Source of the DNA: Bdellovibrio sp.
Lineage (GTDB): Bacteria > Bdellovibrionota > Bdellovibrionia > Bdellovibrionales > Bdellovibrionaceae
DNA length: 64,000 bases
Direction of reading: 5' to 3'
Assembly (NCBI GenBank): GCA_036676395.1
Contig: JAKFCY010000002.1
Span: 416,001-480,000, forward strand
This document shows, piece after piece, positions 1 to 64,000 of the stretch. How positions within the stretch are numbered: the stretch's first letter is position 1; each line of letters begins with the position of its first letter. The notes under the pieces are model-generated. The model made no database searches, was not told the DNA's origin, and worked only from the letters and a program-made list of their open reading frames with translations. Position numbers and translations under genes: made by a program.

Positions 1-59
1 GCTAATAGTTTATTTAATCTGATTTGGTGTTTTTGATTTGTCTGAATAGTATCTGACAT
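1..59 (-). CDS. 5' end of a probable S4-domain rRNA pseudouridine synthase (RsuA/RluB/RluF family), truncated by the window edge
   Basis: Not in the ORF track. The reverse complement from ATG at 59 reads MSDTIQTNQKHQIRLNKLLA. 'IRLNKLLA' is the typical start of an N-terminal S4 domain. A purine-rich AAGAGAG lies just upstream. Only about 20 codons are visible. Confidence 0.55.
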   Translation of the reverse strand, partial: MSDTIQTNQKHQIRLNKLL

Positions 60-71
60 AGGAACTCTCTT

Positions 72-119
72 TCTGCGCGTCTCCCGACGGGCAAAGTTAC
101 GTATCTCACGACAGGTAAC
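72..119 (-). promoter_or_regulatory. Tandem twin GNRA hairpins in the 5' leader of the S4-domain gene (candidate cis-regulatory RNA)
   Basis: Minus strand GUUACCUGUC-GUGA-GAUACGUAAC is immediately followed by UUUGCCCGUC-GGGA-GACGCGCAGA. Each has a 10-position stem with one C.C mismatch. Confidence 0.6.
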
Positions 120-152
120 ATAAGTTATATAACATTCGTCGGCGACGAAATT

Positions 153-1892
153 CTATTCAAGAGCTTTAAGCACTTTTGGCTTTAAATCTTCCCAATCTAA
201 AAATTGGGTAAAGGTTAACTCTGAAAGAATGTCCCCACTTTTATTGATAAATATGACTGTTGGCAAGCCTTTGATTTTATACTTTTCAAGAATTTGTTTA
301 ACTTCAGGGATATCCTCGGTAGCGTCGATTTTAACGAGTTTGAATTGCTTAGATAGCTCAATAAATTCAGGATTCGTGTAAGTTTTTTCCTCTAGTTCAT
401 GGCAGGCGGCACACCATTCGGCGAAAAAGTCTAAAATGACGGGCTGGTTGTCAGCCTTTGCCTGGGCTATCACCGCCTCAGAATAAGGGGTCCATTTGAT
501 TAATAACTCGGTCACATCTTCGGCTTTGTTGTTAAAAACGGGGCTAACATATTCACGTTTAAAAATCGATAAAAGCGTCAGTGTCAGTGAAGCCACAAAC
601 ACGATAATAAACAAACCCTGGCGATAAGGGTGTTTTCGTTGAAAGTGAAAAGCCCCTTGCCAGATCGAAATTGTTAAAAATGTTAAACCTAAAACCATGA
701 TCCAATATTCCATCGGGATAACAAATTTTAGATAATACAGAGCTACTAAAATCATTAATAAGCCTAAAGCGAATTTGATAAATTCCATCCACGGTCCAGA
801 GCGTGGCAGCTTTTTTAACAGCTGGCTTGAAGCACCGATGGCAATAAAAATTAAACCTAAGCCTAAAGCGTAAGTAAAAAGTAAGGTAAAACCTAACACC
901 GCATTTTGCGTTGTTGATACAAAACTTAAAATTGAAACCAGCACAGGGCCTACGCATGGACTTGCCACGATACCTGCGACCATTCCCATAAAAAAAGCAC
1001 CTGCATAGCCACGGCTTTTTCCTGTGCCGAAACGATTTCTGATAAAGGCGGGCACTTGTAATTCAAAGGCTCCCCACATACTTAAAGCCATTAAAACAAA
1101 TAAGCCAACCATAGATAATACTACCCATTTATTAGCTAGGGCGTGGCCAAAGATCGCTCCGGTCAAAGCCGCCAGCACTCCTAATGAAGAGTACGTAACA
1201 GCGATTCCTAAAACATAAAATATCGAGCGTAAGATATTTTGCAGGCGAGATTTTTCGTGAGCCTCATTGCCCAAAATGGAAAGGGTGATCGGAATCATCG
1301 GAAAAATACACGGCGTGAAACTTGTTAAGATACCAGCTAAGAATACTAATAAAAAAGTTAAGTAGAAATTTTTTGAAAGTTGATTTTCAATTGTGCCTGC
1401 AGAAAACATCGACATTGAAGTGTTTTCTGTCGCTTCTTTCATTTGCACAAAATTCACATCAATTGCGATTGTCTGTGTTTTTGGAAGAAAACAAACTTGG
1501 TCGCTGCAAATTTGATATTTTAAATCAAACATCAGCTTTTCCATTTTGCTGCTTACTTTTTCAGGTGATTCAATTTGTAATTCGATTTCGCCGGTTTCAA
1601 AAAGACCTTTGCGATTTTTTTTCGTGTATTTATCGTAGAATTCAACTTCTGGTTTTAGTTTTAATTGTCCAACCTGAAAGCTGTTTGGCTGAATATTTGA
1701 AATTTTAAATTGATCCGCGTAGGCGTGAAAATTTTTAGGCAGAGTCATCGTGATGCGCGCTGACTTTATCTGGCCTTCTTGCAAAGTGAGGGGCTGAGTT
1801 ACGACTTGAAATTGGGCTTCGCCAGTCTGAGCGGTGGCGGCAGTCCAGGAAAAAAGCGAAATAAATGTGAAAATTGCCAAGATGTTGGTCAT
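153..1892 (-). CDS. dsbD: Thiol:disulfide interchange protein DsbD
   Basis: Signal peptide, N-domain ICSDQVC, TM domain with TPC and SPC cysteines, C-terminal thioredoxin WCAAC. Start placed at ATG 1892 (GAAGGG upstream); the ORF extends to 1949. Confidence 0.92.
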   Translation of the reverse strand: MTNILAIFTFISLFSWTAATAQTGEAQFQVVTQPLTLQEGQIKSARITMTLPKNFHAYADQFKISNIQPNSFQVGQLKLKPEVEFYDKYTKKNRKGLFETGEIELQIESPEKVSSKMEKLMFDLKYQICSDQVCFLPKTQTIAIDVNFVQMKEATENTSMSMFSAGTIENQLSKNFYLTFLLVFLAGILTSFTPCIFPMIPITLSILGNEAHEKSRLQNILRSIFYVLGIAVTYSSLGVLAALTGAIFGHALANKWVVLSMVGLFVLMALSMWGAFELQVPAFIRNRFGTGKSRGYAGAFFMGMVAGIVASPCVGPVLVSILSFVSTTQNAVLGFTLLFTYALGLGLIFIAIGASSQLLKKLPRSGPWMEFIKFALGLLMILVALYYLKFVIPMEYWIMVLGLTFLTISIWQGAFHFQRKHPYRQGLFIIVFVASLTLTLLSIFKREYVSPVFNNKAEDVTELLIKWTPYSEAVIAQAKADNQPVILDFFAEWCAACHELEEKTYTNPEFIELSKQFKLVKIDATEDIPEVKQILEKYKIKGLPTVIFINKSGDILSELTFTQFLDWEDLKPKVLKALE

Positions 1893-1990
1893 AGTTACCC
1901 TTCGGAAGGTCATGGTCTTTAATTTACCACTAAACCTTACTAAAGACATTCGAAAAACCCAGACCTTTTTCCAGTTTCGCCAGGCGTGTA

Positions 1991-2018
1991 TTAACTTTGG
2001 TCACCAGTGTACCGATTA
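1991..2018 (+). promoter_or_regulatory. Sigma28 (FliA)-like promoter of motAB
   Basis: TTAA-N16-ACCGATTA, 24 nt upstream of the motA ATG. Confidence 0.6.
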
Positions 2019-2042
2019 AAGATTGTAGAAAAAGAGGTCTCA

Positions 2043-2912
2043 ATGGGATTTGTAGGTATATTAGTCGTTTTCGCCATGGTATTTGGTGGATATGCGTTAG
2101 CAGGCGGTAGCTTCGGCGTCATCATTAGTTCTGCGCCTATTGAAATGATGATTATCGGTGGAGCAGCTTTAGGTGCATACATCATTGGTAATCCGATGAA
2201 AGTTATCAAAGCGGGTTTCAAATTATCGATTGCTGCTATGACATCAAAAGGTCCACAGAAAAAAGACTATTTAGATTTGTTACAAATGTTATTCCAATTA
2301 TTTCAGGTATTTCGTAAAGAAGGCCCACAAGGGGTCGAGAAACATATCGAACAACCTGATCAAAGTGATATTTTCAAAGCGTATCCGTCAGTGATGAAAA
2401 ATCATCATGCGGTTCACTTTTTATGTGACACGATGAAAGTTATTTTATCTACAGATTTATCTCAGTACGACATCGATGACTTAATGGATAACGATTTAAA
2501 AGCCATTCATGCTGAAGAACATTTAGCACAACATGCGGTGCAAATGGTGGCCGATGGATTCCCTGGTTTAGGGATCGTTGCTGCCGTTCTAGGTATCGTT
2601 AAAACTATGGGACATTTAACTGAAGGTAATGAAAAGATCGGTCAGTTAGTTGCCGGCGCTCTAGTAGGAACAATGTTAGGGGTTTTCGGTGCTTACGGTC
2701 TTATTGGTCCGACAGCTACGAAAATGGCTTCTGATATTGAAGCTGAAGGTCGTTTTTTAAATTGTATTAAAGCAGCAGTTGTTGCGCTTCAACGTGGATC
2801 GCCTCCGTTAGTGTGTGTTGAGTACGCCCGTCGTACGATCATGCCTGAAGAGCGTCCGACATTTGATGAACTAGATAAAGCTACAAAAGATATTAAAAAA
2901 GCAGCGGCTTAA
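2043..2912 (+). CDS. motA: Flagellar stator protein MotA
   Basis: 4-TM MotA with PGLGIVAAVLG and GALVGTMLG motifs. ATG 2043 preceded by GAGG. Confidence 0.95.
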   Translation: MGFVGILVVFAMVFGGYALAGGSFGVIISSAPIEMMIIGGAALGAYIIGNPMKVIKAGFKLSIAAMTSKGPQKKDYLDLLQMLFQLFQVFRKEGPQGVEKHIEQPDQSDIFKAYPSVMKNHHAVHFLCDTMKVILSTDLSQYDIDDLMDNDLKAIHAEEHLAQHAVQMVADGFPGLGIVAAVLGIVKTMGHLTEGNEKIGQLVAGALVGTMLGVFGAYGLIGPTATKMASDIEAEGRFLNCIKAAVVALQRGSPPLVCVEYARRTIMPEERPTFDELDKATKDIKKAAA

Positions 2913-2933
2913 TCGCACGGACGGAAATAGATT

Positions 2934-3887
2934 ATGGCTAAGAAACAACAAATCGTTATCAAGAAAATCATCGTACAGGGCGGCGGACACCATGGCGGAT
3001 CATGGAAGGTTGCTCTTGCGGATTTTATGACCGCGATGATGGCGTTCTTCTTAGTTATGTGGTTAATGAGTCAATCTGATCAAACTAAAAAAGCGATATC
3101 TGATTATTTTTCGACACCATCTGTGATCGAATACAATTTTCAAAACTTCGGTGCAGAAATTACTTTAGAAAAATTGTTCTTAGATTTCGTAAATGAACCA
3201 TTAAAAGCGATGCAAAGTTTTATGGAGCCTTCAACAAAAAGCCCGAATGTGTTAGACATGGGCTCTGAAAAAGTCGTAGCCGCTTACATGGCTGATAAAA
3301 TGACTGATATCGCAAAGAATGTTGAAATTTCACAGGATGGTTTTGATTTTGATATTCCAGATGTTTATTTATTCGAACGTGGTACCTCGCAACCAAAGGT
3401 AAACTTTGTTGATGTAATGGATAAATTAACTGCGGTAACTGCGGGATTAAAAGATGCAGAAATTAAAATTACTTCAGCGCTTTTTATACAGCTAGTTGCA
3501 GATCAAACGGTAAAAACAGCTGATAAAGTAGCATTAGAGCGTTTAGCGTTAATCACAAATAAAGTGAATGCTTCATTTGATGGTACAACGAACACTGTAA
3601 TCGGTGCGACGAATATCAAAGATAAAAAAGGTGATTACGATCCAGATCGTTTGATGGGATTTGTTCGTATCAACATTCGTCAAAAAGAAAGCACCGATGG
3701 TAAAAAACGTCGTAAGCTTGAGACTTTATTTGGTGGAAAAAAACAAAGTCGCTTAGAACTTGTGCCGCAAGATAAAGCCAAAGCAAAACCTGCTCAAGGC
3801 CTTGATCCTAATATTATTAATCCGGTTGATATCGAAGTGATGAAGCTAGAGCAGGAATTTAATCCTGGCAGCGGTCTTAACGAGTAA
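2934..3887 (+). CDS. motB: Flagellar stator protein MotB (divergent C-terminal domain)
   Basis: [26 protein letters not shown] plug/TM motif with the conserved Asp; follows motA. Confidence 0.9.
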
Positions 3888-3891
3888 ATAA

Positions 3892-4638
3892 TTAATACGT
3901 CAAAGACATTGCTAAAAAATAACCTAAACGTGAGCGGTTGCCAAACTGTGAAGTGTTAGTCGGCAAAGTCATGCCGGCCTCAAGTTTTCCATTCGGAAAA
4001 GCGTTGTAATAGGCCGTGCCGAACATATCAATGTAATTGCTATATCGCTGTGAATATTCCATCGTGTAACCAGCACCTAATTCTAAGCCGGTTTTTTCAG
4101 TATACTTTTTATTGAACTTAACACGTGTATAATAGGCCGAAGAGGCTGTACCTTCGTAATTGTTTTGCCACTCCAAAAGTCCAGTGAAGCGGCCGTAATC
4201 TAACTTAAAGCCATAACGAATGCCGTTCAGTGACTGGGTTTTATAATAGTGATCATCGTGAACGTAAAACACAAACTTAGAATTTGTTTGAAAATCGACA
4301 TAAACTTCAGCCATGTACTTGATCCAAAGATTATCATCGTCATTACCTAATTTTGAAATATTAGAACCCCAAAAGCCAAATTTTAGTTGGCTTCCTAGGT
4401 TAACTAAAAATGCAGCATTCATGGCAAAACCGCCATTACTCATAGACAGTCCGCGATCAATAAAATTTGAAGTTAAACGTGCATAGCCAGAGACATCATA
4501 GCTGGGTTGTGCTCCTGTTTCGTCTTTCTTTTTATCTTTATCGCCAGGGCCCGCAGAAAAAGTGGGGGCTGCCATCGCAAACTGAGCAGTCAGCGTGAAA
4601 ACAAAAAACAGTAGTACCATATGGCGCAAAAGGATCAT
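3892..4638 (-). CDS. Putative outer-membrane beta-barrel (TorF/TIGR02001-like porin)
   Basis: Signal peptide, LTSNFIDRGLS and GFWGSN motifs, amphipathic strands, C-terminal aromatic residue. Confidence 0.65.
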   Translation of the reverse strand: MILLRHMVLLFFVFTLTAQFAMAAPTFSAGPGDKDKKKDETGAQPSYDVSGYARLTSNFIDRGLSMSNGGFAMNAAFLVNLGSQLKFGFWGSNISKLGNDDDNLWIKYMAEVYVDFQTNSKFVFYVHDDHYYKTQSLNGIRYGFKLDYGRFTGLLEWQNNYEGTASSAYYTRVKFNKKYTEKTGLELGAGYTMEYSQRYSNYIDMFGTAYYNAFPNGKLEAGMTLPTNTSQFGNRSRLGYFLAMSLTY

Positions 4639-4657
4639 TTATTTATTGTCAGAACTA

Positions 4658-4686
4658 TTGGACAAATAAGCAATCAAAGCTAGAAT
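4658..4686 (+). promoter_or_regulatory. Sigma70-like promoter of the exonuclease-WYL gene
   Basis: TTGGAC-N17-TAGAAT. Confidence 0.5.
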
Positions 4687-4708
4687 ATACATACTAAAGT
4701 TGGAGTAT

Positions 4709-5536
4709 ATGAGCCTATTTAACGAAGTTTCCCTGTGGTCTGATTATCCGATTGTGGCATTTGACACTGAGACCAGTGGTCCATATGCACTGGAGTCAGA
4801 AATTGTCGAGCTTGGCGCAGTTAAGTGGCACCAAGGAAAGATCATCGGTCAGTTTCAAACTTTATTAAAACCCGCTAAGCCGATGACTCAAGATAATATA
4901 AATATTCACGGTATTACTAATGAGATGGTAGCTGATGCGCCATTAATAAAAGATCAAATTTTACCTTTCTGTGAATTTATTCAGGATTCATTGTTAATTG
5001 CACATCATGCACCGTTTGATTTAGGTTTTGTGGCGCCTGAAATTGAAAAAGCCGGGTTGGCTTTTCCGAATAATGTGCATTTTTGTTCGAGCTTAATTTC
5101 ACGGGCTTTACTGCATACGACAAATCACAAACTACAAACTTTGGTGAAAGAATTGAATTTAGTCGGTGGCGACGCACATCGCGCCTATGATGATGCTTAC
5201 GCTTGCCTGCAAGTGTTTTTTAAAGCTACAGAAAAATTAGATTTTGCTTCACTTGAAAAGTTAAAGTCAGTGCAAGCTAAAAAATTGTCGTGGAGTGACT
5301 ATTCACTTTTTAATAAAACCACTGAAAAAATTAAATCTATAGTTGATGCCATTCAAAAAGAAAAAACCATTCAGATAGTTTATGAAGGCGGGCAAAGTAA
5401 AAATAAATTGCGCCCCATCACACCAAAAGGAATCGTAAGAAATCCTGATGGTGATTATGTGCACGCAATTTGCGGTTTAGATAACGAGCGTAAACGTTTC
5501 TATCTGTCTAAGATTTCAGATATCGAATTAGTTTAA
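4709..5536 (+). CDS. DEDDh 3'-5' exonuclease (DnaQ-like) fused to a C-terminal WYL domain
   Basis: ExoI FDTETSG, ExoII HHAPFD, ExoIII HRAYDDA. C-terminal IVY..RPITP..YVHAIC..RKRFYLSKI fits the WYL pattern. ATG 4709 preceded by GGAG. Confidence 0.85.
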   Translation: MSLFNEVSLWSDYPIVAFDTETSGPYALESEIVELGAVKWHQGKIIGQFQTLLKPAKPMTQDNINIHGITNEMVADAPLIKDQILPFCEFIQDSLLIAHHAPFDLGFVAPEIEKAGLAFPNNVHFCSSLISRALLHTTNHKLQTLVKELNLVGGDAHRAYDDAYACLQVFFKATEKLDFASLEKLKSVQAKKLSWSDYSLFNKTTEKIKSIVDAIQKEKTIQIVYEGGQSKNKLRPITPKGIVRNPDGDYVHAICGLDNERKRFYLSKISDIELV

Positions 5537-6435
5537 TCGTCTTTTTTGATTTCGATAATACGGGCTTTGATTTTTTCAGCTAAAATTTCAAGATGACGAA
5601 AGTCATCGCCGGCACGAAGCTGTAAAGCCTTTTTCTCTTCCTCTAAGCCCTTGCCATCAAGGGCTGCACTTAAAAAACGCTCAAAAGCATACACAGGGCC
5701 TGCAATTCGGTGCGAGATAAATTTTGCGACGGCAAAGAGCGAAATTGAAAATGCCAAAACCATTATACCAAATGAGACTAAAAAGGCTTTTGTGTATTCA
5801 GCATGATCATCGTAAACACCCAGTTCTTTGAGCGCCAGCTTGAAATAAGTGTACGAAAAAACCATGCAGATTAATGAAATTAATACGCCTGAAGTAATAA
5901 AAATAAAAGCATACTTTAATTGAAATTTTCTATTGATCCAAAATTTATTTCTGTAATCTTGATCTGGCCATAACTCTTTACCATCTTTAAATAAAGAAAA
6001 TATTAATAAACCGTAACCAACCCATTGAATCATATCAGCAAGATTCCAGATCGGAGTATGAAAAGTGCCAAATTGCAGACTGATAAAATCAACAACGAAA
6101 CCATAGTAAGTGCGGTCTAAGACATTACCTAAAATTCCACCGACTAATAAGGATAGTCCAAGTCTTAAGCGAAGAACTTTAACGGGCACTAAAAACTGTA
6201 AAAACGCATATAAGCTTAAAATAAAAAAGCCGCTCGTAGATAGTGTAACAACGCGAAGAAATGCAGGTAATTTAGAAAATAGGCCAAGCATAGCGCCATC
6301 ATTTTGAACCAGAATCAAATGCAGTGGGCCGATCCAGCGCTCGGGTTGTTCCCACGCCCAATTTTTCGAGGCTTGGTCGACAATTATTGCTAAAAACAGT
6401 GTTGCAACGACCAAAAGCCAATCTTTAGTTTTCAT
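5533..6435 (-). CDS. lspA: Lipoprotein signal peptidase II with a C-terminal 2TM + HAMP-like extension
   Basis: DQASK, NDGAM, GNVLDR, VVDFI and WNLAD motifs in the N-terminal ~150 aa; about 145 extra residues follow. Confidence 0.85.
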   Translation of the reverse strand: MKTKDWLLVVATLFLAIIVDQASKNWAWEQPERWIGPLHLILVQNDGAMLGLFSKLPAFLRVVTLSTSGFFILSLYAFLQFLVPVKVLRLRLGLSLLVGGILGNVLDRTYYGFVVDFISLQFGTFHTPIWNLADMIQWVGYGLLIFSLFKDGKELWPDQDYRNKFWINRKFQLKYAFIFITSGVLISLICMVFSYTYFKLALKELGVYDDHAEYTKAFLVSFGIMVLAFSISLFAVAKFISHRIAGPVYAFERFLSAALDGKGLEEEKKALQLRAGDDFRHLEILAEKIKARIIEIKKDD

Positions 6436-6464
6436 ATTCTTATTTTGCCGATACAGTTGATAAA

Positions 6465-7865
6465 ATGAACTACATATTGCGATTATTAATTTTACTCAAC
6501 TATTGTCTAGCGATCCTGGGATCGACTTGTCTAGCGTCTCAGGCTTTCGCACAATCACTCCAGTCAGAAGTTAAAGAAATTCTAATCAAAAACAAGATTA
6601 ACCCAGATCATGTTGGTTTAGTAATTTCTTTAAAAGATCAAAACATCTACGAGAACAATCCGAAGAAATTATATATTCCGGCTTCAATTTCTAAATTATT
6701 AACTTCGTATTCAGTTTTAAAAAACATTGATCTCACACAAAAATTTAAAACTGAGTTGTATTTTGATGGTAAAAACCTATATCTCAAAGGCGGCGGAGAC
6801 CCAAGTTTTGTATCTGAAAATCTTTGGTATTTAGTCAACGAATTCACACGTCAAAAAATCGGAGTGATCAATGGCGATATCATCGTTGATGACTATTATT
6901 TTGATGATGTGCGCTTTGATGGCTCACGTGAATCAGTACGAGTTGATCGTTCTTATGATGCCCCAGTCGGCGCTATGAGTTTCAACTGGAATTCTGTTAA
7001 TATTTTTGTTAAACCCGGAGAAATAACAGATGGAAAAGCGCAAGTAGTACTTGATCCACAAAATTTATATTTCACTTTAGTTAATCAGACGACGACCCGG
7101 ACAAAAAAGCTCACACGTGAATTAATCATTGATGTAAATCAAAAAACCCGCACGATCACCGTAACTGGTGATGTGTTAAAAGGCGGGATTGAAAAAGCCT
7201 ACTATAAAAACGTGGCTGATCCAGAAATGTGGGCTGGCGAAAATCTAAAAGCCTTTTTAGCTCAAAGAAATATCGAAGTTAAAGGTAAAATTAGGCATGG
7301 TAAAACTCCGGGCAGCGCCGATAAACTGGTGACTTTCGAAAGTAAAAGTTTATCGATGATTCTTGCTGATATGAATAAATTTTCGAATAACTATGTCGCC
7401 GAGATGTTAACAAAAAATTTGGCTGCATTATCCGGTGAAACTCCTGCCACCTTATCAACTGGTGTTAAAGTTATTCAAAAAAACTTAAAAGAATTGGGCT
7501 TAGCCAAAGATGATTTTACCATGTTAAATCCCTCAGGCTTAACTCGTGATAATAAATTATCGGCGCAAGGCATGAATGTAGTCTTAAAAGCGATGCAAAA
7601 TGACTTTCGCTACTTTCCGACCTTATTAGATTCACTGCCAATTTCAGCGATTGATGGCACTCTAAAAAAACGCATGAAAAATACTGTAGCCGCAGGATTT
7701 GTGCGCGCAAAAACCGGGTATTTAGACGGCGTTGTCACTTTAGCTGGCTATGCTGGACATAAGGATGGCGATATATACCGCTTCGCGTTTCTATACAATG
7801 GTCCACAAGATGAGGCCCGCGTGCGTGAAGCTTTTGATCAAATATTGATTTCCCTATTAAAATAG
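6465..7865 (+). CDS. dacB: D-Ala-D-Ala carboxypeptidase/endopeptidase (PBP4, peptidase S13)
   Basis: PASISK (SxxK), GGGDP, SNN and KTG motifs; signal peptide. Confidence 0.93.
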   Translation: MNYILRLLILLNYCLAILGSTCLASQAFAQSLQSEVKEILIKNKINPDHVGLVISLKDQNIYENNPKKLYIPASISKLLTSYSVLKNIDLTQKFKTELYFDGKNLYLKGGGDPSFVSENLWYLVNEFTRQKIGVINGDIIVDDYYFDDVRFDGSRESVRVDRSYDAPVGAMSFNWNSVNIFVKPGEITDGKAQVVLDPQNLYFTLVNQTTTRTKKLTRELIIDVNQKTRTITVTGDVLKGGIEKAYYKNVADPEMWAGENLKAFLAQRNIEVKGKIRHGKTPGSADKLVTFESKSLSMILADMNKFSNNYVAEMLTKNLAALSGETPATLSTGVKVIQKNLKELGLAKDDFTMLNPSGLTRDNKLSAQGMNVVLKAMQNDFRYFPTLLDSLPISAIDGTLKKRMKNTVAAGFVRAKTGYLDGVVTLAGYAGHKDGDIYRFAFLYNGPQDEARVREAFDQILISLLK

Positions 7866-7869
7866 ATAG

Positions 7870-8958
7870 GTGAGATATTTATTATTTATTATAGCGTGTC
7901 TAATTGGATTAAGTGCTCAAGCTTTGGTGACTCCTTGGAGTTCATCTTTGCCAAAAAAATCTAAATTTAAAGCCAATGCGGATTTGCGCGGTCGCGTAGA
8001 TTTTTGGAAAAAAATTTATTCTGAAGTTTCTGAAAATGCCGGCTTATTTCATGACCCGGATTTTCCTGAATTTACTTTTGGTGAAATCAGCTGGGAACAT
8101 ATTAAAAACGACAGAAGTTTAACGGCTGCTGAAAAAAAGAAAAAGATTAATGCTCTGATTCAGTATGAGCGCATTCGTTTGGCAGCTAAGCACAAAATTA
8201 AAGATTTAAAACGGTTACGCTTACAAACCGGTTTAAAAGAACGCATGCAAAAAGCGTTGTTTCTATCAGGTCAATATTTACCTATGATGGAAGAAGTTTT
8301 TCGTAAGAAAAAGCTGCCGATCGAATTATCGCGTCTGCCGTTTGTTGAAAGTTCATTTAATGTGAACGCACAATCGAAAGTGGGTGCGAGTGGCTTATGG
8401 CAAATTATGCCATTCGTGGCGCGCCCTGAAGGCTATATCAAACGTTATTATGATAAACGCAATCATCCGTATTACGCGACATTATTAGCCGCTGATATGT
8501 TAGGTGATAACTATCGCGCCTTAAAAAAATGGCCACTGGCAATTTCAGCTTACAATCATGGTTTAGGCGGAATCAAAAAAATGGTGCGCGTAAGCCAGTC
8601 AAATTATTTGCCAGATTTGATCGGTTCTGAAGACAGAACAAAAAGTTGGGGATTTGCCTCTGAAAATTTTTACGCCTGCTTTTTAGCCGCATTAGAAGTG
8701 GAAAGAGAAGCTAAGTCTTTATTTGGCGATGATATCTTAAAGGCCCAACCGATGGCGATGAATCGTGTGGTCACGAAAAAAGCAACTCCTAAAAAAGAAG
8801 CGTTAAAATATTTCAATGGTAGTCTTGTCAAGATGAAGAAATACAACCCGCATTTAAATATGTCTGCTTTTAAAAAGACGAAAATGATTCCGTCGGGGGT
8901 GCCTTTAATCTTACCAAAAAAAGCCAGCACCAAATTCTTTAAAACCGCTGGGCGATAA
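7870..8958 (+). CDS. Lytic transglycosylase (SLT/MltD-like)
   Basis: VESSF catalytic Glu, ASGLWQIMP, AYNHG; signal peptide; GTG start. Confidence 0.9.
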   Translation: MRYLLFIIACLIGLSAQALVTPWSSSLPKKSKFKANADLRGRVDFWKKIYSEVSENAGLFHDPDFPEFTFGEISWEHIKNDRSLTAAEKKKKINALIQYERIRLAAKHKIKDLKRLRLQTGLKERMQKALFLSGQYLPMMEEVFRKKKLPIELSRLPFVESSFNVNAQSKVGASGLWQIMPFVARPEGYIKRYYDKRNHPYYATLLAADMLGDNYRALKKWPLAISAYNHGLGGIKKMVRVSQSNYLPDLIGSEDRTKSWGFASENFYACFLAALEVEREAKSLFGDDILKAQPMAMNRVVTKKATPKKEALKYFNGSLVKMKKYNPHLNMSAFKKTKMIPSGVPLILPKKASTKFFKTAGR

Positions 8959-8960
8959 AA

Positions 8961-9407
8961 TTAAAGTAAAGTTGCGCAGTTTGATTTTAAATAGCGTCCT
9001 TTTTCAGGAAAACGAAAAAGTTTCGCCATTTTTTCACAGGTCGCTTTTTTCATGCTCGCTTCAAATTGCGAGTAGCAGTTAAATAAAGCAGCATCATGAT
9101 TTTCTGCATCGGTGAATAAACGTGCTTTGCCGACACAAGAATTTAAATTCGGAAATTCTGAAATATGATAAAAACAGTAAGAGCGTACATTTTCTTTAAG
9201 GTAGTTTGATTTAATGGCCTTAGCCTGGTCAAAGCAGCTGGCAAGAGTCATGTGTTTTGATGTCTTGCCTAAACACGCCTGAATCTCGTTAGGCTGATCA
9301 TCTAGACACTTTTCTAAAGAAGTGATGCTAGCAAACCCTGTCGTTAATAACATGACTGTGGTCAGGATAACGGTTGATAGGGCGGTCTTAATATTACGGT
9401 AATTCAT
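8961..9407 (-). CDS. Secreted cysteine-rich repeat protein, unknown function
   Basis: Signal peptide, 8 Cys, three 33-aa repeats. Start uncertain (9407, 9419 or 9461). Confidence 0.7.
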   Translation of the reverse strand: MNYRNIKTALSTVILTTVMLLTTGFASITSLEKCLDDQPNEIQACLGKTSKHMTLASCFDQAKAIKSNYLKENVRSYCFYHISEFPNLNSCVGKARLFTDAENHDAALFNCYSQFEASMKKATCEKMAKLFRFPEKGRYLKSNCATLL

Positions 9408-9602
9408 TACGTCCAACATACTTTGGGATTTTGCATGAAACGTTCCATGTTGAAACAGCATTAGTTGCTTATGGGCGTTTTAACCGTAGTAGGGCTTTAG
9501 ACAGTGGCCAAGAATTGTCAGTCACAGTGTTAAATATTTACGCCAAATCAAATATATTAGATTTAGCTGTGAATGTGCCTATTTTTTGAGTATTACAGAG
9601 GC

Positions 9603-10763
9603 ATGAGCACAGTTGTTAGAAGCCTTTTGGCGTTATTTACCATTTCATTTCTTATGATCTCGTTGGCTGAAGCCAAAGGGGAAAAATCCACGCTTTCGTT
9701 GCTGGCAAGAACTTCTTCTGAGGCATTTCAGAACTTTGAAAAAGACGGCCTCAATAATTCGCAAGTCGCTTTAGATTATTTATTTTTAAAACTTGAGAAA
9801 AAACAAAACTTTCAATTACTAACCGACAAAGAATTAGAAATACTGCAGTTCGATGTCATCACTCAAAAAGTTTTATCTTTTTTAAATCGTTCGAATTTAG
9901 CATTTAATCTTCCGATCAATTATAAACTGCGTAAACAAATGCAGTTTGAATTCTATGGTTTAAGCCAGGCGATCAAAAAAGCTAATGAATTAAATCTAAC
10001 AGTGCAATCAGAGCACTTTGATAAATTGCACGATATGTTAATGGGACAAAGTTCTGGTCTTTTTTATACGTCGGCTAAAGATAAGAAAAAAACCGATTTA
10101 TTTTTAACAGCTTATTATTTGCACGAACTTGAATATCCCATGGATATGACAGCTCGCCATTTAGAGGCTTTAAAGAAAACCTCTAAATGGAATTTTAATA
10201 CGAAGTTATATGCTTCAAAAATTGCGCGTTTGTCTTTACAAGGAGGAGTGCAGTTAAATAAGTTAACTTCAAAGCAAACTGATAGCCTGTACGAAGCAAG
10301 TCTTTTGACTCCGTTAGGCGAAGCAGCCAAGCTGAACATCCAAAAAATTTACTTAAAACAACTGCAAATGATCGGTGACCAAGAAAAAATTCTACAAGTG
10401 AAACGCGAGCTAGCATCATCAATTCTATGGCAAGAAGCTAGAAATGTGTTCTCGCATCCAACAGGCATTTTTAAATTTATTCAGTTTTGTGTAGGATATG
10501 TATTTATCGCTTGGCCGCTGGAAGTGATTATGATTTTAGTTTCACTTGTGATTTTTGGATTTCAGGCTTCGACGGTATTGTCACCTGAAGAAAAAGTAAA
10601 AAAGAACTTCGGAAAAAAATTATGGTTAGTGTTTCAGAAAGCGTATCTTGGAAGTAACGTGCCCTTTTTTACTAAACTTGCGGCATCGTTGATTTTATTC
10701 GGAGTAGGTCTCTACTTCAATTCTGCGAAGAATTTCGTAGAGACCATGATAACAAATTTTTAA
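9603..10763 (+). CDS. Hypothetical exported protein with C-terminal TM segments
   Basis: Long ORF; ATG 9603 preceded by GAGG; signal peptide and hydrophobic C-terminus. Confidence 0.75.
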   Translation: MSTVVRSLLALFTISFLMISLAEAKGEKSTLSLLARTSSEAFQNFEKDGLNNSQVALDYLFLKLEKKQNFQLLTDKELEILQFDVITQKVLSFLNRSNLAFNLPINYKLRKQMQFEFYGLSQAIKKANELNLTVQSEHFDKLHDMLMGQSSGLFYTSAKDKKKTDLFLTAYYLHELEYPMDMTARHLEALKKTSKWNFNTKLYASKIARLSLQGGVQLNKLTSKQTDSLYEASLLTPLGEAAKLNIQKIYLKQLQMIGDQEKILQVKRELASSILWQEARNVFSHPTGIFKFIQFCVGYVFIAWPLEVIMILVSLVIFGFQASTVLSPEEKVKKNFGKKLWLVFQKAYLGSNVPFFTKLAASLILFGVGLYFNSAKNFVETMITNF

Positions 10764-12037
10764 GGAGTCGGCGTTGGGCTAATGGGCCCGATGCTTACAG
10801 CAATAGTACGGTATGGGTTATCTGCATAGTCTAATAAGTATAAGCAAGGCTCAACATTCTTGTTAAATACCGGTTGAATCACTCCTGCTCCTGGATAGAA
10901 CCCGCCGCCACCAAAGCCTCCTGAGTTTGCAGAAGGATCTAATTCAAATGTGAATGCGAAAATCTTGTGTTCGCCGTAAGCCCAATCAGTAGTATCGCCG
11001 CTGGCGATATAAAGATCAGAAGCTTGTTGTGGTGCGTACTTGTTCCATTCAGCCATTTTTTTGGCCATCGTTTCATGAACTTTTAAATCATTACCCGTTT
11101 CGATGCTGTCATATTTGTGACCCCATGGATAAAGAATCAACTGCGAATACGTATGAAACGAAAGTAAGATTGAAATGTTCGTGTGAGCTTCAACGTAATT
11201 TTTAATATTCAGAGTTTCTGGCTCAGAGAATGGTTTTGTTCCCATATAGGTGTCGTTGTTCGGATTCGTTGAAGAACCGCCAGTGCCCCATTTAAAACTA
11301 TAATTACGATTTAAATCTGTACCGAAAGTTCCGTTAGCATTCTTTGAACGGTTTTTTCTCCACATCTTGTAGCTGCCATCCTGAATGTCGTATTCAGCAC
11401 CATCCGGATTTACCATAGGAACGATATGGATATCACGGTTATTCATTAAGCCAACAATACGCTCGTTGCCAGCTTTATATTGAGCTACCAAATACTGCGC
11501 TAACATCAATGGCATTTCCATTGATAAATGTTCGCGGGCATGATGTCCACCCATGTAGATGACTGCTGGCTTTTCTGAGGCGTGTGATTGGTCAGCGCCT
11601 AAGCGCAGAACCCATGTTTCGCGGCCTTCAGTTGATTTACCAATTGAACTCATTGTAACTAATGTTGGATTTTCATTAGCCAGTTTAGTTAGTTCAGCCG
11701 TCATCTCAGTGTAGTTATGATAAGCTGAATCTTTTTGCGGAAAATCTTTTCCACCAAAGCGTACTTCATCGGCTAAGTTTGAATAAGAAATTAACCAGCC
11801 TAGTTTTTGAATTTTCTTTAAATCATCGTCGTTACCAAAAGCTACGACATAATCGTCTTTCGCATTTTCGATGCCGACGATGTTAGCGATGACCGAGCGC
11901 TCGAATTTATCTTTAGCGCGGATTTTCATCCAGTAACGTTGGTTTGAAGTTGATTGCGCGAATTGCACAACAGAAACTGCGATTAAAATCACAGCGGCTA
12001 ACAACGCCGATTTTTTGATGTTGAACTTGACTGACAT
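10760..12037 (-). CDS. Secreted M14 zinc carboxypeptidase (carboxypeptidase T-like)
   Basis: HHAREH, WRKNR, DLNRNY, SFHTY and FTFEL motifs; signal peptide and propeptide. Confidence 0.93.
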   Translation of the reverse strand: MSVKFNIKKSALLAAVILIAVSVVQFAQSTSNQRYWMKIRAKDKFERSVIANIVGIENAKDDYVVAFGNDDDLKKIQKLGWLISYSNLADEVRFGGKDFPQKDSAYHNYTEMTAELTKLANENPTLVTMSSIGKSTEGRETWVLRLGADQSHASEKPAVIYMGGHHAREHLSMEMPLMLAQYLVAQYKAGNERIVGLMNNRDIHIVPMVNPDGAEYDIQDGSYKMWRKNRSKNANGTFGTDLNRNYSFKWGTGGSSTNPNNDTYMGTKPFSEPETLNIKNYVEAHTNISILLSFHTYSQLILYPWGHKYDSIETGNDLKVHETMAKKMAEWNKYAPQQASDLYIASGDTTDWAYGEHKIFAFTFELDPSANSGGFGGGGFYPGAGVIQPVFNKNVEPCLYLLDYADNPYRTIAVSIGPISPTPTP

Positions 12038-12125
12038 TATGATCCCTTCCGTGGGTGATAATAGTTAGTTTGTTTATAAACTTAACTATTACGGTAGCAC
12101 GAAAGTCCTGCCTGTCTAGTAAACA

Positions 12126-12461
12126 TTAGTTTGATTGGTTAGAAAAAAGAATATGCGTCAGTTTATCCTGAAGTTCTTCACGCTTTAAAAACGTGACGCC
12201 AACACCTAGACCTTTGGCCCAGATGACCTCACAGTCCACAACATGAACTCTATTTAAACTGCGTAAATTAATTGTGACGCGAGCAATGTCGCCTTTTTTC
12301 ACGACGAAATTTGGGCTTAATACCTCGAAAAAGGCGCCAGAAGCAGAAAGGTTTCCCATCTTAGTAAAGATTTTTCCACCCTTACCATAGATTTCTATGT
12401 GAGCTAATTCTTGTGTGACAAAGCGGCGGGCGACTTGTTGATTTGTATTTTGATTATTCAT
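12126..12461 (-). CDS. Single-domain PilZ protein
   Basis: NLSASG (D/NxSxxG) motif and C-terminal GVGVTF; ATG 12461 preceded by GGAG. Confidence 0.8.
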   Translation of the reverse strand: MNNQNTNQQVARRFVTQELAHIEIYGKGGKIFTKMGNLSASGAFFEVLSPNFVVKKGDIARVTINLRSLNRVHVVDCEVIWAKGLGVGVTFLKREELQDKLTHILFSNQSN

Positions 12462-12495
12462 AACTGCTCCCAATGACCGAATACGTATATAGTTT

Positions 12496-12523
12496 AAATC
12501 GGTTTTTCTAAGAGCAATATTTA
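12496..12523 (-). promoter_or_regulatory. Sigma28-like promoter of the PilZ gene
   Basis: Minus strand TAAA-N16-ACCGATTT. Confidence 0.5.
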
Positions 12524-12549
12524 ATTTTTTTTATTGTAACAATCGTCAA

Positions 12550-13047
12550 TTATTTCGACGTTTTTTGCCAAATTTCATAAGCTAGACCGGGATGAACCTC
12601 AGACATTTGGCGATTTCGCAAAGAAAACCCTTCATTAAAATTATCAGGATAAAACGTATCACCCTCAAACTGGCCTGGGATGCGCGTTACATAGAGCAGG
12701 TCGCATTGTGTGCGTGTTTGCTTATAGATCTCGGCGCCGCCAACAACCATGACTTCTTCGGGGTATTCGCCTATTTTAGTTTTAGCAAATTCGATGGCTT
12801 CTTCAATCGTCTGTACGAAATGAACATTCGGAAATTCAGATTTAAGCGGAGTGCGTGAAATCACAATGTGAAATCTTTTTGGCAGTGGTTTACCCAATGA
12901 ATCGTAAGTTTTACGACCCATGATCATGATTTTACCCAAGGTTTGAGCCTTGAAGTATTTTAAATCTTCAGGAAAGTGCCACAGAAGCTTGTTGTCTTTA
13001 CCAATGGCAAAGTTTTCAGATGTGGCAACGATTTGCGATAAGATCAT
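12550..13047 (-). CDS. folA: Dihydrofolate reductase
   Basis: IGKDNKLLW, MGRKT, GGAEIY, GDTFYP; 1-nt overlap with thyA. Confidence 0.97.
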   Translation of the reverse strand: MILSQIVATSENFAIGKDNKLLWHFPEDLKYFKAQTLGKIMIMGRKTYDSLGKPLPKRFHIVISRTPLKSEFPNVHFVQTIEEAIEFAKTKIGEYPEEVMVVGGAEIYKQTRTQCDLLYVTRIPGQFEGDTFYPDNFNEGFSLRNRQMSEVHPGLAYEIWQKTSK

Positions 13048-13841
13048 TAAATGGCAACCTCGCCCTTAATAGCAGGGTGTGGATCATAGCCAACGATTTC
13101 GATGTCTTCGTATTTAAAATCAAAAATACTTTTTACATTAGGATTTAATTTTAATTTCGGAAGCGGTCTGCATTCGCGCGACAATTGTAATTTCACCTGG
13201 TCTAAATGATTTGAATAAATATGAGCATCACCTAAAGTGTGAATAAATTCTCCCACTTCAAGATTACAAACTTGCGCCACCATATGAACTAAAAGCGCGT
13301 AACTTGCGATATTGAACGGAACACCTAAAAAGATATCTGCACTTCGTTGGTAAAGCTGACAAGAAAGTTTTCCGTCGGCCACATAAAATTGAAAAAAGGC
13401 ATGGCAAGGTGGTAAAGCCATTTTGTTAATATCAGCAGGGTTGAATGCCACAACTAACAAACGGCGAGAATCCGGATTTTTTTTGATTTCTTCAATTACA
13501 TTACTGAATTGATCAATTGTTGTTCCGTCAGCGCCTTCCCATGAACGCCATTGTTTGCCGTACACGGGGCCTAGATCGCCGTTTTCGTCAGCCCATTCAT
13601 CCCAGATAGAAACTTTGTTGTCTTTTAAGTATTTGATATTTGTTTCGCCTTTGATGAACCATAATAGTTCATGAAAGATCGAACGGGTGTGAAGTTTTTT
13701 AGTGGTTAAAAGAGGAAAACCTTTTTGCAGGTCGAAACGCATTTGGTAACCAAACACACTAATAGTGCCTGTGCCTGTGCGGTCTGATTTTACTGTGCCT
13801 TCAGTTAAGACGTGACGTAGAAGATCGTGGTATTGTTTCAT
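13047..13841 (-). CDS. thyA: Thymidylate synthase
   Basis: DRTGTGT, MALPPCH, YQRSAD, PFNIASY. Confidence 0.98.
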
Positions 13842-13874
13842 CGGGATAACCTCTCTTGTATGAAATTATCCGTG

Positions 13875-13912
13875 AAAACTAGCGCTGCTGTCGAGAAGAC
13901 CGCAACGCACTA
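13875..13912 (-). terminator. Probable intrinsic terminator after the upp-hpt-orf unit
   Basis: Minus strand GCGUUGC..GUC/GAC..GCAGCGC hairpin followed by UAGUUUU. Confidence 0.45.
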
Positions 13913-13922
13913 TTAAAAAAAA

Positions 13923-14147
13923 TTACTTATTTTTTTTATCTTTCTTTTTAAGCTTTTTCGCACGGACTGCGGCTTTGCTGACCGCTGCTGTTTGCTCAGT
14001 CGTAGGTTTTACGATTGTGCCTTTAATATCTTCAACTTTTTCCTTAACTTCTTCGTTCGGTTGTTGAGGAGCTGTAGCCACAGGCGGATCAACAGCTAAA
14101 GCGGATACGGAAAATGCTAAAACAAGAGCTGATATAAATAATTTCAT
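13923..14147 (-). CDS. Small exported protein with a Lys-rich C-terminal tail
   Basis: Clear signal peptide (ALA-V), GGAG RBS, 9 nt after hpt. Confidence 0.7.
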   Translation of the reverse strand: MKLFISALVLAFSVSALAVDPPVATAPQQPNEEVKEKVEDIKGTIVKPTTEQTAAVSKAAVRAKKLKKKDKKNK

Positions 14148-14156
14148 ACGGATCTC

Positions 14157-14693
14157 CTATTGAAAATTTTGAACTTGAGCAATGTATGGAAGATTACGGT
14201 AGTAACCTTGGTAATCTAAACCGTAACCAACAACGAATTCGTTCGTGATTTGGAAGCCAACGTAATCAAGTTTACATGGAACTTTTAAGGCTTCAGGTTT
14301 TTCTAGTAAAGTCACTGTCGTCACAGAAGCTGGGTTACGTGATTCGATAGATTTTTTTAAGTAATTCATTGTTAGACCCGTATCAACGATGTCTTCAACT
14401 AAAATCACGTGTACGCCTTCGATCGGGCTTGAAAGATCTAAAGTCACTTTCACTTCGCCAGAAGAAGTCGTTCCGCCGTGGTAGCTTGATACCCCGAAAA
14501 ATTCACACGTGATATCAGTGTTAATTTGACGAATTAAATCAGAGTAAAATAAAAATGAACCTTTTAGAACACAAACTGCGACAACTTTTTGGCCTTTAAA
14601 CTTCGCCGTTAATTGTTCGCCGATTTGTTTTACTTTCTCTTGGATTTTTTCTTCAGAGATATAAGATTTTAGATTTAAGCTCTTTGGATTCAT
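14157..14693 (-). CDS. hpt: Hypoxanthine phosphoribosyltransferase
   Basis: VLKGS, VEDIVDTGLT, FVVGYGLDY. Confidence 0.96.
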   Translation of the reverse strand: MNPKSLNLKSYISEEKIQEKVKQIGEQLTAKFKGQKVVAVCVLKGSFLFYSDLIRQINTDITCEFFGVSSYHGGTTSSGEVKVTLDLSSPIEGVHVILVEDIVDTGLTMNYLKKSIESRNPASVTTVTLLEKPEALKVPCKLDYVGFQITNEFVVGYGLDYQGYYRNLPYIAQVQNFQ

Positions 14694-14702
14694 GCGCAGT
14701 CC

Positions 14703-15461
14703 TCACACAAAAGAATTATTTAATAACTCACCAAGGCCACCGGCCCCAGGAATAATGTATTGCTTGTCATTCAACCCTTTTTCTTGGCCCCAGTAAAGGC
14801 CTAAAGGTGATTTTAAGACGTGCGCCGGGGATAAACCGCGGTCTACGCGCAGAGCAAAAACCTGCAATGGGGCTTTAATAGATTGAATTCTTTTTAAGTA
14901 CTCAGGAGTCACAATCAAGTGCAGGGCGATAAAGCTTTTAGCCGGACCTTGCACTTCATTGCGGTAGTACTCGATAGCCGTTTCGATAGTTCCACCGGTA
15001 GCTCCCATCGGATCCGGAAATAACACATAACTGTTTTCAATGCTCCCGCCGATTTTAAAGCTACCTAGGTTCGTTCCTGTCACGGTTTGGCTAGAGTCAG
15101 TAGTGCGGGCCGCAAAGATATGATCTTGTCTTACGTTTTCAGCATTTAAGAACCAATGTAGATATTCATAGCAAATATGACTTGGGTAAGTGCCGGCACG
15201 GGCTAAATTTACCGTTACAGCTTTTGTATCAGAAGCCAACGTTTCAGCCGTTAGAGTTTCACCCATACGGGTTTTAACTTCGGCTTTAGTTTTTGGAAAT
15301 AGTGCGTTGGCCGTATGTACAATTAAACCGTTATAGATCAGTTGCACTAAACGATTAATTTGCGGCTGCGCGGTTTTGGCTTGGCAAAGTTCAGTCAATA
15401 AAGTTTGTAAAAATGGGTCATCGATTAAATGAAAATTGGGGCCATAGTGATGTTCTTGCAT
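14703..15461 (-). CDS. upp: Uracil phosphoribosyltransferase
   Basis: LARAG, DPMGATGGT (PRPP site), LNDKQYIIPGAG. Confidence 0.85.
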   Translation of the reverse strand: MQEHHYGPNFHLIDDPFLQTLLTELCQAKTAQPQINRLVQLIYNGLIVHTANALFPKTKAEVKTRMGETLTAETLASDTKAVTVNLARAGTYPSHICYEYLHWFLNAENVRQDHIFAARTTDSSQTVTGTNLGSFKIGGSIENSYVLFPDPMGATGGTIETAIEYYRNEVQGPAKSFIALHLIVTPEYLKRIQSIKAPLQVFALRVDRGLSPAHVLKSPLGLYWGQEKGLNDKQYIIPGAGGLGELLNNSFV

Positions 15462-15470
15462 GTAAATTAA

Positions 15471-16406
15471 TTACTGCAGTTCAACGATGATGGCAAAAGT
15501 TGTTTTTTGATTACGGTAGTCAGGCGATTTTAGAATTCTGAACGGAGACATATTAGCTAAATCGTTTTCGAATTCAAAATAGGTTAACAGGGGATGCCCT
15601 GCGATATATAAACGCTCACCTTTGCGCAAAGTGAATTCCAGCGGAATTTGCAAACTGTCGTTGGGATGAATTTTGTTCAGTTGCAAGCGTATTGAATAGG
15701 TATTTTCATTGATTGCGATAAGGGTCATGCTGATATTGAAACCGCGGTTAGCTGTGCCGTAGTTTTTTCTGGCGATTTGGTTAAGTTCAAGCAACATGCT
15801 ATCTGCAGATGCTTTTTGCGCTGGCGAATCAGCAGAGGCCGGTTCAATAAAAATTTTAATTTCACTATCTTGAATGATTGAATTGGCTGCGAAAGCTTTT
15901 TGCATCACCGAATTAATGTAATCATTATCAGATTCAGTCATTTGTACGGCGACCGAAACATTCTGTGTTGCTGAAACAGGAATTAATCCTTGTGTCGTCG
16001 GCGAAGCTGGTGCCGTAGCAGTAGCTTCGGTCGGGGTGGGATCTGCTTCGCCTGTTCGGGCGGCCCAAGTGTTGGCGGCGGCAGGGGGAGCTTCAAAATC
16101 TGCAGCGTCTTTTGCTATTCCAGCTTCAGTGTTTTGTGCCGTCGTCGTTGGTTGTGTGTTTGGAATCACCGAAGCAAAACGATTAATCCGTTGAATCCAC
16201 TGTTGCGGTCGATCAGTGCGGATTACAAACCACGTTACGCCAACGCCTAAAATAATAACCATGATGAATTGAAACAACCCGCTTTTTGCTAATTTAGTTA
16301 AGATTGGTTCTTCTTTGGGTTTAAACGCAAGCATATCCACACCGCAACTGGCGCAGTATTGATCTTGGGGTTGTCTAAAATGGCAGCGTGGACATTCTAC
16401 AAGCAC
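15471..16406 (-). CDS. Hypothetical membrane protein: N-terminal zinc ribbon, TM, Pro/Thr/Ala linker, periplasmic domain
   Basis: CPRC...CASC at the N-terminus, one TM helix, low-complexity linker; GTG start. Confidence 0.75.
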   Translation of the reverse strand: MLVECPRCHFRQPQDQYCASCGVDMLAFKPKEEPILTKLAKSGLFQFIMVIILGVGVTWFVIRTDRPQQWIQRINRFASVIPNTQPTTTAQNTEAGIAKDAADFEAPPAAANTWAARTGEADPTPTEATATAPASPTTQGLIPVSATQNVSVAVQMTESDNDYINSVMQKAFAANSIIQDSEIKIFIEPASADSPAQKASADSMLLELNQIARKNYGTANRGFNISMTLIAINENTYSIRLQLNKIHPNDSLQIPLEFTLRKGERLYIAGHPLLTYFEFENDLANMSPFRILKSPDYRNQKTTFAIIVELQ

Positions 16407-16429
16407 GCCATAGTTTAATGTATTCTGTC

Positions 16430-16458
16430 TTGACCGACAAATAAGCGAATTTTACACT
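16430..16458 (+). promoter_or_regulatory. Sigma70-like promoter of rsmH-ftsL-ftsI
   Basis: TTGACC-N17-TACACT. Confidence 0.6.
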
Positions 16459-16488
16459 CAGGCCCAAAGTCTGGGTAAAGGGGTTATT

Positions 16489-17406
16489 TTGCATCATCAT
16501 GTGCCGGTTTTAGCAGAAGAAGTGATTGCGGCGTTCGATTCATTGAAATCGAAGAATGATCTATCGTATTTTGATGGCACATTCGGGCGTGGTGGACATT
16601 ACAAATTATTAAAAGATAACTATAACATTTCAAAAGCCGTTGCCACCGATCAGGATTTGCAAGCCATCGCTTTTGCTAAAGAAAATTTTCCTGAAGTGAT
16701 AATTCACCATACCAATTTTAATACCTTCGCAGAAACCAATACCGAAAAATTCGACATGATGTTAGCCGATCTTGGTGTAAGTTCGCCGCAACTTGATCAG
16801 GCCGATCGCGGATTTAGTTTTAATAAAGATGGTCCGCTAGATATGCGCATGAATCAAAATCAAAACATGACAGCCGCGCGAATCATCAATGAATTCACTG
16901 AAGATGATTTATTTAAACTTTTTCGCGAGTTCGGCGAAATTCAAAATCCCGCACGCGTGATTAGGGCTATCGTCGAGGATAGAAAAACAACGCCTTTCAC
17001 AACTACGATGCAACTATCTGGATTGATTGAAAGAGTTGATGGCTGGCATAAGAAGGGCTTCAATCCGGCCACTCAATATTTCATGGCCTTAAGACTAGTG
17101 GTGAATCAGGAATTACATGTTGTTGAAGAAGGCATTAAGCAGTTGATGCTGCAGTTAACTGACGGCGGTCGCTTAGCTGTAATTTCTTTTCACTCGCTTG
17201 AAGATCGCATAATTAAAAACTTATTTAAGGACTCAGATCTAGGTTTTTCTGTGAACAAAAAAGTCATTGTTCCCTCTGAAGAAGAGTGCAAAACTAATCC
17301 TAGGGCGCGGAGCGCCAAATTGCGGATCTTTCAAAAAGGTCCACAGCCGGAGAAGCCGGACAAGTTTGCGTTACGCAGAATGCAACGCGAACAGAACGAC
17401 AACTAG
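16489..17406 (+). CDS. rsmH: 16S rRNA m4C1402 methyltransferase
   Basis: HVPVL, DGTFGRGGH, DLGVSSPQLD, ISFHSLEDR, NPRARSAKLR; TTG start. Confidence 0.97.
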   Translation: MHHHVPVLAEEVIAAFDSLKSKNDLSYFDGTFGRGGHYKLLKDNYNISKAVATDQDLQAIAFAKENFPEVIIHHTNFNTFAETNTEKFDMMLADLGVSSPQLDQADRGFSFNKDGPLDMRMNQNQNMTAARIINEFTEDDLFKLFREFGEIQNPARVIRAIVEDRKTTPFTTTMQLSGLIERVDGWHKKGFNPATQYFMALRLVVNQELHVVEEGIKQLMLQLTDGGRLAVISFHSLEDRIIKNLFKDSDLGFSVNKKVIVPSEEECKTNPRARSAKLRIFQKGPQPEKPDKFALRRMQREQNDN

Positions 17407-17427
17407 ATTTGCATAAAGAGGTCAAGG

Positions 17428-17745
17428 ATGAGCTCAGAGCATGTAAGGCAGTTAAAGCCTTTTTTAAGCGTGTTTTTTGTTATTTCAACATTGTTCACAG
17501 TAGTTTTCTTAAAAATGGAAGAGCGACGTATGTCTTACGTTGTTTTGAAAAACACCCGCGAATTCAAAAAAAATAAAGAAATGAAAAAGCAAAAAGAAAT
17601 TCAACTGGCGAAGTTGACGCGCCCGCAGTTAGTTGAAAATACCGCGAAACAAAGGCTTACGTTAAAACGCGCCACACAAGCTCAGATCATTCATTTAAAT
17701 CCATCAGTATCACTAAGCTATTTAAATAAAGAGGGGCGTCCTTGA
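17428..17745 (+). CDS. ftsL: Cell division protein FtsL-like
   Basis: Small bitopic coiled-coil protein between rsmH and ftsI; called mainly from position. Confidence 0.7.
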   Translation: MSSEHVRQLKPFLSVFFVISTLFTVVFLKMEERRMSYVVLKNTREFKKNKEMKKQKEIQLAKLTRPQLVENTAKQRLTLKRATQAQIIHLNPSVSLSYLNKEGRP

Positions 17746-19700
17746 AATCGAAAATAATCACTCTGTTTATTTTTATCTGCGTTCTTTGGTCGGCGTTAAT
17801 ATTTCGTGCGGCCTATTTACAGTTTGTTCCGCACGAAAAATTAAATGCCCTCCAAGAAAAACAATTTCAAACAGTAGTTTCGCTTCCATCTCGCCGCGGC
17901 AGTATTGTTGATCGCAATGGTAAAGATTTAGCGATGTCGTCACCGACGTATTCAATTTACGCTGATCCTAAAATTATCGAAGACCGTAAAGCCACGGCAA
18001 AATTATTAGCTAAAATTTTAAAAGAAAATTCAAACGTAGTTTACGCAAAAATTAAAGATAAATCTAAACGTTTTGTCTGGATTGAAAGATTAGTTTCAGT
18101 TTCACAAGTTGAAGAAATTAAAACTTTTAAAATTCGCGGGCTTGGTTTTGTCGAAGAGTGGAAGCGAGTTTATCCAAATGATCAGTTGTTGGCGACGACA
18201 TTAGGTTTTGTGGGTAAAGAGGGACAGGGCTTAGAAGGCCTAGAGCTTTTTTATGACGAACAATTAAAAGGTGAAAGTAAAAAAGTTTCTATGCGTAAAG
18301 ATGCGCGTGGGCGCCCGTTAATTCAAGACGGAATGCTATTTACAGAAACTCCGCAAGGTAAAGAAATTAAATTAACGATTGATTCTGATTTACAGTACTT
18401 TGTTGAAACAGAATTAAAACAAGCCCTAATTAAACATGATGCTGAGGGTGCTTATGCTGTAGTCCTGGATGCAAAAACTTCGGCGATTCGTGCTATAGCA
18501 AGTCTACCGTCATTTGATTCAAACAATCCGGCGAAAGCAACGCCAGGATTACGCCGTAATCGTTCAGTGACTGACACGTACGAGCCAGGATCAACTCTTA
18601 AAACTTTTGTCATTGCACAAGCTCTAGAAGAAAAAGTTTATCAGGCGAATTCTAAAATCTGGTGCGAAAACGGGGCGTTTAGAATTGGTAAACGTGTTAT
18701 CCGCGAAGCTGAAGCGAATCATTCGCAGGGTTTAATTTCGGTGAGCGAAGTTTTAGCATACTCTTCAAATATTGGAACCAGTAAAATCGCTTTAAAATTA
18801 GGTGATGAAAAACTTCGTCAAGGTTTAATGAAGTTCGGTTTCGGTCAAAAAGCCGGAACTGATCTTCCAGGTGAAGCTAAAGGTATTATCTTAAACCTTC
18901 CTTGGCGCGATCACTTGTTAGCCAATGTTTCTTTCGGTCAGGGGATGACCGCTTCACCATTACAAATGGCCAACGCTTATGCGGCTATTGCCAATGGCGG
19001 AGTGCTAAATGCACCTCATATCGTTGAATCAATCACTGATTTAGAGACGAACAAAACAACTACGACAGAAACAAAACAAATTCGCCGTGTGATTTCAGAA
19101 GAAACTGCTCAGCAAATGCGTTTAATGTTAGCCAGTGTAACTTCAGGAAGAGGTTCTGGGGTATCAGCCCGCGTTGAAGGTTATATCGTAGGCGGTAAAA
19201 CTGGAACCGCCCAGAAGGTGAAATCAGAAGGCCGCGGTTATATTAAAGGCGGCTATATCGGAAGTTTTACTGGATTTATTCCGGCAAATGACCCGCAATA
19301 TGTGATTTATGTAGCCCTAGATTACCCGAAAAAAGGCTACTATGGGTCACAAGTTGCTGGTCCACTTTTTTCTAGTATCGCATCATATGCCGTTCGCCGC
19401 GAAGGTGTTGCTCCTGAAGTTTTAGGCGAGAAAAATATTTCGTCGGTTCCTGTAGCACAAAGCGAAAAGACTGAAAAAGAAGTAGAACAATTTGCGTATG
19501 CAGACTTAAATAATACTACAGCAACGCTTACGACAGTTCCTGATTTTAAAGACTTATCAATTCGCGAGGTTTTGCAAAAAACCGCTAATCAAAATATCAA
19601 ACTTAAAATGATTGGCCGTGGAAAAGTCGAACAAACTCAGCCTGCAGCAGGCGAAGCTTTTGGTGATGATCGCACAATGACTCTAATACTTAAGGAGTAG
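17742..19700 (+). CDS. ftsI: Class B PBP (FtsI/PBP3) with C-terminal PASTA-like domain
   Basis: RGSIVDRNG, EPGSTLK, SSN, KTGTAQ; C-terminal VPDF...QPAAG. Confidence 0.93.
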   Translation: MKSKIITLFIFICVLWSALIFRAAYLQFVPHEKLNALQEKQFQTVVSLPSRRGSIVDRNGKDLAMSSPTYSIYADPKIIEDRKATAKLLAKILKENSNVVYAKIKDKSKRFVWIERLVSVSQVEEIKTFKIRGLGFVEEWKRVYPNDQLLATTLGFVGKEGQGLEGLELFYDEQLKGESKKVSMRKDARGRPLIQDGMLFTETPQGKEIKLTIDSDLQYFVETELKQALIKHDAEGAYAVVLDAKTSAIRAIASLPSFDSNNPAKATPGLRRNRSVTDTYEPGSTLKTFVIAQALEEKVYQANSKIWCENGAFRIGKRVIREAEANHSQGLISVSEVLAYSSNIGTSKIALKLGDEKLRQGLMKFGFGQKAGTDLPGEAKGIILNLPWRDHLLANVSFGQGMTASPLQMANAYAAIANGGVLNAPHIVESITDLETNKTTTTETKQIRRVISEETAQQMRLMLASVTSGRGSGVSARVEGYIVGGKTGTAQKVKSEGRGYIKGGYIGSFTGFIPANDPQYVIYVALDYPKKGYYGSQVAGPLFSSIASYAVRREGVAPEVLGEKNISSVPVAQSEKTEKEVEQFAYADLNNTTATLTTVPDFKDLSIREVLQKTANQNIKLKMIGRGKVEQTQPAAGEAFGDDRTMTLILKE

Positions 19701-19703
19701 TAG

Positions 19704-20438
19704 ATGAAAATTATCCTAGCTAGCTTATTGGCTTTTTCTTGTTCATTCTCAATGGCCGATACTATGCCGGCACTTATTAAAGTCGGAAGTTTTTCTGAAA
19801 AAAACATCGATCCTAATATCATGAATATTAATTTGCAAATCTGGGCTAAAGCAGCAACGGCTTCGCAGGCTCAAGAGATGTCTAATAAACATGTAAAGCG
19901 TATTAAAGAATTAATTGAAAAATTCAAAGTTAAAAAAGAAGACGTGCAAACTGATTATTACAGCGTAACTCCCGAATATGCTTACGAGCACAAAACAGGG
20001 ATCAGCCGCATTCAAGGTTACAGTGCAATGCATTCTATGACGGTCACATTTAAAAATTTAGATCAAGCCGGTCAATTTATTGATCAAGCAGCCCGTGGTG
20101 ATAAAAACGATAAAGAAAAATCTGGTGTAACTATTGGTAACATCGGTTGGGATTCAGATAAAAAAGGCGAAGCCGAAGCAGAATGTATTACTAAAGCGGT
20201 AAAACAGGCTCGTGGCCGTGCAGATGATTTAGCAAAAGCTGCTGGGGTTAAAATCAAGGGCGTTTACATGATCACGAATCAACAGGTTTACGCAAACTAT
20301 GAATCAGCGCCGATGACTGGTGGCTCTCGTGCAAGTAAAATGGAGATGGCTGCAGATGTTGCAAGCCCTACAGAGCTTAGCCCGGGTAAAATTAAAATCC
20401 GCGCCGATGTCAGCATCGATTATTTAATTCAGAATTAA
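19704..20438 (+). CDS. SIMPL (DUF541) periplasmic protein
   Basis: Signal peptide; AVKQARGRADDLAKAAGV and PGKIKIRADVSIDY patterns. Confidence 0.85.
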   Translation: MKIILASLLAFSCSFSMADTMPALIKVGSFSEKNIDPNIMNINLQIWAKAATASQAQEMSNKHVKRIKELIEKFKVKKEDVQTDYYSVTPEYAYEHKTGISRIQGYSAMHSMTVTFKNLDQAGQFIDQAARGDKNDKEKSGVTIGNIGWDSDKKGEAEAECITKAVKQARGRADDLAKAAGVKIKGVYMITNQQVYANYESAPMTGGSRASKMEMAADVASPTELSPGKIKIRADVSIDYLIQN

Positions 20439-20443
20439 CTGCA

Positions 20444-22015
20444 CTAAGCGGAGCGGGATGAATTGTCGCCGTAGACAATCTTTTGCAACCGGCGCACAGC
20501 TAAATCGGTTTGATTTACTTCGTGAGTTGCAATATCTGCTGTTTGCGAACATTCGGTAGCGCTTTTTGAGCTGACAGCTGCGCTAGCGTCGACTTTTTGC
20601 ATGGCTGTATCGATTTCGCGAATTCCGATAGATTGTTCTTGTGCAGCTTCACTGATTTGGCGTGTAAGACCTGCAATGTGTTCAACTGTCGAAGACAACT
20701 GTTCAAAAAGCGATACGCAGCTATTAGCAATTCGCTGTCCATTTGCTGTTTTCTCGACGCTTTGGCTGGTCATGTTTTTAACCGAAGATAAAGTCTGGGT
20801 AATGATTTCAGAAACTCGAGAATCACTTTGCTGTAAAATGCTTTCGATTTCGCGCGCCGCATTTCCGCTGGAAACTGCAAGGTTTGAAACTTCTTCGGCG
20901 ACGACAGCAAAACCTTTTCCGGCCTCACCGGCACGAGCCGCTTCTACGCTGGCATTGAATGATAAAAGTTTAGTTTGAAAAACGATATCATTGATTGCAG
21001 CTGTTTTTAATTTAATATCGTTCATGAGCATCACAATTTCGCTCAGGCCTTCGGTATTTTCTTGGATTTGCTCTGTCAAATCAGCATTCGATTCTTTAAT
21101 GGTCTCAAAAGCTCCCAGCATGTCTCGTAAGGCGTTTTTGCCTTCTTGTGACAGCTGTAAACCGGTTTCGACTAATTTAGTGTTTTGTGATGCATTGTCA
21201 GAAGTTCTTGCGATCATTGATGTAATTTCAGATGTGGCGGCAACAGTTTGTGCTATGGCGGTAGCTTGTTCGTGTGATGCTGCACTTAGATTGTTGCTAG
21301 ATTCACGTAAGCGCTCAGACTGGTCTTTTACAGATTGCGAACTGTTCATCAAATTCGTTGAAATGTCGACCAGATCCACGGTAATTTTTTTCGCTAAATA
21401 CCACGCTAAAAATAATCCGCCAAAAACCAACGCTACACATAAAGTCATAGTGAATAGTTTTGATTTTTGCTGAACGGCTAGGGCTTCTTTACTCCACAGT
21501 TCGCCTAGTGCCACGATAATATCATCTAATTCTAATAATGTTTTTTGATGAGTAGCGACTTTGTTATTCAAATCATTAATAACTTCAGTCGGTAGTCGTT
21601 TGGTTTTGTCTTTCTCTAACCCAGTCAATAAGGTACGAGCGATATTTGCAACTTCATTCCAGTGTTTTTCAGTACGGTCATAAGTTGCTTTTTCGTCGCT
21701 CGTGCTAAAGCCACGGCTAGCATACTCTTTTGCAATTTCTTCGTACCGATTGACAGCCTTATTTAAGCTAGCGACATTTTTATCGCGGTTTTTCTCATCC
21801 ATGCCATCTAAATTTAAAACTAAAATTTCGGTATGGGTTTGACGGCCACGATTTCTTAATCCAGATAGATCACCCAATTTAGGAACAATTTGTGAAATTA
21901 ATAAATTGTACTTTTTTGCAATGGTATTGAATCCATAAATAGTCGCTGTAGAGCTGATTCCAATACCGAATACTAAAACTAAAAAAGTTAATAAGAGTCT
22001 GTGCTTTAACGACAT
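20444..22015 (-). CDS. Methyl-accepting chemotaxis protein
   Basis: Two TMs flanking a helical sensor domain; [30 protein letters not shown] hairpin tip. Confidence 0.95.
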
Positions 22016-22036
22016 AATTCCCTCGATGATGACAGT

Positions 22037-22064
22037 GTTTCGGAATTAGTTATGTTGAAATTTA
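22037..22064 (-). promoter_or_regulatory. Sigma28-like promoter of the MCP gene
   Basis: Minus strand TAAA-N16-TCCGAAAC. Confidence 0.5.
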
Positions 22065-22129
22065 GTCGAAAGAATGGTCGCTTTAAAATCTGGACTCAAT
22101 TGTGAAGACATTGTTAAATGTTTATATAA

Positions 22130-22927
22130 TTAACTACTGGCGCTGGAATAAAAGCGCATACAAAACTTCCAGTACCAATTCATAAAAGTTAAAAGTAAAA
22201 TGGGCATGACAAGTGCCCAAGCGATAAACCCTAACTGAATAGGTTCTAATAAGAATCTTGTAGGGATTGACGCCACCATCGCAAATGGCAACACGAACAA
22301 TAGAACATATCGCAAAAACCCTTTGTAAATTGCATCAGGGCGTAAACCTAAACGAAAAATACTATACCAAACATATTGCAAAAAATCGGCGCGCGAAAAG
22401 ATAATCGCGGTCGAGTTTAAAGCCAGTCGGCCCACAAAAATAACACTTAATCCTGAAGGGATTAATAGAAATAACCAAAACAGGCGATACCAACTAAAAT
22501 CAGGAATTGCTTGCAGGGCCCAGATTAAACCTGCGCCAGTAAATACTAAACACGGTAAATGGGAAATTGAAACCTTTTGTGAACTGATCATAAACATCGA
22601 ATTCACAGGTTTAGTTAACAATAAATCCAGATTTCCTTTTCTGACTTCATCGTTAAATTTAGAAAAATTTGGATCCCATAAAATCATGTAAATTGAATCG
22701 ACAAACAACGCTAAAAATACGAATACGCGCATTTGCTCCAGAGTCCAATCGCCGATGATGTTCGTGTGGCGATAAATTACTTCATATAATAAAAGCTGGG
22801 TGCCGTACCAAATACATTCACCAGCCACTAATAAAAGAAAGTTTAAACGAAACTCAAGATCTGCCACTAAACTGGCTTTAAAAAAAGCGCGGTATAAACC
22901 TAAATATTTTAAAAGGTTTTGTATCAT
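22130..22927 (-). CDS. ABC-2 type permease (DUF990-like)
   Basis: EFRLNF and GNLDLLLTKP motifs, multi-TM; TAATG coupling with the upstream gene places the start at 22927. Confidence 0.85.
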   Translation of the reverse strand: MIQNLLKYLGLYRAFFKASLVADLEFRLNFLLLVAGECIWYGTQLLLYEVIYRHTNIIGDWTLEQMRVFVFLALFVDSIYMILWDPNFSKFNDEVRKGNLDLLLTKPVNSMFMISSQKVSISHLPCLVFTGAGLIWALQAIPDFSWYRLFWLFLLIPSGLSVIFVGRLALNSTAIIFSRADFLQYVWYSIFRLGLRPDAIYKGFLRYVLLFVLPFAMVASIPTRFLLEPIQLGFIAWALVMPILLLTFMNWYWKFCMRFYSSASS

Positions 22928-23751
22928 TAGGCACCGGTCCCGGTGTAGGATTGCAAACCTTTGCGCCAAAGGACGGCACCAATGATGACAGCTACAACCA
23001 TAGAAATCGTTACGGAGATAAAGCTTTGTAAAACTAAATCAGAATCTGCACGGCCCGTGATATATGCCACCGGAGTATAAACACCGGCTGGAAAAGGCGA
23101 CAATAATAAAATTTTAGCAATCGCAGGAGGCATTAAATCAATAGGCACAAGTTCACCGGCCAGTAGCCACAGGGTTAAGTTTTTTACTAAGGTCAGAGAG
23201 CGAACGCGGGTCATGTAAAAGGCGAAAGTTGAAATTACAAAACTCAACGTGTGCACTAAAAATAAATAATAGAAAACTAATGCAATCGCCATCGGCAGAC
23301 GTGAATAATGAACCGGTAAATCGAAAAATAAAGATACGGCTAGTGGGGCAATCATTGAAATCAACGTGGTTGTGACTTTATAACCCATTAATTGTGATAG
23401 GTAATATTCATAAAAACTAATTGGGCGGGTAAGAATCACATTAATTGAACCGCTGGCGACTTCTTCGACCATCATTGATTCATACATCCAACTGACGGCA
23501 ATGCGGCCTAAAAATGGCGCCCATACTCCATAAGCTAAATAATTATCACGGCCAAAGCCACCGATTTGAACCGCATTGGCGGTTTCAAAGATGGCAAACC
23601 ACATTAGTAGTTCGATCCCTACCGTAATTAACGGTTGAACGAACGCATCAATGAAAAAATTGAAGCGGTATTCTAAATTTGAAACGATAGCAAGCTCGCT
23701 AAATGCGAGATTCCTTCGCCAAAAAGCGATGAATAACTTCTTCAAAATCAA
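22927..23751 (-). CDS. ABC-2 type permease (DUF990-like)
   Basis: EYRFNF and GSINVILTRP motifs, multi-TM; start uncertain. Confidence 0.85.
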   Translation of the reverse strand: MILKKLFIAFWRRNLAFSELAIVSNLEYRFNFFIDAFVQPLITVGIELLMWFAIFETANAVQIGGFGRDNYLAYGVWAPFLGRIAVSWMYESMMVEEVASGSINVILTRPISFYEYYLSQLMGYKVTTTLISMIAPLAVSLFFDLPVHYSRLPMAIALVFYYLFLVHTLSFVISTFAFYMTRVRSLTLVKNLTLWLLAGELVPIDLMPPAIAKILLLSPFPAGVYTPVAYITGRADSDLVLQSFISVTISMVVAVIIGAVLWRKGLQSYTGTGA

Positions 23752-24637
23752 CCTCTTCGATTTTTAGATTAACAACTTCACCAGACTTGACCACTTCGTT
23801 CAGTTTTTCTGATAGTTCTGAGTCCTGAAAAATCAGCTCACGTTCCTGTAGGTCATTTTTATAACGATAAATTAGTTTTTTGCTGGTCTCTGTGGTTTGC
23901 GAAAAGCGCTTCACAGTGCCGTCATAAACCATCTCACCTTTAGAAATTAATAATAAACGATCAGCAAGCTGGGCAATATCATCCATATAGTGAGATGTTA
24001 AAATCACTACTGGTTTATAATCTCGAACATACGATGCCAGAAAATCACGAATCGCACTTTGGGCGACGATATCTAAACCAATGGTTGGTTCATCTAAGAA
24101 TAAAACTTTTGGATTATGCAGTAACGAGCCGATGATTTCCATTTTCATACGTTCACCAAGGCTTAGGCGGCGTAACTGGGTATCAAGTACATGTTGGCAA
24201 GAAAGCATATCAGCTAAATCACTGACGCGTTTTTTTGCGGTATTAACATCGATGTCATAAATTTTTGTTAATAACGAATAACTATCACGCGCAGAAATAT
24301 CCCACCACAGTTGATTTTTTTGTCCGAGTAACAAACTCATTTGACGTAAAAATTCAGTTTCACGCTTCCACGGTTCGAAGCCTAAAACTTTCACCGAACC
24401 TTGTGTTGGGTAAATAAGGCCCGATAAGATTTTTAAAAGCGTAGTTTTGCCAGCGCCGTTAGAACCAACAAGGCCTATGATTTGGCCGCCTTCGATTTCA
24501 AGGTTTACATTTTTTAAGGCAGGTTTTGCCGTGTATTCACGATTCCAAAAACCTTTAATCGAATTTAAGACACCTTCTTTTTTTTGGTAGGTCTTATATT
24601 CGCGTCCTAAGTTTTGCGTTTCGATCACGAAGCTCAT
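23699..24637 (-). CDS. ABC transporter ATP-binding protein
   Basis: Walker A GSNGAGKT, signature LSLGE, Walker B FLDEPT, H-loop. Confidence 0.95.
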   Translation of the reverse strand: MSFVIETQNLGREYKTYQKKEGVLNSIKGFWNREYTAKPALKNVNLEIEGGQIIGLVGSNGAGKTTLLKILSGLIYPTQGSVKVLGFEPWKRETEFLRQMSLLLGQKNQLWWDISARDSYSLLTKIYDIDVNTAKKRVSDLADMLSCQHVLDTQLRRLSLGERMKMEIIGSLLHNPKVLFLDEPTIGLDIVAQSAIRDFLASYVRDYKPVVILTSHYMDDIAQLADRLLLISKGEMVYDGTVKRFSQTTETSKKLIYRYKNDLQERELIFQDSELSEKLNEVVKSGEVVNLKIEEVDFEEVIHRFLAKESRI

Positions 24638-25290
24638 ATTAATCCGTTAATGTATTGGCTAATGCCGTTTAAAACTTTCGGGGGAATTTCATGGCCACCA
24701 GAAAAGCTGACAAATTGAGTTTCTAAACCTTTTTGTTTACAAAGGTTTAATAATTTTTGCGTGCCTTTAGCGGGCAGCACTTGATCATTTTCGCCGTGAG
24801 ATAAAAAGATTTTAGCCCCTTTGCGGTTTTCTAGTTTTTGTGTCCATTCGGTCTGACGAATTAAACTTCCAGACATGCTAACTAAGCCCAATGGAGTTTC
24901 AGGTGCTTGTAAATAAATTTCTGTGGCCAACATTGCTCCTTGAGAAAATCCACCTAAAATAATTTTATTCCAAGGAATTTTTAAATCAGTGATCATTTTC
25001 ATAATCGCTGGAATTAAAGCATCCATTGACTCAGGAGTGTAATCACTCCAGTCGCTTGGAAGCGAACTTAAAGTTAATGGCCACCAGGCGCGGCCTGTCC
25101 AGCCAGGGCCAATCGGAACTTCAAATACACCATTTGGAAAACGGTAATTTACTGCACCCTTTAAATGAATATGCTCTTTTAAACTTTCAAGATCATGGGC
25201 ATCAGCCCCGAAGCCATGAAAGAAGATTATCCACGGACAGTCCGCAGCGTCAGTCGGGTGGTCAAAATACTGTATACGTTTGAAGTTCAT
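24634..25290 (-). CDS. Phospholipase/carboxylesterase (alpha/beta hydrolase)
   Basis: HGFG, GFSQG nucleophile elbow, HGEND, GGHEI. Confidence 0.9.
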   Translation of the reverse strand: MNFKRIQYFDHPTDAADCPWIIFFHGFGADAHDLESLKEHIHLKGAVNYRFPNGVFEVPIGPGWTGRAWWPLTLSSLPSDWSDYTPESMDALIPAIMKMITDLKIPWNKIILGGFSQGAMLATEIYLQAPETPLGLVSMSGSLIRQTEWTQKLENRKGAKIFLSHGENDQVLPAKGTQKLLNLCKQKGLETQFVSFSGGHEIPPKVLNGISQYINGLI

Positions 25291-25315
25291 AAGAAAGTAT
25301 CCTATGCTTTTTGCA

Positions 25316-26809
25316 ATGAAACTGCAGCAGTTATTATCGATCGATACAGCACAGAATGTTAGAACAGATCTAGAGCAAATCCTGCAAACCGAAGTGAGCG
25401 GCCTTTATTTTGATGCTCGCCAGGTTCAACAAGGCTCTGTTTTCGTAGCTATTAAGGGTAATCAAACCGATGGCCACCAATATATTGGCGATGCGATAAA
25501 AGCTGGTGCGATTGCCGTCGTTGTTGAAGATGAAACTTTTGTGCCTAAAGATTATAACGGGTATGTATACCCCGTGCCAGATACACGTCAGATGCTGGAT
25601 TTGCTGGCAGCACGATTTTATGATTACCCGTCGCAAAAACTTTTTTGTTTCGGCGTGACAGGCACAAACGGAAAAACCTCAATTACTTATCTTCTTGAAC
25701 ATATTTTAAATGCTAAAAATAAAACCACTGGTGTGATCGGTACTGTCAATCACCGGGTCGGAAATAAAACTTGGGAAAACCAAGGCACAACGCCAGATCC
25801 CGTTACCTTGCAAAGTCGTCTGCATGATTTTGTTAAAGAAGGTGCAGTGGCGGCTGCTTTAGAAGTGACGTCACATGCCCTGGATCAACGCCGTGCTGAT
25901 AGCGTGCATTTTAATACGGTGATCTTTACGAATTTGACTCACGATCATTTAGATTATCACAAAGATATGAAGCATTATTTTGAATCAAAACAAAAATTGT
26001 TCACTGATTTAATGTGGTCTTCGTTAAAGCGTCCGTTATTCGCCGTGATTAACATCGATGATGAATACGGCAGAAAATTAAAATTAGCAGAACCTGTGTT
26101 AGGTTGGACGTACGGGCAACAAGAATCTGATTTTCAATTTAAAATTTTAAAAATGGATTTCGCTGAAACTGAATTCGAATTAAAAACGCCTCTTGAAATT
26201 TTAACAGTAAAAGTGCCGCTGACTGGTGTTCACACGATTTACAATGTTGTGGCAAGTCTGGCAGCTGGGCTTACAAGCGGAATTACCTTAGAGCAAGGCA
26301 TTAAAGCGCTCATGGATTTTCAAGGCATACCCGGCCGTTTACAAAAAGTGGTGCATGCTTCGGATAAAATAGTTTTTATTGATTACGCCCATACGCCGGA
26401 TGCGCTTGAAAATTCGTTAAAATCTTTATTAAAAGTAAAAACTGACGCCAAACTTTCAAACCAAATCATCACGGTATTCGGATGTGGTGGTGATCGCGAT
26501 AAAACAAAACGTCCAAAGATGGCTGAGATCGCTGCGCGTTTAAGTGATTACGTGTTTTTAACTTCAGATAATCCGCGCAGCGAAGACCCAAATGCAATTT
26601 TAGCAGACGCAGAACTGGGTTTTCCCCCAGGTTTTAAAAACTATACTAAAGAAGTAGATCGTGAAATCGCGATTCAGCAAGCAATCAACATGGCAAAAAC
26701 TGGCGATGTGGTTCTGATCGCTGGCAAGGGTCACGAAGACTATCAAATCATCGGTACGACAAAAACTCATTTCAGTGATTACGAAAAAGCTGAGAAATAT
26801 TTGGGATAA
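25316..26809 (+). CDS. murE: UDP-MurNAc-Ala-Glu:meso-DAP ligase
   Basis: GVTGTNGKT, DYAHTPDA, DNPR (DAP specificity), AGKGHE. Start taken as ATG 25316 (alternative 25304). Confidence 0.95.
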   Translation: MKLQQLLSIDTAQNVRTDLEQILQTEVSGLYFDARQVQQGSVFVAIKGNQTDGHQYIGDAIKAGAIAVVVEDETFVPKDYNGYVYPVPDTRQMLDLLAARFYDYPSQKLFCFGVTGTNGKTSITYLLEHILNAKNKTTGVIGTVNHRVGNKTWENQGTTPDPVTLQSRLHDFVKEGAVAAALEVTSHALDQRRADSVHFNTVIFTNLTHDHLDYHKDMKHYFESKQKLFTDLMWSSLKRPLFAVINIDDEYGRKLKLAEPVLGWTYGQQESDFQFKILKMDFAETEFELKTPLEILTVKVPLTGVHTIYNVVASLAAGLTSGITLEQGIKALMDFQGIPGRLQKVVHASDKIVFIDYAHTPDALENSLKSLLKVKTDAKLSNQIITVFGCGGDRDKTKRPKMAEIAARLSDYVFLTSDNPRSEDPNAILADAELGFPPGFKNYTKEVDREIAIQQAINMAKTGDVVLIAGKGHEDYQIIGTTKTHFSDYEKAEKYLG

Positions 26810-26811
26810 TT

Positions 26812-28230
26812 ATGGCGCCAACATGGACTTTTGAGCAAATTGCTCAATGGACAAACGGAAAAATTCTATCAATGCATCAGACATCTTTTTCGGAAGTCGG
26901 TACCGATACCCGTAAAGATATGACGAAGCAGGTGTTCGTTGCTCTTAAAGGAGATAATTACGATGCCCATGATTATCTGGATAAAGCTGTTGAAAAAGGT
27001 GCAGGCTTACTTTTAGTTCACCGCTTAGATGCAAAATTTGAAAATCTGAAAGATAAAGTCAGCATTATTCTGGTTGATGACACACTTAAAGGTTTACAAA
27101 ATTTCAGTCATGGTTATCGTGGCACTTTAACGACTAAAATTATTGGTATCACTGGATCAAACGGTAAAACTACAACTAAAGAATTTACTGCAGCAATTTT
27201 AAATCAATATAAAAAAACCCACTTTAATCAAGGAAGCTTTAATAACCATTGGGGTGTGCCGTTGACCTTATTGCAAATTCCTACAGATGCAGCTTTTGCT
27301 ATTGTTGAAATGGGAATGAATCATGCCGGAGAAATCAGAGAACTGGTGAAGATCGCAGACCCGGATGTGGTAGTTTGTACGATGGTCGGCCGAGCCCACA
27401 TGGAGTACTTTGGCACTCAGAAAAAAATCGCTGAAGCTAAAGCTGAAATTTACATGGATTCGCGTGAAGACGCCATTCGTGTATTTAACCAAGACCAAGA
27501 TTTAACTTTTGATATGATGTACCCCATTGCCAAGAAATATCCGGCAAGCCGCATGTTAAGTTTTTCTGAATTAAATAAAGATGCTGATGTATTTTTTAAA
27601 GTCGATGAAATTTCAGCAAGTGGTTTAAAAATTTCGGGCAATATTGCAGCCAACTGGGGATCAGCAACAGTTCCTGTTTTTGGTAAACACAATTTAACAA
27701 ATTTATTAGCTGCTGCCAATTTAGCTTTCGCTGTGGGAATGCCTGCAGAAAAAATCTGGCAGGCCTTGCCGGCGTGTAAATCGACTTGGGGAAGAAATCA
27801 ATTTGTTGAATCAGCTATTGGTGTGAAAATCCTATTTGATGGTTACAACGCCAACCCTGATAGCATGAAAGCACTTTTAGAAAACATGTTGCTACTAAAA
27901 ACCGAAGGGCAAAAAATTGGCGTTTTCGGGCAAATGAAAGAGCTTGGCGCCGAAGCTCCAGAAATGCATCGTGAGCTGGCGATTGCAGCTTCGATGAGCG
28001 GATATGATTTTATTTATTTCATCGGCGAAAACTTTCATGATTTTGAAGCCGGTTTAAAACACACTGATTTTAAAAACTATAAAGTGGATGCGGATTTGAC
28101 TGAATCTATGGGGCAGCATTTTGTGACCCATATTCGCTCAGGTGATTTGATCACCATCAAAGGCTCGCGTGGCGCTAAAACTGAGCGCTTTGTCGAATTG
28201 TGTGATCCAATTAACTGGGAAAAGAAGTAA
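26812..28230 (+). CDS. murF: UDP-MurNAc-tripeptide:D-Ala-D-Ala ligase
   Basis: GSNGKTTTKE, EMGMNHAGEI, DGYNANP, KGSRG. Confidence 0.95.
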   Translation: MAPTWTFEQIAQWTNGKILSMHQTSFSEVGTDTRKDMTKQVFVALKGDNYDAHDYLDKAVEKGAGLLLVHRLDAKFENLKDKVSIILVDDTLKGLQNFSHGYRGTLTTKIIGITGSNGKTTTKEFTAAILNQYKKTHFNQGSFNNHWGVPLTLLQIPTDAAFAIVEMGMNHAGEIRELVKIADPDVVVCTMVGRAHMEYFGTQKKIAEAKAEIYMDSREDAIRVFNQDQDLTFDMMYPIAKKYPASRMLSFSELNKDADVFFKVDEISASGLKISGNIAANWGSATVPVFGKHNLTNLLAAANLAFAVGMPAEKIWQALPACKSTWGRNQFVESAIGVKILFDGYNANPDSMKALLENMLLLKTEGQKIGVFGQMKELGAEAPEMHRELAIAASMSGYDFIYFIGENFHDFEAGLKHTDFKNYKVDADLTESMGQHFVTHIRSGDLITIKGSRGAKTERFVELCDPINWEKK

Positions 28231-28325
28231 TCTAGACTAATCCTTAGTCTTAAAGACAAAACGGTTGTTTATTTTAGTAAACAAAAACGCCGATCTGAAT
28301 GGGGTAAAAACCACGGAGTCGGCTC

Positions 28326-29630
28326 ATGTCACAATCAAGAAGAGATTTTCTTAAACAAACAGGAATTATTTCGGCAGGGTTATTAGTGCTGCCAGTTGCA
28401 GGACAAGCGCAAGCTGATTTGTTTGCCGCCACTGCAAGTGGAACTTTTGCTATTCATCAGGGGTTAACTTTAGAAGATCTAACTTATATTAGTGTGCTTA
28501 GACAAATCGCTGACGAAATCAGTTTTGAAGTCGTTGATAGTCGCAACCGCCTCCAAAAATTTTTACTTTTAAGTGAACACCGCATGGAAGGTTCAAATTT
28601 ACAACTAGACAAATTAAAGGTGATTAACCTGCGTTTAGGCGAGACCTATCGTTTTCGTATTTTAGACAGTAAAAAACGGGTGCTTGATGAGCGTTTTTTT
28701 AAAGCTTTAGATACAAATAAAAAAATGCCAAAAATTGTTGTCGCTAGTTGTATGAATGAGTTTTTTAAATCGGCGTGTGTTAAAATGTGGGCCTCATTGA
28801 AAGAGGCTAATCCAGACGTAGTTTTTTTAATCGGAGACACTTGTTATGCTGATCTAAAAAATGATGGTACGCCGCTGGGTTACTGGCAGCGCTACACTAA
28901 AGTCAGGAATAGCATTGGTATTTTTCGTCATAAAAATTTAACACCGATTTTAGCTGCATGGGATGATCATGATTATGCCGTAGACGGTGCTGATGGATCT
29001 TTTCTGCAAAAACAGTTTACGCTGGAATTATTTTCTACATTTTGGCTGCATCCTGAAGAAAGAAACTATCGGCGCGGCTTAGGCGTATCGCAAGATATCA
29101 CTTTATTCGGGCAAAAATTTTATTTAACAGATTGCCGTTACTACCGCAGTGACGATTCGCATTTCGGTGACGAACAAGAAGAAAAGCTCATTGCTGATTT
29201 GCAAAACGACACAAAACCAATTTGGTTAATGAATGGCAGTCAGTTTTTTGGCGGCTATTTAAAAGAAGATGCTTTCGAATACAAACAGCCCAAAAATTTT
29301 AAAGAGTTTTGCAAAAAATTAAAATCTGTGGATGCGCCCGTGTGTTTTGTATCCGGAGATATTCATTATTCAGAATTAATGGAAATTGATCCAGAAGTTT
29401 TAGGATATAAAACTTTTGAAATTACATCGAGCTCGATTCACAGCTTAACGTTTCTACAGCTGCATAATTTCAAAAAAAATCCTCGCCGCATAAAAAAATG
29501 CGCCACAAGTAAACATAATTTTAATGTGATCACTATTGATAACAGCAGTGATCAATTTAAATTCAATGTGTCATGTCAGGGCGACGAAAGAAAACCGTAT
29601 TATCAGAAATCTTTAGAAATTGTACGTTAA
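28326..29630 (+). CDS. Tat-exported PhoD-like alkaline phosphatase/phosphodiesterase
   Basis: SRRDFLK twin-arginine signal; GDTCYAD, WDDHD, DCRYYR, SGDIH motifs. Confidence 0.88.
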   Translation: MSQSRRDFLKQTGIISAGLLVLPVAGQAQADLFAATASGTFAIHQGLTLEDLTYISVLRQIADEISFEVVDSRNRLQKFLLLSEHRMEGSNLQLDKLKVINLRLGETYRFRILDSKKRVLDERFFKALDTNKKMPKIVVASCMNEFFKSACVKMWASLKEANPDVVFLIGDTCYADLKNDGTPLGYWQRYTKVRNSIGIFRHKNLTPILAAWDDHDYAVDGADGSFLQKQFTLELFSTFWLHPEERNYRRGLGVSQDITLFGQKFYLTDCRYYRSDDSHFGDEQEEKLIADLQNDTKPIWLMNGSQFFGGYLKEDAFEYKQPKNFKEFCKKLKSVDAPVCFVSGDIHYSELMEIDPEVLGYKTFEITSSSIHSLTFLQLHNFKKNPRRIKKCATSKHNFNVITIDNSSDQFKFNVSCQGDERKPYYQKSLEIVR

Positions 29631-29633
29631 CAA

Positions 29634-30149
29634 TTAGTAGACCTTGCTTAAATCACAAGAGTATTTTCCAGGTGCGTAGTTAAACATACGTGTCTGGCGC
29701 AGCTCTTTAAAATGCGAATCAGAATTCGAAGCCGAAGCATAAGGAAAGATCGCAATGCCGCCCCGCGGAGTAAATTCACCAATCACTTCGACGTATTTTG
29801 GTTTCATTAATTTAACTAAGTCATTGCAAATTGTTTGAATGCAGTCTTCATGAAAATCACCGTGATTGCGAAAGCTAAAAAGATAAAGTTTCAAAGATTT
29901 ACTTTCGACCATTTTTTTATCGGCGATATAATTAATAAAAACTTTGGCAAAATCAGGTTGGCCAGTTTTAGGACACAAAGAAGTAAATTCCGTACATACA
30001 AAAGTTGTCCATGCGATATCTTTGGGGTTTTTATTATCAAAAGCTTCTAGAAGTTTCGGCGAATATTCAAAATTGTACTGAGTGTTGTTTTCGCCCAGTT
30101 TAAAATTTTTCAGTTCTGCAGGCGTTCTTCCAGATTTATTTTTTTTCAT
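29634..30149 (-). CDS. queF: NADPH-dependent preQ0 reductase (type I)
   Basis: [31 protein letters not shown]; start at ATG 30149. Confidence 0.95.
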
Positions 30150-30305
30150 GTGCTCTACATAGCTGATTTTATGACTAAATGCTAATGATTTCCTCAATTG
30201 GGTGGTTTCTTCAGGATCTTTAGAAATTTTAAAAACATTAGTATTTTCAAATAGTTATAAACTTTTTCTTGCTATTGATTCCGAAGGTGTGCTAGTTATG
30301 TAAAA

Positions 30306-31382
30306 ATGTTTTATCAATGGTTATATTCACTTGCAGAGCAGCATTCAATTTTCAACGTTTTTCGTTACATCACAGTTAGAACTTTTATCTCGTTATTCAC
30401 GGGTTTTTTCTTGTGTCTAATCTGGGGCCCTTATTTTATCGAAAGTTTAAAGAAAAAACATTTCGGTCAGTCTATCCGCGATGACGGTCCGCAAACGCAT
30501 AAGAAAAAAGCGGGTACACCAACAATGGGCGGCTGGTTAATTTTATTAAGTTCATTGGTGTCGTTAGTGTTATGGGTCGATGTTTTTAATCCACTCGTAA
30601 TTGCAACAGTTGTAATCACTTGGGGTTTTGGGCTTATCGGTTATGCCGATGACTATTTAAAAGTTTCTAAGAAAAACACCAAAGGTTTGTCAGGCAAGCT
30701 TCGCTTAGCCGGAGAATTTTTAATTTCCGGAATCGCGATCTTCATATTAATTAAGTATTACAATTTCAACACGGCCTTGTCGTTACCATTTGTTAAAAAC
30801 ATCTCTGTTGATCTGGGCTATTTCTATGTCGTATTCGGAGCCCTAGTGATTACTGGAACTGCCAACGCGGTAAATTTAACTGATGGCTTAGACGGTTTAG
30901 CTATCGTGCCGGTGATTATTTCAGCTACGACTTTGGCGATTTTTGCTTATGTTTCAGGGCATGCTTCGATTGCTAATTATTTACAAATCCCGCACATCTC
31001 TGGGGCGGGTGAATTGGCTCCACTAGCTGCCGCGATGGTTGCCGGAAGCTTAGGCTTTTTATGGTTTAACTCTTACCCGGCACAAGTATTTATGGGCGAT
31101 GTCGGGAGCTTAAGCTTGGGTGGTTTTTTAGGAACCATGGCTGTGATTACAAAAAATGAACTTTTGATGGTTGTTTTGGGCGGAGTATTTGTGGTTGAAG
31201 CCTTATCGGTGATCACGCAAGTAGCTTCATTTAAATTAACCGGAAAAAGAGTTTTTAAAATGGCTCCGCTACATCACCATTATGAACTTGGTGGTTTAAC
31301 AGAGACTAAGATTATTGTGCGTTTTTGGATTATTTCAATTTTATTAGCAGCGCTAAGTTTAGCGACGCTAAAATTAAGATAG
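30306..31382 (+). CDS. mraY: Phospho-MurNAc-pentapeptide transferase
   Basis: [37 protein letters not shown]. Confidence 0.98.
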
Positions 31383-31391
31383 GATTACGAT

Positions 31392-32783
31392 ATGTGGACA
31401 GAACTTTCAGAACTTAAAGATAAAAAAATTCTTGTTGTGGGTCTTGGTAAAACAGGTGTTTCTTTAGCTAAGTTTTTAACTAAATACGAAGCCAATGTGA
31501 CAATCACTGATCATAAATCTAAGCCTGAATTATCAGCGCAATTAGACCAGCTTGAAGGTTACACTAACATCAAGTTCGAATTAGGATCACACTCACCAAA
31601 AACATTCTTATCGCAAGATTTAGTGATTTTATCTCCGGGTGTAGCATCGCATTTAAAAATCTTTGAATACGCACGCCAACAAGGTGTAAAAATCACTGGT
31701 GAATTCGAATTCGCTGTGGGCTTTATCAAAGAGCCAGTCGCTGCCGTTACCGGAACAAATGGTAAAACTACAATCGCTCGTTTAGCTGAAGCTATGCTTA
31801 AAGAAAGCGGTATCGAAGTTTGGGTCGGTGGTTCAAACGAAAATCCAATTACAAATTACTTATTAGAAGAGAAAAAAGCTAAACTAGTTATTGCTGAAGT
31901 TTCAGGTTTTATGCTTGAGCATTGCGTAAATTTCAATCCAGCAAATGTTGTATTTTGTAACTTAGCTGAAAATCACTTAGATCGTTATCGTTCAATGGAA
32001 GAATACGTTAATGCAAAACGTAAAGTGTTTAAAAACACAAACCAAGCTACGACTTCGATTTTAAATGCTGATGATAACGCGGTTGTTGAATTAGCCCGTG
32101 ATCCTTCGGTTCAGCGCGGCCGCATTTTTTACTTCTCTAGAAAACCAGCTTTAGAACCACAAATCATGAATATCGGCGGAGCGGTTAATATCGGTGACGA
32201 AATCAAGGTTCGCACTGGTCCAGATATCGAATCTTTCAGCGTCAAAGGCATTAAAATGAAAGGTAAACATTCTGTTGAAAACGTAATGGCTGCCTTACTT
32301 TTAGCCCGTGAATACGGCGCAACACATGATCCGATTCAACGTGCGATCGATAATTTCGCAGGCCTTAAGCACCGTTTGGAGTACGTTCGCAAAGTGGGCG
32401 GAGTTTTATTCTACAACGACTCAAAAGCCACTAACGTGCACGCTGTATTACGTTCATTAGACTGTTTTGATGAAAACGTAATTTTGATTGCTGGTGGTAA
32501 AGACACTAATCTTAACTACGAACCTTTACGTAACATGATCAAACGTAAGGTAAAATGTTTAATTCTAGTGGGTGAGGCCAAAGAGCGCATCAACCGTGAT
32601 TTAGGTGATTTTACTGAAACTTACCTGATCGGGACGTTTGAAGAGGCAGTTTTGATCGCTTATCAAAAATCTCGTATCGCTGACATCGTTCTACTTTCTC
32701 CGGCTTGCTCAAGCTTTGATATGTTTGACAGTTACGAAGAGAGAGGCGACTATTTTAAAGAGATCGTCAAAAAATTCAGATAA
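31392..32783 (+). CDS. murD: UDP-MurNAc-L-Ala:D-Glu ligase
   Basis: GLGKTG, GTNGKTT, NDSKATN, SPACSSFD. Confidence 0.96.
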   Translation: MWTELSELKDKKILVVGLGKTGVSLAKFLTKYEANVTITDHKSKPELSAQLDQLEGYTNIKFELGSHSPKTFLSQDLVILSPGVASHLKIFEYARQQGVKITGEFEFAVGFIKEPVAAVTGTNGKTTIARLAEAMLKESGIEVWVGGSNENPITNYLLEEKKAKLVIAEVSGFMLEHCVNFNPANVVFCNLAENHLDRYRSMEEYVNAKRKVFKNTNQATTSILNADDNAVVELARDPSVQRGRIFYFSRKPALEPQIMNIGGAVNIGDEIKVRTGPDIESFSVKGIKMKGKHSVENVMAALLLAREYGATHDPIQRAIDNFAGLKHRLEYVRKVGGVLFYNDSKATNVHAVLRSLDCFDENVILIAGGKDTNLNYEPLRNMIKRKVKCLILVGEAKERINRDLGDFTETYLIGTFEEAVLIAYQKSRIADIVLLSPACSSFDMFDSYEERGDYFKEIVKKFR

Positions 32784-32792
32784 GTTAACTTC

Positions 32793-32835
32793 GGTTTGCT
32801 CCGTCTGGATTCATAATCTTTCGACGGAGTAGACT
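32793..32835 (+). promoter_or_regulatory. Hairpin occluding the ftsW Shine-Dalgarno
   Basis: GGTTTGCTCCGTC pairs with GACGGAGTAGACT (13 bp including G-U) and ends at the TTG start. Confidence 0.55.
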
Positions 32836-33945
32836 TTGAAAAACATCAAGCTTCAGACAAAATTTTTATCTTCTAGTCTTTTTCTATCTATTTTTGCGCT
32901 TTTGGGCGTGGGATTAGTTCAGGTTTACAGTTCAAGTTACATTTTCGCGATCGAATCTTACGGCGATGGCCTTTACTTTTTTAAACGCCAAGCGATTTTT
33001 ACAGTTCTAGGTATTATCGCTTTAGTTATAGCTGTGCAAATTCCTTTCGAAAAAATTCGCAAATGGGGTTGGGCTTTGTGGGTCGCAGCTGCAGTGTTAT
33101 TGTTTGCGACATTTATCCCGGGTCTTGGGGTTCGCGTGGGTGGAGCTCTTCGTTGGATACAGTTACCTTTGGGTTTTCGTTTTGAGCCTTCTGAGTTATT
33201 AAAAATTGCTTTTAGTTTTTTGGTGGCAAGTATTGTGTGTAAACACCAAAACTCTTTACGCAATGTAAAAGCTGGCTGGCTTGGATTAATTTTATTGGTT
33301 CCGATTTTAATTTTATTGAAACAACCAGATTTTGGAAGTTTTGCAATTATCATAGCGGTGGGTGTTGCGCTGTTATTTACTTTTGGTTTGTCGATTAAAT
33401 ATTTATTCGCAGGCGGACTAGCTGCAATTCCGGCATTTTACTTTCTGGTATGGAACGTAGCTTATCGTAAAGCGCGTGTTCAGGCCTTTATAGACCCGTG
33501 GTCAGATCCTGCAAAAAAAGGATTTCAGGTTATTCAAAGTATGTTGGCAATCCATTCAGGTGGTTTGACTGGAGAAGGCTTAGGGCAAAGTCAGGGTAAA
33601 TTATTTTTCTTACCCGAAGCTCACACTGATTTTACCATGGCCATTTTAGGTGAAGAAAATGGTTTCTTGGGAATCTGTGCTGTCTTAATCTTATTTGGGT
33701 TTGTAGTGTTTCGTGGGTTTCGCATCGCCATCAAAACAGAAGATTTATTTAAAAAAACTTTAGCCCTTGGTTTAACAATCACTTTTGCGCTTTCGGTGTT
33801 TATTAATATGGGTGTAGTAATGGGGTTATTGCCAACTAAAGGTTTAACGATGCCATTTTTAAGTTACGGCGGTAGTTCGCTTGTGATTATTTGTTTTATG
33901 TTCGGCATTTTACTGAATATCGAAGCTTCAGAAAATTATCGGTAA
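32836..33945 (+). CDS. ftsW: SEDS peptidoglycan polymerase FtsW
   Basis: EPSELLK, QPDFG, LPEAHTDF, SYGGSS; lies between murD and murG. Confidence 0.95.
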   Translation: MKNIKLQTKFLSSSLFLSIFALLGVGLVQVYSSSYIFAIESYGDGLYFFKRQAIFTVLGIIALVIAVQIPFEKIRKWGWALWVAAAVLLFATFIPGLGVRVGGALRWIQLPLGFRFEPSELLKIAFSFLVASIVCKHQNSLRNVKAGWLGLILLVPILILLKQPDFGSFAIIIAVGVALLFTFGLSIKYLFAGGLAAIPAFYFLVWNVAYRKARVQAFIDPWSDPAKKGFQVIQSMLAIHSGGLTGEGLGQSQGKLFFLPEAHTDFTMAILGEENGFLGICAVLILFGFVVFRGFRIAIKTEDLFKKTLALGLTITFALSVFINMGVVMGLLPTKGLTMPFLSYGGSSLVIICFMFGILLNIEASENYR

Positions 33946-33951
33946 GAATCT

Positions 33952-35046
33952 ATGTCAGCGAAACAAAATAAAATTATCATTGCAGGTGGGGGAACCGGTG
34001 GACACATCTATCCGGCGATTTCAATTGCTGAGGCCATCTTAAAAAAAGATGCCACTGCTGATATTTTATTTGTGGGCACGCCCCAGGGTATGGAATCCCG
34101 TATTATTCCTAAAGCCGGATACAAATTAAAATTAATCCAAAGCGGAAAATTAAACATGAAGGGTCAGTTTTTTACTAAGCTAAGTACTTTAGTGAAAATC
34201 CCTTTCGGTATTTTGCAATCGTTCTGGATTATTTTAACTTATCGTCCGCAGTTTGTTCTGGGTGTTGGCGGTTATGCTTCTGCGCCCATGTTACTGGCGG
34301 CAATGCTTTGTGGTCGTAAGACAGCACTTTGGGAAGCCAATGCGCATCCCGGAATGGCCAATCGTTTATTATCTAAATTTATTTCTAAAGCTTACTTGGT
34401 TTTCGATGCAGCTAAAAAAGGAATGTCTTCAAAGCAAATTAGTGTTTGGGGTATGCCTTTACGTTCTGAAATTGAAAGAATTTGCGAAACCAAATCTATC
34501 AAGGCAAATTCGACATTCACCATCATTTGTACAGGCGGAAGCCAAGGCAGTATGTTTTTGAATGATCGGCTAAGTGATTTAATTCTGCAAAACCCGCAAT
34601 GGCATAACCAAATTAAAGTTTTTCATCAGACTGGGGTTCTGGATTTTAATCGCATTAAAGCTAAATACGCAGGTTTAGCCTGTGTTGAAGTGATGGATTA
34701 CATTTACGATATGCCAAGCTATTACCAGCAAGCTGATATGCATTTTTGCCGGGGCGGGGCCGGGTCGATTACAGAAACAGCAGCTTTTGGCGTTGTTCCG
34801 GTGGTTGTACCTCTTCCTGCAGCCGATAATCACCAGCAGCATAATGCTGAAGCGTTAGTGCGTGCCGAAGCAGGTTACATGTTATTACAAAAGCAATTTG
34901 ATCAAGAGCAATTTAAAAAAATTATCACTGAATTAATGCAAAATTCTTTACTTAAAAGTAAAATGTCAAAAAATCTAAAGCAATTGGTTCCACTAAAAGC
35001 CTCTCATAAAATTGCGAATGATATTTTAGAAAGTATTCAACTATGA
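33952..35046 (+). CDS. murG: Lipid II GlcNAc transferase
   Basis: GGGTGGH, GGY, GGSQG, HQQHNA. Confidence 0.95.
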   Translation: MSAKQNKIIIAGGGTGGHIYPAISIAEAILKKDATADILFVGTPQGMESRIIPKAGYKLKLIQSGKLNMKGQFFTKLSTLVKIPFGILQSFWIILTYRPQFVLGVGGYASAPMLLAAMLCGRKTALWEANAHPGMANRLLSKFISKAYLVFDAAKKGMSSKQISVWGMPLRSEIERICETKSIKANSTFTIICTGGSQGSMFLNDRLSDLILQNPQWHNQIKVFHQTGVLDFNRIKAKYAGLACVEVMDYIYDMPSYYQQADMHFCRGGAGSITETAAFGVVPVVVPLPAADNHQQHNAEALVRAEAGYMLLQKQFDQEQFKKIITELMQNSLLKSKMSKNLKQLVPLKASHKIANDILESIQL

Positions 35047-36392
35047 AAATAGAAAAAGCCAAGTTTCATTTTATCGGTATCGGCGGCATCGGCATGTGCG
35101 GGTTAGCCGAATTACTTCACAATTCTGGAGCCGTAGTTACTGGGTCTGATGCCGGTGAAAATGCAAATACAGAACGCCTAAAAAACCTGGGTGTTAAAGT
35201 TTACAAAGGTCATCAGGCTGAAAATATTGTTGATATTGATGTGGTTGTTTATTCAAGTGCGATTCCATTTACGAATCCTGAAATTCGCGAAGCTAAAGCC
35301 AGATCAATTCCGTTAATTCCTCGGGCTGAAGCTTTAGCTGAAATCATGCGTATTCGCCGCGGTATTGCGGTTGCTGGAACACACGGTAAAACTACAACGA
35401 CATCTATGATTTCTTCAATCTTTCTTGAAGCCGGTCAAAGCCCTACAATTGTTGTGGGTGGTCGTTTTGAAAGAATTAAATCTACAGCTATTTTAGGTAA
35501 AGGTGATTGGTTAATCGCTGAAGCCGATGAATCAGACGGAAGTTTTAATAAACTTTCTCCCGAAATTTCAATTATCACAAATATTGATTCAGACCATATG
35601 GATCATTACAAAACTTTTGAAAATCTTAAAAAAGCGTTTTTAGAGTTTGCTTACCGTGTTCCGTTTTACGGCGCAGTAGTTGTATTTGGTGATGATCCCA
35701 TCACGCGTCAGTTGTTTGATAATTTTAATAAAAGAATTTTATTCTACGGTTTTAATGAAAATAATGACTACGTTCTAAAAGGCGAAAAAGGTAATTACAC
35801 TTTATCTAAAGCCGGAAAACTTTTAGGCAGCTTTAAAATTCAATTGCCGGGGTTACATAATGCTTTAAATGCAACAGCTTCAATTGTTGCTGCGATGGCT
35901 GCGGGAATTGATTTTGAATCTTGCGCTAAAGGTATTGAGCAATTTGAAGGTGTCGATCGTCGGTTTCACTTTAAAGGCGAAACTCACGGTATTAAAGTTT
36001 ACGATGATTACGGTCATCATCCTACAGAAGTTCGTGCAACGCTGCAGGCTTTCAAAGAAAAATTCGATAAAAATAGGCTTGTGGTTTACTTTCAACCACA
36101 TCGTTATTCGCGCACCCAACACTGTTGGCAAGATTTTAAAACCTGTTTCGTGCAAACGGATGTTTTATTATTAGGTGATGTCTACGCCGCCGGCGAAGCA
36201 CCAATTCCAGGAATTTCTTCTGAAAAACTTATTGAAGAGATGAATCAAAAAAATACTGTTCATGCTCCTAAGGCTGATCAGTTGCAAATGATCTTAAAAG
36301 AACTGCGTACAGGTGATGTGTTTTTAACTCTGGGTGCCGGCGATGGCTGGAAATTAGGTTTAGATGTCCTTGAAAATCTCGCAAAACGTTAA
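35043..36392 (+). CDS. murC: UDP-MurNAc:L-Ala ligase
   Basis: GIGGIGM, GTHGKTTTT, EADESD, DDYGHHPTE, FQPHRYSR. Confidence 0.97.
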   Translation: MKIEKAKFHFIGIGGIGMCGLAELLHNSGAVVTGSDAGENANTERLKNLGVKVYKGHQAENIVDIDVVVYSSAIPFTNPEIREAKARSIPLIPRAEALAEIMRIRRGIAVAGTHGKTTTTSMISSIFLEAGQSPTIVVGGRFERIKSTAILGKGDWLIAEADESDGSFNKLSPEISIITNIDSDHMDHYKTFENLKKAFLEFAYRVPFYGAVVVFGDDPITRQLFDNFNKRILFYGFNENNDYVLKGEKGNYTLSKAGKLLGSFKIQLPGLHNALNATASIVAAMAAGIDFESCAKGIEQFEGVDRRFHFKGETHGIKVYDDYGHHPTEVRATLQAFKEKFDKNRLVVYFQPHRYSRTQHCWQDFKTCFVQTDVLLLGDVYAAGEAPIPGISSEKLIEEMNQKNTVHAPKADQLQMILKELRTGDVFLTLGAGDGWKLGLDVLENLAKR

Positions 36393-37257
36393 GCTTGCTG
36401 AATACACATCATGGATGGTCGGTGGTAACGCCGATCATTTTTGTTTGCCACAAACTCTTGAAGAGTTAAAAGAGGCGATCAGCTATGCTAAAGAAAATAA
36501 TTTGGCGATCACCATCCTAGGCGGCGGCACTAATGTTTTAGTTTCTGACGATGGCGTAGCTGGGTTAACCATTTGTTTACGTAGGCTTTCTAAAATCGCT
36601 TCGGTTGAAAAAGATGGTAAACTCCATATCGAAGCTTTATCTGGTACGGCAAAATCTGAGTTATTAAAAACTTTTTTAAAACAGAAACTAGCCCCAGCAC
36701 TATTTTTAGCCGGTCTTCCGGGCGATGTCGGTGGTGGCGTGGTGATGAATGCAGGCGTTGCTGAAGCATTTGTACCGCGTGAATTTATGGATTTTGTCGA
36801 CTGGGTTGAAGTAATGACTTTAGATTTAGAAACTATTCGTCTTGAAAAAAATCAGCTCAACATTAAATACCGTCACACCGATGGCTGGCAGCCGCATATT
36901 ATCGTGAATGTCGGCATGAGCTGGCCTCTTGAAACAGATCCTACGATCTTAGATAAAGTGCGCGAGGCAAATAAAATTCGTCTGAGTAAGCAGCCTTTAG
37001 ATATGCCTAGCTGCGGTTCGGTTTTTAAAAATCCCGAAGGTCATAAGGCCGCACAGCTTATCGATAGCACGGGCCTAAAGGGGTTTCGTGTGGGAGATGC
37101 GCAGGTTTCTCTAAAACATGCAAATTTCATCGTGAATCTTGAAAACGCTACCGCAAAGAACATCTCTGATGTGATTGCTCATGTGCAAAAGACTGTTGAA
37201 AAAGACAAAGGCGTAAAGCTCACCACAGAAGTCGTTCGTTTGGGCCGCTGGTCGTAA
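36364..37257 (+). CDS. murB: UDP-N-acetylenolpyruvoylglucosamine reductase
   Basis: GGGTN, MNAG, PSCGSVFKNP, HANFIVN. Confidence 0.96.
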   Translation: MSLKISQNVKLAEYTSWMVGGNADHFCLPQTLEELKEAISYAKENNLAITILGGGTNVLVSDDGVAGLTICLRRLSKIASVEKDGKLHIEALSGTAKSELLKTFLKQKLAPALFLAGLPGDVGGGVVMNAGVAEAFVPREFMDFVDWVEVMTLDLETIRLEKNQLNIKYRHTDGWQPHIIVNVGMSWPLETDPTILDKVREANKIRLSKQPLDMPSCGSVFKNPEGHKAAQLIDSTGLKGFRVGDAQVSLKHANFIVNLENATAKNISDVIAHVQKTVEKDKGVKLTTEVVRLGRWS

Positions 37258-37374
37258 GCGCAAACCATCACACTAACGCAAAATTTAGCCGCGTCATTTG
37301 ATTATAGTGCAATCGCACTATGGATATTCGTTTCATCATGAGACATTTTTAATAATAATTTTTCACTTCTTAAC

Positions 37375-37402
37375 TCAACGTTGGTCGAGTTCGCGCCGAT
37401 AA
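37375..37402 (+). promoter_or_regulatory. Sigma28-like promoter of hpf
   Basis: TCAA-N16-GCCGATAA (consensus -10). Confidence 0.65.
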
Positions 37403-37427
37403 ATAAGTAACTCAAAGGAGACGCTCT

Positions 37428-37799
37428 ATGAAGTCGAACTATACGTTCAAACATCTCGATTACTCTGAATCCCTGGTCAACTACACTAACGAGAAATTGG
37501 ACGAAATCGGTAAATTCTTGCTTAAAGAAGGACGTTGTACAGTTTATTACTGGAAGGACCATCACGAATTTCATTGTGAAGTGTCGATCAACTCTAAAGA
37601 AAAATTTTTTAAAGCTCATGGAACAGCTACCGACGTTTATGTCGCAGTTGATTTAATGATCGATAAAATGGAAAGACAATTCTTAAAAGTAAAAGAGATC
37701 TATCAAGATCATAAGAAATTTGATCTATCTAAAGAAGGTCGTATGAAAGAGATCAACGATCAAATGGAATACTTACCCAAAGGCCGCAAGGTCGCTTAG
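37428..37799 (+). CDS. hpf: Ribosome hibernation factor (HPF/RaiA family)
   Basis: S30AE pattern HLDYSESL..YTNEKL, DVYVAVDLMIDKMERQ; AAGGAG RBS. Confidence 0.85.
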   Translation: MKSNYTFKHLDYSESLVNYTNEKLDEIGKFLLKEGRCTVYYWKDHHEFHCEVSINSKEKFFKAHGTATDVYVAVDLMIDKMERQFLKVKEIYQDHKKFDLSKEGRMKEINDQMEYLPKGRKVA

Positions 37800-37824
37800 G
37801 TCTAAATTGCAGAAACCAAAACCC

Positions 37825-37861
37825 AGCCCCGTCGGACCTAAAGCGAACGGGGCTTTTTTTT
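37825..37861 (+). terminator. Intrinsic terminator after hpf
   Basis: AGCCCCGT...ACGGGGCT followed by a T run. Confidence 0.8.
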
Positions 37862-37883
37862 AACCCAGGCTACGGGAATTTTC

Positions 37884-38438
37884 ATGCATATTAAGAATAT
37901 AATTCTGACAAGTTTAATCGTTATAACAGCCACAGTTTCGTATGCCACCGATACGCGCGATATCGGCGAACAAGAAGGTGAGTTTGTTGTTGAATTGCGC
38001 CAACGGTCTGTAGAAGATATGGCCGAATCAACGGATAAGACTCAAAAATACATTCTTATTGTCGGTCAAAATAAAGATCTGACTAAAGATGATCTTATAG
38101 CAATTAAAGACTGTGTACTAGAAGTCCCGGCCACTGAAAAAAATAAACTGCTTCAGATGTTTGATGCCGAAGGTTCAACGGTTAGTGCACTTGCAGATAA
38201 TCTTCAGGCGCTTGCTTGCCAGAATTTCACCGCAGAACGTGAAAAAAAGGATCAGGTCGCATCAGTAACAACACCAAATTTCACCGGACTAAATGACTTT
38301 ATCTCAGAACATATGTTTAAATGCATTGCCGATCAGGTTGATAAATCTAATTGGACAAAAGTTGAAGATCGCGGTTTTAAAATTCCCAATTCATATTCGT
38401 TAGAAACAATTAAAAGATATTGTCCCAAGGGTTCATAG
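37884..38438 (+). CDS. Hypothetical secreted protein (4 Cys)
   Basis: Signal peptide; 184-aa ORF filling the gap. Confidence 0.7.
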   Translation: MHIKNIILTSLIVITATVSYATDTRDIGEQEGEFVVELRQRSVEDMAESTDKTQKYILIVGQNKDLTKDDLIAIKDCVLEVPATEKNKLLQMFDAEGSTVSALADNLQALACQNFTAEREKKDQVASVTTPNFTGLNDFISEHMFKCIADQVDKSNWTKVEDRGFKIPNSYSLETIKRYCPKGS

Positions 38439-38639
38439 CCTGAACTCGTCTTTATATCTACGGGGGCTTTTTTTGTCTCACTCTGAGATATTTAGCGCTC
38501 TTATTCACACAACATAATTATTGTAATGAAACATCGACTTGTTATTCGCTTGTCGCGACCAAAGGCCTAGTATTCTGTTATCAAGTTGCAGAGTGATCTG
38601 CATCAGAGAAGAATTAAGGTATTCACGAAGGAGTGTTAC

Positions 38640-39179
38640 ATGAAAAATTTAATTATGATTTGTTCTTTAGTATTAGTTGGTCAAATTGCAAATGCTGGTG
38701 GGTTTGTTGAGCCGTATATTGGTTATGCTAACAGCAAGCTTGAAGGTACATTCATTCCAGCTCTCGGTGGCACAAGTACTGAGTCAAAAGTTAAAGGACC
38801 TGTTTTAGGTTTACGTGCTGGTTATCAATTCGTATTGCCTTGGGTTGCATTAGAGGTCTCTCAATTTAACGGCGAAGATGATAGCAGTCCATCGAACGAT
38901 GTAAAAGGTACTGATATCGGCGTAACGGCTGGATTAAGCTTACCAATCGTACGCCCGTATGCAGGCTATGTTTTTTCATCTAAAACTGAAGTTGGGTCTA
39001 CTGAGTATACAGGTACAGCTATGAAAGTTGGCGTTGGTTTCGGATTCTTGCCATTAGTTCACTTAAATGTTGAGCTTATCAACACTGAGTTCAAAGAAAT
39101 TAATGGTAATGATATTGGCGTATTCTTTTCAGATCTTAAATCTAAAACGACAGCTTTCACAATCAGTTACGTATTCTAA
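38640..39179 (+). CDS. Small outer-membrane beta-barrel protein (OmpA/OmpW-type 8-strand)
   Basis: AAGGAG RBS, signal peptide (ANA-G), alternating strands, terminal Phe (SYVF). Confidence 0.85.
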   Translation: MKNLIMICSLVLVGQIANAGGFVEPYIGYANSKLEGTFIPALGGTSTESKVKGPVLGLRAGYQFVLPWVALEVSQFNGEDDSSPSNDVKGTDIGVTAGLSLPIVRPYAGYVFSSKTEVGSTEYTGTAMKVGVGFGFLPLVHLNVELINTEFKEINGNDIGVFFSDLKSKTTAFTISYVF

Positions 39180-39206
39180 TCTAAATTTGATTGCGAATTT
39201 AAAAAC

Positions 39207-39238
39207 AAAAAAGCCAGGCTCAACACCTGGCTTTTTTT
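39207..39238. terminator. Bidirectional intrinsic terminator
   Basis: AAAAAAGCCAGG-N7-CCTGGCTTTTTTT between convergent genes. Confidence 0.88.
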
Positions 39239-39263
39239 ATTCCTAAAATCGAATTTCAAGAAA

Positions 39264-39731
39264 CTATTTAAAAATACAAGATAACGTGCGCTCATCACCA
39301 GCGATGTATTCAACGAAAGTAAGTTGTACTGAATCTTTAGAATTCTTCTCAATCTTAACATCTTGGTAGCTGTCAGAAAAATCCTGTTTAATTGTAATAC
39401 CTTTTTCAGTTTCACTAACGTTGAATAAGATATCGCTTACGTATTCTTCAAAAATTAAGGCTTGAGCATATTCATCAGCTGATGATTTCATCGAAAGCTC
39501 TTCTTCGCCGGTTTTAGTGTTAATTGCCAATTCGCAGGCATTACCTTCGGTAGACACGCCCTGTTGGATACCTTCAGGTAGGCCACCTTCACGTAATAGC
39601 TGCATGAGTTGGCTTTTGTTCAATAATTTATCGCTTGGAGTTGCATCTGCTGCAAAAGAAACAGAATTTACTCCATAAACTAAAGTTAAACTTACGGTAA
39701 GCGTTTTAAGCGTTTGGGCTAATATTTTCAC
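39264..39731 (-). CDS. Hypothetical secreted beta-rich protein
   Basis: GTG start preceded by AGGAG, signal peptide (SFA-A), two Cys. Confidence 0.7.
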   Translation of the reverse strand: MKILAQTLKTLTVSLTLVYGVNSVSFAADATPSDKLLNKSQLMQLLREGGLPEGIQQGVSTEGNACELAINTKTGEEELSMKSSADEYAQALIFEEYVSDILFNVSETEKGITIKQDFSDSYQDVKIEKNSKDSVQLTFVEYIAGDERTLSCIFK

Positions 39732-39848
39732 TCGAGAACTCCTTTGGGGTTAAGGTATTAAACACTGCCAAGATACTATGCAAAAACGGTTTTGGGTGGG
39801 AATACTGCAACCCTTGAAGAAAAGTTAGAACTGTCCAAACCTTAGACA

Positions 39849-39877
39849 TTGATTCCGCTCTAAAAATGCAGTAATTT
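39849..39877 (+). promoter_or_regulatory. Sigma70-like promoter of metK
   Basis: TTGATT-N17-TAATTT. Confidence 0.5.
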
Positions 39878-39914
39878 TCAATAGTTTTTAACGAAGTATA
39901 AGGAATAGAAAAAG

Positions 39915-41084
39915 ATGAAAAATTATATTTTTACTAGCGAGTCAGTTTCTGAAGGTCACCCAGATAAAATGGCGGATCAAATCAGTGATTCAATTCTTGA
40001 TGCTATCTTAGCGCAAGATCCGAAAGGCCGCGTTGCCTGTGAAACATTATTAACAACTGGTCTTATTGTTGTTGGCGGCGAAATTTCGACTTCTGCAAAA
40101 ATTAATTTTACAGATATCGCCCGTGATGCTGTTAGACGCATTGGTTATGATCACTCTGATAAAGGTTTTGATTACAAAACTTGTGCGGTGATGATTGCTG
40201 TTGGTCAACAGTCTCCAGATATCGCTCAGGGTGTTAAAGACACTGGTTCTGATGAACAAGGTGCTGGCGATCAAGGTTTAATGTTTGGTTATGCAACGAA
40301 TGAAACTCCTGAGTTCATGCCGTTATCTTTATCTTTATCTCACAAATTAGTTAAAGACTTAGCAGCGCTTCGTAAAGAAGGTCGCGTTAACTGGTTACGT
40401 CCTGATGCTAAATCTCAAGTTTCTATTCAGTATGAAAATGGAGTTGCTAAGCGTATTGATACAATCGTTTTATCTACTCAGCATGCTGATTCAGTTTCAA
40501 ATGCTGATCTTAAAGCTTTCATCATGGAAGAACTTGTTCAAAAATCTATTCCATCTAAATGGGTTGATAGCAAAACTAAATTTCACATCAATCCAACTGG
40601 CCGTTTCGTAACGGGTGGTCCGATGGGTGATGCAGGTCTTACAGGTCGTAAGATCATCGTAGATACTTACGGTGGTCACGGTGCCCACGGTGGTGGTGCA
40701 TTCTCTGGTAAAGATCCTTCTAAAGTAGATCGTTCAGCGGCATATGCTGCTCGTCACGTAGCTAAAAATATCGTAGCTGCTGGCTTAGCTGAGAAATGTT
40801 TAGTTCAGGTATCATATGCAATTGGTGTTGCTGAACCAGTTTCTATCGCCGTAAATGATTACGGAACTTCAGTTGTTGGATCTGAAAGATTAGCTGAAGC
40901 GGTTAAAAAAGTTTGGGATCTACGCCCATCTCGTATTGTAAAAGAATTTGATTTATTAAAACCAATTTATGTTCCGACAGCGGCTTATGGTCACTTCGGT
41001 CGCGAAGAAAACTTAGATAAAGGTTTCTTCTCTTGGGAAAAAGTAAACAAAATCGAACAACTAAAAGAAGCTGTAAAGTCTTAA
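39915..41084 (+). CDS. metK: S-adenosylmethionine synthetase
   Basis: [25 protein letters not shown]. Confidence 0.99.
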
Positions 41085-41108
41085 TGAGTATTGAGCCGGA
41101 GGCTTATT

Positions 41109-42917
41109 TTGAGTACAGATCCTAAGTACATTAGAAATTTTTCGATCATCGCCCACATCGACCACGGTAAATCTACTTTGGCCGATGCGCTGCTATCGTA
41201 TACGGGTTCATTATCTGACCGTGAACAGAAAGATCAATTTCTAGATAATATGGATCTTGAGCGCGAGCGCGGAATCACGATTAAGGCGCAAACTGTGTGC
41301 CTAAGTTACCGTTCAACGGTTGATAAACAATTGTATCAATTAAATTTAATCGATACGCCGGGGCACGTGGATTTCTCGTACGAAGTTTCTCGTTCTTTGG
41401 CAGCTTGTGAAGGCGCAATTCTAGTCGTTGATGCCGCACAAGGTGTTGAAGCGCAAACATTGGCTAACGTTTATTTAGCGTTAGAAAATAATTTAGAAAT
41501 TATTCCTGTTTTAAATAAAGTCGATCTTCCTACCGCTGATCCGGTGGGCGTAGCTAAACAAATCGAAGACACTGTTGGTCTTGATTGTACTGACATCGTG
41601 CACGCGTCGGCGAAAGAAAAGATCGGTATTGCTGAAATTCTTGAAGCGGTGATTGCAAAAGTTCCACCTCCTAAAGAAAATCGTTCTTCAATTTTACGCG
41701 GCTTAATTTTCGATTCATGGTTCGATGCTTATCAAGGCGTTGTAATCCTGGTGCGCGTAATGGAAGGCATGATCAAAAAAGGCGATAAAATTAAATTCAT
41801 GGCCACTGATCGTGATTATGAAGTTTTACGTATGGGTAAATACACTCCATTTCCAGATTTCGTTGATAATCTAGATTCAGGCGAAGTGGGCTTTATCATT
41901 TGCGGTATTAAAGATATTCGCGATGTTAAAGTGGGCGATACTGTGACATCGGCTAAAAATGGCGCGACTGAACAATTGCCTGGTTTCCAAAAAGTTAAAC
42001 CGATGGTTTTCGCAGGTATTTTTCCTGTCGTAGCCAGCGAATATCAAAACTTAAAAGATGCATTAGATAAATTATGTCTTAACGATTCTTCATTATCATT
42101 CGAAGTCGAAAAATCATTAGCTCTTGGTTTTGGATACCGTTGCGGCTTCTTAGGTCTTCTGCATATGGAGATCGTGCAAGAACGCTTAGAGCGCGAATTT
42201 AACTTAAATTTAATCACGACTGCTCCAACGGTTGTTTATCGTATTACTAAAAACGACGGCACTGTTTTAATGTTAGAAAATCCATCAGGAATGCCTGATG
42301 AAACGCAGATTCAGTTAATGGAAGAGCCTTATGTTAAAGTCACTCTCCATACGCCAACTGATTACATCGGAAGTCTTATCAAACTTTGTGAAGATAAGCG
42401 CGGTATTCAGCAAAGAATGGAATACGTAAACGAGAAAAAAGTGATCATTGAATATCATCTGCCGATGAATGAAATGGTTATGGATTTCTATGATCGTTTA
42501 AAATCAATTACTAAAGGTTATGCCTCATTAGAGTATGAATTTTTAGATTTCCGTGAAGCTGATCTGGTTAAGATGGATATCTTAATCAATAGCGAACCGG
42601 TTGATGCTTTATCTATTATTATTCACCGCTCTAAAGCTGTGACGCGTGGTCGTCAGCTAGCTGAAAAGATGAAAGAGCTTATCCCTCGTCAACAATACCA
42701 AGTGAATATTCAAGCTTCATTAGGAGCTAAGATTATTGCACGCGAGACATTAGGGGCCATCAGAAAAGACGTGACGGCGAAATGTTATGGTGGTGACATA
42801 TCTAGGAAGCGTAAATTATTAGAAAAACAAAAAGAGGGTAAAAAACGCATGAAGCAAATCGGCTCTGTCGATGTGCCTCAGGAAGCCTTCTTAGCAATTC
42901 TAAAAATCGAAGACTAG
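41109..42917 (+). CDS. lepA: Translation elongation factor 4
   Basis: [32 protein letters not shown]; start placed at TTG 41109 (GGAGG RBS). Confidence 0.98.
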
Positions 42918-42940
42918 GGGCTACTACGCCCGGGATTTTT

Positions 42941-43747
42941 ATGTCTGAAAAAAGCAAAGCCGAAAAGTATAATGGCTGGGATTTCACAAATAAACTTTTT
43001 TGGACCGAAGGTTGGGGCTCAATGGCTCTGGCCATCTTGGCCGCTTTAACAATTCGTTGGTTATTATTAGAAGCGTATGTGATTCCATCAGGTTCAATGC
43101 TTCCCACACTATTAGTTAATGATCATATTTTCGTAAACAAAATCACTTATGGTGTGCGTGTACCTTTTAGCGAAAACTGGTTAGTGAAATTTCGCGAACC
43201 AGAACGTGGCGAAATCGTAGTTTTTAAATATCCCGTAGATCCAAGCACATTTTTCATTAAACGAATTGTTGGTTTATCTGGTGATCGTATTAAGTTTGAT
43301 AACGGTGCTTTATTTATTAACGGTGAATTACAAGAAAAAATCGTTCCAAAAACGAATTGGAATTTCGACTGGCTTCGTGAAGAGGATTTTTCAAGTAGCG
43401 ATGGCATGTATAAAGATTCAAAATCAAATTACATCCATTTTTTCGAAGAACTTAACGACGGAAAAAGCGGTAAAATCGAACACAGTATTCTGATGAAAAA
43501 ATCGCAAGTGATGGGTTTTTCAGGTGATGGTGAATGGGTTGTGCCTGAAGATAGTTTATTTGTGATGGGTGATAACCGTTACAATTCTCATGATTCACGT
43601 TTTTGGGGTTATATGCCTAAGAAAAACATCTTAGGCCGTGCAAGTTTTGTTTGGTTAAGCTGCGACGAAATGGTGCCGTTCATTCCAGTTATTTGTAATC
43701 CTTTAACAATCCGTTGGCGCAGATTCTTCCATAATGTCACTCATTAG
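42941..43747 (+). CDS. lepB: Signal peptidase I (copy 1)
   Basis: PSGSMLPTL (catalytic Ser), FIKRIVG (catalytic Lys), GDNRYNSHDSR. Confidence 0.95.
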   Translation: MSEKSKAEKYNGWDFTNKLFWTEGWGSMALAILAALTIRWLLLEAYVIPSGSMLPTLLVNDHIFVNKITYGVRVPFSENWLVKFREPERGEIVVFKYPVDPSTFFIKRIVGLSGDRIKFDNGALFINGELQEKIVPKTNWNFDWLREEDFSSSDGMYKDSKSNYIHFFEELNDGKSGKIEHSILMKKSQVMGFSGDGEWVVPEDSLFVMGDNRYNSHDSRFWGYMPKKNILGRASFVWLSCDEMVPFIPVICNPLTIRWRRFFHNVTH

Positions 43748-44471
43748 GCCTAAAAAAGGCCAGCAAGGTCGCTGGCCCAATGCGCTTTTACTGTTCTTTT
43801 TACCTCTGATTTTATTTTTTTCATTTCGTTGGCTCGTGCTTGAGACGTTTGTAATTCCGTCTGAAAGCATGGTGCCGAATTTATTAATTCATGATCACAT
43901 TTTGGTGCAAAAGTATGTTTACGGTTTAAAGCCCCTCATGGGCGATGGCTGGCTGATTAATTGGTCAGAACCTAAACGTGGTGAAGTCGTGGTTTTTCGC
44001 TATCCAGATAATCGGGATGTCTTTTTTATTAAACGCTTAGTGGGTTTACCGGGTGATAAAATCGAAATTAACGGTATGAATGTCAAAGTTAACGGCGAAC
44101 TTTTAGATCTAAAAACTGTCGATAAACCTGAAAAAGAAATTACTTTTCGCGTCGCTTTCCAGCCTCCGGCAGAATATTACCGCGAAACTTTAGACGATCA
44201 TACTCACTTTGTGCGTTTTGAAGGTGAAGCCGCTTCCGCTATAGAATTACAGCCGAAAACTTTCGAAGTCGGTAAAGATAGCTATTTTGTGATGGGCGAT
44301 AATCGTTACAATTCGCAAGATTCTCGTTTTTGGGGCAATTTACCTAAAGATTTGTTGGTGGGGCGTGCGCGCTATATCTGGTTTAGCTGCGAAAAGATGT
44401 TAGAAGCGGCACCTTATATTTGTGATCCGTTAAGCTTGCGTCTTGAGCGATTATTCAAGACAATAAATTAA
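43734..44471 (+). CDS. lepB: Signal peptidase I (copy 2)
   Basis: PSESMVPNL, FIKRLVG, GDNRYNSQDSR. Confidence 0.92.
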   Translation: MSLIRPKKGQQGRWPNALLLFFLPLILFFSFRWLVLETFVIPSESMVPNLLIHDHILVQKYVYGLKPLMGDGWLINWSEPKRGEVVVFRYPDNRDVFFIKRLVGLPGDKIEINGMNVKVNGELLDLKTVDKPEKEITFRVAFQPPAEYYRETLDDHTHFVRFEGEAASAIELQPKTFEVGKDSYFVMGDNRYNSQDSRFWGNLPKDLLVGRARYIWFSCEKMLEAAPYICDPLSLRLERLFKTIN

Positions 44472-45104
44472 ATGAATAAAAAAATGTCGACTTTTTCATG
44501 GATCATCGGGGCTATCATTTTAGCTATCTTTTTGCGTGTGGTTTTCATCGGTGTTTTCAAAGTTCCAACAATCACGATGGCGCCGACCTTGTTAGCTGGT
44601 GATTTTATTATTTCAAATAAGTTAGCTTACGGTATAAAAGAAAAAAAACCTGAACGTGGTGACGTGATTGTTTTTACCCGTACTGAAAAGCTTGGGCAGT
44701 ATTTTATTAAACGGGTTGTGGGTATACCGGGAGATGTAGTTTCCATTGGAGCCGGCGAACTTTCGGTAAACGGCGAAAAGTGTAGTTATACGTCTGAACA
44801 AAAGATCGAAAACTTCGAAATTTTCAAAGAAACTTGTTTAAATTCTGAGCGTCGTATTTTGCGAGCCCTCACTGGCCAGTTAAAAACTCCCGATATGGCG
44901 ACGGTTACCTTAAAAGAGGGTGAATTTTTTGTTTTGGGTGATAATCGCGATGCCAGCGAAGACTCTAGAGATTGGGGGCCGATCGGCTCTGATCAAGTTT
45001 CTGGCAAGGCTCAGTTGATCTGGCTTTCGGTGGGTTCAACGCAAGACTCCATTTCTCAAGAAAAAGGGCTTAGACTCAGTCGTTTTTTGACAACGATTCA
45101 CTAA
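44472..45104 (+). CDS. lepB: Signal peptidase I-like (copy 3, catalytic Ser replaced by Thr)
   Basis: PTITMAPTL, FIKRVVG, GDNRDASEDSR. Confidence 0.85.
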   Translation: MNKKMSTFSWIIGAIILAIFLRVVFIGVFKVPTITMAPTLLAGDFIISNKLAYGIKEKKPERGDVIVFTRTEKLGQYFIKRVVGIPGDVVSIGAGELSVNGEKCSYTSEQKIENFEIFKETCLNSERRILRALTGQLKTPDMATVTLKEGEFFVLGDNRDASEDSRDWGPIGSDQVSGKAQLIWLSVGSTQDSISQEKGLRLSRFLTTIH

Positions 45105-45116
45105 ATTTGTTACCGT
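45087..45116 (+). promoter_or_regulatory. Sigma70-like promoter of pyrB (near-leaderless)
   Basis: TTGACA-N18-(TGt)TACCGT, 8 nt before the ATG; no SD. Confidence 0.55.
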
Positions 45117-45124
45117 AAATTTCA

Positions 45125-46051
45125 ATGTCTACGAGCTCGCCAAAAAACATTATCCGCTCTGTCATTGATCTGAAGTCAGCAACATCCACTGAAATTTACT
45201 CTCTATTTGAATCAGCCATGAAATTGAAAAACGATTTCTCGGCAGTCAAAGATATTCCGCAAAAAGGAATTGCTGCACTTTTATTTTTTGAACCCAGCAC
45301 GCGCACAAGGTTCAGCTTCGAAGCGGCTTGTGCAAGATCCGGTGTTTACCCGTTGGTCTTAAGCGGCTCTGTGGGTACCAGTCTTGAAAAAGACGAAACA
45401 CTAGAAGACACGGTTTTGAATATAGAGGCTATGAAGCCTCTTTTTTTTGTAATCCGCGCTCCTGACAGTTTAGATCTTCGCCAGATGGCCGAAAACATCC
45501 ACACGCCGATTATCAATGCTGGTTGGGGTAAGCAAGGTCATCCGACTCAGTCTTTGCTTGATATGTTAACGGTTTATGAAAACTTCAAAGGCGTCGAAGG
45601 TAAAAAAATTCTTTTCGTCGGAGATGTTAAGCATTCTCGCGTAGTTAGCTCGCACCTAGAACTTGCAAAAATTCTGGGTTATAAAATTGGTTATGCTTGC
45701 CCAGCAAGCTTTCTACCCGAATCTTTAGATCGCGAAGTCATGTACTTTAGCCAACTTAAAGACGGTATGCAGTGGGCAGATGCGGTTGTTGCCCTAAGAG
45801 TTCAAAAAGAACGTCATCAGAACACTAAATTTTCAGTTGAAGAATACAGAAAACAATTCAGCATTAATAACTCTACGCTTGAGTATTTTCGAGCAGATGG
45901 TTTATTAATGCATCCAGGACCCATCAATTACGGTATTGAATTGGAAAAAGAAGTGTTACAAGATTCACGTTCGCAAGTATTAAAATTAGTTGAAAATGGA
46001 GCCTTCATCCGTGAAGCGCTTATTCGTCAAGTTTTACAGAGGATTTCATAA
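45125..46051 (+). CDS. pyrB: Aspartate carbamoyltransferase catalytic subunit
   Basis: FFEPSTRT, HPTQSLLD, HSRV, RVQKER, MHPGP. Confidence 0.96.
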   Translation: MSTSSPKNIIRSVIDLKSATSTEIYSLFESAMKLKNDFSAVKDIPQKGIAALLFFEPSTRTRFSFEAACARSGVYPLVLSGSVGTSLEKDETLEDTVLNIEAMKPLFFVIRAPDSLDLRQMAENIHTPIINAGWGKQGHPTQSLLDMLTVYENFKGVEGKKILFVGDVKHSRVVSSHLELAKILGYKIGYACPASFLPESLDREVMYFSQLKDGMQWADAVVALRVQKERHQNTKFSVEEYRKQFSINNSTLEYFRADGLLMHPGPINYGIELEKEVLQDSRSQVLKLVENGAFIREALIRQVLQRIS

Positions 46052-47163
46052 TGCTAAACAGATATTTAGTTTTAGAAGATGGAAAAGTTTTCAGCGGTGA
46101 AGCCTTAGCTGCACAAAAAGAATTCCCTGAAATGGCAGGAGAAGTTGTTTTCAATACCACTCACTCAGGTTACGAAGAAATTGCGACAGATCCATCCTAC
46201 ATGAATCAAATCATCGTCATGACTGCACCTATGCAAGGGAACTACGGGGTTGATGACACGGTTTGGGAATCTAAAAAAATCTGGATCAAAGGTTTTGTTT
46301 GCCTACAAATGCAATATAGCAAGGGCAATTCATCTTGGGCGCAACGCCTGATGGATCATCAAGTTCCAATCTTAACTGAAGTTGATACCAGAAAATTAGT
46401 GATCGAATTACGCCAGCAAGGCACTCCTTGGGGAGCACTTGTGCAAGCGGCTAATGAATCAGCGGCTCGTGAGCGCGCCAACACTTTAATTACAAAAGCT
46501 AAACAAGTCGATAATGACTGGGTTTGGGAAGCTTCTCGTAAAGAAGCGCAAGAAATTATCGGCGATAATTTAAATGGTCCGCGTGTAGCGGTTTTAGATT
46601 TCGGAGCCAAAGAAAATATTTTACGTGAATTAAAAAAGCGCTGCAGCCACTTAAAAGTTTTTCCATCACGCGCTGATGCTAAAACGATTGAAGCTTATAA
46701 GCCAGATGGCCTTATGTTAACGAATGGTCCGGGTGATCCAGCAGAAGTAAAACAAGCACCAGAAACAATTCGCCATTTTATCGGAAAACTTCCGGTGTTT
46801 GGAATTTGCATGGGGCACCAAGTTTTATCTATCGCTTTGGGAGCAAAAACTTACAAACTTAAATTCGGGCATCGCGGGGCTAATCATCCAATTCAAGATC
46901 GCATTTTAGATTCAATCTACATGTCGAGCCAAAATCACGGTTACGCCGTCGACATGAAAACTCTTCCAGAACATGTTTTAGTAACACATGTAAATTTAAA
47001 CGATCAAACAGTCGCCGGATTTTTCTCAGAAAAACAAAATTGTCTTGGTATTCAATATCATCCAGAAAGTCATCCCGGCCCACATGATGCCGTTAAGTTA
47101 TTTGATTTCTTTGTGAATAAAATGATCCAAAAAAAGGAAAAATCCACCCATGCTCACCATTGA
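46051..47163 (+). CDS. carA: Carbamoyl-phosphate synthase small chain
   Basis: GEVVFNT, TDPSY, NGPGDP, GICMGHQ, QYHPE. Confidence 0.97.
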   Translation: MLNRYLVLEDGKVFSGEALAAQKEFPEMAGEVVFNTTHSGYEEIATDPSYMNQIIVMTAPMQGNYGVDDTVWESKKIWIKGFVCLQMQYSKGNSSWAQRLMDHQVPILTEVDTRKLVIELRQQGTPWGALVQAANESAARERANTLITKAKQVDNDWVWEASRKEAQEIIGDNLNGPRVAVLDFGAKENILRELKKRCSHLKVFPSRADAKTIEAYKPDGLMLTNGPGDPAEVKQAPETIRHFIGKLPVFGICMGHQVLSIALGAKTYKLKFGHRGANHPIQDRILDSIYMSSQNHGYAVDMKTLPEHVLVTHVNLNDQTVAGFFSEKQNCLGIQYHPESHPGPHDAVKLFDFFVNKMIQKKEKSTHAHH

Positions 47164-47806
47164 ACTATTTGAGAGCTCATACAATAAATTAGTCGGGCAA
47201 TTTGCTTCTGCTAAATTCCAAGACGAGCTCAACATGGCTCGTAAAGAGTTTTTTGAAAATGCCGGCACGTTGGATGAAAATAAACCCAACTACAGTTTAA
47301 GAATGAATCAGTTTTATGACTGGTACTTTTTAACTCGGCCGCTAAAGGGCCATATGCAAACTCCGCTTATGGTTTGCAGCATTCAGCGTGAACTGCGCTT
47401 AACTGAAGAAGACGAACAAGTGATCGAGATTCTTAAAAAAGCCCGCCATTCATTATTTGAAATTGTTAAAGTAAAAAAAGATGAAATCACTTTAAAAGAT
47501 TTATTCAAAAACGAAAAAGTGACGGTGAATGCCGACCAACATATTTTTGAATTCGACGAAAAAGAAATTTTTGAAGCCCGCATTGTTGAAATTGGCGGAA
47601 AAAAATTTTTCTTAAAAGGTTTCTGCTTTCACCCAGAATCAGCACAAAAATTTATTTTGTCTGAAGTGAAGGTGTACCAAAAAAATCCAGATTTAGATCC
47701 GTCTGATTTTATGCTTCGTTTGGTTAAAATGCGTTACAAGTTTGAACAGTACCGTCATGTAAAACCAGACATGATTTACACGAACGATAACAAATTAGGA
47801 TTGTAA
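47150..47806 (+). CDS. Hypothetical cytoplasmic protein between carA and carB
   Basis: 218-aa ORF overlapping the carA stop; FYDWYFL..RHSLFE..LKDLF..FEARI pattern. Confidence 0.8.
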   Translation: MLTIELFESSYNKLVGQFASAKFQDELNMARKEFFENAGTLDENKPNYSLRMNQFYDWYFLTRPLKGHMQTPLMVCSIQRELRLTEEDEQVIEILKKARHSLFEIVKVKKDEITLKDLFKNEKVTVNADQHIFEFDEKEIFEARIVEIGGKKFFLKGFCFHPESAQKFILSEVKVYQKNPDLDPSDFMLRLVKMRYKFEQYRHVKPDMIYTNDNKLGL

Positions 47807-47844
47807 GCAAATTATGCGTGTCATAGACACGACAGGAGTTAACG

Positions 47845-50800
47845 GTGCCTCGTTTAGAAAAGTTTAAAAGAGTTTTGATCATCGGTAGCGGTCCAATTAA
47901 AATTGGCCAAGCTTGTGAGTTCGATTATTCAGGAACTCAAGCCTGTAAAGCTTTAATGGCTGAAGGTTTAGAAGTCATTCTGGTAAACTCGAATCCAGCA
48001 ACAATCATGACCGACCCAGATATTGCTACTCGCACTTACGTTGAACCTCTTGAGCCTGAATTCTTAGAAAAAATTCTCGCCATCGAAAAACCAGACGCAG
48101 TTATTCCAACACTAGGTGGCCAAACAGCTCTGAATTTAGCACTGGCTTTAGATAAAATGGGAATTCTAAAGAAGCATAACGTTCAGCTTCTAGGTGCAAC
48201 TCCAGAAGTGATCGAAGCTGCCGAAGATCGCGAAAAATTTCGTGCGATCCTTGATGAAGTGGGCGCAAAATACCCAAAATCTGAAATGGTTAAAAATTTC
48301 GAACAGGGTTTAGCAGCAGCTGATGTTTTAGGTTACCCTTTAATTCTTCGTCCAAATTACACTTTAGGCGGCGGTGGCGGCGGGGTCGCGTATTCGCCAG
48401 AAGAGTACAAACAAATGTTAGTGCAAGCTCTTCATGAAAGTCCAACCTCAGAAGTTTTGGTTGAAGAATCAATCTTAGGCTGGAAAGAATTCGAATTAGA
48501 AGTGATGCGCGATTCAAACGGCACTTTCGTTGTCGTCTGTTCAATTGAAAATATAGACCCTTGCGGAGTCCACACGGGTGATTCAATCACCGTGGCCCCG
48601 CAACAAACTTTATCTGATCGCGAATACCAAGCGATGCGTGACGAAGCCTGCAAGATTATTAACAGAGTTGGTATTCAAACCGGCGGCGCCAATGTTCAGT
48701 TTGCAACACACCCAAAAACTGGTGAGCGCGTAGTTATTGAAATGAATCCACGCGTATCGCGCTCTTCAGCTTTAGCCAGCAAAGCGACAGGCTTTCCGAT
48801 CGCAAAAATTGCAGCCTTGCTTGCAATTGGTTACCAATTACACGAATTAAAAAATGATATCACACAAGTAACACCAACATGTTACGAACCAGCGTTAGAT
48901 TACGTTGTAACTAAAATTCCACGTTTTGCTTTCGAAAAGTTTCAGGGTTCAAAAGATATTCTAACGACACAAATGAAATCTGTCGGCGAAGTGATGGCCA
49001 TCGGCCGCACTTTCCAAGAATCATTTATGAAAGCCTTAGCCGCGTTAGAAAAAAATAACGAAGCCATTCCAGATGTAGCTTTTGATTTAGAAAAAGTTTC
49101 GTACCCGAACTCTCAAAGAATCTGGCATATCTTTCAAGGATTTCGCCATAATTTAGGCTTAAATATGATCTGGGAGCTCACTCAAATTACACCATGGTTT
49201 TTAGAGCAAATTGAAACCATCGTTAAATTTGAAGCTACTTTTAAAAACTCAGAATTATCGACAGAGCTTTTATTAAAAGCCAAACGTTTAGGTTTTACAG
49301 ATGCACGTTTAGCAAAACTAAAAGATTTCTCTACTGCAAACTTAAAAAATATTCGTCATAAATTCGGGATTCGCCCAGCATTTTTCCAGGTCGATACTTG
49401 TGCCGGTGAATTTGCTTCATCAACTCCATATTACTATTCAACCTACTGGAGTAAACCCGAAGGCAGCATCGCTTTACCTAAAACGATAGCTGTGATTGGC
49501 AGCGGTCCAAATCGCATTGGCCAAGGCATCGAATTTGATTATTCATGTGTGCGCGGGGTAAAAGCCTTACAAAAATTAGGCTATAAAGTGGCTATGCTTA
49601 ATTCAAATCCTGAAACCGTATCAACAGATTACGACACTTCAGATTTATTATTTTTTGAACCATTAACTTTAGAACACTTAACCGAAGTGTTTAATGTGAT
49701 TAAGCCTGAAGGCTTCATCGCGCAATTAGGTGGACAAACTCCGATTAACTTAGCGCGCCCTTTAACTGAAGAAGGTTTTAAATTATTAGGCTCTTCGTTA
49801 ACTTCGATTGATTTAGCTGAAGACCGCAAAAAATTCGCTGAAGCCTGCCGTGAATTAAATTTATCAATTCCAAATTCAGCCATGGCTGGAAACATCGGCG
49901 AAGCTTTACAAAAAGAAGCTGAAGTCGGTTACCCAATGATTTGCCGTCCAAGTTACGTCATCGGTGGCCGCCGTATGGAGGTTATCGAAAGCCGTTCTGA
50001 ATTAGAATCTTACTTTGAACGTCATAAAGATTTCATCGGCGGAAAAAATCCATGTTTAATGGATCAATTCTTATCAGGAGCCCTAGAAGTCGACGTTGAT
50101 TTAGTGCGTGGTAAAAACTGGATCTTAAGTGGCGGTATCATCGAACATATCGAACAAGCTGGGGTTCACTCAGGCGACAGTATGGGTGTTGTCCCTCCAC
50201 AACGTTTAAAAGAAGAAACATTAGAAAAAATCGAAAAGTTAAGTTTTCAGTTAGCGCATAAATTAAATGTTGAAGGACACTTAAACTTACAATTAGCGAT
50301 TAAAAACGATGTGATTTATGTTCTGGAAGCTAATCCAAGAAGCTCGCGTTCGGTTCCATTCTTAGCTAAGGCTACAGGTATTCCACTTGTTGATTTAGGT
50401 ATGAAAGGCCAACTTGGCTTAGAATTAACTCCTCAAGAGCAAGCTTACGACTGGAAAAAGATCAAACAGGTCTGCGTAAAGGGCGTTGTGTTTCCGTTTA
50501 AAAAATTCCAAGAATCAGATTCAGTGCTTGGCCCTGAAATGAAATCAACGGGCGAATCAATGGGCAGAGCTGATACTTATCCTGAAGCACTAGTAAAAGC
50601 TTTCGTATCAAGTTCACTGGCATTGCCAAAATCGGGCGAAGTGTTCTTGTCATTACGTGATAAAGACAAAGAGCCAATGCTTCCGCTTTTAAGTAATTTG
50701 CAAAAAATGGGATTTACTTTTTCTGGAACACGCGGAACTTCTGAATTTTTAAAAGAAAACGGCGTTCACTGTTTAAGTTTAAATAAAGTTCACGAGGGTC

Positions 50801-51018
50801 GTCCACACTGTGTCGATCGCATTCGTTCTGGTCAGGTGCACTTTGTTATTAATACAACGGCAGGTCGTCATGCTCTTGAAGCCAGTTTTGCGATTCGCCG
50901 CGCATGTACTGATTACAGTATCCCATGTTTGACGGAAAGCGATGCGGCCGAGGCTTTTGTCCTAGCCCTAGAAAAAGCAAAGACTGGACGATTCGAGGTT
51001 AGTCATTTAAGCTTTTAG
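47845..51018 (+). CDS. carB: Carbamoyl-phosphate synthase large chain
   Basis: [11 protein letters not shown], two ATP-grasp repeats, C-terminal MGS domain; GTG start preceded by AGGAG. Confidence 0.98.
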
Positions 51019-51023
51019 GCTAG

Positions 51024-51908
51024 ATGACTACATTTAAAAGTTTAGTTTTATTTTCTATATTATTTTGCCAGTTATTTCTCGGTGCTTCGGTTTTTGCCGC
51101 CGAGGCAGCGCCTAAATCTATCACGCTTGGTTTAATTCCAGGCGGGCATCCCGAAGCAATTAAAACCGAATCTAAAATCATTGCCGAACAGCTGCAAAAA
51201 AAGTTTAATGTTCCAGTTAATATCTATATCTCTAAAAATTACGCAGGCCTTGCGACCGCTTTAAAAAATAAAAAAGTCGATTACGCTTTTTTATCGGCAT
51301 TAAGCTTAGTTGAAGCTGAAAAACAAGTGCCCGTAAAAGTACTACTTAAAAAAACCTACAATGGACCATATTATTTTTCGGGTTTAGTCGTGCGTGCCGA
51401 TAGTAAAATCAAATCAATCAAAGACTTAAAAGATAAATCGATTATCTACGTTGATCCGCAATCTACTTCTGGCTATTTATACCCACAGGTTTATTTACGT
51501 AAGAACAATATCACCGATGCAAATTTTAAATCCGTTAGTTTTTCTGGAAGCCATAAGGCTTCTGTCGAAAAACTAGAAAACAAAGAAGCTGATATTGCGG
51601 CCGTATTTGTGGATGACGAAAAAACGAACGACGGAGCTTGGGAAAGATTCAAAAAAAATCCAAAAACTAAATTTCGTCTGCTATGGGTGAGTGATCCGAT
51701 TCCGAATGATCCGATCGTCGTCCGTCAGGATTTTTATGATCAATACCCGAAATTAACCCATGAATTAATGTATGAATTAATTGAAATGCAAAGCGATGCA
51801 GGCACAAAAAAGCTGATCTCTGAAGTGATGGGTAAGGGTGAGCTCATGCCAGCTACTTCAAAACAGTACGACCCCGTTCGCGAAGTTAATAAGGTGTTTA
51901 ATAAATAA
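51024..51908 (+). CDS. PhnD-family (phosphate/phosphonate-like) substrate-binding protein
   Basis: Signal peptide, STSGYLYP, GSH, IPNDP motifs. Confidence 0.85.
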   Translation: MTTFKSLVLFSILFCQLFLGASVFAAEAAPKSITLGLIPGGHPEAIKTESKIIAEQLQKKFNVPVNIYISKNYAGLATALKNKKVDYAFLSALSLVEAEKQVPVKVLLKKTYNGPYYFSGLVVRADSKIKSIKDLKDKSIIYVDPQSTSGYLYPQVYLRKNNITDANFKSVSFSGSHKASVEKLENKEADIAAVFVDDEKTNDGAWERFKKNPKTKFRLLWVSDPIPNDPIVVRQDFYDQYPKLTHELMYELIEMQSDAGTKKLISEVMGKGELMPATSKQYDPVREVNKVFNK

Positions 51909-51909
51909 T

Positions 51910-52656
51910 ATGAATATTATTAAAGTCAGTGGCATTCAGAAATCATTTCAGCCAGATTTCTACAAAAAACCAACCCAGGTTTTAAAGAATGTGTCGTTTA
52001 CCATTCCTAAAGGTAAATTTGTGGGCCTGATCGGTCCTAATGGCGCCGGTAAAACCACATCGATTAAGTGTTTATTGCAGTTTATTTTTCCCGATAGCGG
52101 AACGATTGAATTCGGCGAAAATCAAAGCTTTTTAGAATTTAAAAAGCTAATTGGTTATTTGCCTGAGCGCCCATTTTTTCAAGAATTTTTATCAGGCGAA
52201 GAATTTTTAAGACTTCACTGGGATTTATCCGGCACTAAAAAAGATAATTTCAAGCATCGCGCCGCCGAAGTTCTAGAATTAGTAAAACTTACGCATGCTA
52301 AAGATAAAAAATTAAAAGATTATTCAAAAGGAATGTTACAACGGATCGGGATTGCGCAAGCTCTGATCGCGTTTCCTGAATTTTTAATTTTGGATGAGCC
52401 CATGTCAGGTTTAGACCCTGATGGCCGTATTTTAATTAAAGATATTCTTAAAGATTTAAAAAAAACCAACATCACTGTATTAATGAGTAGCCATTTATTG
52501 GAAGATATCGATGAACTGTGCGAAGAGCTTATTGTTATTCATGAAGGTGAATGTTTTTACAATGCATCGACAGCAGAATTTAAAAAGAACTACAGTACCT
52601 TACAAGAGGCCTACAAGGCTTTTAAAGGTCAATTTCAGGCGAATTACAACGTATGA
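51910..52656 (+). CDS. ABC ATP-binding protein (PilH-like)
   Basis: GPNGAGKT, YSKGMLQR, LDEPMSGLDP; upstream of pilD as in deltaproteobacterial pil loci. Confidence 0.85.
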   Translation: MNIIKVSGIQKSFQPDFYKKPTQVLKNVSFTIPKGKFVGLIGPNGAGKTTSIKCLLQFIFPDSGTIEFGENQSFLEFKKLIGYLPERPFFQEFLSGEEFLRLHWDLSGTKKDNFKHRAAEVLELVKLTHAKDKKLKDYSKGMLQRIGIAQALIAFPEFLILDEPMSGLDPDGRILIKDILKDLKKTNITVLMSSHLLEDIDELCEELIVIHEGECFYNASTAEFKKNYSTLQEAYKAFKGQFQANYNV

Positions 52657-53411
52657 TCAGATTAATATGGGTCAACACGCAAGAGTGGTTTCGTCTTAAG
52701 TTTTTCCAGATTGTGTTATTTTTATCATTTTTATTTGTTTGTTTTAGTCAGCTTCTGGGGTCACTTAGTTTTACCGAACAACAGCGTTTAGTCGTCGATT
52801 TTGGTTTAGCCGGAATCGAAATCGCACTTATTTTCATTGCCTGTTTTTTCTCAACTCATTCCTTGGCCAAAGAAATTGAGCGTAAAACTATTCTCGTGGT
52901 GTTGGCGCGTCCTATTCAGCGTTGGAAAATTATCATCGGATTTTTTGGTAGCTTAGCTATTTTAAATTTAATCGCGGCGATTGTTTTAAGTGCGACGTTA
53001 TATATGTTTATTAAAAGCACCGGCCCTATGTTTATGATTAATTACATTTTAGCTATTGGCTTTATTTATTTAAAGTCATTAGTGATTGGCTCTATTGGTC
53101 TTTGTATCAGCGTGATCGCACGTCCAATGTTTGCTTTCGTATTAACATTCACAATGTGGCTAATGAGTTATTCAATCATCGAAGTGCAATTTTTTATGGA
53201 AAAAGCCCAGATTGAAAACAGCAAACAAATTTTCACTGTTCTAAGCACTATATTTCCACAATTTTATAAATTTAACTGGAAAAGTTATGGTTTTTTAAGA
53301 GCTATTGTTAATCCATATGATGTGAGCTGGGCATTACTACATAGTGCCGGTTGGATTTTGCTCTGTCTGTATATAGCGGCGATGCTATTTAGAAAGAAAG
53401 AAATTGTCTGA
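52653..53411 (+). CDS. ABC permease (PilI-like)
   Basis: Multi-TM, DFGL and EIERKTI..LARPI motifs. Confidence 0.8.
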   Translation: MIRLIWVNTQEWFRLKFFQIVLFLSFLFVCFSQLLGSLSFTEQQRLVVDFGLAGIEIALIFIACFFSTHSLAKEIERKTILVVLARPIQRWKIIIGFFGSLAILNLIAAIVLSATLYMFIKSTGPMFMINYILAIGFIYLKSLVIGSIGLCISVIARPMFAFVLTFTMWLMSYSIIEVQFFMEKAQIENSKQIFTVLSTIFPQFYKFNWKSYGFLRAIVNPYDVSWALLHSAGWILLCLYIAAMLFRKKEIV

Positions 53412-54189
53412 TTTAATGCCTTTTTTCTATTTCGTAGTGTTTTTGTTCGGAGCTTGTTTTGGCAGCTTCGGTAACGTTCTGATTTATCGCATGCCTACAG
53501 GTGAAAAAATCACCGGACGCAGCCACTGCAAAGAGTGTGGTAAAACAGTTGCCTGGTATCACAACATTCCAATGCTTTCTTATTTTTTATTAAAAGGCCA
53601 ATGTGCCAATTGCAAAGCTAAATTCTCAATTCGTTATCCGTTCGTAGAATTTTTGATGGCCACGTTATGGTTAGTTGTTTTTCATCTTTATGGTGTTAGC
53701 TGGTTAACGTTAGAATACTTTATTTTAGTTTTCGGCTTAGTTGTTGGCAGTTTTATTGATTTAGATCATATGATTTTACCTGATGAAATCACTTTGGGCG
53801 GCTGTGCTTTGGCACTTATCGGGGCAGCTATTAATCCCGAGAGAGACTTTTTGGAATCTTTTTTAGGATTTTTATTCGGCGGCGGCGTTTTATGGTTAGT
53901 CGCTTATGTTTATTTTGTTTTCACCGGGCGCGAAGGCTTAGGCGGCGGCGACATAAAACTTTTAGCCTGGATTGGCGCTCTATTGGGATGGCGTGCGATT
54001 CCATTTGTGATTTTGTCTTCATCAATTACCGGCAGTATTATTGGTCTTTATGTTTCACGCCACAGTGAAGATAAATTAAAAGCTGTTATCCCATTCGGCC
54101 CATTCATCGCCTTAGGGGCAATATTATATATTTTAGGACTTAAGTCGGTGGGTAATTGGTATATAGATTTGTTTTTCCCACAGTTTTAA
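53404..54189 (+). CDS. pilD: Prepilin peptidase / N-methyltransferase
   Basis: GSFGNVLIYR, two CxxC, IDLDH, GGGDIKL, PFGPF. Confidence 0.95.
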   Translation: MSDLMPFFYFVVFLFGACFGSFGNVLIYRMPTGEKITGRSHCKECGKTVAWYHNIPMLSYFLLKGQCANCKAKFSIRYPFVEFLMATLWLVVFHLYGVSWLTLEYFILVFGLVVGSFIDLDHMILPDEITLGGCALALIGAAINPERDFLESFLGFLFGGGVLWLVAYVYFVFTGREGLGGGDIKLLAWIGALLGWRAIPFVILSSSITGSIIGLYVSRHSEDKLKAVIPFGPFIALGAILYILGLKSVGNWYIDLFFPQF

Positions 54190-54296
54190 TAATAACTAAC
54201 ACTGCAGAAAACACCTAGACCCGACCTCTAGAACGTGTTCAAACTTTGACAAGACTCAACCATAGAACTGATAATTTAGGTTGGGAGTCTGGCAGC

Positions 54297-55346
54297 ATGT
54301 TATTTTCATCAAAAAAAGTGATTGGATTAGATCTAGGATCAAGTTCAATCAAAATGGCCGAATTAAAACTCAACGGTAACTCCGCTGAGCTTGAAAACTT
54401 TGCATCGGTGCAAACACCGCCGCAAGCCATGACCAATGGTGAAATCACAGATTCTTTCTTACTTGGCGAAGCCATTAAATCCTTACATAAAGAACAACGT
54501 TTTACCCGTAATGTAGTCAACGTTGGTATGTGGGGAAACTCAGCGATCGTTAAAAAAATCTCACTTCCAAAGCGCGATCCAAAAGAATTGCGTGAACAGA
54601 TTAAATTCGAAGCGCAGCAGTACCTCCCATTTGATATTTCACAAGTGACGTTAGAGCATCACATTCTGCCATTTTCCACGACTCCGGATATGATGGATGT
54701 ATTAATCATCGCAGCTCAAAATGACTTCATCGGCAAGTACGTTGAGGTAACAACTTTTTCTGGCTTAAAATGTAAAATCATCGATGTCGCAAGTTTAGCG
54801 TTAGCCAATATTTTTGAATTCAACTACGGCAGATTCAATGAGCCTGTGGCGTTATTTAACTTCGGTGCGAACTCGACACAATTTCTGGTGATTCTTCAGG
54901 GCGAAGTTTTGTTCGTGCGTGATATTCCCGTTGGCGGATTTCACTTTACCAATGAGATCAGTAAAAACATGGGTATCACCCTTGAAGAGGCCGAAGTTTT
55001 AAAGCTGACTCAGCAAGATCAAACCGAGCAACCCGAGAACACTAAAACATTCATGAATATCGCGCTTGATTACGTGACTGAAGAAATCCGTAACAGTATT
55101 GATTTCTATTCGGCATCGGGCGGCGATTTGCAAATTACTAAAGCTTACTTTACCGGCGGAGCAAGTTTAACTGAAGGTATGATAGATCATTTGCAAGATG
55201 TTCTAAAAATCCCGTTTGAACAGTTAAACCCACTACTTCGTATTAAGCCCGCGAATAAAAAATTAACTCCAGCTTATCTGAATCAAATCACGCCATTTTT
55301 ATCGACGACGTTAGGTTTAGCGTTACGCCAAGTGGGTGACTCGTGA
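54297..55346 (+). CDS. pilM: Type IV pilus assembly protein PilM
   Basis: GLDLGSSSIK actin-like motif, QYLPF, TGGAS, LGLALR; ATG 54297 preceded by GGGAG. Confidence 0.93.
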   Translation: MLFSSKKVIGLDLGSSSIKMAELKLNGNSAELENFASVQTPPQAMTNGEITDSFLLGEAIKSLHKEQRFTRNVVNVGMWGNSAIVKKISLPKRDPKELREQIKFEAQQYLPFDISQVTLEHHILPFSTTPDMMDVLIIAAQNDFIGKYVEVTTFSGLKCKIIDVASLALANIFEFNYGRFNEPVALFNFGANSTQFLVILQGEVLFVRDIPVGGFHFTNEISKNMGITLEEAEVLKLTQQDQTEQPENTKTFMNIALDYVTEEIRNSIDFYSASGGDLQITKAYFTGGASLTEGMIDHLQDVLKIPFEQLNPLLRIKPANKKLTPAYLNQITPFLSTTLGLALRQVGDS

Positions 55347-55957
55347 TTAAGGTAAATCTCCTTAAGTCATATTCACAGGTAGAGGCTGATTTTTCTACAG
55401 AGTTTGATGACTTTAAACAGGTCAGAATAGACTTTGCAAAAAGAGTTATGATGTTTTTAATCGGGCCTTTAGGTCTTATTGGTTATGAGATGTATAATAT
55501 TCCTGAGCTGGACGGGCAAAAGATGGCCTTAGCTTCGGATCTGGCAACGTTAACTGAGTTTAACCAACGTAAAGAAGCCATTGCTGCCGAGATCTCTAAA
55601 TATGAAGAAGATAAAAAACGTTTAAATCGTCAAACGCAATTCTTAGAACGTATATCACGAGAACGCTTATTCCCTTTAGAATTAGTGAATCGTCTTAAAG
55701 ACGCCATTCCGGCAGGCGTTTGGCTAACGAGTTTAAACACAGTAGGTAATCGTTTAGAGTTTGCGGGCGGCGGAGACACTGAAAAAGCAATTTCTGACTT
55801 TGAAGGCCGGCTAACAAGCACGCAGATTTTAAAAAATGTTAAATTACAAAGTATTGATGTAATGCCAACACCAGAACTTAAATCCAGTGATTTAAGAATT
55901 CGTTCATTCATGATCTCGGCTGAATACGCAACTAACGAAGGAGCCAAAAGTGAATGA
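55343..55957 (+). CDS. pilN: Type IV pilus assembly protein PilN
   Basis: IKVNLL motif, TM, coiled coil, PAGVWLTSL. Confidence 0.9.
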   Translation: MIKVNLLKSYSQVEADFSTEFDDFKQVRIDFAKRVMMFLIGPLGLIGYEMYNIPELDGQKMALASDLATLTEFNQRKEAIAAEISKYEEDKKRLNRQTQFLERISRERLFPLELVNRLKDAIPAGVWLTSLNTVGNRLEFAGGGDTEKAISDFEGRLTSTQILKNVKLQSIDVMPTPELKSSDLRIRSFMISAEYATNEGAKSE

Positions 55958-56609
55958 CTTAGTGGCTAAGGTATCAACCCTATCGGTGAATCGTATTGCG
56001 TTTTTTGGATTGTTGTTGACGATGTTTTATTACTTTATGGGTTACAACAATGGTGACGCCATCGTTGCAGAAATTACCAGCTTAAATGCTCAAATTGCAG
56101 AAGAGACGACTAAAAAAGTCGAAACTGAACGTGTTCTTAAAAAAGAAGAAGAAATGCGTGCTGACGTAGCTTCGCTGGCTAAAACTTATGAAGCCGTAAA
56201 ATCAAAAATCCCGATTGATTTTGAAACTTCAGAATTGCGCATTATTGTAGAACAAATTAGTGCGGCTACAGATTTAAAAATCGCTAAACTAAGTAACTCC
56301 GACATGCAGCAAGTGAATAGCCCAGAGGCTACTGAAAATGCTGAAGAAGCCAATCTTGTGCAAAAGGTCGCGATTAACTATGTTTTTCAGGGCAATTTTG
56401 CGCAGATTCAAACTTTTATGACTCAGATCGCAGCCGTTGAAAAAGTTATTAAAGTCTCTGAGTTAAAAATCAAAACAGAAGATTCACAAAATCCTGGGCC
56501 AAGTAAATATTTAACAGTCGAAGCCGTGTTAGTTGGGTATCGTCAGGCGGCAGTTGCCGCAGCGAAAACTCCAGCTATTCCGATAGCCCCAAAAGAGGAA
56601 GTGCAATAA
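55950..56609 (+). CDS. pilO: Type IV pilus assembly protein PilO
   Basis: TM, coiled coil, ferredoxin-like GNFAQIQTF; position in the cluster. Confidence 0.88.
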   Translation: MNDLVAKVSTLSVNRIAFFGLLLTMFYYFMGYNNGDAIVAEITSLNAQIAEETTKKVETERVLKKEEEMRADVASLAKTYEAVKSKIPIDFETSELRIIVEQISAATDLKIAKLSNSDMQQVNSPEATENAEEANLVQKVAINYVFQGNFAQIQTFMTQIAAVEKVIKVSELKIKTEDSQNPGPSKYLTVEAVLVGYRQAAVAAAKTPAIPIAPKEEVQ

Positions 56610-57307
56610 TGAAAAACATTATCTCACTTATCAAAAACTCTTCATTATACTTGGTGGCGATGGTGACGGCATTGGCTGCAACTTATTATTTAGGTTTAGC
56701 TCCACTATTGCATGCTCAAGCTGATTTTCCTGATATGCCCGCATTTCCTGAAGTGAAACCAACTGCACCACCAGCCAACGTAAACACGCCTCCGCCTGCA
56801 GAAAAACCTGCAGATGTTCCTGAGTTACCGGCGCAGAGTGATATGCCGCCGACACCTCCACCAGCAAAAGCGCCGGCACCACCAGTCAGTCGTCCAAGTA
56901 TTTCTCCGGCATCTGGAATTTTATTTAAACACACTAAATCTTATGTCGGCGAATTAAGTAACCCGGATCGCGATCCATTTCGTAAGCCTTTGTATATTTT
57001 AGAATTAGAAGAAAAAAGTTTAAAACCACAAAAAACTGAAGAAATTCGTATTGATGATAAAATCGAAGCGATCCGCCGCTGGCCACTGCGTGATTACCGC
57101 CTAGTAGGTGTTATTTGGGATGTTCGTAATCCTAAGGCGATGATCGTAGACCCTTCAAACACAATGCATTTATTAAAAAGAAATTATCGAATCGGTGATA
57201 AAGATGGAATTATATCAGCGATTTCAGAGGGAACAATCACTGTCATCCAAGACAACATTCCGGTGGTGATTGATATCTCAGGTAGTAGTAGCAATAGTAA
57301 TAATTAG
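56609..57307 (+). CDS. pilP: Type IV pilus assembly protein PilP
   Basis: RDPF motif, LVGVIW..KAMI; Pro-rich linker. Confidence 0.88.
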   Translation: MKNIISLIKNSSLYLVAMVTALAATYYLGLAPLLHAQADFPDMPAFPEVKPTAPPANVNTPPPAEKPADVPELPAQSDMPPTPPPAKAPAPPVSRPSISPASGILFKHTKSYVGELSNPDRDPFRKPLYILELEEKSLKPQKTEEIRIDDKIEAIRRWPLRDYRLVGVIWDVRNPKAMIVDPSNTMHLLKRNYRIGDKDGIISAISEGTITVIQDNIPVVIDISGSSSNSNN

Positions 57308-57325
57308 TTCGATTAGGAGGATTGA

Positions 57326-59398
57326 ATGATTAAAAAACGACTGACCTCAATGGTGTTAGTTTTGAGTCTTATATCGTTTTCTTGTTCAACAAAGAAAAAA
57401 GTCGTAGATGATGATTTCGGTGTCGAAGATGAAACTGGCACAGAGCTATCGCTAGATGATACAGCTGAAAGCGCAAGCGATCCTAATGCTAAAGATGAAT
57501 TTGCTGAATTTGATAAACCAGTTCAGGACGAAGCACCTCCAGAACAAGTGGCTGAAGCAACTCCTCCGCCGGAAGAAACTATCGAAGTTCCTCCGCAACC
57601 CCAAGAGGTCGCGGCAGAGCCTCCTCCAATTGATCAGCCAACAGCAAAAATCAGTGATGTTAAATTTTTGGGTAATAGCAATGGCGGCACTTTAGTTATT
57701 AATGCGGATTATCCTCTGCAGTACAAAACACGCATGAATTCAAACACCAATCAATTAGTGGTTGAAGTTCAAAATGCTATCGTACCGGATCGTTTAAAAA
57801 GAGCCTTAAACACTAAAGATATGACTTCTAATATCGGTAGCATTGATATTTACCAAAACGCGAATTCAAACGTAGCTCGTTTTGTTGTGCAATTACGTTC
57901 TGGGGCGCAAGAGCCTCTAGTGCAACCTGAAGGTAACACTTTATTGATTGTTGGCAGCCCAAGCGGAATTACCGATAAAACTCCAGAGGCTATGGCCGCA
58001 GCAGAAGGCGGCGAATCAGACGATGCTGCAAGTCTTGGTATTATGAACTCTGAAAGTATTGAAGAATTCTTAGCGAATAATAATAAGTTTTATGGCCGTA
58101 AGATCTCAATTGAAACTACGGATATGGATGTTCGCGATGTTTTAAAATTTATCTCTGAAGAGTCAGGGATAAATATGATTTTCGACGATAATATTGCAGG
58201 TCGCGTAAGTTTAAAACTTCGCAAAGTCCCTTGGGATCAGGCTTTAGTTACGATTTTAAAGTCAAAAAAGTTAGCTTACCGTCGCCAAGGCCAAGTTTTA
58301 CGTATCGGTCCTGTCGAAGCATTGGCTAAAGAAGAAGAAGACGCGATCCGTCTGAAAGAGGCTAAACTTAAGACTGAATCTTTAGTCGTAAGAAATTTCT
58401 CAATTAACTATGCCGACGTGGCAGCTCTTGAAGCCAAGATTAAAGACTTTATCGCTGACGGAGCAGGGGCGGCAGCAACAACGCGCGGAAAAGTAACAGT
58501 TGATACAAGAACAAATTCACTGATTGTAACTGAGACAAATACAAAGCTGGCTCAAGTTGAAAAACTAATCTTGCTTCTGGACTCTCAGCCACAACAGGTT
58601 CTTATCGAAGGCCGCGTGGTTGAAGCCTCTGAAACTTACGCTCGTACAATTGGTGTAAACTTTGGTTTTAATTTACCGCAAACAGGGGATGCGAACTTAG
58701 TGATCCCAGGTCGTGACCGTGTTTCTACGGGTAGTTTAAGTCGGTTTTACAGTCCATCAGCAACATTTAATCCCGCAGCAACAGGTTCATTCACCGGCTC
58801 ATTGTGGGTAGGCCAATTCGGCGCTTTCGGGGATTTGTCAACTCGCTTAGCTCTGGATGAAGTCGAGGAAAAAGTTAAGATCTTATCTTCGCCTCGCATC
58901 GCGGTTTTACATAATAGCCAAGCTACTATTAAGCAGGGTTCAATCATCCAGGTTCCATCTACAGAGACTCAAACGGCCGGAACCACGACGGTTACGCAAA
59001 CGTTTAAAGAAGTTGAAGTGGGCGTGAATTTAGACGTGAAACCCCTAATTTCAAGCATTGGGACTGTAAATTTAGATCTAAAAATCGAGCGTTCAGCAAC
59101 AACAGCTACTGGCGGAAGAACTCAGCGTGAAATCAAAACCAATATCATCGTAAAAAGCGGTGAAACAGCGGTTATCGGCGGGGTATTTACTTCAGATGTG
59201 ACAAATCGTCGTACGGGAATCCCAGGATTAAAAGATATTCCTATCTTAGGAACATTATTTAGAACTGATTCTAATTCGAGCCAAAAAACAGAGTTAATGT
59301 TTTTTATCTCTCCAAGAATTCTTAAGACGCTACAAGCTCCTACATTCAAGGCGGATAGCCAAGATTTAGAAGCAGGTGGCAGCACGAGTGAGCAATAG
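57326..59398 (+). CDS. pilQ: Type IV pilus secretin PilQ
   Basis: AMIN-like domain, VPWDQAL, QVLIEGRVVE, PGLKDIPILGTLF, ELMFFISPRI. Confidence 0.95.
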   Translation: MIKKRLTSMVLVLSLISFSCSTKKKVVDDDFGVEDETGTELSLDDTAESASDPNAKDEFAEFDKPVQDEAPPEQVAEATPPPEETIEVPPQPQEVAAEPPPIDQPTAKISDVKFLGNSNGGTLVINADYPLQYKTRMNSNTNQLVVEVQNAIVPDRLKRALNTKDMTSNIGSIDIYQNANSNVARFVVQLRSGAQEPLVQPEGNTLLIVGSPSGITDKTPEAMAAAEGGESDDAASLGIMNSESIEEFLANNNKFYGRKISIETTDMDVRDVLKFISEESGINMIFDDNIAGRVSLKLRKVPWDQALVTILKSKKLAYRRQGQVLRIGPVEALAKEEEDAIRLKEAKLKTESLVVRNFSINYADVAALEAKIKDFIADGAGAAATTRGKVTVDTRTNSLIVTETNTKLAQVEKLILLLDSQPQQVLIEGRVVEASETYARTIGVNFGFNLPQTGDANLVIPGRDRVSTGSLSRFYSPSATFNPAATGSFTGSLWVGQFGAFGDLSTRLALDEVEEKVKILSSPRIAVLHNSQATIKQGSIIQVPSTETQTAGTTTVTQTFKEVEVGVNLDVKPLISSIGTVNLDLKIERSATTATGGRTQREIKTNIIVKSGETAVIGGVFTSDVTNRRTGIPGLKDIPILGTLFRTDSNSSQKTELMFFISPRILKTLQAPTFKADSQDLEAGGSTSEQ

Positions 59399-59533
59399 CC
59401 CGAACAGTAACTCTGAGAAGTAGAACTCTCAGAGTGGATGATCCAAAAAAACCAGAATTTAATTATAATAGAACAGAGAAATAAAAAAGGGGCAGAAAAG
59501 CCGCCGAGAGTTGAAGGGGGCTGAAAAGCCCCT

Positions 59534-59836
59534 TTAGATTTTTTGCGCTGAGAACATCGTGCTGTCCTCGTTTTTAATGTTACTAAATGAGTAGGCCGTA
59601 TTCGCCGGCATTTCTAATTTATCGCCGGCACGCAATACAAATTGAGTACCTGATAGGTTAAAAATAAGTTCACCTTCAGCGATTTGAATAATTTCATTTA
59701 AATGAGTTCTCTGGTTCGCTAAGCGCGAGCCAGACTTGATTTGAAAAGGTCTTGGTTCAAGTCCTTCAGCTTCAAAAAGCTTAATAATGATGTCTTTGTT
59801 TACTGGAATTTCTGCAGTCCAACGAGTAATTTTCAT
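59534..59836 (-). CDS. Cupin-domain protein
   Basis: EIIQIAEGEL..LRAGD..MPANT cupin pattern. Confidence 0.75.
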   Translation of the reverse strand: MKITRWTAEIPVNKDIIIKLFEAEGLEPRPFQIKSGSRLANQRTHLNEIIQIAEGELIFNLSGTQFVLRAGDKLEMPANTAYSFSNIKNEDSTMFSAQKI

Positions 59837-59885
59837 AATAAACCTAATATTTCACACAGATTCTTAATTTGATACAAAAATATTT

Positions 59886-59913
59886 TAAAGACTCACTCTC
59901 ATTAGGACGATAA
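59886..59913 (+). promoter_or_regulatory. Sigma28-like promoter
   Basis: TAAA-N16-GACGATAA. Confidence 0.5.
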
Positions 59914-59965
59914 AAAAAATGATATAGAGCGCTAGATAAGTACCGGCAATATTGTGGAGGCCACC

Positions 59966-60487
59966 TTGAAGAAGCCAAATGAGAGTGTAAGTTCTAACAA
60001 CAACATGAATGAGATTATTAATTTTTTAGAAAACACTCGCTATGTGAAATTTGAATTCGATCAAACTTCACTGCGCGTAACACAGAATGAAGATCAAAAA
60101 GCTATTAGCTTTAGATTTGCTGACGTTGAAAAAGTATTAGCTCGCACAGACTTCGATGGTTCACAATTCATTCAGATTAATTTTCATAATAAGACTAAGA
60201 TTTTAATTACAAAAAACTTAATCGGCTTCAAACCACTTGAATTAGTGGGCTTTGATGCTGGCAAAATTCCAAAAGTAGTGACGACAGTAGATCTAAATAG
60301 CGTTTTCAAGGCGATTGAAGATCTTACAGATGGTGAAGACACGTACCAAACAGCCACGGAATTGGAAGTTTTGAAAAAAGTATATCAAAGTATTATGATG
60401 GGAGCCGAGCAAGTCGGCTTTGAGATGAAGGCCGAGAAACTATGGTTTTCAGCATTTCTGCTGAATCCACTCGCAGCGACTGCTTAA
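59966..60487 (+). CDS. Hypothetical cytoplasmic protein
   Basis: ORF; TTG 59966 preceded by GGAGG (alternative GTG 59954). Confidence 0.75.
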   Translation: MKKPNESVSSNNNMNEIINFLENTRYVKFEFDQTSLRVTQNEDQKAISFRFADVEKVLARTDFDGSQFIQINFHNKTKILITKNLIGFKPLELVGFDAGKIPKVVTTVDLNSVFKAIEDLTDGEDTYQTATELEVLKKVYQSIMMGAEQVGFEMKAEKLWFSAFLLNPLAATA

Positions 60488-60614
60488 ACACTTTGCTGTC
60501 ACGCCTAAAAAAATAACAACTAGTTTGAAAAAACCAGCTTTTTAACTTTTTTTTAAAAAAAGTATTGCAAACCCGTTTGGTATAAGCGACAAACGTCGAA
60601 CAGCAAAAGACGTC

Positions 60615-60690
<76 letters not shown>

Positions 60691-60726
60691 AATCAAGACT
60701 TTAGATATTTTATTTAAAAATAAAAT

Positions 60727-60766
60727 AAAAAAAGTATTGACGAGGGTAACTCAACTGAATTACAAC
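60727..60766 (+). promoter_or_regulatory. Probable rRNA operon promoter with A-tract UP element
   Basis: A-tract then TTGACG-N18-TACAAC. The same 13-mer AAAAAAAGTATTG precedes tRNA-Ala at 60555-60567. Confidence 0.5.
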
Positions 60767-60823
60767 TGACGTCCTTGTAGAAATGAAAACGCTTAGCGAA
60801 AGCGAAGCAAATGTTAATGATCG

Positions 60824-60835
60824 GTTCTTTGAAAA
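60824..60835 (+). promoter_or_regulatory. rRNA leader boxA antitermination element
   Basis: GTTCTTTGAAAA; the following AAAACTGAATAGCTA is complementary to TAGCTATTCAGTTTT in the ITS (16S processing stem). Confidence 0.75.
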
Positions 60836-61047
60836 CTGAATAGCTAAAAGATTTTGGAACTAATAGAACAGCTACTTTAATGTAGCATCTAACGTAACCT
60901 TGGTTGCTTAGAGTAATATTATTAATTTCTAGGTTTCTTTATATATAAATGAAATCATTTAAAAACTAACGTTTTTATCTCAATGATTGTCATCTTCGGA
61001 TGGCAATACAAAAATGAACAGATTTTTAAACTTTTTTAGTTTTTTTT

Positions 61048-62558
<1,511 letters not shown>

Positions 62559-62662
62559 TTCGTGATCAGCACTTTGAATTTATTCAAAGAAAGCAATCAC
62601 TTCTCTTAGGTCAAACCAAAATCTTTTAATAGCTATTCAGTTTTGATGGAACTACTGGTCAT

Positions 62663-62739
<77 letters not shown>

Positions 62740-62754
62740 ACTAAGAAATTTTTC

Positions 62755-62766
62755 GTTCTTTGACAA
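62755..62766 (+). promoter_or_regulatory. Spacer boxA
   Basis: GTTCTTTGACAA downstream of tRNA-Ile. Confidence 0.7.
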
Positions 62767-62989
62767 TTGAATATGTAAACTAAGAAGTTTCGAACAAATA
62801 TTTTCGGGAATTAAACCTAAAATATCGAAATGAAGTATAGAGTTTTTATTTGTATTAATTTTTTACTAAAAATGATCGCAAGATATTTTTGAGTAAAACA
62901 ATTATTTAATTTACGAATAGTTCATTGAACTAATTCAGTAGATTGTATTAATTGATTTTTAGCGAGGTTAGATTCATATATAATATAAT

Positions 62990-64000
<1,011 letters not shown>

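Follow-up and report, generated by a model that had tools for sequence, protein, structure and literature searches.

Twin hairpins resembling 23S rRNA helix 93 before an rluB-type gene of Bdellovibrio: a candidate autoregulatory leader

Hairpins resembling helix 93 (H93) of 23S rRNA stand at the same place before RluB-type pseudouridine synthase genes in three lineages of the Bdellovibrionota. Two of them abut upstream of the rluB-type gene at the left end of the window, the 64,000-nucleotide stretch of Bdellovibrio sp. DNA that was analysed. To judge from sequence comparison, these twin hairpins may be a local, duplicated form of a recurrent rluB 5'-leader element of the phylum that imitates H93, a reading that is held with middling confidence. 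The best reading of their function is an autoregulatory substrate-mimic operator of rluB, because H93-like hairpins lie directly 5' of the Shine-Dalgarno sequence in other lineages; it is given about an even chance of being right. The comparative set comprised 41 distinct leaders from family f22, two from genus g49 and seven from the genus of the window, with hairpins of 14-24 nt.

Results

The rluB-type gene and its surroundings

The features at the left end of the window were as follows.

1..59, minus strand: gene for the RluB-type pseudouridine synthase, 5' end with the first 19 codons; the gene leaves the window and runs to G000:C2:415184
60..71, minus strand: spacer, in which AAGAGAG (71-65) is weakly Shine-Dalgarno-like and TTCCT (64-60) leads up to the ATG (59-57)
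95-72, minus strand: hairpin 2, TTTGCCCGTCGGGAGACGCGCAGA; 5 bp, C.C mismatch, 4 bp (CGTC/GACG), GGGA loop
119-96, minus strand: hairpin 1, GTTACCTGTCGTGAGATACGTAAC; 5 bp, C.C mismatch, 4 bp (TGTC/GATA, one G.U pair), GTGA loop
120..134, minus strand: AT-rich stretch TGTTATATAACTTAT, read from the sequence
135..149, minus strand: H0, terminator-like hairpin TTCGTCGCCGACGAA just 3' of dsbD, flagged on both strands by a terminator scan
153..1949, minus strand: dsbD (thiol:disulfide interchange protein), upstream of rluB, with Pfam DsbD_N, DsbD_TM and thioredoxin domains

The original prediction had placed two abutting 24-nt hairpins here, followed by AAGAGAG-TTCCT-ATG, and both the arrangement and its coordinates were confirmed on the minus strand, with zero nt between the hairpins. 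Position 57, the left limit of the element as predicted, is the G of the rluB ATG.

Extended leftwards beyond the window, the gene was a complete ORF of 292 aa (L001:681-1559:-). It had been taken for an S4-type RluB/RluF gene from its first codons, and this held. The product matched Pfam S4 (PF01479, 3.3e-12, N-terminal) and PseudoU_synth_2 (PF00849, 5.3e-23). NCBIfam scores were 131.9 bits for RluF, 123.2 for RluB and 109.5 for RsuA; the equivalog cut-offs of RluB (290 bits) and RluF (318 bits), models tuned to close relatives of E. coli, were not reached, and the subfamily model TIGR00093 was the only one passed (153.1 against a cut-off of 109.3). The best PDB matches were to RluB (9cl9 and 4lab; E 7e-31 and 2e-30; 110.8 and 109.2 bits), with RluF (104 bits), RsuA (92 bits) and RluE (91 bits) below. 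Residues 131-138 of E. coli RluB, which form the bulge-binding loop, set RluB apart from RluF according to PMC3919597. Here MHPKKEVTK of the rluB-type protein aligns with MHPSREVER of E. coli RluB, the RluF counterpart being LRAGNDHEK; His, Pro and Glu of the loop are kept, and Ser133 and Arg138 are both Lys. The Asp of motif II (GRLD) is also present (PIGRLDWDSEGLL aligned with VGRLDVNTCGLL of RluB), Asp110 being named as catalytic in the same source (PMC3919597). On these alignments and scores the gene is classed as RluB-type, within the RluB/RluF branch, and as the best RluB candidate of its genome. Synteny with scpB was considered as evidence that the genes of the order are RluB orthologues, and rejected: the upstream ORFs of L042 and L043 have no Pfam match, and ScpB was upstream only in G236 and G078.

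The sole other RsuA-family paralogue of the genome (L013:1390-2142:-) was RluF-like, with RluF as its best PDB match (1.8e-34); on the RluB model it scored 89.5 bits, where the rluB-type gene reaches 123.2. It has no leader, and its gene start overlaps the upstream ORF. This paralogue, or another S4-domain protein, could in principle bind the hairpins and control rluB in trans, and the contacts to A2590-U2596 of H93 are described as the same in RluF and RluB (PMC3919597). The element, however, was always found with the RluB-type gene and never with the paralogue, and no other candidate partner is encoded nearby, so that control in trans is considered very improbable.

Layout and structure of the leader

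Read from the sequence, hairpins 1 and 2 have the same base at 15 of their 24 positions. Their outer stems had been predicted to differ and still pair, around a common C.C mismatch and GNGA apex, and this was borne out by the nine differences. Six of these alter three pairs on both sides, two are one-sided and retain pairing (G.U to G-C and U-A to U.G), and the ninth is the N of the GNGA loop. Each hairpin contains one G.U pair, and both retain the C.C mismatch. As G.U pairs become C.A mismatches on the opposite strand, a sense-strand RNA is indicated.

The minimum-energy fold of the intergenic region (-25.4 kcal/mol) comprised hairpins 1 and 2 and a third hairpin, H0 (149-135). The fold of the segment 160-40 gave z = -2.08, and its centroid held H0 and hairpin 2 without hairpin 1. 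A TAACTT direct repeat flanks hairpin 1 in the genome of the window (G000). The end of hairpin 2 is 12 nt from the rluB ATG. The Shine-Dalgarno-like purines lie outside the hairpins, which end 0-3 nt 5' of them. The spacer 60..71 is the same in G000, G018 and G052 and is AAGTGAATACCT in the G016 clade.

Upstream of hairpin 1, TGTTATATAACTTAT could be an extended -10 element (TGT + TATATA), an assignment that is uncertain; a scan for consensus sigma-70 promoters found none. The stretch TATATAAC is present in G052, G016 and G062 and missing in G018. H0 is likewise missing in G018, and other hairpins take its place in G016, G062 and G067. Since G018 has neither H0 nor the TATATAAC stretch, its hairpins are probably intercistronic and not 5'-terminal.

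Hairpins 1 and 2 have no T-run, being followed by TTTG and AAGAG, and the terminator scan flagged H0 only; identity as terminators was ruled out on these grounds. GNRA hairpins are the usual form of terminators and stabilisers in this genome. A leader peptide (35-aa ORF, 121-14) was also ruled out, its ATG being missing in G018 and G052.

Resemblance to 23S helix 93

The H93 of the genome's own 23S rRNA is CAGAACGTCGTGAGACAGTTTGG. RluB (U2605) and RluF (U2604) act on this helix, and the original prediction saw it mimicked by the hairpins. That claim stands for the apex: in hairpin 2, CGTC-GGGA-GACG is the same as the upper stem and loop of the genome's own H93 once the bulged A is left out, the likeness consisting in the C-G, G-C, U-A and C-G pairs that close the GNGA loop. 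Along the A2590-U2596 strand, 5-6 of the 7 positions match. It does not stand for the bulged A2602, which is missing from hairpins 1 and 2; moreover, A2590-U2604 of H93 is C.C in the hairpins, and their lower stem is unrelated. In G041, hairpin 2 carries CGTCGTGAGACG, which is H93 2591-2603 without A2602. The covariance model R1 gave hairpin 2 just 13.9 bits (E 0.43 in 179 kb).

A uridine had been predicted at the 2605-equivalent of hairpin 1. With the bulge not counted, the 2604- and 2605-equivalents are C and G in both hairpins. Neither hairpin offers a uridine for modification, and the window hairpins would therefore not be substrates. The S4 domain is described as binding the loop end of H93, and RluB and RluF as acting on the isolated stem-loop (PMC3919597).

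The 11-nt identity between hairpin 1 and 16S rRNA (62082-62092) is real, and had been given as a reason to doubt which helix is mimicked. Because 16S and 23S rRNA both contain GTCGTGAGA, the match needs no explanation of its own. GUGA and GGGA loops closed by C-G are intrinsically stable (nearest-neighbour tables), and part of the H93 resemblance could for this reason be convergence on loop stability.

Distribution and selection within the genus and order

Of the 40 loci inspected in the genus, seven have hairpin 2 upstream of rluB, and three of these seven have hairpin 1 as well; the twin arrangement occurs only in G000, G018 and G052. At the other 33 loci any hairpin was missing, dsbD abuts or overlaps rluB, and GGAGG lies inside the end of dsbD. 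The sister genus (0/24) and other families of the order (0/15) also lacked hairpins at loci where rluB abuts or overlaps the upstream gene. The leader element is dispensable.

Where hairpins occur, they are nevertheless conserved beyond their surroundings. The hairpin 2 core is identical at 23/23 positions between G000 and the G016 clade, with four-fold sites 54-67% identical, and the GNGA loop is found in every hairpin copy. In hairpin 1 of G052 the T-A pair beside the mismatch has become C-G, both sides having changed (one compensatory pair). Hairpin 2 of G041 has lost most of its lower stem. On these comparisons the hairpins are under purifying selection.

The spacer between dsbD and rluB measures 65-93 nt where hairpins occur and is made of exchangeable modules, such as the variants of H0 and the additional hairpin of G067. 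Since the two genes abut or overlap at 33/40 loci of the genus, it is read as a recent insertion of such modules. This history would suit a generic RNA element acting without RluB, which would shield the rluB message against decay that depends on its 5' end, or the dsbD message against 3' exonucleases, or would uncouple and tune rluB translation after the insertion broke the ancestral dsbD-rluB coupling. GNRA hairpins being common terminators or stabilisers in the genome would fit as well, as would the position of hairpin 1, which begins at about +1 if TATATA is a -10 box. A generic stabiliser, however, needs structure only, and would not call for 23/23 identity of hairpin 2 at 54-67% neutral identity or for GNGA in all copies. 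It also leaves unexplained why the apex equals that of H93 and why H93-like hairpins also precede the RluB-type genes of f22 and g49 (below), and G018 retains both hairpins with neither H0 nor the promoter-like stretch. An element of this kind is regarded as unlikely.

Recurrence in other lineages

In family f22 a hairpin with the consensus ACNGYCGNGAGRYNGA lies 0-4 nt 5' of the GGAG of the RluB-type gene and is closer to H93. It was present at 42/50 loci (30/30 of the best loci and 12/20 of the most divergent). Among the 41 distinct sequences 91.3% of cells pair, in a model-based alignment that was fitted to its model, so that pair counts lean towards structure; the covariation score was 0.418, which 0/500 shuffles reached. 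Four of seven pairs change on both sides, and G-C to G-U changes are included. Covariation, which bore on the original prediction, was accordingly found in f22, and the window type offered one compensatory pair only. The loop is GNGA in 41/41. Some leaders carry an extra loop base.

The f22 hairpins share with H93 an A equivalent to A2602, the C-G pair below it and A-U at 2589-2605; they differ in an extra base, unpaired in 21/41, that faces the A and in having A at 2604. At the pair equivalent to 2590-2604 their mismatch is A.A, as against C.C in the window. The 2605-equivalent is U in most, pairing with A as in H93, and A in 8/41. By this comparison of features the window hairpins are the poorer H93 mimics.

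A third lineage is genus g49 of family f16, in which GTGTCGGGAGACAC is followed by AGAAGGAG in 2/2 genomes. The motif CGTCGTGAGACG occurs at 20 places across the phylum, one of them near an RluB gene and directly 5' of its Shine-Dalgarno sequence. Of the matches to model R1, 13/15 in f22 genomes abut rluB, against 0/8 outside f22. Matches of CGTCGTGAGATG in f22 were rejected as leaders; they fall in the coding sequence of a conserved enzyme, and no RluB gene is close by. In other phyla the leader hairpin was found at 0/80 loci, and in all it was altogether absent from 24 + 15 + 46 + 80 other loci. Conservation before orthologues, as the original prediction would have it, is therefore a divided result, lacking at 33/40 loci of the genus, 24/24 of the sister genus and 15/15 of the order, and found at 42/50 in f22 and 2/2 in g49. 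That the Bdellovibrionota evolved an H93-imitating rluB leader hairpin on three or more occasions, or in three architectures that have diverged, is a tentative conclusion with slightly less than an even chance.

The U at the 2605-equivalent of most f22 leaders, A-paired like that of H93, is what would be expected if RluB or the RluF-like paralogue pseudouridylated its own 5' UTR as a true substrate, the modification altering translation or stability. Both enzymes are active on an isolated stem-loop (PMC3919597), and a bacterial rRNA/tRNA pseudouridine synthase has been reported to modify mRNAs (PMC11421799). Against this, A replaces U in 8/41 f22 leaders, and the window hairpins, with C and G at the 2604/2605 equivalents, offer no uridine; modification as the function is quite improbable.

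The f22 leaders bear also on readings in which the RNA has no part. Both units in the window are near-palindromes at or just after the promoter-like AT-rich stretch, as a DNA-level operator for a transcription factor might be, and insertion and deletion of modules resembles the neutral turnover of a functionless tandem duplication. The palindromes are broken, however, by the G.U pairs (one per hairpin), C.C is retained in both, and the recurrence in f22 comes with covariation of RNA type including G-C to G-U. Neutrality is opposed by the compensatory change in G052 and the 23/23 conservation. Operator and neutral duplication are together held to be extremely improbable.

Chance, copy number and known RNA classes

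The 3.4-Mb genome contained 100 hairpins of the same geometry on both strands, with C.C at the mismatch position in just five. Because there are only five, the probability of a second such hairpin abutting a given one is ~1e-5, and a chance origin of the abutting pair is excluded. GTCGNGAGAY occurred nine times in the genome (two in the leader, one in 23S H93 and one in 16S). A pattern searched across the genus matched no more often than chance would have it, at 24 places where its reversed control had 23; 10/24 were at the rluB leader locus.

The intergenic region was single-copy in the genome (blastn-short), which ruled out a repeat family or REP-type palindrome. The hairpins do resemble REP/BIME palindromes and intrinsic terminators in being short, G+C-rich, situated between genes of one orientation, and gained and lost as modules; they differ in being single-copy, without a T-run and conserved in sequence besides structure. 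The Rfam check yielded no matching family: Rfam 15 gave only a chance U7 match (E 5.6) in window positions 1-400, and tRNAs only, with no leader family, at nineteen f22 loci and L014.

Discussion

Proposed mechanism and significance

If the autoregulatory operator is the correct reading, an excess of RluB over unmodified 50S precursors would lead its S4 domain and catalytic cleft to bind the leader hairpin or hairpins. Leader-bound RluB would then exclude the 30S subunit, so that translation would be held down by negative feedback. A mismatch (C.C or A.A) at the 2590-2604 equivalent may ease opening of the helix, and a hairpin with no target uridine would act as a decoy and not as a substrate. 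The RNA data consisted of contigs from a single soil metatranscriptome run with 0.07 of sampled words, and such contigs cannot show a transcript start.

Should this be true, RluB would be the first pseudouridine synthase, and among very few rRNA-modifying enzymes, to sense its own excess through its mRNA, by a decoy of its substrate. Where the target uridine is kept, as in the f22 leaders, the enzyme might also pseudouridylate its own 5' UTR. Binding by RluB would show how a ribosome-biogenesis enzyme adjusts its abundance to the supply of 50S precursors. It would also turn the leaders into a set of naturally occurring minimal H93 decoys for dissecting RluB/RluF recognition, which differ in the presence of the A2602 bulge and of U2605 and in the mismatch (C.C or A.A). 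It would equally provide a clean case of regulatory RNA repeatedly evolving towards one protein.

Comparison with known systems

Autogenous control by rRNA mimicry is textbook for ribosomal proteins and, to our knowledge, almost undocumented for rRNA-modifying enzymes. A literature search found no published rRNA-mimic autogenous control of a pseudouridine synthase. The rluB element resembles the leaders of L20, S15 and S4 in that a structured leader by the ribosome-binding site resembles an rRNA site and would repress autogenously. Unlike those leaders, its presumed ligand is a catalytic rRNA-modifying enzyme and not a structural ribosomal protein, it is one hairpin of 14-24 nt where theirs is a multi-helix fold, and its regulatory role is putative. 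Ribosomal-protein leaders are described as often narrow in distribution, with distinct structures per phylum for the same protein (PMC3616713, PMC4137082 and PMC5100602).

The 23S rRNA methyltransferase ErmC offers the likeness of an rRNA-modifying enzyme proposed to repress itself through its own leader. The binding site in the ErmC leader resembles its rRNA target. ErmC is proposed to bind its own leader stem-loop and so lower translation (PMC11721399, citing Breidt and Dubnau 1990). It differs from RluB in enzyme class and rRNA site (A2058 region), and the main role of the ermC leader is attenuation in response to antibiotics.

In the E. coli thrS operator, ThrRS represses its own translation by binding two mimics of the tRNA anticodon arm that precede the ribosome-binding site. 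Two mimic hairpins just 5' of the ribosome-binding site, and mimicry of the substrate, are shared with the twin arrangement before rluB. In thrS, however, the mimic is of tRNA and the synthetase is dimeric, whereas the rluB twins occur in three genomes and there is no sign of an RluB dimer.

Layout and fold of the dsbD-rluB spacer

The spacer between dsbD and rluB, the gene of an RluB-type pseudouridine synthase, was annotated on the window sequence. Coordinates are window positions unless prefixed by a contig; the window itself covers G000:C2:416001-480000.

Features of the dsbD-rluB region
153-1949, minus: dsbD ORF, ending at 153, with DsbD_N, DsbD_TM and thioredoxin domains
149-135, minus: H0, terminator-like hairpin (terminator scan)
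134-120, minus: AT-rich stretch between H0 and hairpin 1
119-96, minus: hairpin 1, GTTACCTGTCGTGAGATACGTAAC, read from sequence
95-72, minus: hairpin 2, TTTGCCCGTCGGGAGACGCGCAGA, read from sequence
3' of hairpin 2, minus: AAGAGAG, then TTCCT, then the rluB ATG at 59-57

Two abutting minus-strand hairpins with a GNGA loop and a C.C mismatch at the matching position had been predicted and were confirmed. Each comprises 5 bp, the mismatch, 4 bp and the loop. The two have 15 of 24 bases in common, and none of the nine differences disrupts the fold: six bases make up three two-sided pair changes, two are one-sided changes that leave pairing intact, and the last is the variable loop base. The minimum-energy fold of the spacer contained H0 and both hairpins; a wider fold gave z = -2.08, with a centroid retaining H0 and hairpin 2 only. 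A 35-aa ORF (121-14, minus) begins at an ATG just 5' of hairpin 1 and runs, in a different frame, across the rluB start. As a leader peptide it was rejected, its ATG being missing in two related genomes (G018 and G052) and so not conserved.

Both strands of the window's genome (G000, 3.4 Mb) were searched for hairpins of the same geometry. As only 100 were present, five of them with C.C, two abutting copies are not a chance event. The spacer is single-copy in this genome, and an Rfam search around it returned no known RNA family. GTCGNGAGAY occurred nine times: twice in the spacer hairpins, once in 23S rRNA helix 93 (H93; CAGAACGTCGTGAGACAGTTTGG at C2:481606), once in 16S rRNA (62082-62092, plus) and otherwise elsewhere. 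The 11-nt identity of hairpin 1 to that 16S site, raised in the original prediction, is real; it needs no explanation of its own since GTCGTGAGA is common to 16S and 23S.

Assignment of the downstream gene

In the whole genome the rluB ORF encodes 292 aa with S4 and PseudoU_synth_2 domains. NCBIfam scores were 131.9 (RluF), 123.2 (RluB), 109.5 (RsuA) and 94.6 bits (RluE), all below the equivalog cut-offs. The closest solved structures were RluB (9cl9, 4lab), with RluF next. MHPKKEVTK of the product aligned to the RluB bulge-binding loop MHPSREVER, not to the RluF loop LRAGNDHEK; this loop tells RluB from RluF in the comparison given in PMC3919597. The gene was accordingly read, from its sequence, as RluB-type, and either way belongs to the H93-modifying branch. 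Domains and structure matches bear out the expected S4-domain enzyme of the RluB/RluF branch. The genome has one further RsuA-family member, an RluF-like gene whose start overlaps the ORF before it. Separately, 12 PseudoU_synth_2 matches exceeded the Pfam cut-off, a large RluA/RsuA-type set for a 3.4-Mb genome.

Distribution in the genus and order

Forty loci of the genus having 240 nt of upstream sequence were sampled. The apex motif stood upstream of rluB in seven, exactly the seven in which the protein has 83% or higher identity to that of the window: both hairpins in G000, G018 and G052, hairpin 2 only in G041, G016, G062 and G067. A pattern search of all 52 genus genomes placed the motif at rluB in the same seven only, these sites accounting for 10 of 24 places (23 places with the reversed pattern as control). 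At the remaining 33 loci the two genes adjoin or overlap, dsbD stop to rluB start, frequently with GGAGG within dsbD. The hairpin was absent from 24/24 loci of the sister genus and was found in 0/5 and 0/10 loci of other families of the order. By the criterion set in the original prediction, these counts speak against a broadly conserved leader among orthologues.

In most relatives (L017-L038 and L072-L082 of the genus, L164-L187 of the sister genus) the stop of the upstream gene and the start of rluB overlap or adjoin (e.g. TAAATGA), and GGAGG falls within the upstream gene. It follows that translational coupling is ancestral and that the window's clade acquired its 65-93-nt spacer by insertion. 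That the hairpins are a generic stabiliser or uncoupler is rather unlikely.

Four-fold degenerate sites of the flanking genes were 54-67% identical between G000 and the G016 clade, with the hairpin 2 core identical at 23/23 positions. Hairpin 1 of G052 differs from that of G000 by two bases, which convert a T-A pair to C-G. The loop of hairpin 2 is GTGA in G041, where the hairpin thus carries CGTCGTGAGACG and has mostly lost its lower stem. Upstream of hairpin 2 the spacer behaves as a set of interchangeable modules: some of the seven genomes have another hairpin in place of H0 or none, and G018 lacks both H0 and TATATAAC. The G067 spacer (L071) contains an additional hairpin, ATCGCTCACAGCGAT, followed by TTTTT, and a promoter-like TTGACC-17-TTAAAT ending just 5' of hairpin 2, a position that would place the transcript start within the hairpin 2 lower stem. 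In G000, hairpin 1 is bordered by TAACTT on either side. It was either gained in the common ancestor of the three genomes that have it or lost elsewhere by repeat-mediated deletion.

H93-like leaders in family f22

A search for CGTCGNGAGAYG was run across 301 phylum genomes, and 20 places with CGTCGTGAGACG were fetched. One, in G236 of another family of the phylum (f22), immediately preceded the Shine-Dalgarno of an RluB-type gene, 41% identical and located after scpB. A hairpin was at the same place in 30/30 f22 loci most similar to the G236 protein (29 by pattern, one variant by eye) and in 12 of the 20 most divergent. The consensus was ACNGYCGNGAGRYNGA, then T or A, then GGAG.

Forty-one distinct sequences were aligned to a covariance model of this hairpin (R1). 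In this model-fitted alignment 91.3% of cells pair, and the covariation score of 0.418 was reached by 0/500 shuffles. Pair 6-30 was UA in 17, AU in 14 and GC in 4; pair 7-29 AU in 31 and UA in 8; pair 13-21 CG in 35 and UA in 6; two C-G pairs were invariant. A hand-anchored, gap-free subset (n=14) gave the same picture, with 92.9% paired and 4/7 pairs changed two-sidedly. A DNA-level or neutral element is very improbable.

Two f22 loci (L356, G408; L359, G393) have a GTG start 5 nt after the hairpin, and their sole Shine-Dalgarno-like GGAGGT sits in the loop and 3' arm, so that a stabilised hairpin would hide the Shine-Dalgarno.

Specificity and range

R1 matched 23 of 150 phylum genomes at E <= 0.05. 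Thirteen matches abut rluB, all in f22 (13 of 15 f22 matches); the other ten had no RluB gene within 1.5 kb. Binding of the hairpins by a different protein is judged a slim prospect. Among 48 RluB-type loci from other phylum families, two had an H93-like hairpin 5' of the Shine-Dalgarno, both in genus g49 (family f16) and after scpB. The motif was in none of 80 wider loci within 400 nt upstream (Nitrospirota, Acidobacteriota, Bacillota, Desulfuromonadales, Myxococcota, Planctomycetota and four Bdellovibrionales, from 2/64 parts of the collection).

Window hairpin 2 scored only 13.9 bits with R1; H93 likeness is thus what links the three architectures, not any demonstrable descent. Their 3' context is similar: CAGAAAGAGAG in the window, CAGAAGGAG in g49, and CAGATAAGGAG or CAGAAAGGAG in f22.

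The top R1 match in G000 (C2:2369167-2369198, L201; 23.2 bits) has no RluB gene nearby and was taken as chance. Locus L093 (G303:C94, about 1560-1690, minus) holds a tandem array of three to four 31-nt units; every unit forms a perfect 10-bp hairpin and has the apex CCGTC-GTGA-GACGG of the G236 rluB leader. One unit scored 17.9 bits with R1. The array lies 3' of a rluD-like and yfiH-like gene pair, between convergent genes and not upstream of rluB. It may be a terminator array or a decoy.

Proposed regulation and comparison with known systems

RluB would recognise the leader hairpins the way it recognises H93, and its occupancy beside the ribosome-binding site would reduce rluB translation. 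Such binding is the simplest account of the sequence data, and one that could equally hold or fail. It would explain the sequence conservation of the H93-like apex, the fixed hairpin position at the ribosome-binding site, the association, in three lineages, with a gene whose product is specific for H93, and the sense-strand G.U pairs and covariation. No published leader of this kind for RluB or pseudouridine synthases was found in full-text searches of the main text of open-access papers. The principle of autoregulation is known from ribosomal-protein leaders (PMC3616713, PMC4137082 and PMC5100602), and has been proposed for ErmC (PMC11721399).

In PMC3919597, RluB and RluF both accept an isolated stem-loop, with the S4 domain holding its loop end and contacts common to the two enzymes on A2590-U2596. 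H93 was numbered from the base pairs named there. The f22 consensus was compared with the H93 that f22 genomes themselves carry; this reads CAGAACGTCGTGAGACAGTTCGG in 5/5 f22 genomes for which rRNA is assembled, and likewise in G078. The leader loop is GNGA in 41/41; of the generic hairpins in the window's genome, excluding the two in the spacer, only 11 of 98 have it. Both structures have a loop-closing C-G and a G-C below the second pair, which is Y-R in the leader and U-A in H93. A2602 is bulged in H93, whereas the leader A faces an extra base and is unpaired in 21/41. The C-G pair 2591-2603 is an invariant C-G in the leader, A2590-U2604 becomes an A.A mismatch, and A2589-U2605 corresponds to an A-U pair. 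The window hairpins differ from H93 in having no A2602 equivalent and a G at the 2605 position. That the leader is a true substrate of the enzyme is improbable. The window hairpins resemble both the f22 leader and H93 in the four top pairs and loop, and the f22 leader in a mismatch at the 2590-2604 position, which is C.C in the window.
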